A stretch of DNA of 32,845 nucleotides from contig JBHLPH010000020.1 of NCBI GenBank assembly GCA_048939625.1, positions 1 through 32,845 on the forward strand. The letters are read 5' to 3'. Of the stretch, positions 1 through 32,845 are shown one piece after another. Each line of letters starts with the position of its first letter. Within the stretch, counting starts at the first letter, position 1. The DNA comes from Promethearchaeota archaeon. GTDB taxonomy: Archaea; Asgardarchaeota; Hermodarchaeia; Hermodarchaeales; Hermodarchaeaceae. Made by a program: the position numbers and the translations under genes. A model generated the notes under the pieces. It was not told the origin of the DNA. It saw only the letters and a list, made by a program, of their open reading frames with translations, and did not search any database.

Positions 1-665
1 AAGATTATCGACGCAACTAATAACCCGCCAATTCGACCATAGTAGGCATCGAGGGAATTTTGGACGAACCCACGGAAGAAAAATTCCTCTGCTGGAGCAA
101 TAACTAAAATGACTGAGAGACACAACATTCCGACCCAGAATAGGTCAGTTGGCGTAGGAGGAGTAGGTGGAGGACCAGCTCCGGGCCCTAAAAGCTCATA
201 GAGATCTAAGGCAAGTATGAGGGGAACCATAGCTACGCCAATTAGAATACCAAGGAGTAAATCCTTGATTAACATTAAACCTCCACCTGTCGAAACCCCA
301 AGTTTTGCGCGTTTCACTCTGAGACTTCGAATAAACGCCCAAGGAATTATGACGAAGACGACTTCACTGAGAGTAAGAATGAAGAGAAATCCAGGATCCA
401 GCAAGATGAGCGGTAATTCGAGTAGTGGAATCCCCCAAAAGATTAGATAATAGAATAAAATAGCGAAAGTGATGAGGAGAGAGATTCCATAAGTGACGAT
501 TGTAATGATATAGGTTGATTTGGGTGCCCATGGCCAAAGGGGTTTTTGGGCTTCATTAATGGACCATGTAATTTCTGCCCCACATGATTCACAAAATCTT
601 GTTGGAGTGGAAATTGGTGATGCGCAATAGGGGCAAAAACGGGTTGGATACTGCTTTTCAACCAT
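1..665 (-). CDS. CPBP (Abi/Rce1-like, type II CAAX) intramembrane glutamic protease with N-terminal zinc ribbon; 3' end truncated by the window
   Basis: Not in the ORF track; translated by hand from ATG 665: MVEKQYPTRFCPYCASPISTPTRFCESCGAEI..., then several hydrophobic helices, then VIAPAEEFFFRGFVQ (the CPBP EExxFRG motif). The start overlaps the stop of the upstream gene (ATGGTTGA). Confidence 0.88.
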   Translation of the reverse strand, partial: MVEKQYPTRFCPYCASPISTPTRFCESCGAEITWSINEAQKPLWPWAPKSTYIITIVTYGISLLITFAILFYYLIFWGIPLLELPLILLDPGFLFILTLSEVVFVIIPWAFIRSLRVKRAKLGVSTGGGLMLIKDLLLGILIGVAMVPLILALDLYELLGPGAGPPPTPPTPTDLFWVGMLCLSVILVIAPAEEFFFRGFVQNSLDAYYGRIGGLLVASII

Positions 666-1350
666 TGACCTTCTCCCCGTTTTGGTTCGGCAAAAGATAG
701 TTATGACAATCAGGGCAGATCCATTCAAGATAAGGGATCTTCGCTTCATCCTCTAACGTTGCTGAGATTTTTCGTAGGCGCTTTGTGCGACAAGACCCCC
801 ACCGGTGCATTGAAGCCTGACAATGGGGGCATTCAATGTACGCGGCCCATTTAATCTGTTTACCACAAATCACACACCTGCGTTGTAGCGGTGCGATTGC
901 CAACGCAGCCGCGATACTGCACACACCAACAGGAAGAGACAGCAGACCGAGAACGATAAGCCCGATTCGAATAAATGAAATGCCTCTTCCGCGGGAAATG
1001 GTGTAAGCAAATAGTCCACCTATAATTATGGTCAATAGGTGAATTAGGGCAACTATTTGTGGTGCCACGAAATAGAAGGGAGATGCAAAAAGGAGAAACA
1101 AAACCAGAAAGACGCCTGACCCTATAATTTGGCTACCAATAAGCCAATAGACTAACTGAGGAATGTATGCAGGTGTTATAGAAACCACATGTGTTGATTT
1201 ATCAGAATCAAGTAGTTTGAGATTGAATTCACAACGTGGACAATGACTAATTGGACCGTTTGAAGCCTCTGGAAGCCGTTCTCCACATAAAGGACAAGCA
1301 ATGATTTGGAGTTTTTTCATAAGTTTTGTGGGTTTTACAGAATTCCCCAT
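658..1350 (-). CDS. Membrane protein with N-terminal zinc ribbon, about 3 TM helices and a C-terminal C4HC3 (PHD/RING-variant-like) finger
   Basis: N-terminal CPLC...CPRC; hydrophobic core; C-terminal CVIC-x11-CPHC-x4-H-x4-C...W-I-CPDC. Confidence 0.75.
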   Translation of the reverse strand: MGNSVKPTKLMKKLQIIACPLCGERLPEASNGPISHCPRCEFNLKLLDSDKSTHVVSITPAYIPQLVYWLIGSQIIGSGVFLVLFLLFASPFYFVAPQIVALIHLLTIIIGGLFAYTISRGRGISFIRIGLIVLGLLSLPVGVCSIAAALAIAPLQRRCVICGKQIKWAAYIECPHCQASMHRWGSCRTKRLRKISATLEDEAKIPYLEWICPDCHNYLLPNQNGEKVNG

Positions 1351-1481
1351 GACCTCACTTCATACAATGGCTTCAGGATAAGGCTTTCCGTTATGAAATC
1401 TACCAGAAGTTACCTATTCGTCTATAAACCCGACAGCTTAAAGGGTTCAAGGATTCAAACATGGCAAGGTGAAGAATCAAA

Positions 1482-1982
1482 ATGGTGGTCGTTGATCGTA
1501 AGACCCTTTTGAACTTGATAGAAAAACATCAACTAGTAGCCAACATGCAGGACCAGGATGTCCAGGTTTCACCAAATGGTGTGGAATTAACCCTTCACAA
1601 GGTCTTCACCTTTAAAGAAGCGGGGCTTGTAGATTTCTCGAATAAACAACGGCTGATCCCAGCGTATGAGGAGTTGCCTTTAAACCAAAATCAATATGAG
1701 TTGAAACCAGACACATATTTAGTTCTGTATAATGAAACAGTACGCATTCCGCATAATATGATAGCTATTGGACGGCCTCGCTCCTCGTTATTACGCTCCG
1801 GGGTCACGATCGAATCAGCGGTATGGGACGCGGGATATGAAGGTCGATCTCGCGGACTTCTCACAGTCTACAACCCCCATGGATTCATCATAAAACCAAA
1901 TGCCCGATTACTTCACCTCGTTTTCTTCATGTTGCTCCAGGAAACTCAACCGTATGCTGGTCTGTATCAAGGAGAAGGATAG
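1482..1982 (+). CDS. dut: Archaeal trimeric dUTPase (dCTP deaminase/dUTPase family)
   Basis: Family motifs PNGVELTL, RSSLLRSG, AVWDAGYEG and C-terminal YAGLYQGE; 166 aa. Confidence 0.85.
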   Translation: MVVVDRKTLLNLIEKHQLVANMQDQDVQVSPNGVELTLHKVFTFKEAGLVDFSNKQRLIPAYEELPLNQNQYELKPDTYLVLYNETVRIPHNMIAIGRPRSSLLRSGVTIESAVWDAGYEGRSRGLLTVYNPHGFIIKPNARLLHLVFFMLLQETQPYAGLYQGEG

Positions 1983-1985
1983 ACT

Positions 1986-2525
1986 ATGTTAGAGAACGTG
2001 AACGTACTCGTTACAGGTCTTCCCGGTTGTGGTAAAAGCACACTTGTTAACCGCCTTTTAGCAACAGCCCAACAACAAGGTTTCAAGGTGGGCGGAATTC
2101 GTACTCCAGAATTCCGCGATTTTACAAAGAAGCGTGTTGGTTTTTTCATTCAGGATATTGCTTCTGGTGAGCAGCTAATTATGGCTTCTGTCAAAATTGA
2201 AAGCCCGGTTTCAGTTGGACGATATAGAGTGAACCTAGAAGCGATTCAGCAAATCGGAGTAGCTGCCATTAACGCCGCGATAGAAAAAGCGGATTTGATT
2301 GTAATAGATGAAATTGGTAAAATGGAACTTGCAGTCTCTGATTTTCTTCCAACAGTTTTGAAAGCGTTGAACTCAACAAAACCAGTTCTGGGGACAATTG
2401 GTCTGCGACTCAAAATACCCGCGATTTCAAAACTGAAAACCCGTTCAGATGTAACCCTACTAACTTTGAAGCCCGAAAATCGCACTCAAATCTATCAAGA
2501 GATCCAGAACCGTTTTGGATTATAA
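1986..2525 (+). CDS. Nucleoside-triphosphatase, THEP1/NTPase_1 family
   Basis: Walker A TGLPGCGKST, VGGIRTPE, VGRYRVN and Walker B IVIDEIGKMEL; starts 3 nt after the dUTPase stop. Confidence 0.92.
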   Translation: MLENVNVLVTGLPGCGKSTLVNRLLATAQQQGFKVGGIRTPEFRDFTKKRVGFFIQDIASGEQLIMASVKIESPVSVGRYRVNLEAIQQIGVAAINAAIEKADLIVIDEIGKMELAVSDFLPTVLKALNSTKPVLGTIGLRLKIPAISKLKTRSDVTLLTLKPENRTQIYQEIQNRFGL

Positions 2526-2543
2526 AAAGTGGAATGACCAAAG

Positions 2544-3404
2544 CTAGCGAGCTTTGGTCGGATGATAGACAACATAGAATGAGGTTAATAGCAGTGTGAT
2601 ACTTGCTCCCAATGCCGTTATAGCATTGAAAAGCAAGTTAAAGAATATCGTTGCTTCTTCTGGTGTTACTGGGACAGTTCCTAGATATATCTGAAGGTAA
2701 ATGGCAGTATTTGGTAGAGTTAGTAGTAATAGCAAGAAACTTAGTAAAAGTGGAAAACGGCGCATTCGAAAGTGGGGTTGGCGTCTCTGGGTTTCAACAT
2801 AGATGATGAGGATACTACAAACAAGTACGAAACCAAGGGCTGAGAGAAGTAGTGGCATCAGGATAAAGATGCTTACATCTCGAAAGAAGGGAAAGAGAAC
2901 CCAGGACATTTGATAGCCACCAATTGCAAGACCAAAGATTGCTGTAAACTTGAGAATAACTGGCCCAATAGTGTCAGAGTTTAATCCATGGTCACCAGGA
3001 ACAACTTCCCGACGGATGAGAAGTGATTCGATAACCAGGATAATCCCCATTACTATGAAAAAGATGGCACGAGACCAAATGGGTCCAATCAGGGTACCAA
3101 TTATGCCACCTGGAATACCTGTGAAAGGGGGAATAAAAAAGAATACAACACCAAAAATAATTGAAAGGAAACCGACACCAAAGAGGAATGCCCATCCGAC
3201 ATAGTCATTTCCGGGTTTGAACACATCATCAAAAATGAGCGCACCAGTGCCGATCACGATTGCCGTGAAAATGGCATAAATCATGAATTCAGGATAAGGA
3301 AGCCAATTCGTGAAGTACCGATAGAGCCGATATGCGGCATAAATAAAGAAGATTAGCGCGGTTAATTGTATTAGCCGAGACATGAGATTAGTATGCTTTG
3401 CCAA
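2544..3404 (-). CDS. Hypothetical polytopic membrane protein (about 8 TM)
   Basis: 286-aa ORF made almost entirely of hydrophobic segments; no family motif recognised. Confidence 0.75.
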   Translation of the reverse strand: MAKHTNLMSRLIQLTALIFFIYAAYRLYRYFTNWLPYPEFMIYAIFTAIVIGTGALIFDDVFKPGNDYVGWAFLFGVGFLSIIFGVVFFFIPPFTGIPGGIIGTLIGPIWSRAIFFIVMGIILVIESLLIRREVVPGDHGLNSDTIGPVILKFTAIFGLAIGGYQMSWVLFPFFRDVSIFILMPLLLSALGFVLVCSILIIYVETQRRQPHFRMRRFPLLLSFLLLLLTLPNTAIYLQIYLGTVPVTPEEATIFFNLLFNAITALGASITLLLTSFYVVYHPTKAR

Positions 3405-3524
3405 GGTTATGCACCACGATGGAGAGAGATTTTATCAGGGAATCTCTAGGTAAAGCGTCGAGGTTGAGAACAAACCCTTCAATTACTTTAGATATCTCAT
3501 ATTATAATCTTAGTGGCGACGGAG

Positions 3525-5192
3525 TCATTGACCCATTTTTGGCAGCCAATCCGCAAGAATCTGAAATTCAAAGGCCACACAAGGTGCTTCAATTCCATAA
3601 TTGTGTAAGACAGCAGGATGAATTTCACCAAGTAACCCAAGGCGTTGCCTGCTAATGGTAATATTAGCAACTCGCCCTTTGATGAATGAAGGATGTGAAG
3701 CTTTTGTAACCTTCCCTTTTAGACCAAGGTTGGCTAGTAATGTGAGCAATTCTGCTTTGAGGGCTGTGATATCTACGCGTGAATTAACAATTGCCGCTGC
3801 GAGATTATGAACCGTGTCTGTGCACGTTTCAGCTTGTGGATTCACTTTCACAACTGAACCTAATTCGAACACGCGATGAGGTAGTTCTTGAGCTGTATTT
3901 TCTCCCAAGAAAGCTAAGAGTCCAGGTAGCAACTTGTTACGGGCAAGATGATATTCCATTGATTTGGGATTTGCAATTTCTACAACAGCTTTTTTCGACA
4001 GATTCATCTTCTCAAAGAACACACGGCTGTTGGTTAGAACATAGTTGGTAATTTCTTGATACCCAAGACCTACCATAAGATCACGGATGGTACGTAGCAT
4101 GGTGGTCATGGGAAGTTCTTGTCCAACAGTCATCGTTTGAGGAAGTTCGGGTTCAATTCGATTATATCCGTATCCAATCGCTACATCTTCGATGATATCA
4201 ACGTCGTGGAGGATGTCGACTCGGTAGGCAGGAATGCCAACATGAATAGTTGTTTGATCATGTTTGGCATCCATTCGCATTCTTTTAAGAGCGCGAATGA
4301 TTGCTGGACCACCGAAGTCATAACCAATTGTTCTATTAATGCGGTCTATCGAAACCTCACGTGGTGTTAATGCAAGATTAGGCAATGATTCACGGTGAGT
4401 CGGATAAACAACCTCAACCTCCTCCAATGTCCCTCCTCTCTCCGCTAAGGCGGTAATAACGATATTTAGAGATTGAAGTGCAGTTTGCTTGTGCGTTCCC
4501 GTAACTTCGACAAACACATCTTTTGTCGTTATCAACAACCGACCCAAATCATTACTGTTAATGACAGGGGGTAAACTGAGAACCTTCCCTTCAGCATCGA
4601 CTAAGAGAGGATAACGGGGATGATCTTTGATAATACCTCCGAATTCCTGACCTTTGGGATGATTGCGTAATATCTGTTTTGCAGTGAGTTCCTTATGAAA
4701 TTCTAGGGGTACAAAATGGATGGCATCAGGGAGTTCGGTTCGATAATAAATTGGAGGTGTTATGAGGTCCAGAACATAAAGTCCAATGCTGGTTCGTTTC
4801 CGATTTCGGCCGAAAGTGCTAGTAAGACGTTCTTGGAGTTGCATAAATTCAGCGATTAGGTCATCATCAAGGGTAAGTCCACGGATAATCCCACAGGCAA
4901 GAAAAGGTCGTATCTTTTCCACCGATTTATCAACAATAGCCTGCCATTTGGATTTTTTAATGGGGAATTTTGGTGCTCCGGTTTCGATTTCTAAGAATCC
5001 TTTTAGCGCACGAGCAATGCCCTCGGTAGAGAGCATATCTACTCGATCGGGATTGACCTCAATGGTAGCAACACCATCGTCTATGCGATCTATTTCACAT
5101 TTGATTAAGAACAAGTTTTCTTCTAGTTCTTCAAGGGAGAGGTCTTTTCCGATTAAGTTTTGAAGATCTGTAATGCGTACTTCGACATTCAT
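3525..5192 (-). CDS. pheT: Phenylalanine--tRNA ligase beta subunit (archaeal/eukaryotic type)
   Basis: NPDRVDMLSTEGIAR, RVDILHDVDIIEDVAIGYGY, GEIHP. Start placed at ATG 5192 behind a GAGGTGA Shine-Dalgarno. Confidence 0.96.
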   Translation of the reverse strand: MNVEVRITDLQNLIGKDLSLEELEENLFLIKCEIDRIDDGVATIEVNPDRVDMLSTEGIARALKGFLEIETGAPKFPIKKSKWQAIVDKSVEKIRPFLACGIIRGLTLDDDLIAEFMQLQERLTSTFGRNRKRTSIGLYVLDLITPPIYYRTELPDAIHFVPLEFHKELTAKQILRNHPKGQEFGGIIKDHPRYPLLVDAEGKVLSLPPVINSNDLGRLLITTKDVFVEVTGTHKQTALQSLNIVITALAERGGTLEEVEVVYPTHRESLPNLALTPREVSIDRINRTIGYDFGGPAIIRALKRMRMDAKHDQTTIHVGIPAYRVDILHDVDIIEDVAIGYGYNRIEPELPQTMTVGQELPMTTMLRTIRDLMVGLGYQEITNYVLTNSRVFFEKMNLSKKAVVEIANPKSMEYHLARNKLLPGLLAFLGENTAQELPHRVFELGSVVKVNPQAETCTDTVHNLAAAIVNSRVDITALKAELLTLLANLGLKGKVTKASHPSFIKGRVANITISRQRLGLLGEIHPAVLHNYGIEAPCVAFEFQILADWLPKMGQ

Positions 5193-5205
5193 GGTGTTCA
5201 CCTCA

Positions 5206-6747
5206 TTAAAATCTTAAAGAAGCCCTCCGAAGCCAACCGAGGTCCCGAGTTACTAATTCCCGAATATCATTAATTCTGAGGGCAGCCATGGCTAGGCGGT
5301 CTATACCAATGCCCCAGGCTAGAACTGGAAAGTCGACACCGAGTGGAAGTGTGACTTCCGGGCGGAAAATTCCTCCTGGTAAAGCCTCCTTCCAACCTAG
5401 TCCAGGAATATGAATGAATCCTTCAATGGAGGGTTCCGTGAAGGGGAAGAATCCGGGTTTGAACTTTAATTTTTTAATACCAACTCCCTCTGCGATTGCA
5501 CGAAGATAGCCCATGAGGTCACGGAGTGTAAGTCCTTCACCACCAATAATGCCTTCACACTGATGGAACTCTGCAGAGTGGGTAGCATCAAATTTCTCAG
5601 GACGGAAGTTCCGATCAATACTAAACATGCGTAAAGGTGCTTTCTGGTGCTCAACGAGATAGCGTACAGAGACAGCAGTTGTTTGACTACGCATCACTAA
5701 TTGGCGGGCTATATTGAAATTGTACTTATATTGCCAACCGGTGGACCCCGTTGTCCAACCATTCTCATGGGTTTTGGCTACTTGCTTGAACACTGTTGGA
5801 TTTTGAACTGTACCTAGACATTTGGGTGTTTTAATATGGTACAAATCGTGGACTTCCCGAGCAACGTGATCTTGAGGCATGAAGAGTGCGTCATTATTCC
5901 AAAATTCGAGTTCAACAAGAGGTCCTTGTGCTTCTTGAAATCCTAAGCCGATAAGAATTCGTCGCACCCGATCAATGAATTCAATGTAAGGATGCTTCTT
6001 CCCTGGATAGATAGGTGAAGTTGGTGCTCCAAGATTGTAGGGTAGAAAAGGCCTGTCTTTCCAATTACCTGATTTCAAGAGCGCCGGAGTCAAATCTTGG
6101 ATCATATCCGTTTCTAATGCGGCTCTTTCAAGTGCTTGACTGCCTTTAGCGGTGATGATGTAGGAAACAGTTTGGTGGGTTACAAGTTCGGCAAGTTGAC
6201 GTTTATCTAAATCTTGTTGAACCGATTTCCGAGTTTTAGAGTCGAGTTCAAGTTGATGTTCATTTAGTGTTCCTATTTCTACACCTGCAGTCAGTGCTAG
6301 CTGTAATGGATGATTGGTTGCTGATTTTAGCGCCGTGGGTGTGAGTTGTAACCAAGTTTCTCCTTCACGTTTTGATACCGTTACCCAATTATTCCGACGA
6401 GCCCATCCGAGAGCAAGTTGTTGTTCAGTTGCGTTCAGTAATTTGTCTTTCGCGACTGTTTTTACGGAAGCTTCCCCACCAAGTTTCGAGAGGATTGTGA
6501 CGAGGCGAACTTCAGGAAGTCCAATTTTGGCAAAGTGCTCTCCTTCAGCTGTAAGCTGGTAAAATCGGGTCGTTTGGGTTGCACAGTCTTTAATGAATTT
6601 TTGTGAATGAAGGCTCAGTAAGAGGCTTCTTACCGTGGTTTCGTTGAGAGAAAGAGTTTTTGCGATAGATTTGGCATCGGAAGGTTGATTTGTAGTTTTG
6701 AGATAAGCTAGGATTTGTTGAGCTTTTTTGGAGAGTCTATACTTCAT
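5206..6747 (-). CDS. pheS: Phenylalanine--tRNA ligase alpha subunit (long archaeal type with N-terminal winged helices)
   Basis: FWNNDALFMPQDHVARE, FRPEKFDATHSAEFHQCEG, FPFTEPS, AWGIGIDRLAM; GGAGGA SD at 6751-6756. Confidence 0.97.
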   Translation of the reverse strand: MKYRLSKKAQQILAYLKTTNQPSDAKSIAKTLSLNETTVRSLLLSLHSQKFIKDCATQTTRFYQLTAEGEHFAKIGLPEVRLVTILSKLGGEASVKTVAKDKLLNATEQQLALGWARRNNWVTVSKREGETWLQLTPTALKSATNHPLQLALTAGVEIGTLNEHQLELDSKTRKSVQQDLDKRQLAELVTHQTVSYIITAKGSQALERAALETDMIQDLTPALLKSGNWKDRPFLPYNLGAPTSPIYPGKKHPYIEFIDRVRRILIGLGFQEAQGPLVELEFWNNDALFMPQDHVAREVHDLYHIKTPKCLGTVQNPTVFKQVAKTHENGWTTGSTGWQYKYNFNIARQLVMRSQTTAVSVRYLVEHQKAPLRMFSIDRNFRPEKFDATHSAEFHQCEGIIGGEGLTLRDLMGYLRAIAEGVGIKKLKFKPGFFPFTEPSIEGFIHIPGLGWKEALPGGIFRPEVTLPLGVDFPVLAWGIGIDRLAMAALRINDIRELVTRDLGWLRRASLRF

Positions 6748-6804
6748 CTGTCCTCCATCCTGTATTGTACGTAGAGAACCTGTGGGGCTGCAGAGTGTAT
6801 AAAA

Positions 6805-6858
6805 CTAGGGGAAGAGAAAAAACAATGGTAGATTATAATTGGTGAAATTCCAAGGCAT
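6805..6858 (-). CDS. Putative Phe-rich leader peptide (uORF) of pheST, MPWNFTNYNLPLFFLFP
   Basis: ATG 6858 to TAG 6805; 4 Phe in 17 codons, 3 of them in the last 5. An in-frame ATG at 6885 would give 26 aa. It lies between a TATA-like box and pheS. Confidence 0.5.
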   Translation of the reverse strand: MPWNFTNYNLPLFFLFP

Positions 6859-6901
6859 CAGCCCATCCGTTTCTCGCTGAAGCATCCAGTATTTGCTTCT
6901 C

Positions 6902-6909
6902 TATTTAAA
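6902..6909 (-). promoter_or_regulatory. TATA-like box (TTTAAATA) upstream of the pheS leader
   Basis: Matches the archaeal TTTAWATA consensus in the bax1-pheS intergenic region. Confidence 0.5.
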
Positions 6910-6963
6910 GCATCCGTTTACTCACTGGAAAAGAGTGGTAATAAATCATTACAGCGTGTAAAT

Positions 6964-8244
6964 TCATGGGGGAAGTTCTTTCAAAATTTTACCATAGGGA
7001 ATTTCATACCGGTTGGCTCGTGAGCGATAGAAAACCACGGGATATGGAGCGTTAGTAAACGCTTTCCGATGCTTGGTGTCAACGAGAAGGATCATGTGTT
7101 GAAGCCCTTTTTGTTTTAAAAGCTCTAATTGTGAACATTTCTTTTGGGTGTACTCATCGCGCCAATAGCCAATGATTTCGACTAATACCCGTTCTTCACC
7201 CCGCACAAGGGCAAAATCTGGAATAATCAGTGTGGATCCAAAAATGAATGCTTCAGGTTCACGAATGATATCCCAGCCTCGAAACTTATTGTTGTGCCAA
7301 CTCCAATAGAATTGCTCTTCAACCTTTGAATCAAGGAATGCCTCAGATATCCGTGTTGCACGTGGGGGGTAAAGAACGGGAATCGAGTCAGAATCCAGCT
7401 CCACCGCATATTTTCGATCTCTAAGGATTACATCAATCGAGAGTGATTCTAAATATACACCGAGACTAATGGAGTCTTGTAATAAGCCAGTTATCACTTG
7501 GGCAATATTCCATCCGAATGATGAAGCACGTCCGAAAAATACACGCGGACCGACTATTGTTGCACGAAGCCCCGATGAGACTGATTCAAGGTCAACTAAA
7601 ACACCATAGCGTTTGGTATATTTTAAGAGAGCCCGGGCAGTAGCACCTAGGCTTTTACCACTAATGGAAAGAGTCACAGTGTCGCTGTTGTAGAGAAGCG
7701 TTTCCAGTATTTCATAATTATACCCACCAATGGCATTTTCTGCAGAGGGGAGGGAATTATTTCTTTGGAGACGTGTTTCTTCGTCGCGATGAGCTGTAAG
7801 TAGAGAAGCAATTACATCAGAAGGCAAATTGAGGGTTTGAGCTACTTCAGTGAATATCTTAGGGCGCTTTTCTCGTGTAAAGAATCCACCATATTTGGTT
7901 TGGATAAATTGCCAATACCAAAGGCGGAATGCCTCCAACGAATCGATGCCATGACGGCGAATCTCACCTAGCTGCGAGTCCTCTAATAATCCAGTCAATT
8001 CTTGCTGTGAAAATGAATAGAATCGATTGAACAGAGTCGCAAATAAAGCGCGTACCACTCGATTATCTGGCGCCCAAGTCAAAGGAGTATCCAAGTCAAG
8101 ATTCCCTCTTCTTTTCCCCAGATTGCTTTCGAGGTATTCGATTAAGCGTTGGGGGAGTGCTTGGTCTTTGGGAAAGATGAGAAAATAAGGAAGCAGAGAG
8201 GAACCTCTTATCTGATATTTAAGATATTGTAGTCGCAAGACCAT
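6964..8244 (-). CDS. DUF790-family endonuclease (Bax1-like, XPB partner)
   Basis: C-terminal PD-(D/E)xK-type nuclease motifs DSKVEEQF, WDIIREPE, IPDF and VEIIGYWRDEY. Start placed at ATG 8244 behind GAGGT. Confidence 0.85.
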   Translation of the reverse strand: MVLRLQYLKYQIRGSSLLPYFLIFPKDQALPQRLIEYLESNLGKRRGNLDLDTPLTWAPDNRVVRALFATLFNRFYSFSQQELTGLLEDSQLGEIRRHGIDSLEAFRLWYWQFIQTKYGGFFTREKRPKIFTEVAQTLNLPSDVIASLLTAHRDEETRLQRNNSLPSAENAIGGYNYEILETLLYNSDTVTLSISGKSLGATARALLKYTKRYGVLVDLESVSSGLRATIVGPRVFFGRASSFGWNIAQVITGLLQDSISLGVYLESLSIDVILRDRKYAVELDSDSIPVLYPPRATRISEAFLDSKVEEQFYWSWHNNKFRGWDIIREPEAFIFGSTLIIPDFALVRGEERVLVEIIGYWRDEYTQKKCSQLELLKQKGLQHMILLVDTKHRKAFTNAPYPVVFYRSRANRYEIPYGKILKELPP

Positions 8245-8266
8245 GCGTTGTACCTCTTTCAGAAAT

Positions 8267-10210
8267 TTAGTGGATACTATCATCTATGAGTGTGCCTAGT
8301 TCAAGAAGGCGTAAACCTTGACCTCCACGGACATAGATACGGCTGCTTCCTGTTGGGTCGGAATGGATGAGTGCAAAGATGCGGTATCGTTCCTTGAGAC
8401 TTGGAGGTGGATCGGTGACCCGGAATTTTCCTTCCCCGAGCTTTACTTGTTCACCCCCCTTGGCTTTTTCTTCCTGAAGAACGCCTTGAATGAGTAATGC
8501 AATATTCCAAGTTAATCGGCGGCTACGACAGATGAGGATGCTTCCTTGGAGGAGCACGGTATCTACTCGATCAATGACAGTTAGCCAATCTTGTAAATCA
8601 GGGTGAAGCTTATCCGCTGCTAGACTTTTTTCAGTAAAGTGCTCCAAAGGTGCTTCGGCGGTTTCAGAAAGTTCTGCCTTTAACGCTTCCACAGAGGTTG
8701 TGTCGTGATCAAGTTCTTGCAACCATTTCAGCAAGTTAGAAGAAATCGCTTCAAATTCCTCGTTTCGTTGACGCCCTTCAGCATAATAGACGAGAATCAT
8801 TCGCTGAAGAACAGGTTCCAAGACCTCTGATATTTCAAAGTACTGAATGATTAGAAGCACTTGGTTGAGGAGTTTCCAAGCCTCGTCAAACCGTCGGAGG
8901 GCAAAATAAATTGATGAAAGGTCAATAAGAAACCGAATCACCTCTTCGGGATCGGTAATAGAAGGAAATTCGGTTGAGGTAATTTCCCCACGAATTACTA
9001 AGAGTGCTAGATAGAGAGCTTGAGCTGTGGCCTGCTCATGGACAAATCCCCAGTCCTGGGTTTTACGAGCGAATATTGTAAAATACATCGTCGCGGATTC
9101 AAAATCCTCAAGCAGTAAATTAATCGTGATACGAAGGATATGCGTCATAACCATTAAGCGCTGATAAGTGGATGCATCCGGTCGAACGCTAAGTAAAATT
9201 CTATTGCATTCATCAATGGCTTGTTTTGATTTCTCTAAATCGCCCCGTTCGCCGAGATAGAGATAGCAAAGAGCCATCAGATAATTGATAAGCACTAAAT
9301 CGGGGGCTATTTGGCGTATTAATCTACGATGAGCTGTAGCAGAGAGTTCCCAAGATAGGAGTACAAGGTGATTATAGAGTTCTTGGCGAGCTTCATCAAT
9401 TTCTTTGAGTACTTCTCGATAATTCTGCTCTTGGATTTTATTAACATAGCTTGCATAATTACGTCGAAGCTCTTGGAGAAAATTGAGTAAGCCCAAGGCT
9501 TCTTGATCAGTCATTCCCACAAGATCTTCTTCCGCAATCCTAGGGCCTCTCAGAGAACGGACAACGTGAAAGGCTTGGTTTTCAATAAGCTTGATACGAG
9601 TGGTGGGATCGTACACACTCCGGCGGGTGATACTGTATTTAATCTCGGTATGTAGGACTCGTTCACGAATTTCTTCCAGAAATGCAGTGTCCTCTGAGTT
9701 ATTATAGCTGCGTTCGAGTAGGTGTAGTAGAAAAGCACTTCCCATTAAGCCCTCAATTTCTGGTTCAAGATTTCGGAGAGATTGGAGAAGTTGAAAATCG
9801 GAACTTACTAATCGATTCTCTTTGAGTTTTTTCAAGACTATAAGCAGAGATAAATCTGGGGCTTGAGGAATCCGCTCAACAAAGTCCTTGGCTTTATCTA
9901 TATAGGAAGCTAATTCCTTGGGAGTAACCTCGATTAACTCAACAACTTTTTGAACTTGGCGATGAAGGGGTCCTCTTAGCTCTTCCAGAATTTGAGGGGA
10001 CGTATAAAGCTTAAAGGACACTCGGTCAGCGATTTCCTTGAAACGAAGGAGTGCTTTAGGATTCTGAGCAAATGCGAGAATGAAGAAATTTGCATCTACC
10101 GCAACGCGGGACCACCGCTTTGGTTGAGTACTCGGTGGTGCAGAAGTTTTCAATTTTCGTTTTTTCGAGCTTTTTGACGAGGCCCCACGAGAGGAAGTAG
10201 TTTTTGACAC
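8267..10210 (-). CDS. PIN-domain protein with long alpha-helical (TPR-like) region and beta-rich C-terminal domain
   Basis: PIN acidic motifs VAVDANFF, TSPQILEEL, PDLSLL and LVSSD; amphipathic helical repeats in the middle; Ser/Lys-rich N-tail. Confidence 0.75.
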   Translation of the reverse strand: MSKTTSSRGASSKSSKKRKLKTSAPPSTQPKRWSRVAVDANFFILAFAQNPKALLRFKEIADRVSFKLYTSPQILEELRGPLHRQVQKVVELIEVTPKELASYIDKAKDFVERIPQAPDLSLLIVLKKLKENRLVSSDFQLLQSLRNLEPEIEGLMGSAFLLHLLERSYNNSEDTAFLEEIRERVLHTEIKYSITRRSVYDPTTRIKLIENQAFHVVRSLRGPRIAEEDLVGMTDQEALGLLNFLQELRRNYASYVNKIQEQNYREVLKEIDEARQELYNHLVLLSWELSATAHRRLIRQIAPDLVLINYLMALCYLYLGERGDLEKSKQAIDECNRILLSVRPDASTYQRLMVMTHILRITINLLLEDFESATMYFTIFARKTQDWGFVHEQATAQALYLALLVIRGEITSTEFPSITDPEEVIRFLIDLSSIYFALRRFDEAWKLLNQVLLIIQYFEISEVLEPVLQRMILVYYAEGRQRNEEFEAISSNLLKWLQELDHDTTSVEALKAELSETAEAPLEHFTEKSLAADKLHPDLQDWLTVIDRVDTVLLQGSILICRSRRLTWNIALLIQGVLQEEKAKGGEQVKLGEGKFRVTDPPPSLKERYRIFALIHSDPTGSSRIYVRGGQGLRLLELGTLIDDSIH

Positions 10211-10312
10211 GAACAGAACTCCTTGAAATCTTGTTTATTATACTCTTAACACCTGAAAAGATAAATAGGCAGTTTCATGTTTCTAGTTCACTGAATAAAA
10301 ACGGTGACGTAA

Positions 10313-10657
10313 ATGGCTGGTCCTTCCCTTTTTGGTGGTATAATGATTGGGGCAGCGGCATGGCTTGAAGTATTTGTCATTTTCTTCGTTGCTCCAGTGA
10401 CTTGGCAGCTAGCAGTAATTCCTGGACTCTTCTTCATTGCAGGACTCTTTCTAGCAGGGACAATCGGGGATGAGGCCCAGTTTTGGGAATTAGCCCTTGG
10501 TGGTATCTGTATTGCTGTTGCAGTAGGGTTTGTTGGATGGTTCTATCTAACCAGTGGTGGAGTTTTACTCATCGCATCACTCATTTCGCTTGGCGCTGGG
10601 GTTCTTATCCTTGTGGGCCTGGTTTTCATCATGGGTGGGCAGAATAAAGGCTACTAG
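10313..10657 (+). CDS. Small 4-TM membrane protein
   Basis: 114 aa with four Gly-rich hydrophobic segments; GGTGA SD upstream. Confidence 0.75.
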   Translation: MAGPSLFGGIMIGAAAWLEVFVIFFVAPVTWQLAVIPGLFFIAGLFLAGTIGDEAQFWELALGGICIAVAVGFVGWFYLTSGGVLLIASLISLGAGVLILVGLVFIMGGQNKGY

Positions 10658-10676
10658 CCAATTTTCCAACCACAGA

Positions 10677-12335
10677 TTAATCTGATTCATCTTCCTCAAA
10701 CTGCCTACGTTGTGAAAGTCCATCCTCAAGCGTTGATTCGGTGACTAGCTCATAAAGAATGGCTTGATCTTTCTGTGGTCGAAGAAGCCGACCTAAGCGC
10801 TGAATGAATTCGCGTTTACTCCCGGTTCCAGAAATGATGATGCCAACGGCTGCGTCTGGAACATCGATCCCTTCGTCGAGCACTTGACCCGTTACGATTT
10901 TTGTTAAACCTCCGTCTTTGAATAGTGATAGAATTTTCTCGCGCTCTGACATCTTGGTCCTATGTGTAATCAAAGGGATTCCGAAAGTGTCAGAAATTTT
11001 CTCTACTACCCGTGTATATCGTGAAAAGATGATGACCTTGTCATTTTGATACTGCTGGAGCAGTGTTTCAACGTGGTCGATTTTTCCAGATGCTTCAAGA
11101 GCGACACGACGAGCCTTTTCAAGATTTGATAATGCCTTTCGAGCATCGGGATCAAACACGGTTCGTTTTACGATGGTGTCAAATTGCCAACCAGGATCAA
11201 TATCATCCAGTCGACGTGTATAATTCCGGAAAATCTGCATATAGGAGTTATATCGAGCTTTTTCTTCAGGTTTGAGAGTGATCTGGATTCGTCGGATTTC
11301 ATAGGGGGCAAGATAGCCCTCTTTTTCAAGTAGCCGAGGTGCAACGCGATAAACAGTAGGTCCCACTAGACGGTCGAGGTCATGATGAAGTTCATCATAG
11401 CGTTCCGGAGTTGCGGTCAGCCCCAATCGATATGGGGCTAAGGAGAGTTCAGCAGCTAACCGATAAGTTGTGCTAGGTAGATGATGGACTTCATCAAAAA
11501 TTAATAATCCAAATGATGCCACAAGTTTGGGGGCTAAGAGTGAGGCGGAGTCATAAGTTGCAACAGAAATTGGTTTGAGATCCTTTCTTCCTCCACCCAG
11601 AATTCCAACTTCAGGTACATGGAGCAACAATTCGAGCGCCTCACGCCACTGACTTAGGAGGTCAAGGGTAGGAACGACGATGAGGGTGGTAACCGCTAAT
11701 CGTCGAAGAGCTTCTAGTGCCACAATAGTTTTTCCTCCACCTGTTGGGAGGACAATCACACCTCGTCCCTTCGCACCTTGCCATCGGTGAAGGGCATCTT
11801 CTTGATAGTCCCGAAGAACCATGTCCAATTGGAGCTGGGCTTGTAAATCAGTTGGTAAAATAAATTGAAGCGAGAAGTGAGTGATAACTGGATATCCTTT
11901 ATTTCGTAAATATTTTTGAATTGTGTAAAAGTCCATTATTCGTGCATGGAATAATCTTTCTTTAGCATTATAGGTTAGTATCGGTTTGATTGCCTCTAAC
12001 TCCAGAAATCCCGTTGGTTTTATAATGAGATCACTTTTTCGGAGTCGGAGTTCTGCAAATCGTTCTACACCTTGTTTCTTCAAAATAGCTTTCTGTAAAC
12101 TTGGAGACAGTTCGTAATCTACTTTTGCAAAGAGCTGGTTAAGTTCCTGGAGAGGGAGCTTAGCTGCTTTGGCAAACTGGAGTTTGAATCGAATAGGTCC
12201 CTTGTCTTCATTTGATGTAAGTTTTTCTGCAATCTTACACAGGTTTAATATGGTTTCTTCTTCGGCTTCGAGAACCTCGAAATATGGTGAGCTTTTTCGA
12301 ATAATCTGTGGGATTAGAGAAATCCTCCTTTTCAA
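10677..12335 (-). CDS. xpb: XPB/Rad25-family SF2 DNA helicase
   Basis: LRDYQ, LPTGGGKT, DEVHH, GLTATPER, DEGIDVPDA, QRLGRLLR. Confidence 0.9.
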   Translation of the reverse strand: MKRRISLIPQIIRKSSPYFEVLEAEEETILNLCKIAEKLTSNEDKGPIRFKLQFAKAAKLPLQELNQLFAKVDYELSPSLQKAILKKQGVERFAELRLRKSDLIIKPTGFLELEAIKPILTYNAKERLFHARIMDFYTIQKYLRNKGYPVITHFSLQFILPTDLQAQLQLDMVLRDYQEDALHRWQGAKGRGVIVLPTGGGKTIVALEALRRLAVTTLIVVPTLDLLSQWREALELLLHVPEVGILGGGRKDLKPISVATYDSASLLAPKLVASFGLLIFDEVHHLPSTTYRLAAELSLAPYRLGLTATPERYDELHHDLDRLVGPTVYRVAPRLLEKEGYLAPYEIRRIQITLKPEEKARYNSYMQIFRNYTRRLDDIDPGWQFDTIVKRTVFDPDARKALSNLEKARRVALEASGKIDHVETLLQQYQNDKVIIFSRYTRVVEKISDTFGIPLITHRTKMSEREKILSLFKDGGLTKIVTGQVLDEGIDVPDAAVGIIISGTGSKREFIQRLGRLLRPQKDQAILYELVTESTLEDGLSQRRQFEEDESD

Positions 12336-12476
12336 AGTTCAAATGCGCGTTTCTTAGCCACGTCTTTGTATTGAGTTGGCTTAAAGTGAATCGGCAGATA
12401 GATTTGATTAAGAAAGAAAAGCGTTAAATGCCCTAGTTCCTAGCGAATCCTAGGCTTGACTTTGGGAGGCAGTTGC

Positions 12477-13292
12477 GTGTCATTGGATAAAGAACTCCGA
12501 GAAATTGGAATTCGAACCAGTGAAGCGAAGCAACTTGAAGAAGAGGGAAAAATTAGGGAAGCAGTCGAATTACTAATGCAACTTTCCCAAGAGCTTCGGC
12601 TTCTCGCAGATAAAGCGAACACCTCCTCATTGCGAGGCGTGCTAATGCAACGAAGTCTCGAATACGCTAACAATGCAACCCAGCTAAAGCGGCAATATCT
12701 TGCTGTTGATGCCGAAGAAGGCGCAGATCAAGAAGGTGTTGCAGAGGTTCAAATTCTGCGTGGACCCCAGTTGGCATCTCAGCTGTTGAGAATGTTGCAA
12801 TCAGCCCAATACCGGGTGTTGATTGCAACCCATCAGATACATGATGTTGATTTAGTTGACCCTGAAGCCCAGAAACCCCCATCCAATCTTCTTAGCATGA
12901 TAAAAGAATTGCATGAAGCTGGTGTAAAAATCCGAATTCTTACGACCCCACCAGCCCTCATTGAAGGGGTCGATCGATGGAAGCAAGCTGATGCATTGCA
13001 AAATCTAGCCAGTGCAGGCGTAGAATTCAAACTCTGCTCGCATCTTCATTTCAATGGGATCTTAATCGATGATAGCGGGGTTTGGCGGGGAACCGCCCCT
13101 TTGACTGAAAAGGGATTAGCTGGTTTAGATGACGTCGCAGAGTATTCAACTGCTCAATGGTTGAAGGCAGTATATCTTGACCTGTTTCGTGCCCGTTGGG
13201 AACAAAGTGATTTAACCTGTTCTCAGTGTTTTGAAAAAACCTGTTTATCGAAATTCAAAGCAGAAGATCCGCGGCGAAGCTATGAAGATTAA
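12477..13292 (+). CDS. MIT-domain plus degenerate phospholipase D-fold protein (MITD1-like architecture)
   Basis: N-terminal three-helix pattern EAKQLEEEGKIREAVELL...RSLEYANNATQLK; PLD-fold signatures LQSAQYRVLIA, GVKIRILT, HFNGILIDD and WRGTAPLT. GTG start behind GGGAGG. Confidence 0.75.
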   Translation: MSLDKELREIGIRTSEAKQLEEEGKIREAVELLMQLSQELRLLADKANTSSLRGVLMQRSLEYANNATQLKRQYLAVDAEEGADQEGVAEVQILRGPQLASQLLRMLQSAQYRVLIATHQIHDVDLVDPEAQKPPSNLLSMIKELHEAGVKIRILTTPPALIEGVDRWKQADALQNLASAGVEFKLCSHLHFNGILIDDSGVWRGTAPLTEKGLAGLDDVAEYSTAQWLKAVYLDLFRARWEQSDLTCSQCFEKTCLSKFKAEDPRRSYED

Positions 13293-13297
13293 GCTCT

Positions 13298-13972
13298 TCA
13301 TTCAGGAAAATAGGAGCTCGGATCTACTTCTTCGGTGTTGTATGCGGAAACTACTTTTAAGTACCCCCGACGCTGGGCATGCCGTATTATCTCTTCAACT
13401 TCTTTGGTAGGAATATCGAGCGCCTCGGTGATATCAGCAAGTTGGTGTTTTCCATCTGCCAAGATGATGACAAGAATTGCGTTCATCCCAAAGCGGCGGA
13501 GAAGATCTTGTCGAACTGGTGAATCCTTATGAAGCAGTCGTGGAATAGCTGTAATTCGAACAGGGAGCGGTTCTTTTTGTGGCGTGAATCCCACAATTTT
13601 GTCAACCTCTAATTCAAAATTACGAAGCAGCTCTCTTGCTCTGGGGCTGGTTCGTAGTAAAGAGCTGAGAAGAATCAAGTCATCCTTGAAATATTGAAAG
13701 AAGATGTCTCGGAGCGATTCTAGCAATTTCCCAGTTGTTACGTCCTTTTTGACACAGGCTAAGAATACTAGTCCTTGGTCAACAATGTAACTGAAAGAGA
13801 GATCTTCAAAGGTAATATCTTGGAGTTGGCGCCCCATCATTTCACTTTGGAAGTGTACAAGTGAAGAAAAGAAGCTACTAAATAGGGTTGGGTCAAATTC
13901 GAGGGGTGAATATGCCTTATGGTAGAGGGGAATGCCGCTGGTGTCAATGACCCATACTGCGTGCACTACCAT
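13298..13972 (-). CDS. Longin-like domain plus C-terminal winged helix-turn-helix protein
   Basis: N-terminal VWVIDTSGIPLY...DPTLFSSFFSSLVHF (Asgard longin-like pattern); C-terminal ADGKHQLADITEAL...RRGYLKV. Confidence 0.72.
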   Translation of the reverse strand: MVVHAVWVIDTSGIPLYHKAYSPLEFDPTLFSSFFSSLVHFQSEMMGRQLQDITFEDLSFSYIVDQGLVFLACVKKDVTTGKLLESLRDIFFQYFKDDLILLSSLLRTSPRARELLRNFELEVDKIVGFTPQKEPLPVRITAIPRLLHKDSPVRQDLLRRFGMNAILVIILADGKHQLADITEALDIPTKEVEEIIRHAQRRGYLKVVSAYNTEEVDPSSYFPE

Positions 13973-14073
13973 GCAAAGCACCTTGATATCCGAGCTGTTT
14001 ACTAGAACAGATACATATCTTTAAGCTTGCCCCGACAACCAAATTCCATGTTAAGGATTTTCTTATAGGTATT

Positions 14074-15384
14074 TCATGGTTGAATCCGACTTGGTGTGCG
14101 CGGGAATAAACAGGCTTCCCGGATATGATTCAATTTTAACAACCACACAAGAAACCGTTCCAAGCCCATACCAAACCCTGAATGCGGGGGAAGTCCGAAT
14201 TTCCGTAATTCCAGATACCAGTCATAAGCTGAAGGATCGAGCTTTTCATCCTTAATTCGCTTTAATAATAAGTCTAAATCATGAATGCGTTGCCCACCAC
14301 TTGTCAATTCTCCATAACCTTCAGGAGCAATTAAATCGCTACTTAGGGTAATCTCAGGTCTTTCGGGGTCAGGCATATGGTAGAAAGATCGCGCTACTGT
14401 TGGATACCCAGTGATGAAAAAAGGGTCTTTGAATTGTTGTGATACTGCCCGTTCGGCTTCCGTGCCTAAATCCTGTCCCCAAGGAACCTTAAATCCAGCC
14501 TTACTCGCGATTTTAATCGCTTCATCATAGGAAACTCGTTTAAAGGGTAATTTGGGTAATCGTACTCTCACCTTCAGAATGTCCAGCTGATGTTGGCAAT
14601 GCTCTTTGATATACGAAACCATGGCATGAACAAGCCGTTCTTCAACACCCATGATATCCTCATGTGTTCCAAAAAGAATTTCTGATTCCAAGTGCCAATA
14701 CTCAGTTAAATGACGTCGCGTGCGATGTTTTTCTGCGCGAAAACTAGGTGAAAGCAAGTAAACCTTTTCTAGCCCACAAATGGCGGCTTCTTCATAAAGT
14801 TGGGCACTTTGACTTAGATAGGCAGTCCCACCGAAATACTTGAATGGAAATAAAGTCGCGCCCCCCTCAACACTCGCACCCACCATAACAGGAGGAAAGA
14901 TCTCTGTGAATCCTTCACCATCAAAGAATTGGTGAGCTGCACGGCTTATCCCAGCTTTGATTTGCATAATCGCGGTTTGGCTGGGACTCCGCAGGTATAG
15001 ATGTCTTTTATCAAATAGAAATGCGTCCCCGGCATCCTTTTCCAAGGGCCAATCCGAATCAGCGAGATTTACAATTTCGAATCGAGTCACCCTTAACTCG
15101 ATACCTGAAGGTGCACGTTTATCTATGGCGATCGTACCCGAAACAATAATGGAGGATTCCAAGGTGACCTCTTGCATCGCCGAAAAAGCCTCGGGCGCTA
15201 GTTCACGATGCCCCGCAGCTTGAATCACTCCGGTTGGATCACGCACAATGATAAAGATAACTCCACCATGTTCACGTTTTCGATGCACCCATCCTGTCAT
15301 CGTCACCAACGCGCCTTCCATGGAGGCGCTCAGTTCAGTCACATAATGCGTTTTTCCAAATGTTTTGAGCACTTTATCAGACAC
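14074..15384 (-). CDS. asnS: Asparagine--tRNA ligase (class IIb)
   Basis: N-terminal OB anticodon domain; VEGGATLF, LSQSAQLYEE (no AspRS-type QLYKQ Lys), FRAEKHRTRRHLTEYWHLESE, APEGYGE and PHSGFGMGLER. GTG start inferred from the SD. Confidence 0.85.
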   Translation of the reverse strand: MSDKVLKTFGKTHYVTELSASMEGALVTMTGWVHRKREHGGVIFIIVRDPTGVIQAAGHRELAPEAFSAMQEVTLESSIIVSGTIAIDKRAPSGIELRVTRFEIVNLADSDWPLEKDAGDAFLFDKRHLYLRSPSQTAIMQIKAGISRAAHQFFDGEGFTEIFPPVMVGASVEGGATLFPFKYFGGTAYLSQSAQLYEEAAICGLEKVYLLSPSFRAEKHRTRRHLTEYWHLESEILFGTHEDIMGVEERLVHAMVSYIKEHCQHQLDILKVRVRLPKLPFKRVSYDEAIKIASKAGFKVPWGQDLGTEAERAVSQQFKDPFFITGYPTVARSFYHMPDPERPEITLSSDLIAPEGYGELTSGGQRIHDLDLLLKRIKDEKLDPSAYDWYLELRKFGLPPHSGFGMGLERFLVWLLKLNHIREACLFPRTPSRIQP

Positions 15385-15435
15385 ACTAGGTCCCACCAAA
15401 GACGGAGAACACCAAAATCAGAATAACGGTTGTGG

Positions 15436-15981
15436 TTAAGAGGATTGTGCTACACGCCGACGAATATACTCAAGCATCTCTTTCGCAATGAATTCAAAGG
15501 CTGGCGTCACGTTCAAATCATCCTTAGAACTGGTTTCAAAATATGCCTTAAACCCATTCGCCTTTGCAAACTGAATCACTTCTTTCTGATCCACCGCACG
15601 ATGCAAATCTGCTTTCATCCCAATCAAAATAATCGGAATCTCATCGGTATTCTCACGAACCAGCTTCAGCCACTCATCTAGCTTTAAAAACGTACTAAAT
15701 CGATTTAGATCAAAACATAACATCGCCCCACGTGCACCAAAACAAAACTTCGGTAACAAAAATCGAAACCGCTTTTCCCCGCCAAAATCCCAAATCTGGG
15801 CTTTAATGGGAGTGGATCCGTGTCCGTCGTTGACGATTAGTTTTTTAGCAGCGAAGGCTGTGCCCACAGTGAGGATTGAATCATGGTAGACGCCTTCGAC
15901 GTAGCGTCGTATCATGGTGGTTTTGCCGACGCCGCCTTCTCCGGCAACGACGAGTTTGAGCATGATACCTTCGTCTTCCAC
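15436..15981 (-). CDS. Rab/Ras-superfamily small GTPase (Asgard type)
   Basis: G1 GEGGVGKT, G2 TVG, G3 WDFGGE, G4 GMKAD, G5 ETSSK; no C-terminal Cys. Confidence 0.93.
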   Translation of the reverse strand: MEDEGIMLKLVVAGEGGVGKTTMIRRYVEGVYHDSILTVGTAFAAKKLIVNDGHGSTPIKAQIWDFGGEKRFRFLLPKFCFGARGAMLCFDLNRFSTFLKLDEWLKLVRENTDEIPIILIGMKADLHRAVDQKEVIQFAKANGFKAYFETSSKDDLNVTPAFEFIAKEMLEYIRRRVAQSS

Positions 15982-16145
15982 AGTGTTGCGCTTCCACTTC
16001 GTCCGTTTTTCATCTGTCAGTTAGAGTGAGAATAGAAAAACTGTTCGGTGAGAATAATCTTTGAATGTTTTTATCGAGGTTGATTCACAAGTTTTTTCTG
16101 TTGCGTAACTGTCTGTAAGCAGTACGGTCTGTGTGGTGTGTGAGC

Positions 16146-16679
16146 GTGAAGCGTGTTTCTGTTGTACCGAGTCGGTGTACTGGATGTCGGGTCTGTGAGT
16201 TGGTGTGTAGTGAAACCCATGAGGGTAGGTTTCAGCCGAGTAAAGCCCGGATTCAGGTTGTGTCGTTTGATATGACGGTGCAGGATGTGCCGATTGTGTG
16301 TCAGCAGTGTGCGGATGCTCCTTGTATGGAGGCGTGCCCGCAGGATGCGATTTCACGGAGTTCGGAGACCACAGCAGTAGTGGTAGATCAGGAGTTATGC
16401 ATTCAGTGTGGGGCTTGTGTTCGGGCGTGTGTGATTGGTCTCGATAAGATTGAACCGGATAAGAAGTTAGCAATTCGCTTGGATGCGGAGAAGGAAATGC
16501 CATTGAAATGTGATTTGTGTGGGGGCGATCCGCAGTGTGTGAAGTTTTGTCCGACGGAGGCCTTGGTGTTGACTGAAACCGCAGTGAAAGGGGAATTTTC
16601 GGTTGAAATGCTGATGGAGGCCCTAGACCATTTCATCAAGCAGACCGAGCTTCCCTTACCAGAGAAGGAGCGTGATTAG
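16146..16679 (+). CDS. 4Fe-4S dicluster protein (electron-transfer subunit for AOR)
   Basis: Four Cys groups: CTGCRVCELVC, CQQCADAPCMEACP, CIQCGACVRAC, CDLCGGDPQCVKFCP; overlaps the aor start. Confidence 0.92.
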   Translation: MKRVSVVPSRCTGCRVCELVCSETHEGRFQPSKARIQVVSFDMTVQDVPIVCQQCADAPCMEACPQDAISRSSETTAVVVDQELCIQCGACVRACVIGLDKIEPDKKLAIRLDAEKEMPLKCDLCGGDPQCVKFCPTEALVLTETAVKGEFSVEMLMEALDHFIKQTELPLPEKERD

Positions 16680-18594
16680 GGTGTATAAGGGTTATAGCGG
16701 GAAGATTCTTCGCGTTAATCTTACCAACCAGAAAGTCAGTATGGAACCGACATCAAAGGATCTAGCACGGCGTTTTATTGGGGGAACAGGGTATGCGAGT
16801 TATTTGCTGTATCATGAATTAGCCAAGGGTCTTGATCCCTTTAGCTCTGAGAATAAACTTATTTTCTGTACCGGTCCTGCGACGGGAACAGTGTGGCCAA
16901 CAGCGGGACGGATGGCGGTTGTGAGTAAATCCCCGCTTACTGGTATTTGGGCTGAAAGTCATGTGGGCGGGCATTTGGGTCCGGAACTAAAGTTTGCAGG
17001 CTATGACTTTGTAATCCTTGAGGGGGAGGCCAAACAGCGGACCGTGCTGTCAATTGTTGACGAAGAAATTCAGTTTCATTCGGGAGCCCCCTATTGGGGG
17101 CTTAAAACGCTAAAGGCTGCGCAATCGATGCGTCGCGATTTGGGGCAACAACATGGTCATGTCGCGGTTATTGGACCAGCAGGGGAAAACCTCGTTCGAT
17201 TTTCCTCGATTATGATTGATGGGGCACGAGCTGCCGGAAGAACTGGATTAGGAGCCGTGATGGGTCAAAAGAAACTAAAAGGCATATTGGTGCGGGGAAC
17301 AGGCAGCGTCACTGTCGCAGATCCTGAGCGATTCCAAAAGTTATGGCGTGATGGACATGAACGCGTGCAGACCAATCCTCAAGCGCTTGAAATGCGCAAG
17401 TATGGCACCGCAATATTGGTTGCAACCAAGCAGAGTATTGGTGAACTGCCTACATTTAACCATCGCGAAGGGGTGTACGAGGGATGGGACCGCATATCCG
17501 CTGAAACATTTCACGATCATTATTATCATACAACGCGGGCCTGTGGAACCTGTCGTCTAGCCTGTAAGAAAGCCTTCAAGGTCGACAAAGGCTCTCATAA
17601 GGGACTCATCACCGAAGGACCCGAATATGAGGGGATCATGGCGATGGGAAGTAATGTCGGAATCGATGATGTTCCCACAATCCTTGTTACCCAGCATCTT
17701 TGTAATGAATATGGGATGGATGTTATTAGTGCTGGCGCAACAGCTGCATTTCTAATGGAATTAGCAGAGAATGGATTGTTAACTGAAGAGGAACTTGCGA
17801 AGCTTGATCTTCGGTGGGGAAACACGGAAGCGCTAATTGCGCTAATACATGAAATTGCCCAACGTAAGGGACTTGGTGACCTGGCAGCAGAAGGAAGTCA
17901 TCGTATTGCTCTGCAGAAAGGTGAAACTGCACAACCCTTCGATATGACCGTAAAAGGGATGGAGATTTCGGGTCAAGACGGGAGAGCCCATCGATCTATG
18001 GCTTTAGGTCATGCTGTTGCCGCTCGAGGAGCAGATCACCTTCGGAACTTGGTCACCATGGATCAGTTAGCGTACAAGGATGTAGCTGCCGAAAGATTCG
18101 GTGAAGATAAACTTCCAGAAATCTGCGATCCCTATGTTGAAACGCATAAAGCTCTTGCAACAGTTGTAACCGAGAAAGTCTATACAATTCGGGATAGTTT
18201 GATTGTGTGCTGGTATACATGTTCATGGCCACCGATTTTTTGGGTTGAAGACTTTGCTCCTATGCTTGCGGCAGTCACAGGCGAGTCAGCTTTTGATAAT
18301 GTGGATGAATTAATGCGCATAGGGGCCCGGTTGGTTACCATGAAACGTGCTTTCAATGTTCGTGAAGGGATTCGACGAAGAGATGACCAATTACCTCGCC
18401 GTTTCACCGATGAACCGATTCCTAAAGGACCAAGTAAAGGGCAAACCGTGACGCTGGAGCCCATGCTTGATGAATACTATCAACTCTACGGTTGGGATGT
18501 CAAAACAGGAATTCCAACTGAAGCTACACTCCAGAAGCTGGGGCTGGATGAGATTGCCAAGGATCTGCGTTCGGAGGGAGTCTATTCTTCCTAG
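16672..18594 (+). CDS. aor: Tungsten-containing aldehyde:ferredoxin oxidoreductase family
   Basis: GYSGKILRVNLT, KSPLTG, AAGRTGLGAVMGQKKLK, CGTCRLAC, EGPEYE, RGADH, MLDEYYQLYGWD. Confidence 0.93.
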   Translation: MIRVYKGYSGKILRVNLTNQKVSMEPTSKDLARRFIGGTGYASYLLYHELAKGLDPFSSENKLIFCTGPATGTVWPTAGRMAVVSKSPLTGIWAESHVGGHLGPELKFAGYDFVILEGEAKQRTVLSIVDEEIQFHSGAPYWGLKTLKAAQSMRRDLGQQHGHVAVIGPAGENLVRFSSIMIDGARAAGRTGLGAVMGQKKLKGILVRGTGSVTVADPERFQKLWRDGHERVQTNPQALEMRKYGTAILVATKQSIGELPTFNHREGVYEGWDRISAETFHDHYYHTTRACGTCRLACKKAFKVDKGSHKGLITEGPEYEGIMAMGSNVGIDDVPTILVTQHLCNEYGMDVISAGATAAFLMELAENGLLTEEELAKLDLRWGNTEALIALIHEIAQRKGLGDLAAEGSHRIALQKGETAQPFDMTVKGMEISGQDGRAHRSMALGHAVAARGADHLRNLVTMDQLAYKDVAAERFGEDKLPEICDPYVETHKALATVVTEKVYTIRDSLIVCWYTCSWPPIFWVEDFAPMLAAVTGESAFDNVDELMRIGARLVTMKRAFNVREGIRRRDDQLPRRFTDEPIPKGPSKGQTVTLEPMLDEYYQLYGWDVKTGIPTEATLQKLGLDEIAKDLRSEGVYSS

Positions 18595-18617
18595 TTAAAC
18601 TTCAGGTGCGGAATGAT

Positions 18618-19829
18618 TTAGGTAATAACACCCATAAGGCGAGCCCTTAATTCTCCAATAAAAAGCCGAGAGAGGAGCCGAAGGGGATTTCGCTTCATAC
18701 GGTAATAATCAGTAAGCCCTCTAGCAATATCAAAAGCCAGTTGACCTGGCCACTTCATCAAGCGAGCAAGGCGGAATCCTCCATATAGGTGTGCGTGTAC
18801 TAATCGCATGATAAACCAGCTGCATTGAAGTTCCTTTCCAAACCGTTGAGTAACCCGTCGTTGATACTGAGTAGCAGCCTGAGTTAGTGAATGATTACCC
18901 TGAATGATATTAGTTGCTGTTTGAGCGCAAATGATTCCGCCTTCAAGTGCATAGCAAATTCCTTGTCCACTAAATACGTCAATAAATCCTGCTGCATCAC
19001 CTATGAGGAAAACGCGATGATTGGAAAGTGGAATTGGTGATTCAAATATGGGTAATTGATGGCCGCGTAGGCGTTTTAATTTGAAAAGAGGAAGCTGATG
19101 CCATGAACAAAACATCCGCGTTAGCCCTCTTAGTAAATTGGGAACATTGCCCAGCTCACTGGCAATTCCTCCAACACCGATGGACAGACTAGCTTTGCGT
19201 GGAAAGACCCAGAAATAGCCCTTTGGAATATTGAGGAGCCAAAGTACAAGTAGGGAAGGATCAAGAGTTTGATTCCAAATTTTTTTAGAGATTTGAACTT
19301 CTGTTTCAACTGCAATTCCTATTTCGTGTGCCTTCATGGGTTTACGAAGATTTGTAAGAAATCCAACACGAGATGTTGCCCCATCAGCTCCAATGACAAG
19401 TTTTCCTGTAAATTCTCCTTTATCAGTATGGCACTCTACGAAACCTTCATGCTGTTCAAGATTTGCTAGAGTACAATTTTGTGTAAAATCAGCGCCTGCT
19501 TTTACTGCCTGTTGGGCTAAGTAATAATCAAAGATTTCACGTTTCACAGTATAAGCAAAGAGGTCCCTTGAGCGATATTCGAAAGGCTTCATTTCAGGAC
19601 CCATAAATTGAAACCCAAAAATGGGTTGTTCAGTGAGAGAAGTTGGAACATGAATCCCTGCGAATTGGAGCGCCTTTAAGGAACGGATTGAGAGGGCACC
19701 ACCACATGGTTTGACTCGGGGAAACTGGGCCTTATCAACAAGAAGGGTGTGAAGACCAGCTTCTGCACATCTGTATGCAGTCATAGAGCCAGCAGGTCCT
19801 GCGCCAATGACGATGACATCATAATCCAT
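18618..19829 (-). CDS. Geranylgeranyl reductase-family FAD oxidoreductase
   Basis: VIGAGPAGS, KPCGG, IGADGATS, GYFWVFP, LIGDAAG and GQGICYA. Confidence 0.9.
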   Translation of the reverse strand: MDYDVIVIGAGPAGSMTAYRCAEAGLHTLLVDKAQFPRVKPCGGALSIRSLKALQFAGIHVPTSLTEQPIFGFQFMGPEMKPFEYRSRDLFAYTVKREIFDYYLAQQAVKAGADFTQNCTLANLEQHEGFVECHTDKGEFTGKLVIGADGATSRVGFLTNLRKPMKAHEIGIAVETEVQISKKIWNQTLDPSLLVLWLLNIPKGYFWVFPRKASLSIGVGGIASELGNVPNLLRGLTRMFCSWHQLPLFKLKRLRGHQLPIFESPIPLSNHRVFLIGDAAGFIDVFSGQGICYALEGGIICAQTATNIIQGNHSLTQAATQYQRRVTQRFGKELQCSWFIMRLVHAHLYGGFRLARLMKWPGQLAFDIARGLTDYYRMKRNPLRLLSRLFIGELRARLMGVIT

Positions 19830-19882
19830 CGTGCGGAACCCCAGATGGTTTGTATACTATGTAAATTACTCTTCAAATGCTT

Positions 19883-20964
19883 TCAGCTATAATGGTGATT
19901 GGGCCACGACTCAACGAATTTCTTTCCAAGTGCAGAGAGCCATCCGTCGATAACGAACCCCTTGTAACTGAGGATTCCTTTCCAATCATCAAGACTTACT
20001 AGAAGGGTTCGGTTTCTGATTTGATAAGGATGAATAGGCTTATTATCTAAGATCCGTTGAATATTAGTGCTGATGAGATTTGCGTGCTTTTCAGCGTTTT
20101 GTGCAGTTTTTTCTTCAGGAATAGCTGTTAAATCTCCGCCAACGAAGATGTTAGGAAACCCTTTCAGTTGGAGATAGCGATTGGTACGTAACGCATGGTT
20201 AGGACTAAACACCGTTGCTGGAAAGTCCTTCATAAATGATGGATTCCATTAAATACTAGCATTGCATATCCCAAGTTCAGCTGTGATTTGGCGTCCTGTG
20301 TCTGTTGAAAAGTAATTATTTTCGTGTCCAATGATTCGTTCACCCAAAATTAGTTTTACATTTTGCTGCTGGAGGTATTTTTCAGCACGTTTTGAGGCAC
20401 GGGGAGGAAGGCGATCAAGTAACCGGGGTTTTGAATGAACTTACACAATCTGCTTTTCTTTGATTTTCGATGCTAATTAGGCAGCGAGTTCAACTCCCGT
20501 CAATCCCATTCCAATAACGAGAAGGCTATCAACATCATCGAGATAACGTGCAATTTGGATAGCGTCTTGTGAGGATTTTGGTGTAAATACAGAATCCTTA
20601 TTTTTCAACAATATGGGATAATCAATACCTGTTGCGATGACAAGAAAATCAAAAGTGAAACTCTGTTTTCTGGCTACAACCATCTTAAGAGTGACTTTCA
20701 CAATTTCATCCGTAACGAGTTCCGTCTTACTTAGAAAGTTGGTGAATTGGTTTCTTACCCGAGTTACAAAAGATGTATCGGAAGGAATTTTGTAAATAGA
20801 TGGGTGTATTCAAAATAGGGCTTCCGATCGATCAGCACAATCGACAGGGCTGTATTATGTTCTAATTTCCTCGCAAGCTGAGTTCCACAAAAGCCTCCCC
20901 CTAATACGATTACACGAGAAGGGGCAGAAGAAGTGAATCTATGCTGTGAGATGGGAAATTCCGT
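19883..20964 (-). pseudogene. Decayed FAD/NAD(P)H pyridine nucleotide-disulfide oxidoreductase (NDH-2/AIFM2-FSP1-like)
   Basis: Hand reconstruction: RVIVLGGGFCG...LIDRKPYFEYT, a 1-nt frameshift at 20802-20804, FDFLVIATG, VIGMGLTGVELAA, in-frame TAA at 20477, 20441 and 20249, then NIFVGGD...EEKTAQNA. The likely start is ACG at 20964. Confidence 0.88.
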
Positions 20965-20973
20965 CCTATTTTG

Positions 20974-23001
20974 CTATTTAACTGGGGGGAGAACATTAGC
21001 GTAACCGTTCATAACTTCTATGCCATTCTGATTAATAACGGTGAAACTCAGACGGAGCAGGTTCTTCTCAGGGACTTTTTCTGTTGCCTCTACCACCGCG
21101 GTAATCTCATCACCAGGATACACTGGTGCTGTGAAATTCACCTTCATGTTATACGCTAGAGTACCTAACCCAGGTAATTTCATCCCAATGACTCGAGCCA
21201 CAAGGGCACCACCCACGGGACCATGAGCAATTCGGCGACCAAACATCGTTGTCGCAGCGTATTCGTCATCCATGTGCAGTGGATTATAATCCCCAGACAT
21301 TTTCGCATACCATTCAATATGTTCAGTTGTAACGCGCATAGAGCCTTCTGCTTTATCGCCCAATTGAATTTCATCTAAGCTCTTCCCCAATGCAAATTTC
21401 GAGCTGACTTCTTGGGGAGATTTCAGTGGAAGTGATGTCTCTTGAAGTGCTTTAGAGAGAATTTGGGGTGTAAATCGAAACATTCGAGCAAATTTCAGGA
21501 GTAGGTCCATGTCATCCGTATCAATTACAACCTTTTTTGTCATCATGGCTTGCATTGCATCCATTTGGCCAAGGAGAATACTTCGCCACGTGCTGGAATC
21601 TGTTTTCAAGGTCATGGTTGGCTTTTTGGTTTTTTTCTGTTCGATACTACATTGTTGATCCTGAATTGATAGTAACCAGGGACTTTCATCGGAAAACAGA
21701 AATTGAATCTTGGCGGAGACCCCCTGGGCGCGGTCAGGGCGAAAACCATTGGGGATAGCAGACATGAATGTGTCAAAGGTCAGTGATTCGATTTCAGGTA
21801 AAGCCGCTTCCTGAGCTTTTTCGCGTTTTTGCTCAATGAATACTTCACGTTGAATCAGAAACCGCATTATCTCTGATGTTCCACCACCAACGGTTCCTAA
21901 CCTTGCATCTCGATAGTATTGTTCGAGAGGAAAATAATCCTTGACATAGCCAGCGCCTCCACATATTTGCATGGCAAGGTCACAAACTTCAACCGCGGCT
22001 TCAGTAGCATGTAGTTTTGCCATTGTCGCCTCTTTCGTACAAGGAAGCCCCTTATCGATCAATCTACCCGCAGAGACGGTTAGGAGCCGTGACGCTCGCA
22101 TCTTCAATGCCATGTCTGCTATCTTGAATGAAATGCCTTCAAATCGGGAGATAGGTTGGTCAAATTGGATGCGTTCTTGGGAGTATTCTATTGCGATTTT
22201 AAAGGGCGTCCTCATACATCCAAGTGCTTCAGCAGCAATCCCCACACGTTCCGAATCCAATTCATCCATTAGGATTAGAAAGCCTTGATTGATCTTCCCA
22301 AGCAGATTGTCTTTGGGAAGTTTCATGTTGTTAAATTTGATATGAGAAACAAAGACCCCTTCCCGTCCCATTAGGGTGAAGTCCCGTTCTACTGAAAAGC
22401 CCTTCCATTTTGTTTCAACAATGAAAGCAGACATACCGCTTTTACTGTCAACAGTTGGGTCAGTTATGGCAAAGACAACGATTTGATCGGCAATGCTGCC
22501 ATTGGTGATGTAGCGTTTCTCTCCGTTAAGAATCCAGCATTGATCTTTTTCGTTCCATTCCACCTTTGTCTCCATGCCTGCAGTGTCGCTACCTACAGCC
22601 GGTTCTGTGATAGCCAGAGCTCCGATTTTTCCCCCTTTCGCTAATGGAACTAGATACTTTTGCTTTTGTTCCTCGGTCCCAAATCGGAGAATCGGAATGG
22701 CACTCAGAGTGCAGCTAGCCCCGAACATCATTGTGGCGGAAGGAGAGACCACAGAAAGTTCTTCGCCAGCAATTAGTTGGTGCATAAACGGCTTATCGGA
22801 TCCACCGTACTCCTTAGGAATCAACAGTCCAGATAAACCAGCATCAGCAAGTTTCTTGAAGAACATTCGGTAATCGTACTCTCGCGCTTCAATTTGTGTG
22901 CGTATAGGTTTGATTTCCTGTTCAACAAACTCGCGAATCTGCTTGCGAAACGCTAATTCATCCGAAGTATAAAGGAGAGTATCATCGTTGATTTGGGTCA
23001 T
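20974..23001 (-). CDS. Acyl-CoA dehydrogenase - SCP2 lipid-carrier - MaoC (R)-hydratase fusion
   Basis: ACAD: LAITEPAVGSD, GEKRYITNG, QICGGAGY, GGGTSEIMR. SCP2-like middle: FRPDRAQG...DAMQAMMTKKVVI. MaoC: SGDYNPLHMD, IAHG, FTAPVYPGD. Confidence 0.9.
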   Translation of the reverse strand: MTQINDDTLLYTSDELAFRKQIREFVEQEIKPIRTQIEAREYDYRMFFKKLADAGLSGLLIPKEYGGSDKPFMHQLIAGEELSVVSPSATMMFGASCTLSAIPILRFGTEEQKQKYLVPLAKGGKIGALAITEPAVGSDTAGMETKVEWNEKDQCWILNGEKRYITNGSIADQIVVFAITDPTVDSKSGMSAFIVETKWKGFSVERDFTLMGREGVFVSHIKFNNMKLPKDNLLGKINQGFLILMDELDSERVGIAAEALGCMRTPFKIAIEYSQERIQFDQPISRFEGISFKIADMALKMRASRLLTVSAGRLIDKGLPCTKEATMAKLHATEAAVEVCDLAMQICGGAGYVKDYFPLEQYYRDARLGTVGGGTSEIMRFLIQREVFIEQKREKAQEAALPEIESLTFDTFMSAIPNGFRPDRAQGVSAKIQFLFSDESPWLLSIQDQQCSIEQKKTKKPTMTLKTDSSTWRSILLGQMDAMQAMMTKKVVIDTDDMDLLLKFARMFRFTPQILSKALQETSLPLKSPQEVSSKFALGKSLDEIQLGDKAEGSMRVTTEHIEWYAKMSGDYNPLHMDDEYAATTMFGRRIAHGPVGGALVARVIGMKLPGLGTLAYNMKVNFTAPVYPGDEITAVVEATEKVPEKNLLRLSFTVINQNGIEVMNGYANVLPPVK

Positions 23002-23154
23002 GACGGAGTTTCCCACCTGTTATGATAGGGAAAGAAGGGTAATCTTTAGGATTAATCTTGTTCCATGAATTTTGTTTAAGTGATACGAATAAGAGTAAGT
23101 AACATATGGAGCATCCCTGATGTCTAAAATTATCGATTTACAACAGGAAGATGT

Positions 23155-24819
23155 GTGAATATGCGATTCTTTGGGCACCTTATAAAGGGTGAAGTCACTG
23201 GCCCTGAAACCGGAATGGTAGGCAGTTTTCCAGATATGAATAAAGTGATTGAAGATCCACGTGTTTTATTTGCCATGGTATTGCGAAGCCAGGGCTCTTT
23301 GAGCCGGTTTGCTGCGCGCTATTTCAGTGGTCTCCTTCCGGAAAAGGTACCAGAGGTACGAATGTTGAAAGATTACATTCGAGTGCACGGTTATCCGCGT
23401 GCTTCAAAAGAGGAAATTGACGAAATTCAATTCGCAACATATGCCTTGGGTGGGGTTACTGAAACTGCAAAAGCCTGTGAGGAAGCCGCAAAAATTCGAC
23501 ACCGAATGCACCGGGAAGCATTTGAAAAGGGTAAGGGACTCACTCTTGAGCAACGCGCCGAAAGCCTTCTGAAGATGCAGGATTTTCTTTGGGACCATTA
23601 TGAGGCGTTTAAAGCGATTAGCCTAGCAGAGGGAACACCGGTCAAGCTCTTTGAGTGGCAGACAAAAGGCGTGTTTAACACCCTTTATCAGGAACACATT
23701 GATTTTGCCAGCTCAAAAATTGCACCCAAAGAGATACCTTGTGCTACTAAAGGAGAAAGAACTATTATCTCCCGGTATCCGTTTGGAGCTGTTGGCCTTT
23801 TTCCTCCCTATAATGCCGCCATTGGATTAGGGGGCATGGCAATCATCTCTTCGTATTGGGCAGGGAATGCAACCGTCATTCGCACCCCATCAAAAATGCC
23901 TCTCACGAATATGGAACTGTCCTATGTTCTCCGAGATCTTATGGAAGAACTGGACTTTCCATTGAGCGCCTTTCAGGCAGTGATTGGTCCCGCTCAAGCA
24001 ATTGCTCAGTATATGGTGAAAGAAGCACCATTGAACGCCATGGTATATTATGGAGATTCAGACATCGGACTTCAACTGATGGCACAAGCAGTTCGACGAG
24101 GGCTCCATTTCATACCTGAGCTAGCGGGAAGCGGAGCAAGTCTTGTTTGGAAGGATGTTGATATTGACAAAACAGCCGATTTCATCATACACGCCAGATT
24201 CTTTGGGTCAGGTCAAATTTGCCTGGCTGCAAAACGCCTGTTTCTCCATGAAGACATACACGATGCCTTTATTGACACGCTAGTAGAAAAGAGTCATCAA
24301 TTAAAAGCTGGGCTTCCAGAAAAAGCTGATACAGATTTACCGATTGTTGGGACGCGCCCCCTGTATCAGGTCATTGATATGATCCAAGAAGCCCTGAAAA
24401 AGGGTGCTAAATTACATTCGGGGGGTTATCGAATAAATGTCGATGGAGAAAAGGATGAAGCAGGACTATTCTATAAACCAACGATTCTGAGTAATGTGCC
24501 TTTGGATTGTCAAATGTGGTATCATGAAACCTTTGGTCCCGTTCTTCCAATCATGAAAATAAGCAGCATTGAACAAGCGATAACTCAGGCCAATAACACC
24601 CCCTATGGACTACGCACTTCGGTATACACGAACACCGAAGATGTTTGGCAACAATTCTATGATAAGATTGAGGCTCCTGGTGTCGCGATAAACACTGATC
24701 ACCTACATTTTGATGATTATTATCCCCATTTAGGCGGGCTCAAGACTAGCGGGGTGTTTGGAGGCAAATACTTCTATGAAGTGTTAACCTACATGAAATA
24801 CCGCCACTTTCCAGCATGA
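23155..24819 (+). CDS. Divergent aldehyde dehydrogenase-family protein
   Basis: RYPFGAVG, ELAGSG, GQIC (catalytic Cys), ETFGPV and ANNTPYGL; atypical N-terminus. Confidence 0.85.
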   Translation: MNMRFFGHLIKGEVTGPETGMVGSFPDMNKVIEDPRVLFAMVLRSQGSLSRFAARYFSGLLPEKVPEVRMLKDYIRVHGYPRASKEEIDEIQFATYALGGVTETAKACEEAAKIRHRMHREAFEKGKGLTLEQRAESLLKMQDFLWDHYEAFKAISLAEGTPVKLFEWQTKGVFNTLYQEHIDFASSKIAPKEIPCATKGERTIISRYPFGAVGLFPPYNAAIGLGGMAIISSYWAGNATVIRTPSKMPLTNMELSYVLRDLMEELDFPLSAFQAVIGPAQAIAQYMVKEAPLNAMVYYGDSDIGLQLMAQAVRRGLHFIPELAGSGASLVWKDVDIDKTADFIIHARFFGSGQICLAAKRLFLHEDIHDAFIDTLVEKSHQLKAGLPEKADTDLPIVGTRPLYQVIDMIQEALKKGAKLHSGGYRINVDGEKDEAGLFYKPTILSNVPLDCQMWYHETFGPVLPIMKISSIEQAITQANNTPYGLRTSVYTNTEDVWQQFYDKIEAPGVAINTDHLHFDDYYPHLGGLKTSGVFGGKYFYEVLTYMKYRHFPA

Positions 24820-24900
24820 CCAATTGCATCAATGTCATGTGAAAGGCTTTTAACCTAAAACGTGATGCAAAGGCACAAAGTTACTAGGTGCTAGGCAAGC

Positions 24901-26064
24901 ATGTATGATGAAGAGCTTACTAACTTGATGATTCCTGGACCTGTACCAGTTCACCCGCGTGTTTATCGGGCCATGTCCCGAGTATTATATGGTCACCGAA
25001 CACCCGAATATCAGAACACCTACAAAGAAACTGTGGCACTCCTACAGCGTTTATTACAAACTGAACAGGACGTTCTAATTTTTGCAGGTTCGGGAACAGC
25101 CGCTATGGAAGCAGCCATTGCAAATACTTTGGAACCTGGTGAAAAAGTCCTTAATCTCGTCAATGGTAAATTTAGTGAACGCTGGGGTGAATTGACAACT
25201 GCATTTGGTGGTAAACCTGTTACCCAGGAATATACCTACGGTCAAGCCGTGGACCCTGAAAGGGTTCGTGACGCACTAGCCAATGATGCTTCAATTCGGA
25301 TTGTGACACTGTGCCATAATGAAACTTCCACCGGTGTATTGAATCCAGCAAAGGAAATTGGACAAATCGTTCGCGACTATGATCGGCTCTTCATTGTTGA
25401 TGGCATTACATCCGTGGGAGGAGATTATGTCTTTCCAGACAAATGGAATTTTGATATGCTTGTGACTGGAAGCCAAAAATGCCTTGGTGTCCCTCCTGGT
25501 TTAGCCGCGATCTGGGTGGGAAAACGTGCTTGGCGTAAAATCGAGGCGCGCAAATCACCAAGTCCCACATTCTATCTAAATCTGATGAAAGCGAAGAAAC
25601 GATTTGATGGCTTTGGTGACTCTCCCTTCACATCTGCTGTTAGCTTAATGTATGGTCTCCATGAATCTCTTTCCATTATGTTTGAGGAAGGATTTGAAAA
25701 TCGAGTTGAGCGTCACCACAGACTGGGACGAATAACACGTGCAGGATATCTAGGGATTGGGTTGGACTTGTTAGCTGATGCCGCCCATTATTCGAATACC
25801 GTAACAGCCGTGAAATACCCTTCGGGAATAACTGATAAGGAATTTCGAAAACAAGTACAAAACCTTGGTATCCTTATAGCGGGTGGACAAGGACCAGTAA
25901 AAGGGAAAATCTGGCGGACTAATCACATGAATATTTGTACCGAACGTGATGTCCTAGCGACTTTAGCCATCATCGAAATTGTCCTCAAACGGATGGGCTT
26001 CGAATTTCCGCTCGGATCGGGGATACTAGCGGCTGAAGAACAAGTCCTTAAAGAAAAAATCTAA
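24901..26064 (+). CDS. Class V PLP aminotransferase (alanine-glyoxylate/serine-pyruvate family)
   Basis: MIPGPV, GSGTAAMEAA, HNETSTGV, VDGITSVGG and GSQKCLGVPPG. Confidence 0.93.
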   Translation: MYDEELTNLMIPGPVPVHPRVYRAMSRVLYGHRTPEYQNTYKETVALLQRLLQTEQDVLIFAGSGTAAMEAAIANTLEPGEKVLNLVNGKFSERWGELTTAFGGKPVTQEYTYGQAVDPERVRDALANDASIRIVTLCHNETSTGVLNPAKEIGQIVRDYDRLFIVDGITSVGGDYVFPDKWNFDMLVTGSQKCLGVPPGLAAIWVGKRAWRKIEARKSPSPTFYLNLMKAKKRFDGFGDSPFTSAVSLMYGLHESLSIMFEEGFENRVERHHRLGRITRAGYLGIGLDLLADAAHYSNTVTAVKYPSGITDKEFRKQVQNLGILIAGGQGPVKGKIWRTNHMNICTERDVLATLAIIEIVLKRMGFEFPLGSGILAAEEQVLKEKI

Positions 26065-26065
26065 C

Positions 26066-26115
26066 TGTGTTCTCTTTTAGGCGCGTCACCCTTATAGCGG
26101 GTGAAGAGAATCACA
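26066..26115. promoter_or_regulatory. Interrupted inverted repeat around a TTATA box, upstream of the giant TrmB-like gene
   Basis: tgtg-ttctct...tcaccc-TTATAGC-gggtga-agagaa-t-caca. Confidence 0.45.
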
Positions 26116-26184
26116 TAATGTCGCAGAAGAAAATCGCAATGAGAGCCTACGCTAGTTACCTGAAAGAAAAAAAAGTGAAAAAAA

Positions 26185-29100
26185 ATGACTCCAAAAGAAG
26201 ATGTTTCAAAAACCCCAACTACGACACCCAAGGATGAAAGTGCTGCTCAATGTGCGGCCCCAATTGTAATTTCAGCTGAATTATTGACCGCCTTGCAAAG
26301 CCGATTTAAACTCATTGAATCTGAAAGTCGTGCCTATACGGTCTTGTTAGTAATGGGACAGCTGACAGCCGATGAGGTTAGCAGCTATTCAGGAATACCT
26401 ATACTCAAGGTAAAAACTGTAATTGAAGCCCTTGAGAAAAAGCAGCTCATTAAATCCTTACCCGGTGTCGTTGCACGGTATCGTGCTTTTGCGCCTTACA
26501 AAGAATTAGCGGAAGAAGTACAGGCTTTCACCAAAGATACTGAAAAATCGTGGAAAGAACTACAGAAATTAGAGACAAAGACACTGAGTGAGATTCATGA
26601 AGAACTCCAATCATTGACGCGTCAAACCCGAAATGCACTCGAAAGCTTGAACGAGAGACAAGGAATTGCTCTAAATGAAGCGGCAATGGCGACAAATATT
26701 GTATTAAGCAATGTGGCAGAAAATCTGCAAAAATCATTAGAAAATCTAGCATCGTCGAGTGAAACTGAAATTACCCAGCAAAGTCAACAAATTCATCAAT
26801 CACTCGATAATATAATTGGCGAAGGGATAACGCAGCTAGAAGATACACAAAAACTTGCGTCAGAAGATGCCACACGGGCAATGAGCGCCCACCAAGAAGA
26901 AACTAAACAATGGATAAGTACAACAGCTGATCAACTCATTGCCCAATCGACTGAACTTTCACAACAGGTGAGAGCCCGTTTTGACGATGCAAACAACTTA
27001 CTTCATCGAAACGTAGACTCGGGAATCAAAGCCATTAATTCTGAAATCACGTCACAAAAAGAAGGAATCGCTGAACTATCCGAAGAAACGGCGTCAAGTT
27101 ACATTAGCAATCTAGAGCCCTACACTCAAGAACTACAACAAGTGTTGGAAGTTTTACAAAAAGAGAATTCACAAGTCTTAACAAAACACTCACAAATTCT
27201 TACCACACAGATTCGAGATACTTGGGCACAACGAATACAAGCGCTAGATAATTTGTTAGCAGAATTAAATAGGGTAACTCGAAAGGAAAACCGCCGACTA
27301 GGACAACAGACGAAAAAAGCGTTAGCAAAAATAGAGTCTACTATCAAGACTCATCGCGAAGCTACTCTTCAAAACGTGGAAGCGCTCTTTCAAGATTGGA
27401 AGAAAGTTCATGATCACGCTAGTCAAGAGTTACAACGCGTACATAGGGAAGCTGAAGCTGTAGTCACGGAATGGCCTCCTTCCTCTCTTGATTTCACGCA
27501 AATAACGAAAATAAAAACTTCAACTGCTAGCATATTGGAGCAATTAGAAACCGAGCACGACAAACTTCTTGAAAGTACCAGTCAAGCGCTTGGAGTGGAA
27601 ATACAGAACACCTACTTGGCTCAGCTACTTGAGGTTCATAATCAACTACAAGCCTTAATCAAAGCAAGCAAAACACAACAATCCAGTCTTTCTGAAAACT
27701 TCAAGTCAATCGCGGATCAAGTTGGACGCCGGCTAAAACGGCGATTAAGGACCGTTAAAAAAACAGCTGAAGCTTTTCTTTCAGATTTCCAAACAAAAGT
27801 GGAATTGCAAGAAGAACAACAACGAACACTTAGTAAAGAAATTCAGAAGCTCTTGAGCTCAGAGGCAGCAGCAGCAATTAAAGCTCTGGAAACCTCTGAA
27901 AAACAATTAACAGATTATGCTGGAACGCGATTAACACAGGCAGAAACGGCCATCAAAAAATCATCACGAGAGAATCTAGCCCAAGTCACGAAGACCCAGA
28001 CCATTGTTGAAAAACAGGCCCGATCGTTTCAAGCAGCGATGAAGAAGATAAATGGAGAAACGGAATCCGAACTTCAAACAGAATTAACCAAACTTGAAAA
28101 AATCATAAGACAATATTCTGAGGGAATTGAAAGTACTACTGAAAAACTTCGAGCAGAACAAAATCATACTATTGAAATCGTTGTTGGTGGGTATCAACCA
28201 GCGGTTACTGAACGCCAAGATCTACGAGATAGCGCTGTTTCAAAGGCGATTCGCTCTCTCACTACTCAGCTAGAGAAACGAAATCAAATATTTCTTACTA
28301 ACCTGAATAAAGTTCTGTCAGACGAGATTCCAACAATTGCCCTCTCAGCCTTGAATAAGTATCAAACCACACTTAAAAAGAAGAATACAGCCGCTCTCAG
28401 TCGAATAAAAACTGCTACAGAAGCAGTGATTTCAGAACAACTAACTGAAACAACACTCAAAGACTTCAATTCCATGATTGTAAAATCTCTTACGAAGCAG
28501 AGTGATGATGTTTCGAAGAGTTTTCAGGAATTTCTATCCACACAACAAATCCACCAAGACCAACAAGCAGAGTCTGCTTTGAGTCTAGCTCAGAACGAAT
28601 TGGTAGAAATACTTGGTCAAGGAATCGCTAAATCTAATAAAATGACTGCAAATGCTTTTCTAACTCAGATGAAACCGATTATTCGCGATTGTAAAACAAA
28701 AATTAGTCGCCAAACTAAACGCGAAAAACAAATCGACAAATTATTTCTGACCACTTATGAAAAAATCGAAGCTCTTTCTAAAGTCGCATTGGCGAGAGCG
28801 GCAAAAACAAAACGCGATAAGTTTAGCAAAGAGCTGCTAACAATATTCCAATCTTTCAAGACAAAACTCGAAAAGCAGACGAGCCGCGAGGATCAAATTG
28901 AAAACATTTTCCAATCCAGTATAAACCGTCTTGAAGAATTGCCTTCAACAACATTAACTGAAATCACTCAACCTCAGCTAGATAATCAACTTTCGAGTCT
29001 TCTCGCTATCTTTGTTGATTATCAGTCAGCATTAAAGCGGCAACACTTGGTTAACACGAAACAGATAACCAAAGAATTTCAATCACATCTGAAACGATTT

Positions 29101-31569
29101 TTACAAACAAATTGTGCGAAGATACTAAAACCTCAACTTACTGCCTTATTGAAATCTAGTGGAAAAGAGGTAATGGAAACCTATCGAACAAAAACTGCAA
29201 ACGAACAGATATCAAAGGAAGTACAAGCAGAGACAATTTTTCAAACCACCTTGGAGAAACAACTCCGAAGTCAACTCCAACCAAAGATTCGTGAATTTTC
29301 AACAATCCAGCGTCCATTACTCACCGAACCTATTGAAAAATTTGAATCAAACCTAAACGAGAAGATTAGAAAATTTGATTCGGATTCCCGAGCAATTGTT
29401 GAAAAACATTGGTTACCTCTTACAAAGATCATCGATGAATTTTCAGCAGCTGTCGTAGCAAATCTCACCGCTCTTAACACAGCAAGTGGAACCGCGATTG
29501 ACCAAGCTAGCGTGAATCTGAATGCGAGTCTTTCTAATTTCGCTGATGTGACTGCTAATCTCTTAACTACAACCATGCAAACCTTTGACCGAGAAAAGAG
29601 CACAATAAAAGAACAGGTTACTCAAGGTCTTTCTGAAATGCGAGAGGACTGCATCGCCCAGATTCAGGAAACACAAGCACTTCTCGAAACAATAGGCACT
29701 GATATCTCTGCACAAAGAGATGCTACTACTGAGAAAATTACATCGATGTCAAACGAAATCGAAAATACCACAGCCTTGAATCTAACAGCTCTCCGAGAAG
29801 GTGCAAATTCCTTTATTGAATCAATTCAAACCGAATTGCAAACTCAAGAAGATCGTGTAAATGATCTGAAGAAAACCATCCAAGAACTCATGCACAAAGA
29901 AGGCGTCACTCAAATTAAAATGCTGAACCGCGTTCAAGAACAATTAGAAAACTTCTCGAAAACGCAGATACTTAAAGCACAGAAAATCATCGAGACAATC
30001 GGGCAAACTTGCACAACTCTAATTGCTGAGCAAAGAGTTGCAATTAATCAGCTCTTTGAAGGATTTTCGGTTTCATTGTCAGAAGAAACTGAGGATTATG
30101 TTTCAACATTAGAACAGGAGTTAACTCAATTACAGATAAGCACTTCAAAATTAGTAGAAAAGATTGGAGAAACCGGTAAAATCATTGATACTGAATTAAA
30201 TACCCAAGCCGATTCAAGCCGAGAAGAATTGCGTAATGGAATTCTTAACCATTACACGACCCTTAGTACAGACACCTCTTCAACCTTTCAATCACTCATC
30301 GAGCAATCACGTGAAGGTCAAACACAACTCCTTGATAATCTGAAACAAGTGAAAGAAGAAGGAGGGGCACTTCTTGACCAAAATCAAGTTGAACTCAACA
30401 CGAAGATAACGAATACACTCAATGATCTCCTTTCGAGAAATGATCAGACCTATAAGACACAACTTAGCGAACTAAAAACAAAAACACAAAGCATTGAGTC
30501 ACGTTTTAGAGAAAATCTTTCAACAGCCAGCGACAAACTACAAGGATCAACAGACCAACTCTTAGAATCACTCACAGCATCATTGACTAACTCAGAAACT
30601 GAACTCACCAAACTCTTCTCGGATAGCATTGGTGCAATTGAAAACGCTAAGCAGGCTTTCCAAACCAAAGTGGGACAAGAATTAGAATTGGCCTTACAAA
30701 GTCAATCAAAGGCAATGAGTTTAACCGAGAGTCGATTGAACCGTGCCAATCAAGATAGCATTCGGCGGACAACAGACAGCTTACAGAACTTCAAAACTAC
30801 AGCCTTAAAGGATCTTCAACAAAAAACCACAATAATGGTGGGAGCCATCAATCAGGTACTCGACAATGCAAAAGAGGGGCTTGTGACTCAGACCCAACAA
30901 ACAGGAAGACGGGTTAGCCGTACTCTGGGTAAAGAACGCCAGATACTAAAAACTGAATATCAGACCCTAACAAAGGAAATCACAGCAAGAGTCAAAACCG
31001 CAGAAACCACTGCTGTAAACACTTTACAACTTTTTTCGTCCCAAACCGAGCCCACTTTGAATCGTCTACGAACACAGGCAGGACAAACAGAAGAAATTCT
31101 CATTGGTCTTTGGGACACGCTGACAAAGATGGAACCTGCTGAAGCTGAACGAACCTGGCGCATCGTTACTTGCGAGGGTATTCAGAATCATCTCTTGGAT
31201 ATGTTTAGGCGAGTCGACGAAACAATTACACTGGTCTATCCCTCATTTGACGAAGTGCCCATCGCAGAACTTAGTAGAATCCAACCCCAAAACCGCGTCC
31301 ATATCATTACTACCTTGGATGGTGATAAACACCAAGCCAGTGCTCAAAAGCTCCTACAGCAGGGTAATATTCGAATTTGGAATAATCCAAAAATGGAATT
31401 TTATGGCGGATCTCGTGATGGTGAAGAAGTCCTCATTGCTCCAACATATGGGAATCAGGGTGAGATTGTAGCAGTCGTAAGCGACCAAGCAAGTTATATT
31501 GCGCTATTCAACCAAACCTTAGGACCCCGATGGATATCTGCTTCCAATGAAATACTCCTCCGAAGCTAA
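26185..31569 (+). CDS. Giant TrmB-like protein: N-terminal TrmB winged HTH, about 1550-aa coiled-coil/apolipoprotein-like region, C-terminal TrmB effector (PLD-like) domain
   Basis: ESRAYTVLLVMGQLTADEVSSYSGIP...LEKKQLI...RYRAFAP at the N-terminus; Q/E/K/L/T/S-rich helical middle; C-terminal WRIVTCEGIQNHLLDMFRRVDETITLVYP...RDGEEVLIAP. Confidence 0.85.
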   Translation: MTPKEDVSKTPTTTPKDESAAQCAAPIVISAELLTALQSRFKLIESESRAYTVLLVMGQLTADEVSSYSGIPILKVKTVIEALEKKQLIKSLPGVVARYRAFAPYKELAEEVQAFTKDTEKSWKELQKLETKTLSEIHEELQSLTRQTRNALESLNERQGIALNEAAMATNIVLSNVAENLQKSLENLASSSETEITQQSQQIHQSLDNIIGEGITQLEDTQKLASEDATRAMSAHQEETKQWISTTADQLIAQSTELSQQVRARFDDANNLLHRNVDSGIKAINSEITSQKEGIAELSEETASSYISNLEPYTQELQQVLEVLQKENSQVLTKHSQILTTQIRDTWAQRIQALDNLLAELNRVTRKENRRLGQQTKKALAKIESTIKTHREATLQNVEALFQDWKKVHDHASQELQRVHREAEAVVTEWPPSSLDFTQITKIKTSTASILEQLETEHDKLLESTSQALGVEIQNTYLAQLLEVHNQLQALIKASKTQQSSLSENFKSIADQVGRRLKRRLRTVKKTAEAFLSDFQTKVELQEEQQRTLSKEIQKLLSSEAAAAIKALETSEKQLTDYAGTRLTQAETAIKKSSRENLAQVTKTQTIVEKQARSFQAAMKKINGETESELQTELTKLEKIIRQYSEGIESTTEKLRAEQNHTIEIVVGGYQPAVTERQDLRDSAVSKAIRSLTTQLEKRNQIFLTNLNKVLSDEIPTIALSALNKYQTTLKKKNTAALSRIKTATEAVISEQLTETTLKDFNSMIVKSLTKQSDDVSKSFQEFLSTQQIHQDQQAESALSLAQNELVEILGQGIAKSNKMTANAFLTQMKPIIRDCKTKISRQTKREKQIDKLFLTTYEKIEALSKVALARAAKTKRDKFSKELLTIFQSFKTKLEKQTSREDQIENIFQSSINRLEELPSTTLTEITQPQLDNQLSSLLAIFVDYQSALKRQHLVNTKQITKEFQSHLKRFLQTNCAKILKPQLTALLKSSGKEVMETYRTKTANEQISKEVQAETIFQTTLEKQLRSQLQPKIREFSTIQRPLLTEPIEKFESNLNEKIRKFDSDSRAIVEKHWLPLTKIIDEFSAAVVANLTALNTASGTAIDQASVNLNASLSNFADVTANLLTTTMQTFDREKSTIKEQVTQGLSEMREDCIAQIQETQALLETIGTDISAQRDATTEKITSMSNEIENTTALNLTALREGANSFIESIQTELQTQEDRVNDLKKTIQELMHKEGVTQIKMLNRVQEQLENFSKTQILKAQKIIETIGQTCTTLIAEQRVAINQLFEGFSVSLSEETEDYVSTLEQELTQLQISTSKLVEKIGETGKIIDTELNTQADSSREELRNGILNHYTTLSTDTSSTFQSLIEQSREGQTQLLDNLKQVKEEGGALLDQNQVELNTKITNTLNDLLSRNDQTYKTQLSELKTKTQSIESRFRENLSTASDKLQGSTDQLLESLTASLTNSETELTKLFSDSIGAIENAKQAFQTKVGQELELALQSQSKAMSLTESRLNRANQDSIRRTTDSLQNFKTTALKDLQQKTTIMVGAINQVLDNAKEGLVTQTQQTGRRVSRTLGKERQILKTEYQTLTKEITARVKTAETTAVNTLQLFSSQTEPTLNRLRTQAGQTEEILIGLWDTLTKMEPAEAERTWRIVTCEGIQNHLLDMFRRVDETITLVYPSFDEVPIAELSRIQPQNRVHIITTLDGDKHQASAQKLLQQGNIRIWNNPKMEFYGGSRDGEEVLIAPTYGNQGEIVAVVSDQASYIALFNQTLGPRWISASNEILLRS
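28190..29360 (+). repeat. Degenerate ~55-aa (165-nt) protein repeat inside the giant ORF
   Basis: KTKISRQTKREKQIDKLF (28693), KTKLEKQTSREDQIENIF (28858) and QSALKRQ (29023) are spaced exactly 165 nt apart; QTTLKKK at 28363 is in the same register. Confidence 0.65.
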
Positions 31570-31582
31570 GAACATCCTGTCG

Positions 31583-32845
31583 TTAAGATCGTCCAACCCG
31601 CTCAGTTGAAGCTTTCCGTTCAAACTGAGTCTTGTATAATTGTTCGACTCGTTGAATTGTGTCCGCTTCTTGGGGATCTTTATCATACCTTAAGCGCTTA
31701 ATCCGAGCAAATCGTAATGCCATCCCCGATTTGTACGTAGGACTTCGTTGAATCTCATCGTATTCGACTTCAACAACAATGCGAGGTTGAACAGTTACAA
31801 TTCCCCTGTGTTGTTCAATCTTGAGTTCGAGTAATCGCTGAGTAATTTCTTCAAATTCCGCATCTGTTAGTCCCTTGAAAGTCTTCCCTAACATATGATA
31901 TTCACCAGTTTCGGAATCTTGAGCTGCGAGATGATAATCGCTTAGCCATTTATGGCGACGCCCAGTTCCCCATTCAGCGGCAATAATCACGAGATCGAGG
32001 TTTTCCATGGTTTGTTTAACCTTCAACCATGCCTTACCCCTCGTTCCCGGTTGATATGGACTATCCAATCGTTTTGCTACGAGACCTTCGTGGCCTGCTT
32101 CAATTGCCTTATCGAAAAAGACCTGAGCTTCCGCTGAATCAGAAGTTACCAATTGGTCTACTAATGCAATAGACCCACGTAGAGTGCTCAACCGTTCTCG
32201 TCGACTATTATACGGCACATCAATGAGAACCTCAGTATCTTGCATGAGTACATCAAACAGGTAAAGAGAAACGGGAATCTCATCAACCATTTCATCGACA
32301 TTACGAATACGTCGAAACCGTCGCATTAAATGTTGGAAAGGATATGGACGACCATCAGGACCTTCAGCCAGCACTTCGCCTTCAAGAATACAACTCTGAG
32401 CCGTAACCTGGTGGCTTACCAACTCCACAATATCTGGTAAACTAACTGTAACATCTGTGAGCCTTCGACTGTAGATTCTAATTTTTGATTGGCTATTCTG
32501 ACGTTGTAGATGAATTTGTACACGGGCACCATCCAACTTCATTTCAAACGCGGATGTGCCTTCATGAATCTGTAAAGCATCCTCAACATCCTCGGCTTGA
32601 GCAGCTAACATCGGCAGTAACGGAGTAAAAGGCTGTAATTGCACCTGTTTGAGTCCCTTAGCACCTTCGTGGAAGGCTAGTCGAGTTACCTTCCCAATAT
32701 TACCTGTGAGCATATTGGCCCGTCTAACAAGATCTAAAGGTAAATTGAGTGCTCGAGCAATACTGCTTTCAAGCATACCTTCACTGAAGCCAATGCGTTG
32801 ATCGCCAACAAGGAGTTTTGCTATATACTTGGCTTCAATGGGGGT
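31583..32845 (-). CDS. lig: ATP-dependent DNA ligase (archaeal); 5' end truncated by the window
   Basis: Motif I EMKLDGARVQIH, EGEV, LFDVL, EGLVAK, WLKVK and LRFARIKRLRYDK; the frame is open to 32845 (TPIEAKYIAKLLVGDQRIG). Confidence 0.96.
   Translation of the reverse strand, partial: TPIEAKYIAKLLVGDQRIGFSEGMLESSIARALNLPLDLVRRANMLTGNIGKVTRLAFHEGAKGLKQVQLQPFTPLLPMLAAQAEDVEDALQIHEGTSAFEMKLDGARVQIHLQRQNSQSKIRIYSRRLTDVTVSLPDIVELVSHQVTAQSCILEGEVLAEGPDGRPYPFQHLMRRFRRIRNVDEMVDEIPVSLYLFDVLMQDTEVLIDVPYNSRRERLSTLRGSIALVDQLVTSDSAEAQVFFDKAIEAGHEGLVAKRLDSPYQPGTRGKAWLKVKQTMENLDLVIIAAEWGTGRRHKWLSDYHLAAQDSETGEYHMLGKTFKGLTDAEFEEITQRLLELKIEQHRGIVTVQPRIVVEVEYDEIQRSPTYKSGMALRFARIKRLRYDKDPQEADTIQRVEQLYKTQFERKASTERVGRS

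What the first reader, a model, noticed from the sequence alone, without database searches (positions are those of the whole stretch)
6748..6909. Phe-rich leader peptide with an anti-SD overlap upstream of pheST: candidate archaeal translational attenuator
Seen on the minus strand, in order: a TATA-like box (6902-6909); a uORF MPWNFTNYNLPLFFLFP* (6858-6805) ending TTG TTT TTT CTC TTC CCC TAG; 57 nt; then pheS. The Phe-codon stretch contains UCUUCC (6815-6810), which can pair, with one G-U, to the pheS SD GGAGGA (6756-6751). The flanks could extend the pairing (CCU/AGG). The same codons form an oligo-U tract like an archaeal terminator. Established: E. coli pheST is controlled by the Phe-rich leader PheM. 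Inference: a ribosome stalled on Phe codons at low Phe-tRNA would cover the anti-SD/U-tract and switch PheRS on. To my knowledge leader-peptide attenuation is poorly documented in archaea.
Basis: partly seen in the sequence, partly recalled or inferred. Interest (0 to 1): 0.85.

Follow-up and report, generated by a model that had tools for sequence, protein, structure and literature searches.

The report
Phe-codon leader ORF, likely frameshift switch
A tiny reading frame with a phenylalanine codon precedes the phenylalanyl-tRNA synthetase genes of this Asgard archaeon, and a second, always-open frame runs from that codon to the synthetase start, suggesting a starved ribosome changes frame to switch the enzyme on, a control not described for archaea.

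Summary
The upstream ORF is not chance: the promoter, ATG and first five codons (MPWNF) are nearly invariant in 21 Hermodarchaeal pheS leaders. Short SD-led uORFs with a Phe codon at codon 5 or 6 precede pheS in four more Asgard families.

- The C-terminal Phe run and T6 tract occur only in close relatives.
- The anti-SD/SD pairing shows no covariation (p about 0.5).
- Blocking a stalled-ribosome footprint does not open the pheS RBS in folding.

What is conserved:
- A covarying helix (P1) pairs the uORF start region with a segment about 65 nt downstream.
- The +1 frame from the Phe codon stays open to the pheS start in 21/21 leaders: 0 stops, against 30 and 45 in the other frames. It usually ends in the TGA of ATGA, overlapping the pheS ATG.
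- The trpS and proS leaders of the same genome repeat the design, with TTT-TGG and TTT-CCY at the junction.

Best reading (about 0.55): hungry-codon +1 frameshifting, RF2/prfB-like, coupled to pheS by termination-reinitiation. There is no expression data, and I found no published report. This scan had already noted Phe leader ORFs before pheST on other Asgard DNA.

The parts
6902..6919 (-). Promoter: BRE-like AAACGGATGC (6919-6910) and TATA box TTTAAATA (6909-6902)
   Evidence: TTTAAATA is invariant or nearly so, and AAACGGAT is conserved, in 16 and 21 aligned leaders. Function is inferred from the archaeal promoter consensus.
6876..6880 (-). Predicted transcription start (about 6878, the A of a conserved CA, about 24 nt after the TATA box)
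   Evidence: Nearly invariant CA column in alignment A1. Position is inferred; no RNA data.
6856..6864 (-). 5' strand of helix P1 (GGGCTGATG). It contains the uORF ATG.
   Evidence: 92.6% of cells paired with columns 90-98 of A2, against 25-52% when slid. Cognate versus non-cognate duplex test p=0.0008. P1 appears in the MFE of 11/14 genus leaders.
6805..6858 (-).
   Evidence: Codons 1-5 are invariant in the family. Length varies from 5 to 34 codons in relatives.
6844..6846 (-). Phe codon 5 (TTC): proposed sensor codon and frameshift site (AAT TTC A)
   Evidence: Phe at codon 5 in 19 of 21 Hermod-family leaders. Phe at codon 5 or 6 in 26/26 f6, f14 and f5 leaders and in f21.
6744..6845 (-). 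Long +1 frame: 33 sense codons (SPIIIYHC...RMEDR), then TGA 6746-6744 overlapping the pheS ATG (ATGA)
   Evidence: The frame is open for 30-39 codons in 21/21 leaders. The stop is the TGA of ATGA/GTGA in 12; the others end at -4 to +20. Stops per frame are 30 / 0 / 45.
6833..6835 (-). Stop codon TAA closing the -1 frame 4 codons after the Phe codon
   Evidence: The -1 frame closes after 2-4 codons in 21/21 leaders. The stop varies TAA/TGA/TAG at the same alignment place.
6808..6825 (-). Conserved pyrimidine tract (TTGTTTTTTCTCTTCCCC).
   Evidence: Pyrimidine-rich in all leaders. No covarying partner was found.
6785..6793 (-). 3' strand of helix P1 (CTGCAGCCC; six pairs form in this genome, 6864-6859 with 6790-6785)
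   Evidence: C-to-T changes keep G-U pairs, and the two family-level leaders show a C-G to U-A double change.
6751..6756 (-). pheS Shine-Dalgarno GGAGGA
   Evidence: Complementary to the 16S 3' end GGATCACCTCCT of a congener. GGA is invariant in A1 and A2.
5206..6747 (-). pheS (PheRS alpha, 513 aa). The start context ATGA is invariant in the family.
   Evidence: Pfam PF01409. NCBIfam NF003210, 527 bits. ATGA/GTGA in 21/21.
3525..5201 (-). pheT (PheRS beta, 558 aa), 4 nt downstream of pheS
   Evidence: Pfam PF17759, PF03484.

Best explanation
The 131-nt pheST leader carries a ribosome-read sensor of Phe-tRNA(Phe).

Proposed steps:
1. Transcription starts near 6878 from a conserved BRE/TATA promoter.
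2. Ribosomes start at the ATG at 6858 and read Met-Pro-Trp-Asn.
3. With charged tRNA(Phe) plentiful, they decode TTC (6846-6844), finish the short zero-frame ORF and leave.
4. With charged tRNA(Phe) scarce, the empty A site lets the ribosome shift +1 (AAT TTC A read as AAT-t-TCA).
5. It then reads a 33-codon frame kept free of stops across the rest of the leader.
6. It terminates at the TGA that overlaps the pheS start (ATGA, 6747-6744) and reinitiates there, raising PheRS synthesis.

This is the logic of RF2/prfB autoregulation, with a hungry sense codon in place of the stop codon, and with stop-start coupling in place of a fused product. Helix P1 pairs the uORF start region with a segment inside the long frame. 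It probably gates uORF initiation.

Shown here: conservation of the promoter, ATG and Phe codon; covariation of P1; the stop-free +1 frame ending at the pheS start; and the same design with cognate codons before trpS and proS.

Inferred: that translation and frameshifting occur, that the shift responds to Phe-tRNA supply, and that reinitiation follows.
For: 1. The promoter, ATG and MPWNF block are nearly invariant in 21 leaders.
2. SD-led uORFs with Phe at codon 5 or 6 lie 85-115 nt upstream of pheS in 21/21 sampled f6 genomes, and in f14, f5 and f21. The ATG-to-TTY distance is always 12 or 15 nt.
3. The +1 frame from the Phe codon is open for 30-39 codons in 21/21 Hermod-family leaders. Stops per frame are 30 / 0 / 45 over about 660 codons per frame. 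In shuffles, P(no stop) is about 0.23 per leader, giving a product of 3e-9 over 13 dereplicated leaders at 49% mean identity.
4. That frame ends in the TGA of ATGA/GTGA in 12 leaders and at -4 to +20 in the rest. It has no canonical start codon of its own: a TGA closes it at the uORF ATG.
5. The base after TTC varies A/T/C/G. That fits the third position of a Ser codon TCN in the +1 frame.
6. Family f21 shows the same +1 design (50 open codons).
7. In f6, f14 and f5 a long frame is open for 30-63 codons, with stops 65 / 50 / 0, and ends at or near the pheS start.
8. Paralogous leaders in the same genome:
   - trpS: M-x-G-D-x-F-W, TTT TGG junction, +1 frame open in 12/12, stops 60 / 0 / 61.
   - proS: M-x-G-V-x-F-P, TTT CCY junction with synonymous CCT/CCC, +1 frame open in 14/14, stops 32 / 2 / 41, ending mostly in ATGA.
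   - In both, the P-site TTT re-pairs perfectly in +1, and an SD-like AGGCGAT or AGGTGTT lies 3 nt upstream, as in prfB.
9. tyrS and seven other aaRS genes examined have short leaders with no such ORF.
10. P1 covaries in f1 (p=0.0008). Its analogue covaries in f6 (-18.3 versus -14.3 kcal/mol, p=1e-4).
Against: - There is no transcript, ribosome-profiling or peptide evidence.
- At the pheS site the P-site tRNA(Asn) re-pairs in only two of three positions after a +1 slip (AAT to ATT). No SD-like stimulator is evident there.
- In f6, f14 and f5 the long frame is -1 relative to the uORF ATG, so related leaders would have to shift in opposite directions.
- With AAUUU fixed and the ATG out of frame with the long frame, a Phe codon in the ATG frame is almost automatic. 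For pheS alone, the cognate match is therefore weaker than it looks.
- The long frame shows no codon-position bias (synonymous share 14% versus 12% and 11%). The only coding signal is the absence of stops.
- The long frame in this genome itself holds three Phe codons.
- The Hermod pheS leader also carries an invariant Trp codon, and the trpS and proS leaders an invariant Phe codon, so specificity is not clean.
Confidence: 0.55

Rival explanations
1. Stall-only leader. The uORF is translated and a ribosome paused at Phe codon 5 is the signal, but no frameshift occurs. The paused ribosome holds helix P1 open, protects the 5' end from 5'-to-3' decay, or blocks access of a termination factor. The long open frame is entered another way, for example by weak initiation at the conserved ATT inside AAUUU or by reinitiation.
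For: The Phe codon sits just 3' of the P1 5' strand, so a paused ribosome would cover the ATG and part of P1. The long frame reads A-ATT-T on the shared AAUUU motif in both f1 and f6. P-site re-pairing at the pheS site is poor.
Against: This model does not explain why a frame with no canonical start is kept stop-free exactly from the sensor codon to the aaRS start in four independent leader sets. ATT is ATC in two trpS leaders, and the nearest SD-like sequence lies 13 nt or more from ATT. The cognate TGG and CCY at the trpS and proS junctions, each preceded by a slippery TTT, fit frameshifting better. Folding shows no change in RBS accessibility on stalling.
Confidence: 0.2
2. Ribosomes stall on the terminal Phe codons (TTT TTT CTC TTC) and cover an anti-SD (TCTTCC) and an oligo-U tract. 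That frees the pheS SD or prevents termination.
For: The pairing exists in this genome. Nine close relatives keep a 17-18 codon zero frame ending L-F/L-F/L-L-x-P-stop, with somewhat more synonymous change than the other frames (30% versus 14% and 22%).
Against: Cognate pairs are no better than non-cognate pairs (p=0.5-0.7). The nearest relative, G003, lacks the pairing. T6 occurs in 2 of 21 leaders. The zero frame ends after 5 or 11 codons in G011 and M097, and elsewhere in others. Blocking that footprint changes accessibility from 0.50 to 0.50. No terminator-like site was found, and the leader's MFE z-score is about 0.
Confidence: 0.07
3. Untranslated RNA or DNA element. The invariant block is a binding site for a protein (PheRS itself or a transcription factor) or for tRNA(Phe), T-box-like with UUC as specifier. 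On this view the ORFs are incidental.
For: Synonymous positions of codons 2-5 never vary (CCT, AAT, TTC), which points to nucleotide-level constraint. Helix P1 covaries.
Against: There is no Rfam match and no tRNA-like fold. Stop-free frames, whole-codon indels between ATG and TTY, conserved SD spacing in f6, synonymous CCT/CCC in proS and stop-start overlaps are all translation signatures. The motif is single-copy in the genome.
Confidence: 0.1

Closest known systems
E. coli prfB (RF2) autoregulatory +1 programmed frameshift (AGGGGG-UAU-CUU-UGA-C; my own knowledge, and the Atkins et al. review PMC5009743 listed)
   Same: A short zero frame ends soon after the site. The A-site codon is decoded slowly when the gene's own product is scarce, and a +1 shift raises synthesis of that product. 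In the trpS and proS leaders there is also a slippery P-site codon and an SD-like element 3 nt upstream.
   Different: The slow codon is a sense codon read by the tRNA that the enzyme charges, not a stop codon. The +1 frame is a separate 30-56 codon leader ORF joined to the enzyme gene by an overlapping stop and start, not the enzyme's own reading frame. The pheS site lacks a good slip and an SD-like stimulator. Some families would need a -1 shift. The host is archaeal.
E. coli pheM-pheST and pheL-pheA leader-peptide transcription attenuators (my own knowledge)
   Same: A short leader ORF with Phe codon(s) lies upstream of Phe-related genes, including pheST itself, and the ribosome reads Phe-tRNA supply.
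   Different: Only one Phe codon is conserved here, not a run. There is no terminator hairpin with a U tract and no alternative terminator/antiterminator pairing. Rfam gives no match. The conserved structure is instead a long-range helix holding the uORF start.
ermC/cat-type translational attenuation (my own knowledge)
   Same: A leader ORF in which a paused ribosome changes leader RNA pairing. Helix P1 involves the leader ORF's own initiation region.
   Different: There is no covarying helix that masks the main RBS. The predicted RBS is about half open with or without the footprint. The trigger would be an amino-acid codon, not a drug.
Saccharolobus solfataricus fucA1 -1 frameshift, the only programmed frameshift reported in archaea according to the 2021 review PMC8211752
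   Same: Programmed ribosomal frameshifting in an archaeon.
   Different: fucA1 joins two halves of an enzyme at a heptameric slippery site. It is not a regulatory leader, has no link to tRNA charging, and shifts -1.
Antizyme (OAZ1) +1 frameshift sensing polyamines (my own knowledge)
   Same: A metabolite-dependent +1 shift used as a feedback sensor, with poor P-site re-pairing tolerated.
   Different: It is eukaryotic, shifts at a stop codon, produces a fused protein and senses a different ligand.

Membership tests
Bacterial leader-peptide transcription attenuator (pheM/pheL type) | Leader ORF with a run of cognate codons | tested here: not met
   Only Phe codon 5 is conserved. The extra Phe codons 13, 14 and 16 occur only in close relatives.
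Bacterial leader-peptide transcription attenuator (pheM/pheL type) | Intrinsic terminator (hairpin plus U run) before the structural gene, with a competing antiterminator | tested here: not met
   No terminator-like site was found. T6 is present in 2 of 21 leaders. No covarying alternative pairing was found.
Bacterial leader-peptide transcription attenuator (pheM/pheL type) | Match to a curated Rfam leader model | tested here: not met
   cmscan at E<=10 gave only two chance-level hits.
   Cognate energy equals non-cognate energy, p=0.5-0.9 for all candidate partners. Unpaired probability of the RBS is about 0.4-0.5.
   Accessibility changed 0.53 to 0.48, 0.41 to 0.42 and 0.47 to 0.45 with the codon-5 footprint, and 0.50 to 0.50 with the terminal Phe-run footprint.
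Autoregulatory +1 programmed frameshift (prfB-like) | The zero frame closes soon after the site while the +1 frame stays open | tested here: met
   21/21 leaders. Stops per frame are 30 / 0 / 45.
Autoregulatory +1 programmed frameshift (prfB-like) | The A-site codon's decoding depends on the regulated gene's product | tested here: met
   TTC before pheS, TGG before trpS and CCY before proS. That decoding is actually slowed is inferred.
Autoregulatory +1 programmed frameshift (prfB-like) | The P-site tRNA can re-pair in the +1 frame | tested here: inconclusive
   Re-pairing is perfect for trpS and proS (TTT to TTT or TTC). For pheS, AAT to ATT keeps positions 1 and 3 only.
Autoregulatory +1 programmed frameshift (prfB-like) | SD-like stimulator about 3 nt upstream of the P-site codon | tested here: inconclusive
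   AGGCGAT (trpS) and AGGTGTT (proS) were compared with the 16S 3' end GGATCACCTCCT of a congener. Nothing comparable is evident at the pheS site.
Autoregulatory +1 programmed frameshift (prfB-like) | The +1 frame encodes the regulated protein itself | tested here: not met
   The +1 frame is a 33-codon leader ORF that stops in ATGA at the pheS start.
Autoregulatory +1 programmed frameshift (prfB-like) | Frameshifting demonstrated, and responsive to the signal | not testable with these tools
   No RNA or ribosome data are available for this lineage.
T-box riboswitch | Stem I with specifier loop and a UGGN antiterminator bulge; Rfam T-box model | tested here: not met
   No Rfam match. UGG next to the UUC is absent from the f6, f14 and f5 leaders.

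The most novel reading that the evidence does not exclude
Asgard archaea autoregulate at least three aminoacyl-tRNA synthetase genes (pheS, trpS, proS) with leader ORFs. In these, a hungry cognate codon triggers programmed ribosomal frameshifting into a stop-free frame that delivers the ribosome to the synthetase start codon. This would be a natural aminoacyl-tRNA-sensing frameshift switch. It would also be the first +1 programmed frameshift and the first amino-acid-sensing leader described in archaea.
Probability: 0.5. Interest if true: 0.92.

Novelty: new variant of a known kind. Interest (0 to 1): 0.85.

Why it matters
How archaea match aminoacyl-tRNA synthetase levels to demand is essentially unknown. 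T-boxes and leader-peptide attenuators are regarded as bacterial devices. The 2021 review of archaeal recoding lists a single programmed frameshift, fucA1, which is -1 and not regulatory.

The data here define a compact, testable element: promoter, ATG, sensor codon, stop-free shifted frame and overlapping stop-start. It recurs with the cognate codon swapped before three synthetase genes and is spread over several Asgard families.

If confirmed, it would show a sense-codon version of the RF2 feedback loop, extend ribosome-based amino-acid sensing to the archaeal relatives of eukaryotes, and give annotators a signature for finding more such leaders, namely a frame kept open from a codon to the next start.

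Tried and rejected
- Rfam search of 6600-7100 at E<=10 gave only two chance-level hits.
- ARAGORN found no tRNA or tRNA-like gene in the window.
- The sigma-70 promoter and terminator scan found no terminator-like site.
- RNAalifold on the leader alignment gave only a 4-bp invariant hairpin.
- The motif is single-copy in the genome at up to 3 mismatches.
- Cognate versus non-cognate duplex tests gave no signal for any of these pairs:
  - pyrimidine tract with SD;
  - pre-SD segment with SD;
  - P1 3' strand with SD;
  - 5' leader with pyrimidine tract.
- Folding with a blocked ribosome footprint, at codon 5 or at the terminal Phe run, with or without 33 nt of pheS, gave no consistent change in RBS accessibility.
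- The leader's MFE z-score is about 0.
- The long frame shows no codon-position or synonymous bias.
- No 16S rRNA is present in this MAG; I took the 3' end from a congener.
- A Trp-codon uORF was not found within 300 nt upstream of trpS in four f6 genomes and one f14 genome.
- The apparent 'YFY' upstream of tyrS is only the TATA box read as codons.
- Four literature searches returned no archaeal aaRS leader peptide or regulatory frameshift.
- K-turn, box C/D, BHB-intron and Sm-site readings of the invariant block were considered by eye and dropped, because the required partner motifs are missing.

Full report
**Observation.** All coordinates are on the minus strand. DUF790/Bax1 ends at 6964. 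A 216-nt spacer follows, then pheS (6747-5206) and pheT (5201-3525).
- TATA TTTAAATA at 6909-6902;
- the uORF at 6858-6805, encoding MPWNFTNYNLPLFFLFP*;
- TCTTCC at 6815-6810;
- GGAGGA at 6756-6751.

Record titles of exact-motif hits place the genome in the Hermodarchaeota, which are Asgard archaea.

**Conservation in relatives.** I took the pheS upstream region from 14 same-genus genomes, 2 same-family genomes and 5 metagenome contigs.
- A BRE-like AAACGGAT, the TATA box, a CA about 24 nt downstream (predicted start near 6878) and the block GGATGGGCTGATGCCTTGGAATTTC are invariant or nearly so. The rest of the leader is about 49% identical between dereplicated members.
- The motif is single-copy in the genome. 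It matches no Rfam family and no tRNA.
- The zero frame is conserved only for MPWNF. After that it runs for 1 to 30 more codons, for example MPWNF* in G011 and 11 codons in M097.
- The terminal Phe run, Pro-stop and T6 tract belong to a subclade of nine.

**Wider sampling.** I sampled 40 more Asgard genomes.
- All 21 sampled genomes of family f6 (17 genera) carry an SD (AGGTGA, 7-8 nt upstream), an ATG, three or four codons, then CAA TTT. The peptides include MYRQFTSL* and MDNRQFTSTP*. This unit lies 85-115 nt before pheS.
- Families f14 and f5 have MPCQF* and MPYQFQ*. Family f21 has MPWTF.. .
- The ATG-to-TTY distance is always 12 or 15 nt.
- Family f7 shows a probable HNFF variant, which I did not analyse further.
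- No such uORF was seen in the few genomes sampled from f15, f17, f18, f23, f26, f27 and f28 (1-4 genomes each), whether by listing ATG ORFs or by scanning for Phe-rich ORFs. The single f9 genome showed one Phe-rich upstream ORF that I did not follow up.

**RNA structure.** GGGCTGATG (6864-6856, containing the uORF ATG) pairs with a segment about 65 nt downstream (6793-6785). I call this helix P1.
- 92.6% of alignment cells are paired, against 25-52% when the partner is slid.
- Changes are mostly C to U, which keeps G-U pairs, plus one C-G to U-A double change.
- Cognate duplexes beat non-cognate ones (p=0.0008).
- In f6 the analogous helix covers the uORF SD-proximal region, the ATG and codons 2-4. 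It has cognate -18.3 versus non-cognate -14.3 kcal/mol (p=1e-4).

So the uORF start and a site 37 nt before pheS lie on one RNA.

- The pyrimidine tract pairs with the SD region no better in cognate than in non-cognate combinations (-8.0 versus -8.0 kcal/mol, p=0.5).
- No other candidate partner covaries.
- Forcing a ribosome footprint open at codon 5, or at the terminal Phe run, leaves the predicted unpaired probability of the pheS RBS unchanged. This held in 21 Hermod and 20 f6 leaders.
- There is no terminator-like site, and the fold is no more stable than shuffles.

The anti-SD switch and the oligo-U terminator are therefore not supported.

**Control with other synthetase genes.**
- tyrS has a short leader without a uORF.
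- trpS (G000 contig 3) has the same layout as pheS: TATA, a covarying helix (GGTAGT/GCTACC, becoming GGTCGT/ACGACC in this genome), a uORF M-x-G-D-x-F-W-...* with invariant TTT TGG, and a pyrimidine tract.
- proS (TIGR00408) has M-x-G-V-x-F-P with invariant TTT CCY in 14/14 family genomes, with synonymous CCT/CCC.
- Seven other aaRS genes have short leaders.

**The decisive feature.**
- In trpS, the +1 frame from TGG is open for 55-56 codons (32 in the shorter G011 leader) in 12/12 genomes and stops 8-22 nt after the trpS ATG. Stops per frame are 60 / 0 / 61.
- In proS, the +1 frame is open for 32-38 codons in 14/14 genomes and ends mostly in the TGA of ATGA at the proS start. Stops per frame are 32 / 2 / 41.
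- In both, the P-site TTT re-pairs perfectly after a +1 slip. An SD-like AGGCGAT or AGGTGTT lies 3 nt upstream, judged against the congener 16S 3' end GGATCACCTCCT. That is the geometry of prfB.
- In pheS, the +1 frame from TTC (6845 onward) is open in 21/21 leaders for 30-39 codons. It has 0 stops, against 30 in the zero frame and 45 in the -1 frame.
- It ends in the TGA of ATGA/GTGA in 12 leaders and at -4 to +20 in the others.
- It cannot be entered from upstream, because a TGA overlapping the uORF ATG closes it. In most leaders it has no canonical start codon.
- The -1 frame always closes within 2-4 codons. Its stop varies TAA/TGA/TAG at one alignment place.
- Family f21 shows the same +1 design.
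- In f6, f14 and f5 the stop-free frame is -1 relative to the ATG. Stops are 65 / 50 / 0, and it ends at or within about 12 nt of the pheS start in f6 (the f14 start codon is uncertain). It has the same phase on the shared AAUUU motif.

**Interpretation.** A frame with no start of its own, kept free of stops from a cognate codon inside an SD-led mini-ORF to the synthetase start codon, recurs in four independent leader sets. This is best explained by ribosomes shifting into it at that codon. Because the codon is read by the tRNA that the downstream enzyme charges, the natural reading is a hungry-codon frameshift giving negative feedback. This is RF2/prfB logic, with termination-reinitiation at the overlapping stop and start as the output.

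**Caveats.**
- There are no expression data.
- P-site re-pairing is poor at the pheS site.
- The shift direction is opposite in f6.
- The long frame shows no amino-acid-level selection.
- Given a fixed AAUUU and an out-of-frame ATG, a Phe codon in the ATG frame is almost automatic for pheS. The cognate argument therefore rests mainly on trpS and proS.
- The roles of P1 and of the pyrimidine tract are unresolved.

**Literature and earlier notes.** My searches found archaeal uORFs reported from ribosome profiling, but no amino-acid-sensing leader and no regulatory frameshift. The 2021 review lists only the fucA1 -1 frameshift. This scan had already noted Phe leader ORFs before pheST in other Asgard genomes and in haloarchaea, and a possible +1 switch in Bathyarchaeia. 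I treated those notes as leads only.

Noticed in passing
G000 contig C3, about 6898-6722 minus strand (locus L117): The trpS leader has a uORF ATG AAA GGC GAT TGT TTT TGG CCA AAT CCA TAA (MKGDCFWPNP*). Its +1 frame from TGG is open for 56 codons and stops 8-22 nt after the trpS ATG in 12/12 genus genomes. A covarying helix (GGTCGT/ACGACC), a pyrimidine tract CTGTTCTCTTC and a complementary purine tract AAGAAGAG are also present.
   Followed up: partly
G000 contig C3, about 41363-41497 plus strand (loci L137, L146): The proS leader has a uORF MIGVYFPNCLRIN*, with TTT CCY invariant in 14/14 family genomes. Its +1 frame is open for 32-38 codons and ends mostly in the TGA of ATGA at the proS start. 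A helix TTGAGCAG/CTGCTCAA flanks the uORF.
   Followed up: partly
window 6866-6856 minus strand: A two-codon mini-ORF, ATG GGC TGA, lies in the long-frame phase. Its TGA overlaps the uORF ATG (TGATG). It is conserved in the genus but not in the sister genus.
   Followed up: no
window 6835-6833 minus strand: The -1 frame stop four codons after the Phe codon is kept at the same alignment place as TAA, TGA or TAG in the Hermod-family leaders (the -1 frame closes after 2-4 codons in 21/21). This suggests selection for a stop there.
   Followed up: partly
loci L055-L073 (family f6 pheS leaders): In many f6 leaders the uORF stop codon sits in the loop of a small hairpin whose stem differs between genera (GCCC-GAUA-GGGC, CCCC-AUGA-GGGG, UCACU-AUAGCA-AGUGA). 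A pyrimidine tract follows it. A near-invariant GGAGTTYTGA lies 12-17 nt before the pheS ATG.
   Followed up: partly
window 8267-10210 minus strand: The 647-aa ORF upstream of bax1 has no Pfam match at E<=0.001.
   Followed up: no
locus L139 (G000 contig C38, upstream of a class II aaRS gene): A tRNA 3' end-like sequence (GGTTCGAATCCC...CACCA) lies just upstream of this synthetase gene.
   Followed up: no
locus L166 (G005 contig C71:619-4212): The only full-length 16S rRNA match in the genus spans about 3.6 kb for a 1478-position model. It therefore probably carries large insertions or introns.
   Followed up: no

Follow-up and report, generated by a model that had tools for sequence, protein, structure and literature searches.

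The stretch of DNA analysed here (the window, 32,845 nucleotides in all) makes up positions 1 to 32,845 of contig JBHLPH010000020.1 of a Promethearchaeota archaeon that belongs to the GTDB family Hermodarchaeaceae. Its genes are arranged in the order pheST, bax1 (DUF790), a 647-aa gene of no known identity, a small gene on the opposite strand, xpb and, on the other strand, the gene under study (P0001, hereafter the target), which is separated from the divergent xpb by an intergenic region of 141 nt. Convergent with the target are a gene for a longin-like + wHTH protein, a gene for a class II aminoacyl-tRNA synthetase (of the Asp/Lys/Asn type; also called AsnRS) and a gene for a Ras-family GTPase. 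The core order of xpb, target, longin-wHTH, class II synthetase and Ras genes is kept at 52-57% protein identity, and the flanks vary.

The target gene consists of 271 codons and a stop, and its start codon is GTG. According to the ORF reading, the frame is open throughout 12456-13292(+). The GTG at 12477 is the counterpart of the point where homologous proteins start (with MSLDKEL), and this agreement, together with the Shine-Dalgarno-like hexamer upstream, places the start there; the gene bounds given in the original prediction (12477-13292) were therefore right. The TTG at 12456 was ruled out as a start codon on the same grounds, as GGGAGG would then fall within the ORF. A TATA-like TTAAAT is located approximately 50 nt upstream of the GTG. 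The coordinates of all features are listed in Table 1.

Table 1. Features of the target gene and its upstream region (all positions refer to the window)
Feature	Position	Strand	Basis and remarks
TATA-like TTAAAT	12424..12429	+	Read from sequence; in the 141-nt divergent gap shared with xpb; putative promoter element
Shine-Dalgarno-like GGGAGG	12464..12469	+	Read from sequence, 7 nt 5' of GTG; favours 12477 over TTG 12456
Whole gene (P0001): MIT, crippled PLD and Cys tail	12477..13292	+	ORF, homolog starts, approximately 50 full-length homologs
MIT-type three-helix bundle, residues 1-78	12477..12710	+	Model, VIA, hhalign, profile matches
Acidic linker AEEGADQEG, residues 79-87 (9 residues)	12711..12737	+	pLDDT <50 at residues 81-87; sequence and length variable among homologs
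Single Nuc-type PLD-fold domain, residues 88-243	12738..13205	+	Pfam PLDc_2, VIA
C187	13035..13037	+	Invariant in 26/26 family members; putative fourth ligand of a Cys4 metal site with the tail cysteines
Degenerate HxKxxxxD = HFNGILID, residues 191-198	13047..13070	+	Motif table; H191, N193, D198 invariant in clade
Degenerate GSxN = GTAP, residues 205-208	13089..13100	+	Motif table; relatives read GSAN, GSVN, GSSN
CxxCxxxxC tail (CSQCFEKTC, residues 248-256; C248, C251, C256)	13218..13244	+	Common to HKD-intact Asgard relatives
C-terminal peptide KFKAEDPRR (consensus KFKxEDPRR)	13251..13277	+	Conserved, clade-specific; E263, D264, R266 invariant

An AlphaFold model computed from 26 sequences (pLDDT 87.8) shows three N-terminal helices and an alpha/beta PLD fold. 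The target is a two-domain protein, consisting of a genuine MIT domain and a single-copy Nuc-type PLD fold, and the architecture that had been proposed from the letters alone (MIT, degenerate PLD, Cys tail) is borne out by fold, profile and motif evidence. When the sequence was re-read, each of the motifs named in the original prediction was found in its place; the residues of the MIT pattern are A17-x3-E21-x2-G24-x3-E28-A29, E61-Y62 and A67..L70-K71.

The Pfam MIT profile (PF04212) matches the target below threshold (12.3 bits compared with a cut-off of 30, E 0.19), although the match still spans profile positions 9-65 of 66, and in just four of 16 clade members was Pfam MIT seen at E<=1. Because of this sub-threshold score, structural and profile evidence was needed for the assignment. 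The N-terminus had been expected to model as an MIT bundle and does so, with three helices at residues 3-22, 26-46 and 50 to approximately 78-83 (pLDDT 85-94). In an unbiased VIA structural search of 48,161 representative chains, approximately 12 of the approximately 27 listed matches to residues 1-80 were solved MIT domains (Z 9.0-11.4, rmsd 1.5-2.8, 70-79 residues). The top MIT match was that of Calpain-7 (Z 11.4, rmsd 1.5 over 74 residues), and the list also holds the MIT domains of katanin p60 (Z 11.1), MITD1 (Z 10.5, rmsd 1.9, 73 of 73 residues), Sulfolobus Vps4 (Z 10.3) and yeast Vps4 (Z 10.1), as well as those of NRBF2, chitin synthase, SKD1, ULK3, VPS4A and LIP5. The non-MIT entries among the listed matches were TPR-like and designed bundles. 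(Note that Z values of approximately 9-11 alone are common for helical bundles, and that MIT enrichment among 48,161 chains is uncommon.)

Regarding the profile comparisons, hhalign aligned the N-terminal profile of the target's clade with the Vps4 MIT of a congener at E 1.7e-4 (61 gapless columns, residues 12-72) and, again without gaps, with the N-termini (MIT) of the HKD-intact relatives at E 2.4e-4. A joint N-terminal profile of the family, when compared with the PDB, matched the MIT of VPS4B (1.4e-6), Calpain-7 (6.5e-6) and yeast Vps4 (4.6e-5 to approximately 1e-4); its match to MITD1 (4a5x, 1.9e-3) was weaker than that to VPS4B. PDB sequence searches with the single sequence or the clade-only profile returned coiled-coil/TPR noise (bicaudal D, LpoA; E 0.005-0.04). 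The HKD-intact relatives pass or approach the Pfam MIT threshold; P0071, a full-length relative of this kind, passes it (35.9 bits compared with 30, E 8e-9), and its MIT matches the Vps4 MIT in BLAST with an E of 1e-4. The N-terminus of P0072, the intact paralog encoded in the target's own genome, is weakly MIT-like (hhalign E 0.01). The fold matches, the profile matches to the Vps4 MIT and to VPS4B, and the Pfam assignment of P0071 establish the N-terminal domain as a genuine MIT that is homologous to that of the lineage's own Vps4.

The second domain matches Pfam PLDc_2 (PF13091) with 40.4 bits (cut-off 27, E 3.2e-10). The highest-scoring folds for residues 88-261 in VIA were NucT (Z 18.3, rmsd 2.2, 143 residues aligned), Nuc (Z 18.1) and Zucchini (Z 16.7), the three together covering 139-146 aligned residues at rmsd 2.2-2.6; further matches were FAM83B (Z 15.9), SauUSI (Z 15.1) and TrmBL2 (Z 13.4-13.9). 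The family profile matched the HKD enzymes bacterial PLD (7.5e-12), Zucchini (2.7e-10), Nuc (2.3e-8) and PLD3 (7e-8); the sequence profile match to TrmBL2 was insignificant (E 0.36-0.47) and FAM83 was unmatched. The complete HxK(x)4D(x)6GSxN motif is absent from the target, in which N193 is invariant across the clade; of the 16 clade members aligned, 14 have P208. In characterised PLD-family enzymes, the Lys and Asn of the motif contact phosphate, and losing them usually abolishes activity; single-HKD PLDs work as dimers with one common site. Since H191 and D198 are kept and invariant, leftover or altered chemistry is possible. The PLD domain and tail of the target are net acidic (charge -5, pI 5.6, compared with pI 8.7-8.8 in HKD-intact relatives), which does not favour binding to anionic membrane or DNA as in MITD1 or Nuc.

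To judge from the sequence, C187 and the tail cysteines probably form a Cys4 metal site. The KFKxEDPRR region, which has pLDDT values of 39-58 in the AlphaFold model, is missing in the HKD-intact relatives, whose chains stop shortly past the Cys motif; it is likely to be a disordered docking motif.

A search of 5.8 billion proteins yielded approximately 50 full-length homologs with 52-94% identity, all of them from Asgard MAGs labelled Thorarchaeota, Promethearchaeota or Hodarchaeota. The residues invariant in 16 diverse members are C187, H191, N193, D198, W203, R204, G205, A207, C248, C251, C256, E263, D264 and R266. Among 400 Asgard genomes, close orthologs (E<=1e-140) were present in 17 of the 18 genomes of the target's GTDB family and nowhere else, and the wider family was present in 30, essentially from two GTDB families. 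Distant members come from MAGs labelled Thor-, Loki-, Hel- and Heimdall-, and the family was seen in Asgard archaea alone. All of these distant members have the PLD core and, at the fourth position ahead of the His, an invariant Cys; the CxxCxxxxC end is usually present as well, and according to the motif table all of them read HxK...GS[AVS]N. The exhaustive phmmer search gave 13 representatives in all. (A word-indexed profile search returned the HxN clade alone, i.e., the proteins with Asn in place of the motif Lys.)

The MIT-positive, HKD-intact group to which P0071 belongs is the full-length counterpart of the target and occurs in all six genomes of another GTDB family. P0072, the second paralog in the target's genome, is an HKD-intact protein of 312 residues with the same Cys tail, and at least 14 genomes of the target's family yielded a second match of similar strength (E 1e-17 to 1e-26, ORFs of approximately 300-345 aa). 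HKD-intact relatives match DrmC and DpdK, two generic modules of the PLD-nuclease type (E 1e-8 to 1e-10). For the target itself, membership in a defence system was ruled out: its PADLOC matches are weak (MkoC, 9e-5; MkoB, 4e-4) and no defence neighbours were seen.

In a maximum likelihood tree of the PLD and tail region, the HxN proteins form one clade (support 100/99) on a stem of 1.19 substitutions per site. The clade sits among HKD-intact relatives, its exact sister is not settled by the tree, and the target and P0072 lie far apart. Monophyly of the HxN proteins among HKD-intact relatives means that the motif was lost on a single occasion within what had been an enzyme family: the changes from Lys to Asn and from GSxN to GTAP arose once, in one GTDB family, on the long stem branch, and this fast change was followed by strong purifying selection on the altered pocket, the MIT domain and the new KFKxEDPRR peptide. 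The best reading of the target is that it branched off from a family of Asgard MIT-PLD enzymes and became catalytically crippled.

The ESCRT genes of the target genome are located on another contig and comprise a gene for a wH protein, two Snf7/ESCRT-III genes and a gene for a PH + Vps23-core protein. In one of the two ESCRT-III proteins the tail, TxLPxP...LExEIxxLKE, is invariant, and we take it to resemble MIM2 + MIM1. Vps4 was not found in the target assembly (87.6% complete), where the two single-AAA ORFs represent PAN and a 413-aa ATPase without MIT; congeners carry a Vps4 of 385-387 aa, encoded beside ESCRT-II-like genes. A complex prediction for MIT residues 1-85 with ESCRT-III tail residues 150-203, run without controls, scored 0.01 against a mark of 0.32 and speaks neither for nor against binding. 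From its MIT domain, the target may reasonably be inferred to act as an ESCRT accessory factor.

We give an even chance to the view that the target is a crippled Asgard MIT-PLD offshoot, convergent with MITD1, that is brought to ESCRT-III by its MIT domain through a binding presumed from the identity of that domain. The docking sites of the MIT would be the conserved, MIM-like C-termini of the organism's two ESCRT-III proteins, and ESCRT-III polymers would in this way acquire the PLD module together with the C-terminal peptide wherever they take part in division or remodel membranes. Having lost the Lys and Asn that bind phosphate, the PLD domain would no longer perform the normal PLD phosphoryl transfer and might serve as a dimeric scaffold or as a module that binds a ligand, in the manner of other PLD pseudoenzymes (the C-domain of MITD1, FAM83 and the TrmB effector domain); the protein would then work like MITD1, as a convergent fusion and not as an ortholog. 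Several observations weigh against this view. The gene lies outside the ESCRT cluster, beside xpb and in a block with bax1; the acidity of the PLD domain and tail disfavours binding to anionic membranes or DNA; an MIT domain need not mean ESCRT-III binding, as some, e.g., that of NRBF2, do not bind it; and the Pfam MIT match of the target is sub-threshold. The invariance of H191 and D198, which would allow leftover chemistry, also counts against it. Together with the strong constraint on the pocket as a whole (HFN..L.D, WRGTAPL), this invariance would suit a protein that is still an enzyme or the subunit of one, with the HxN/GTAP pocket keeping an altered phosphodiesterase or nuclease activity, or with the target forming a heterodimer with P0072 that has an asymmetric site or a regulatory role. 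The target genome does encode P0072, which is intact and carries the Cys tail as well, with its counterparts elsewhere in the family, and the intact relatives resemble nuclease modules; but the lost residues are those that contact phosphate, their loss is usually fatal to activity, and the tree places the two paralogs far from each other, and we consider continued enzymatic work of this kind improbable.

The xpb/bax1 setting is as suggestive of DNA transactions as it is of membranes. It could be taken to mean that the target is an accessory of XPB-Bax1 in DNA repair or in a chromosome-linked role, whose MIT-like bundle would bind a non-ESCRT partner and whose dead PLD nuclease fold would be a DNA- or protein-binding module. 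The target divergently adjoins xpb with bax1 nearby, the core order is retained down to 52% identity, the PLD belongs to a nuclease-type branch, and the gene for P0054, the closest intact relative, directly follows an RPA-like OB-fold gene on its 3' side and has PCNA, Hjc and many small ORFs in its vicinity. However, the synteny spans the whole conserved block including the tRNA synthetases and may therefore be historical, divergent genes are not co-transcribed, and the genes of the MIT-positive intact group in the other family are coupled to a membrane protein instead, always lying 3' of a DUF2070 gene. Because intact relatives are placed elsewhere and differently, the context gives no single answer. 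An acidic PLD domain is also ill-suited to DNA, and the MIT is specifically Vps4-MIT-like; a role with XPB and Bax1 thus appears unlikely, and the crippled, MIT-recruited offshoot described above is the reading that we retain.

In MITD1, the MIT domain binds ESCRT-III and the PLD-like domain binds membrane (PMC9477494, PMC11962514). The resemblance of the target to this protein, as put forward in the original prediction, holds for the layout: in Foldseek, the whole model matched full-length MITD1 (2ymb_D) with an E of 4.6e-8 over 257 columns (3.7e-6 with the first, weaker model), with Nuc, Zucchini and TrmBL2 scoring similarly, and the MITD1 PLD alone (4a5z_A) matched the first, weaker model at E 3.8e-3. 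The three nearest feature clusters in the ESM-Atlas were eukaryotic MITD1 at 0.85-0.86, which is below the 0.9 line and a lead only. Such matches, the similar order and sizes of the domains, the disappearance of HKD catalysis from both proteins and the confinement of the family to Asgard archaea would all suit a true homology, in which eukaryotic MITD1 descends from an Asgard MIT-PLD fusion and MIT_C is a further-diverged PLD. Against such a descent, Pfam MIT_C (PF16565) gave no match at E<=10, either on the target by hmmscan or in six-frame translations of the target genome and one congener. The family profile connects to MITD1 solely via the MIT part, whereas its matches to Nuc, Zucchini, PLD3 and bacterial PLD lie at approximately 1e-8 to 1e-12, and the Atlas shape search returned bacterial PLDc_2 proteins and no MITD1. 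The PLD chains of MITD1 (2ymb, 4a5z) are outside the 50 matches listed in each of two VIA runs (last row Z 12.1 in one of them), although 2ymb_D ranked near the top in Foldseek; their absence is not proof of different folds. Moreover, the ancestral Asgard state is an intact HKD enzyme, with the HxN loss occurring late and in a single family, the spread of the family is narrow, and the MIT of the target is nearer to that of Vps4 than to that of MITD1. The grouping of the PLD with active HKD enzymes, the missing MIT_C match, the intact Asgard ancestors, the Vps4-like MIT and the narrow spread argue for a convergent fusion, and descent of MITD1 from this family seems very unlikely to us. The original prediction had left the choice between a counterpart of MITD1 in archaea and a fusion of independent origin, and had named analogy as the outcome if the PLD fell among Nuc-type families away from MITD1; with VIA Z values of 16-18 to Nuc, NucT and Zucchini, a PLDc_2 rather than MIT_C assignment and HKD-intact relatives, the independent fusion is the better supported of the two.

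An MIT 'code' in eukaryotes brings many effectors to ESCRT-III, among them Vps4, spastin, AMSH, USP8, calpain-7, ULK3 and MITD1. To our knowledge, archaeal MIT domains have been described essentially solely as the N-terminus of Vps4/CdvC. A Vps4-like MIT joined to another effector fold in Asgard archaea would mean that the recruitment of effectors by MIT either predates eukaryotes or arose in parallel. With the family of the target, MITD1-like function could be put to the test in a simple archaeal model, and the presence of intact and crippled paralogs in one genome is a clean example from nature of how pseudoenzymes evolve in the PLD superfamily. In a far bolder scenario, which we hold to be very unlikely, the MIT of Asgard archaea would already have brought effectors other than Vps4 to ESCRT-III, with MIT-tethered PLD nucleases and a crippled derivative stationed at scission or division sites, e.g., for clearing or sensing DNA, and MITD1 would be the surviving descendant; if true, MITD1 would be an Asgard-derived eukaryotic signature protein. 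The consulted sections of a 2024 survey of ESCRT systems (PMC10936438) mention neither phospholipase nor PLD domain, and in the literature searched MITD1 and Asgard appear together in no paper.

Compared with known systems, the target has a three-helix bundle homologous to the MIT of Vps4/CdvC, which is joined to an AAA+ ATPase in the latter but to a PLD fold here. The nearest folds to its PLD domain are those of Nuc (Salmonella), NucT (Helicobacter) and Zucchini, which likewise have one PLD domain per chain; the target differs from them in that Asn stands in place of the Lys of the motif and Pro in place of its Asn, and in its additional MIT domain and Cys tail. The DUF1669 domain of FAM83 and the effector domain of TrmB/TrmBL2 are further examples of a PLD fold without a complete HKD that serves as a scaffold or binding module, although in these the partner domains are others and the losses of catalysis were independent of that in the target. 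Human MITD1 (PDB 4a5x, 4a5z, 2ymb) shares with the target the N-terminal MIT, the short linker, the single PLD fold without HKD catalysis and a total length of approximately 250-270 residues, whereas the target has a PLD that matches PLDc_2 and not MIT_C, retains the nucleophile His and the Asp, carries the CxxCxxxxC tail, the KFKxEDPRR end and an acidic PLD part, and descends from an HKD-intact Asgard family.

The gene for the 271-aa MIT-PLD protein converges with a gene for a 227-aa protein, the two stop codons being 5 nt apart. A gene encoding 221-225 aa is located at the same position beside the target gene, and this synteny is held in all relatives examined. The 227-aa protein carries a C-terminal wHTH domain (HTH_47, E 3e-5) and an N-terminus resembling longin or roadblock domains. 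Two further genes lie between bax1 (DUF790) and xpb, the divergent neighbor of the target. The 114-aa gene is retained in both relatives (L009/L010 and L012); the 647-aa gene, which is without a Pfam match, is retained in the former (L009/L010, 646 aa) and missing from the bax1-xpb interval in the latter. The locations of these and other features are shown in the table.

Coordinates of the features discussed (G000 denotes the genome of the window; some features lie in other genomes)
Feature	Location	Strand	Remarks
647-aa gene	window 8267-10210	-	between bax1 and xpb
114-aa gene	window 10313-10657	+	between bax1 and xpb; strand opposite to 647-aa gene
227-aa protein gene	window 13298-13981	-	convergent with target
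Acyl-CoA dehydrogenase + SCP2 + MaoC dehydratase	window 20974-23016	-	one fused ORF
ESCRT cluster	L008 = G000 contig C56:1-12000		184-aa wH protein, two Snf7 genes
413-aa single-AAA ATPase	L023:1267-2508 (G000 contig C65)	+	
DUF2070 gene of G000	C36:7174-8991		
DUF2070 + HKD-intact, Pfam-significant MIT-PLD gene pairs	L018:6066-8762; L020:4074-6941; L014:1298-3949		another Asgard family
P0054 region	L013:1-14771		JGI metagenome contig
P0072, second PLD paralog, 312 aa	G000 contig C9:59259-59807 = L019:6227-7165	-	outside window

The ESCRT cluster of the genome also encodes, on the opposite strand, a 500-aa protein with PH and Vps23-core domains, and does not include Vps4. The congener G094 has Vps4 (385 aa) on a different contig, L024, next to a pair of ESCRT-II-like wH genes. 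The 413-aa single-AAA ATPase differs from both PAN and a canonical Vps4; its N-terminal domain of approximately 170 residues is not MIT.

In another Asgard family, the HKD-intact MIT-PLD gene is preceded in all three loci by a gene for a DUF2070 multi-pass membrane protein in the same orientation (spacing 6-15 nt in two and approximately 100 nt in the remaining one). This constant same-strand order, with the MIT-PLD gene downstream, suggests that the two form an operon. No PLD gene adjoins the DUF2070 gene of G000. P0054, the closest HKD-intact relative, is surrounded by numerous very small ORFs, with an RPA-like OB-fold gene directly upstream and PCNA and Hjc close by, and its surroundings have the look of a viral or mobile-element region.

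Among the 400 Asgard genomes searched, at least 14 of the target's own GTDB family yielded a second match comparable to P0072. The active site of P0072 is intact (HIK...GSAN), its N-terminus is basic, helical and only weakly MIT-like, and its linker is long and acidic. The CxxCxxxxC tail is common to P0072 and the target.

Follow-up and report, generated by a model that had tools for sequence, protein, structure and literature searches.

A strand-composition switch inside an Asgard-type archaeal small GTPase gene, best read as the scar of a recurrent fixed-site DNA process

Overview

In an uncultured Asgard-type archaeon (Promethearchaeota, GCA_048939625.1), third-position composition switches abruptly inside a Ras/Rab-like small GTPase gene, and the switch is best read as the scar of a recurrent, bidirectional, strand-asymmetric DNA process that acts at a fixed site. 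The footprint is real, anchored to its site, based on the DNA strand, bidirectional and graded outward, and it belongs to a genome-wide class of strict polarity. We give a probability of about 0.4 to the process being a break or nick with outward re-synthesis. The switch is best explained as a mutational scar, neither a coding nor a regulatory signal. The window, i.e., the whole stretch of DNA that was analysed (JBHLPH010000020.1:1-32845; 32,845 nt), contains the following features.

14074-15399, minus strand: class II Asp/Asn-type aminoacyl-tRNA synthetase (aaRS) gene (Pfam tRNA-synt_2)
15436-15981, minus strand: Ras/Rab-like small GTPase gene, 181 aa, GTG start, holds the pivot
15454-15796: left arm, HMM segment, plus-strand G/T fraction 0.22
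15695-15708: 14-bp perfect palindrome CTAAATCGATTTAG, not part of the feature
15796-15799: pivot, between codons 61 and 62 (K-A/Q-I-W-D), maximum-likelihood change point; HMM junction 15796/15799
15799-16983: right arm, HMM segment, plus-strand silent sites 76% G/T
15982-16145: spacer between the divergent GTPase and ferredoxin genes, keto skew +0.27
16146-16679, plus strand: 4Fe-4S dicluster ferredoxin gene (Pfam Fer4 families)
16672-18594, plus strand: aldehyde:ferredoxin oxidoreductase (AOR) gene (Pfam AFOR_N and AFOR_C)

The switch in the GTPase gene

The gene product matches the Ras profile (Pfam PF00071, E 3e-34) and contains both the P-loop GxxxxGK[ST] and the DxxG motif of the superfamily; in its translation, which was compared with 17 orthologues, G1 reads GEGGVGKT, G3 WDFGGE and G4 GMKAD. 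All orthologues of the genus have DFGGE and GMKAD and lack the catalytic Gln after DxxG and the Asn of NKxD. Judged from its translation, the protein is an atypical member of the Ras superfamily.

Third positions are 79% C or A before the boundary of codons 61 and 62 (nt 15798/15799) and 75% G or T after it. The first-pass annotation had counted 31 C-ending codons among the first 61 and 2 among the next 70; both counts are exact (C 31, A 17, T 9, G 4 and T 30, G 27, A 11, C 2, respectively; Fisher P = 6.5e-11 for C-ending codons). Its pivot at about 15798 agrees with the maximum-likelihood change point of the keto state, which falls after codon 61 (nt 15799) with a log-likelihood gain of 25.5, a value that none of 20,000 within-gene permutations reached (best gain 12.7). 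After refinement the pivot was placed at 15797, three codons ahead of the Trp of the G3 motif. The switch ranks 7th among 2066 ORFs, the shortness of the gene notwithstanding. When 100 third positions per side are used, the jump (1.18) is the largest and sharpest in the 2.3-Mb genome, and the change therefore exceeds those at random positions; scored over all positions in 400-bp windows, the jump measures 0.465 and ranks about 6th to 8th genome-wide. Between the intervals 15400-15799 and 16000-16599, plus-strand GC skew rises from -0.29 to +0.35/+0.38 and keto skew from -0.30 to +0.36.

The 14-bp palindrome to which attention had been drawn is indeed present, but it is irrelevant: the window holds two such palindromes vs. 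2.46 in shuffled sequence. It is found in only one or two of the 17 orthologues, and was rejected as part of the feature, being a chance by-product of the codons for D-L-N-R-F-S.

Extent and strand dependence of the arms

The HMM patches (15454-15796, A/C-rich; 15799-16983, G/T-rich) bear out the estimate that the bias fades over 1-1.5 kb. The right arm takes in GTPase codons 1-61 (antisense), the spacer, the ferredoxin gene and approximately the first 100 codons of the AOR gene (to about 16980), its successive 300-nt bins having values of +0.64, +0.62, +0.38 and +0.32, followed by +0.04; in five other species the right arm stands at 0.62-0.79. The bias continues through the intergenic gap, as had been claimed: the spacer consists of T 62, G 42, A 35 and C 25, and its skew has the same sign as that of neighbouring silent sites, yet is weaker. 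Orthologous spacers have keto skews of +0.12 to +0.35. No other ORF in the genome is as rich in G/T3 as the ferredoxin gene, whose keto3 is +0.54 (genome mean -0.02, sd 0.13). Its likely start is the GTG at 16146, since tblastn conservation among orthologues sets in at residue 15 of the long ORF. In the left arm, silent sites are A/C-rich on the plus strand, and the minus (coding) strand is thus 75-78% G/T, a bias that is kept at 0.75-0.87 in five other species. A weak outer tail of this arm enters the aaRS gene, near whose 3' end plus-strand keto3 is -0.10 to -0.32.

Because the bias runs past the GTPase start and through the spacer into a gene of opposite orientation, it follows the DNA strand rather than gene direction, in agreement with the first-pass annotation. 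In the sister genus the right arm enters the 3' end of a same-strand upstream gene (+0.4 and +0.5 in two of three cases). Throughout the genome, neighbouring genes correlate in coding-strand keto3, positively when they share a strand (+0.31) and negatively when they diverge (-0.31). Ten patches extend over genes of both orientations, and the skew of embedded spacers matches the sign of the patch in 21 of 24, at only about one third of the magnitude at four-fold sites.

Conservation across species

Among 18 species of the class, representing two genera, 11 have the switch at codons 59-64 (10 of 17 scanned orthologues plus that of G016, where the measurement was made at the G3 motif) and four more have it at codons 40-53; its codon position is thus the same or nearly so among orthologues. 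It is present in each of the four sister-genus species, although these lack the ferredoxin-AOR operon. Four-fold sites are saturated between the two genera (identity 0.29-0.37 vs. 0.27-0.34 expected from composition), and the pattern persists despite this saturation, which speaks for its renewal. The flanking codons 64-82 of the GTPase gene are nearly invariant in 17 species, in which two-fold codon choices are also nearly fixed. The only insert seen near the gene is a TnpB-type IS beside it in one species.

The occurrence of the same switch in at least 15 independently assembled species gives no sign of misassembly. Neither is there a sign of recombination, as the two halves of the gene have congruent histories and the same nearest relatives, and the distances of the two halves and the aaRS gene intercorrelate (Spearman 0.79, 0.69 and 0.85).

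A genome-wide class of same-polarity switches

The GTPase mark is one of some 20-60 marks of the same polarity in the genome. At a jump of at least 0.8, 20 sharp switches run from A/C to G/T and none from G/T to A/C; at a cut-off of 0.7 the ratio is 33:3, and shuffles give none. The origin-type polarity described for the GTPase gene is thus shared by all 20 sharp switches. Their mean profile has values of +0.60/-0.40 at the pivot, with a step there and decay to approximately 0 by about 2 kb on each side. On the G-rich strand of patches, four-fold sites are 51% G, 25% T, 18% A and 6.5% C. For annotated genes, this strand serves as the template over 72% of patch bases.

Nineteen of the 20 pivots are inside ORFs, which is no rarer than chance. 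Their settings follow no rule and include the middle of genes as well as positions between convergent or divergent genes. Two further GTPase paralogues switch within six codons of the same Trp; the closest paralogues (C71 and C49) have no switch; two porB paralogues switch seven codons apart, and other pivots fall at WCGPC, DPCxxC, CxxCxxC and PAEIE motifs. A search for a shared motif found no k-mer common to the 20 pivots beyond control. Free-standing LAGLIDADG-like genes, which are variably present, lie in the strongest patches, and 56-67% are inside patches vs. 3.1% for the genome.

Recent substitutions and patch decay

Substitution rates were compared between the G-rich strand of patches (2028 sites) and neutral DNA in three closely related species (G002, G004 and G005). 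T>C (0.153 vs. 0.148 neutral) and G>A (0.257 vs. 0.251) proceed in patches at neutral rates, and G and T at silent sites are therefore not protected by selection. A>G was the only class raised on the G/T-rich strand (0.267 vs. 0.148 per site, 1.8-fold, n = 116). C>T was not raised on recent branches (0.260 vs. 0.251), whereas the four-fold T:C ratio of 3.8 vs. 1.5 implies a past excess of C>T on this strand. Total substitution was 0.311 in patches and 0.265 in neutral DNA, and the balance of changes, 227 toward keto and 312 toward amino bases, amounts to net decay. Many patches decay jointly in one clade, which suggests one trans-acting factor rather than many site-specific nucleases.

Proposed mechanism and alternative explanations

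According to the preferred reading, the duplex would be repeatedly broken or nicked at a fixed point in the DNA encoding the G3 motif (Q-I-W-D-x-G-G), and re-copying would then proceed outward in both directions over approximately 0.3-2 kb. On each side, the strand running 5' to 3' away from this point would be the one re-made after resection; it would gain G, keep T, and lose C and A at weakly selected sites, while purifying selection would hold the protein sequence. Between episodes the patch would decay at the ordinary neutral rate, and because of this decay a mark would persist only where its site is hit again and again. Long-lived marks in DNA that is held constant by conserved protein motifs would follow from such repeated hits. 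We infer the trigger (a break or nick), the newly made strand (the G-rich one) and the nature of the cutter, one candidate being an endonuclease of the homing type. Enzymes of this kind have their targets in conserved coding motifs and are gained and lost over time; here, the pivot lies near G3 and paralogues share the place. No endonuclease gene, intein, intron or insert was found at or beside the site in 18 orthologous loci or among nine longer homologues (the latter being weak evidence), and pivots are not consistently present at the intein borders of this genome. It counts against this mechanism that, under canonical 5' to 3' resection, the polarity expected from damage to the exposed 3' tails is the reverse of that seen, so that the model needs a G-biased nascent strand. 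We know of no polymerase precedent for such a bias; the genome encodes a single Y-family polymerase, of the DinB/Dpo4 type, and no Rev1-like enzyme was found in it. The weaker skew of embedded spacers, the lack of a k-mer common to the pivots and the joint decay of patches in one clade also weigh against it. The four-fold composition and the raised A>G resemble single-strand damage of the mitochondrial heavy-strand type, a likeness that suits an opening bubble better than repair synthesis.

Such a bubble is the basis of the principal alternative, which we consider unlikely: a non-canonical, dormant or abortive origin-like opening, i.e., a fixed start of bidirectional unwinding or synthesis near which the displaced strand, the lagging-strand template, would stay single-stranded and gather deamination and depurination damage. 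The 20:0 polarity is exactly that of lagging-strand templates, the profile has a sharp centre and decays outward, and the joint decay of patches in one clade would fit an alteration to some factor of general replication or repair. Furthermore, the order of bases (G far above C, T above A, C rarest) and the raised A>G match mitochondrial single-strand damage (PMC11792237). However, C>T is not raised, 19 of the 20 pivots are inside ORFs, and an initiator would need to recognise conserved coding motifs, those of paralogues included. Nor did conventional origin features appear. The Cdc6_C family occurs only on C28 (two places) and C12 and not on C78, leaving the GTPase contig without an orc1/cdc6 gene, and the three orc1/cdc6 loci on C28 and C12 have no such pivot. 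As the first-pass annotation had also stated, ORB repeats are absent, only short two-copy chance repeats being found; an AT-rich unwinding element is lacking as well (the pivot lies in coding sequence, with GC at 0.46 within 100 nt), and there is no long-range skew (plus-strand keto3 correlation at most 0.05 beyond 6 kb). Cumulative skew over the contig has its extremes at 4623 and 18621, with no minimum at the pivot. An Orc1/Cdc6-dependent origin is therefore not supported, given the lack of initiator gene, ORB, AT tract and replichore-scale skew and an effect that is gone by about 2 kb. Of the earlier proposal of a fixed site inside a coding gene, strand-asymmetric divergence with origin-type polarity is supported and the replication-origin reading is not.

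The remaining explanations are less probable still. Cryptic bidirectional transcription or R-loops, in which an internal promoter pair at the pivot would leave the non-template strands open to damage over the first 1-2 kb, would fit the polarity and the kilobase-scale decay, and this genome has a TTTAAT/ATTAAA box at the pivot. We regard it as improbable, because orthologues read ATC AAG, GTA AAG or TTG AAG in place of the box, pivots follow no rule with respect to gene arrangement, the G-rich strand is mostly the template strand of annotated genes, and no RNA family matches the locus. Selection on silent sites, whether for mRNA structure, translation speed or a polar DNA-level signal (A/C-rich 5', G/T-rich 3'), draws some support from the common protein motif at which orthologues and some paralogues switch, from the near-fixed two-fold codon choices in 17 species and from spacers less skewed than four-fold sites. 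It is very improbable in view of the neutral T>C and G>A rates in decaying patches, the passage of the bias over gene starts, through spacers and into genes of both orientations, and the closest paralogues that do not switch. A translational or codon ramp was rejected, as third-position composition in 1440 genes has no trend between codons 11 and 300. A mosaic origin, by chimeric assembly or at a recombination or gene-transfer junction of DNAs that differ in composition, can scarcely be credited. The genome is a MAG with 6% contamination and has duplicated gene ends at some contig ends (C52/C79), but the ORF and protein are continuous, the switch recurs in the independent assemblies, the halves and the aaRS gene have concordant distances (Spearman 0.69-0.85) and share their nearest relatives, and random junctions would yield both polarities, not 20:0.

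More broadly, pivots might be heritable points, defined by sequence, at which DNA synthesis or programmed breakage begins, dozens per 2.3 Mb and even intragenic, a generalisation that we hold to be doubtful. If true, it would mean that an Asgard archaeon has dense, eukaryote-like initiation or recombination hot spots with a footprint readable in silent sites.

Comparison with known systems

Strand-coordinated mutation clusters and co-conversion tracts occur around double-strand breaks, as in yeast and cancer and in homing by LAGLIDADG endonucleases. The patches resemble break clusters in being kilobase tracts about a point at which strand bias flips. In contrast, damage to resected 3' tails predicts the opposite polarity, the patches are a steady evolutionary mark at silent sites and not a single-event cluster, and, unlike homing systems, the GTPase site has no endonuclease, intein or insert tied to it. 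Asymmetry centred on transcription starts, as at human promoters and in somatic hypermutation, is likewise mirrored about a point and decays from it over 1-2 kb; the pivot, however, has no conserved promoter, and patches are unrelated to annotated gene direction.

Skew switches at replication origins are exemplified by bacterial oriC and by the upward skew jumps at human origins. Here, too, G/T-rich strands diverge from a point, and only this polarity gives a sharp step. The patches differ in that they fade in about 2 kb, vs. the replichore-wide skew of origins, and are intragenic; the pivot is without an initiator gene, ORB or AT-rich tract, and the candidate Orc1/Cdc6 origins of the genome do not bear the mark.

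In vertebrate mitochondria, the asymmetry between heavy and light strands arises from single-strand damage during asynchronous replication (PMC11792237). Unlike that asymmetry, the patches are local (0.3-2 kb), mirrored about a point and found at dozens of intragenic chromosomal sites, and they are out of equilibrium. Of the mitochondrial-type signs, the recent C>T excess is absent from the patches, and the A>G excess and the distance gradient are present. The likeness extends to four-fold sites, at which C is very scarce on a G/T-rich strand and G on its A/C-rich complement. In both systems A>G is asymmetric on the G-rich strand, and both have a gradient along the DNA.

A third-position switch within the GTPase gene

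The host MAG (2.31 Mb, 83 contigs, GC 44.6%, 88% complete, 6% contamination), of which the window is contig C78, belongs to a class represented in the genome collection by 19 species in two genera. Genes around the pivot, and the skewed stretches (patches) called there by a three-state HMM on plus-strand third codon positions, are listed below.

Genes and patches around the pivot
14074-15399, minus strand: class II Asp/Asn-type aminoacyl-tRNA synthetase (aaRS)
15436-15981, minus strand: Ras-family small GTPase
15454-15796: A/C patch (left), plus-strand third positions, HMM
15799-16983: G/T patch (right), plus-strand third positions, HMM
16146 (probable start) to 16679, plus strand: 4Fe-4S dicluster ferredoxin
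16672-18594, plus strand: aldehyde:ferredoxin oxidoreductase (AOR)

The abrupt third-position switch near 15798 reported in the first-pass annotation proved to be real. GTPase codons 1-61 end in C 31 times, A 17, T 9 and G 4, and the next 70 end in T 30 times, G 27, A 11 and C 2. The change in keto (G/T) state was best placed after codon 61 (nt 15799); this raised the log-likelihood by 25.5, whereas 20,000 permutations reached at most 12.7. The gene ranked 7th of 2066 ORFs for change-point strength, though it is the shortest in the top group. When third positions were scanned with 100 positions per side, the jump of 1.18 at the pivot was the genome maximum; with all bases in 400-bp windows it was 0.465 (single-window sd 0.089). 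Because the genome prefers T and A at third positions, with G rarest, both halves of the gene are abnormal, in opposite directions.

The claim that the G/T bias continues past the gene start was also borne out: the right patch takes in the 5' part of the GTPase gene in antisense, the spacer (keto +0.27), the ferredoxin gene and some 100 codons of the AOR gene. No ORF in the genome has more G/T at third positions than the ferredoxin gene, whose keto skew (keto3) is +0.54 versus a mean of -0.02 (sd 0.13). The 14-bp palindrome near the pivot turned out to be irrelevant and was rejected as part of the feature; it is as frequent as in shuffled sequence, is not conserved, and is a chance occurrence.

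Because few stop codons occur on strands poor in A or T, two antisense ORFs, 16021-16503 (minus strand, 160 aa) over the ferredoxin gene and 15430-15681 (plus strand, 83 aa) over the GTPase gene, are in all likelihood side products of the skew that could be miscalled as genes. No Rfam families were found in 14000-18000 and no tRNA genes in the window. The GTPase carries WDFGGE, with Glu replacing the catalytic Gln, and GMKAD replacing NKxD, in every orthologue in the genus; it may hydrolyze GTP poorly or bind another nucleotide.

Conservation of the switch

The locus is collinear, at 70-80% identity, in each of the 14 remaining species of the genus. In the orthologue check that the first-pass annotation had called for, the switch fell at codon 59-64 in 10 of the 17 orthologues scanned. 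Four others, locus L006 and those of the G002/G004/G005 clade, had a change point at codon 40-53; in two the switch was weak or shifted (L009, L016), and in one it was absent (L010). Distances computed from the two gene halves agreed with each other (Spearman 0.79) and with those of the aaRS gene (0.69 and 0.85), and the nearest relatives did not differ, so nothing suggests separate histories for the halves, the outcome that would have pointed to recombination. An assembly artifact or mosaic was rejected on the grounds of collinearity, retention of the switch in orthologues and agreement of the halves.

The sister genus retains GTPase-aaRS-wHTH synteny and lacks the ferredoxin-AOR operon, its upstream neighbor being a same-strand FAD oxidoreductase gene. 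The switch is still at codon 59-64 there despite the absent operon, and in a fourth sister-genus species, measured at the motif, it went from 0.23 to 0.64. In two of three sister-genus species the right-arm sign is seen in the upstream gene's final 50 codons (+0.4, +0.5); thus, the right arm covers whatever DNA lies rightward. Four-fold sites are no more alike between the genera than composition predicts (identity 0.29-0.37 observed, 0.27-0.34 expected), yet both show the pattern. At this divergence a single ancient event would no longer be visible, which means that the mark is renewed.

In the genus of the window, the FAD oxidoreductase gene (18618-19829) and the GTPase gene flank the ferredoxin-AOR operon (16131-18594), whereas in the sister-genus loci L011-L013 the two are adjacent with no operon between them, a difference that amounts to an operon-sized insertion or deletion. 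In species G005 (L014:4061-4840), the GTPase and aaRS genes are separated by a 1.7-kb insert coding for a TnpB/IS605-OrfB-like protein with a zinc finger (CPRC...CQEC), and a relative (L017) retains a remnant of about 300 bp.

A genome-wide class of pivots

That the bias follows the DNA strand rather than gene direction was upheld genome-wide: coding-strand keto3 of neighboring genes correlated at +0.31 for same-strand and -0.31 for divergent pairs. Ten patches span both gene orientations, the skew sign of patch-embedded spacers matched that of the patch in 21 of 24, and codon positions 1 and 2 are also shifted slightly in the patch direction. No general 5' codon ramp was found.

Across the genome, the HMM called 75 G/T and 53 A/C patches, which have a median length of about 440 bp and make up 3.1% of the genome; direct junctions numbered 11 from A/C to G/T versus 2 of the reverse. 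The third-position scan gave the same polarity.

Third-position scan: switches by minimum jump
Jump 0.8: A/C to G/T, 20; G/T to A/C, 0; shuffled, 0
Jump 0.7: A/C to G/T, 33; G/T to A/C, 3; shuffled, 0
Jump 0.6: A/C to G/T, 62; G/T to A/C, 18; shuffled, 2-3

The mean profile of the 20 sharp pivots steps from -0.40 to +0.60 and decays, reaching zero some 2 kb away in either direction. Nineteen lie inside ORFs, matching expectation from the 89% coding density; GC within 100 nt ranges from 0.37 to 0.58, and gene middles, convergent pairs and divergent pairs are all seen, with no gene-orientation rule. No k-mer was common to the 20 pivots above control (CAAAATC, a composition-biased k-mer, is present at 6 of them, the control 95th percentile being 5). 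Several pivots fall within well-known conserved motifs, namely thioredoxin WCGPC, hydrogenase DPCxxC, ferredoxin CxxCxxC and PAEIE of adenylate-forming (ANL) acyl-CoA synthetases. Two more GTPase paralogues have their switch no more than 6 codons from the same G3-motif Trp, and two porB paralogues switch 7 codons apart; the chance of such coincidence, by rough uncomputed estimates of about 0.02 (GTPases) and 0.06 (porB), makes it suggestive rather than proof.

The genome's most extreme ORF (C38:1871-2791, keto3 -0.75) is a GTPase gene with an N-terminal extension of about 190 aa, conserved in five other species, with about 87% C/A third positions over nearly its full length. The 3' part of porB at C52:3590-4570 has a nearly identical copy where contig C79 begins (289-714), probably as assembly redundancy or strain variation. 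Codon choice is strongly C/A-ending in several housekeeping genes (proteasome alpha, Spt5, porA, hydrogenase large subunit) that are presumed to be highly expressed, and translational selection and strand patches are confounded.

Free-standing LAGLIDADG-like or multi-HTH genes (C19:4192-6051, C34:59555-61567, C38:255-1865, C61:17240-18841 and C61:18896-20659) lie 56-67% within the strongest patches, occur in some but not all species of the genus, and have an amino-acid composition bent by the skew (T/H/P/Q-rich or G/V/F/L-rich). A 1693-aa intein-bearing gene (C36:17605-22683) has two A/C-to-G/T switches (~18400, ~20000), one near its LAGLIDADG domain. Among LAGLIDADG intein borders, one possible pivot was found (C36, ~18400), and two inteins (C65, C67) had none.

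Substitutions within patches

In an alignment of 11,397 host codons with five other species, covering five patch-rich regions and this locus, patches defined in the host were kept elsewhere: same-strand G/T was 0.61-0.78 versus 0.51-0.54 outside patches, and about 0.8 or more in every aligned species for the strongest. At the GTPase locus it was 0.75-0.87 in the left arm and 0.62-0.79 in the right.

Rates were polarized by majority rule among the close species G002, G004 and G005 at synonymous third positions (2028 patch sites). The G001/G007 pair, with the host as outgroup, was left out because host-defined patches would bias it toward apparent decay.

Substitutions per site on the G-rich strand
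C>T: patch 0.260, neutral 0.251
T>C: patch 0.153, neutral 0.148
G>A: patch 0.257, neutral 0.251
A>G: patch 0.267, neutral 0.148

The sole standing asymmetry is A>G. Near-neutral T>C and G>A leave G and T unprotected and therefore count against selection or fixation bias, and the lack of a raised C>T rate counts against steady cytosine deamination. In this clade, 227 patch changes were toward keto and 312 toward amino (A/C), at a total rate of 0.311 versus 0.265 for neutral; the patches are out of equilibrium and decaying. The GTPase locus alone, a small sample, agrees with the pooled pattern. Four-fold sites on the G-rich strand of patches are 51% G, 25% T, 18% A and 6.5% C, versus a neutral 20/30/30/20, so that the mark consists chiefly in G gained at the expense of C and A, with higher GC3. 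A Rev1-like dCMP-inserting polymerase was rejected as the source of this gain, as the genome holds only one DinB/Dpo4-type enzyme.

Possible origins of the mark

The polarity is compatible with three arrangements. The tentatively preferred reading, at a probability of roughly 0.4, is a break or nick followed by outward re-synthesis. A site-specific break or nick would occur at a fixed point, 5'->3' resection would follow at a break, and the strands would then be re-made outward, the top strand to the right and the bottom strand to the left. Single-strand damage would give the wrong polarity unless the bias arose in the new strand. Intragenic sites at conserved motifs common to paralogues, and variably present LAGLIDADG-like genes inside the strongest patches, speak for a break or nick, as do the missing origin marks and blank orc1/cdc6 loci. 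Against it, no endonuclease or insert is tied to the GTPase site, where longer homologues showed no intein or insert, only GTPases with extensions.

The first-pass annotation had likened the polarity to that of replication origins, and this likeness did not extend to the hallmarks near 15798. The genome has three orc1/cdc6 genes, on contigs C28 and C12, with no pivots in their flanks; no ORB-like or other meaningful repeats were found in 15000-16700, no AT-rich tract near 15798, and no long-range skew. These absences make an origin-like opening, with G-rich strands as lagging-strand templates at a bidirectional start, the less probable of the two readings, yet the evidence is split between such an opening and a break or nick: the base composition of patches and their excess of A>G are reminiscent of damage to single strands of the kind seen on the mitochondrial heavy strand (PMC11792237). 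Divergent transcription, with G-rich strands as the non-template strands, found no support: the TATA-like box at the pivot lacks conservation, the pattern is unrelated to gene direction, and over 72% of patch bases it is the G-rich strand that serves as template. About a quarter of the probability goes to an explanation yet to be conceived.

Comparison with known strand asymmetries

Strand-asymmetric composition is usually read as a replichore-scale or transcript-scale signal. The signal described here is kilobase-scale and mirror-symmetric, is anchored to single codons and shared between genera, and has strictly one polarity. Should the marks record fixed points at which DNA breaks or its synthesis starts, sequence alone would suffice to map such points in an uncultured lineage near the origin of eukaryotes, with precise coordinates for testing replication and repair in these archaea. 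They also distort codon usage, amino-acid composition and, because skewed strands yield long antisense ORFs, ORF calling, so that in MAGs they can be mistaken for gene transfer or misassembly. A literature search found no description of such a pattern in archaea. The nearest known patterns are mitochondrial strand asymmetry, skew switches at origins, break-centered strand-coordinated clusters and promoter-centered asymmetry, none of which unites kilobase scale, mirror symmetry, intragenic points that stay fixed from one genus to the next, and an abundance of dozens of sites in one prokaryotic genome.
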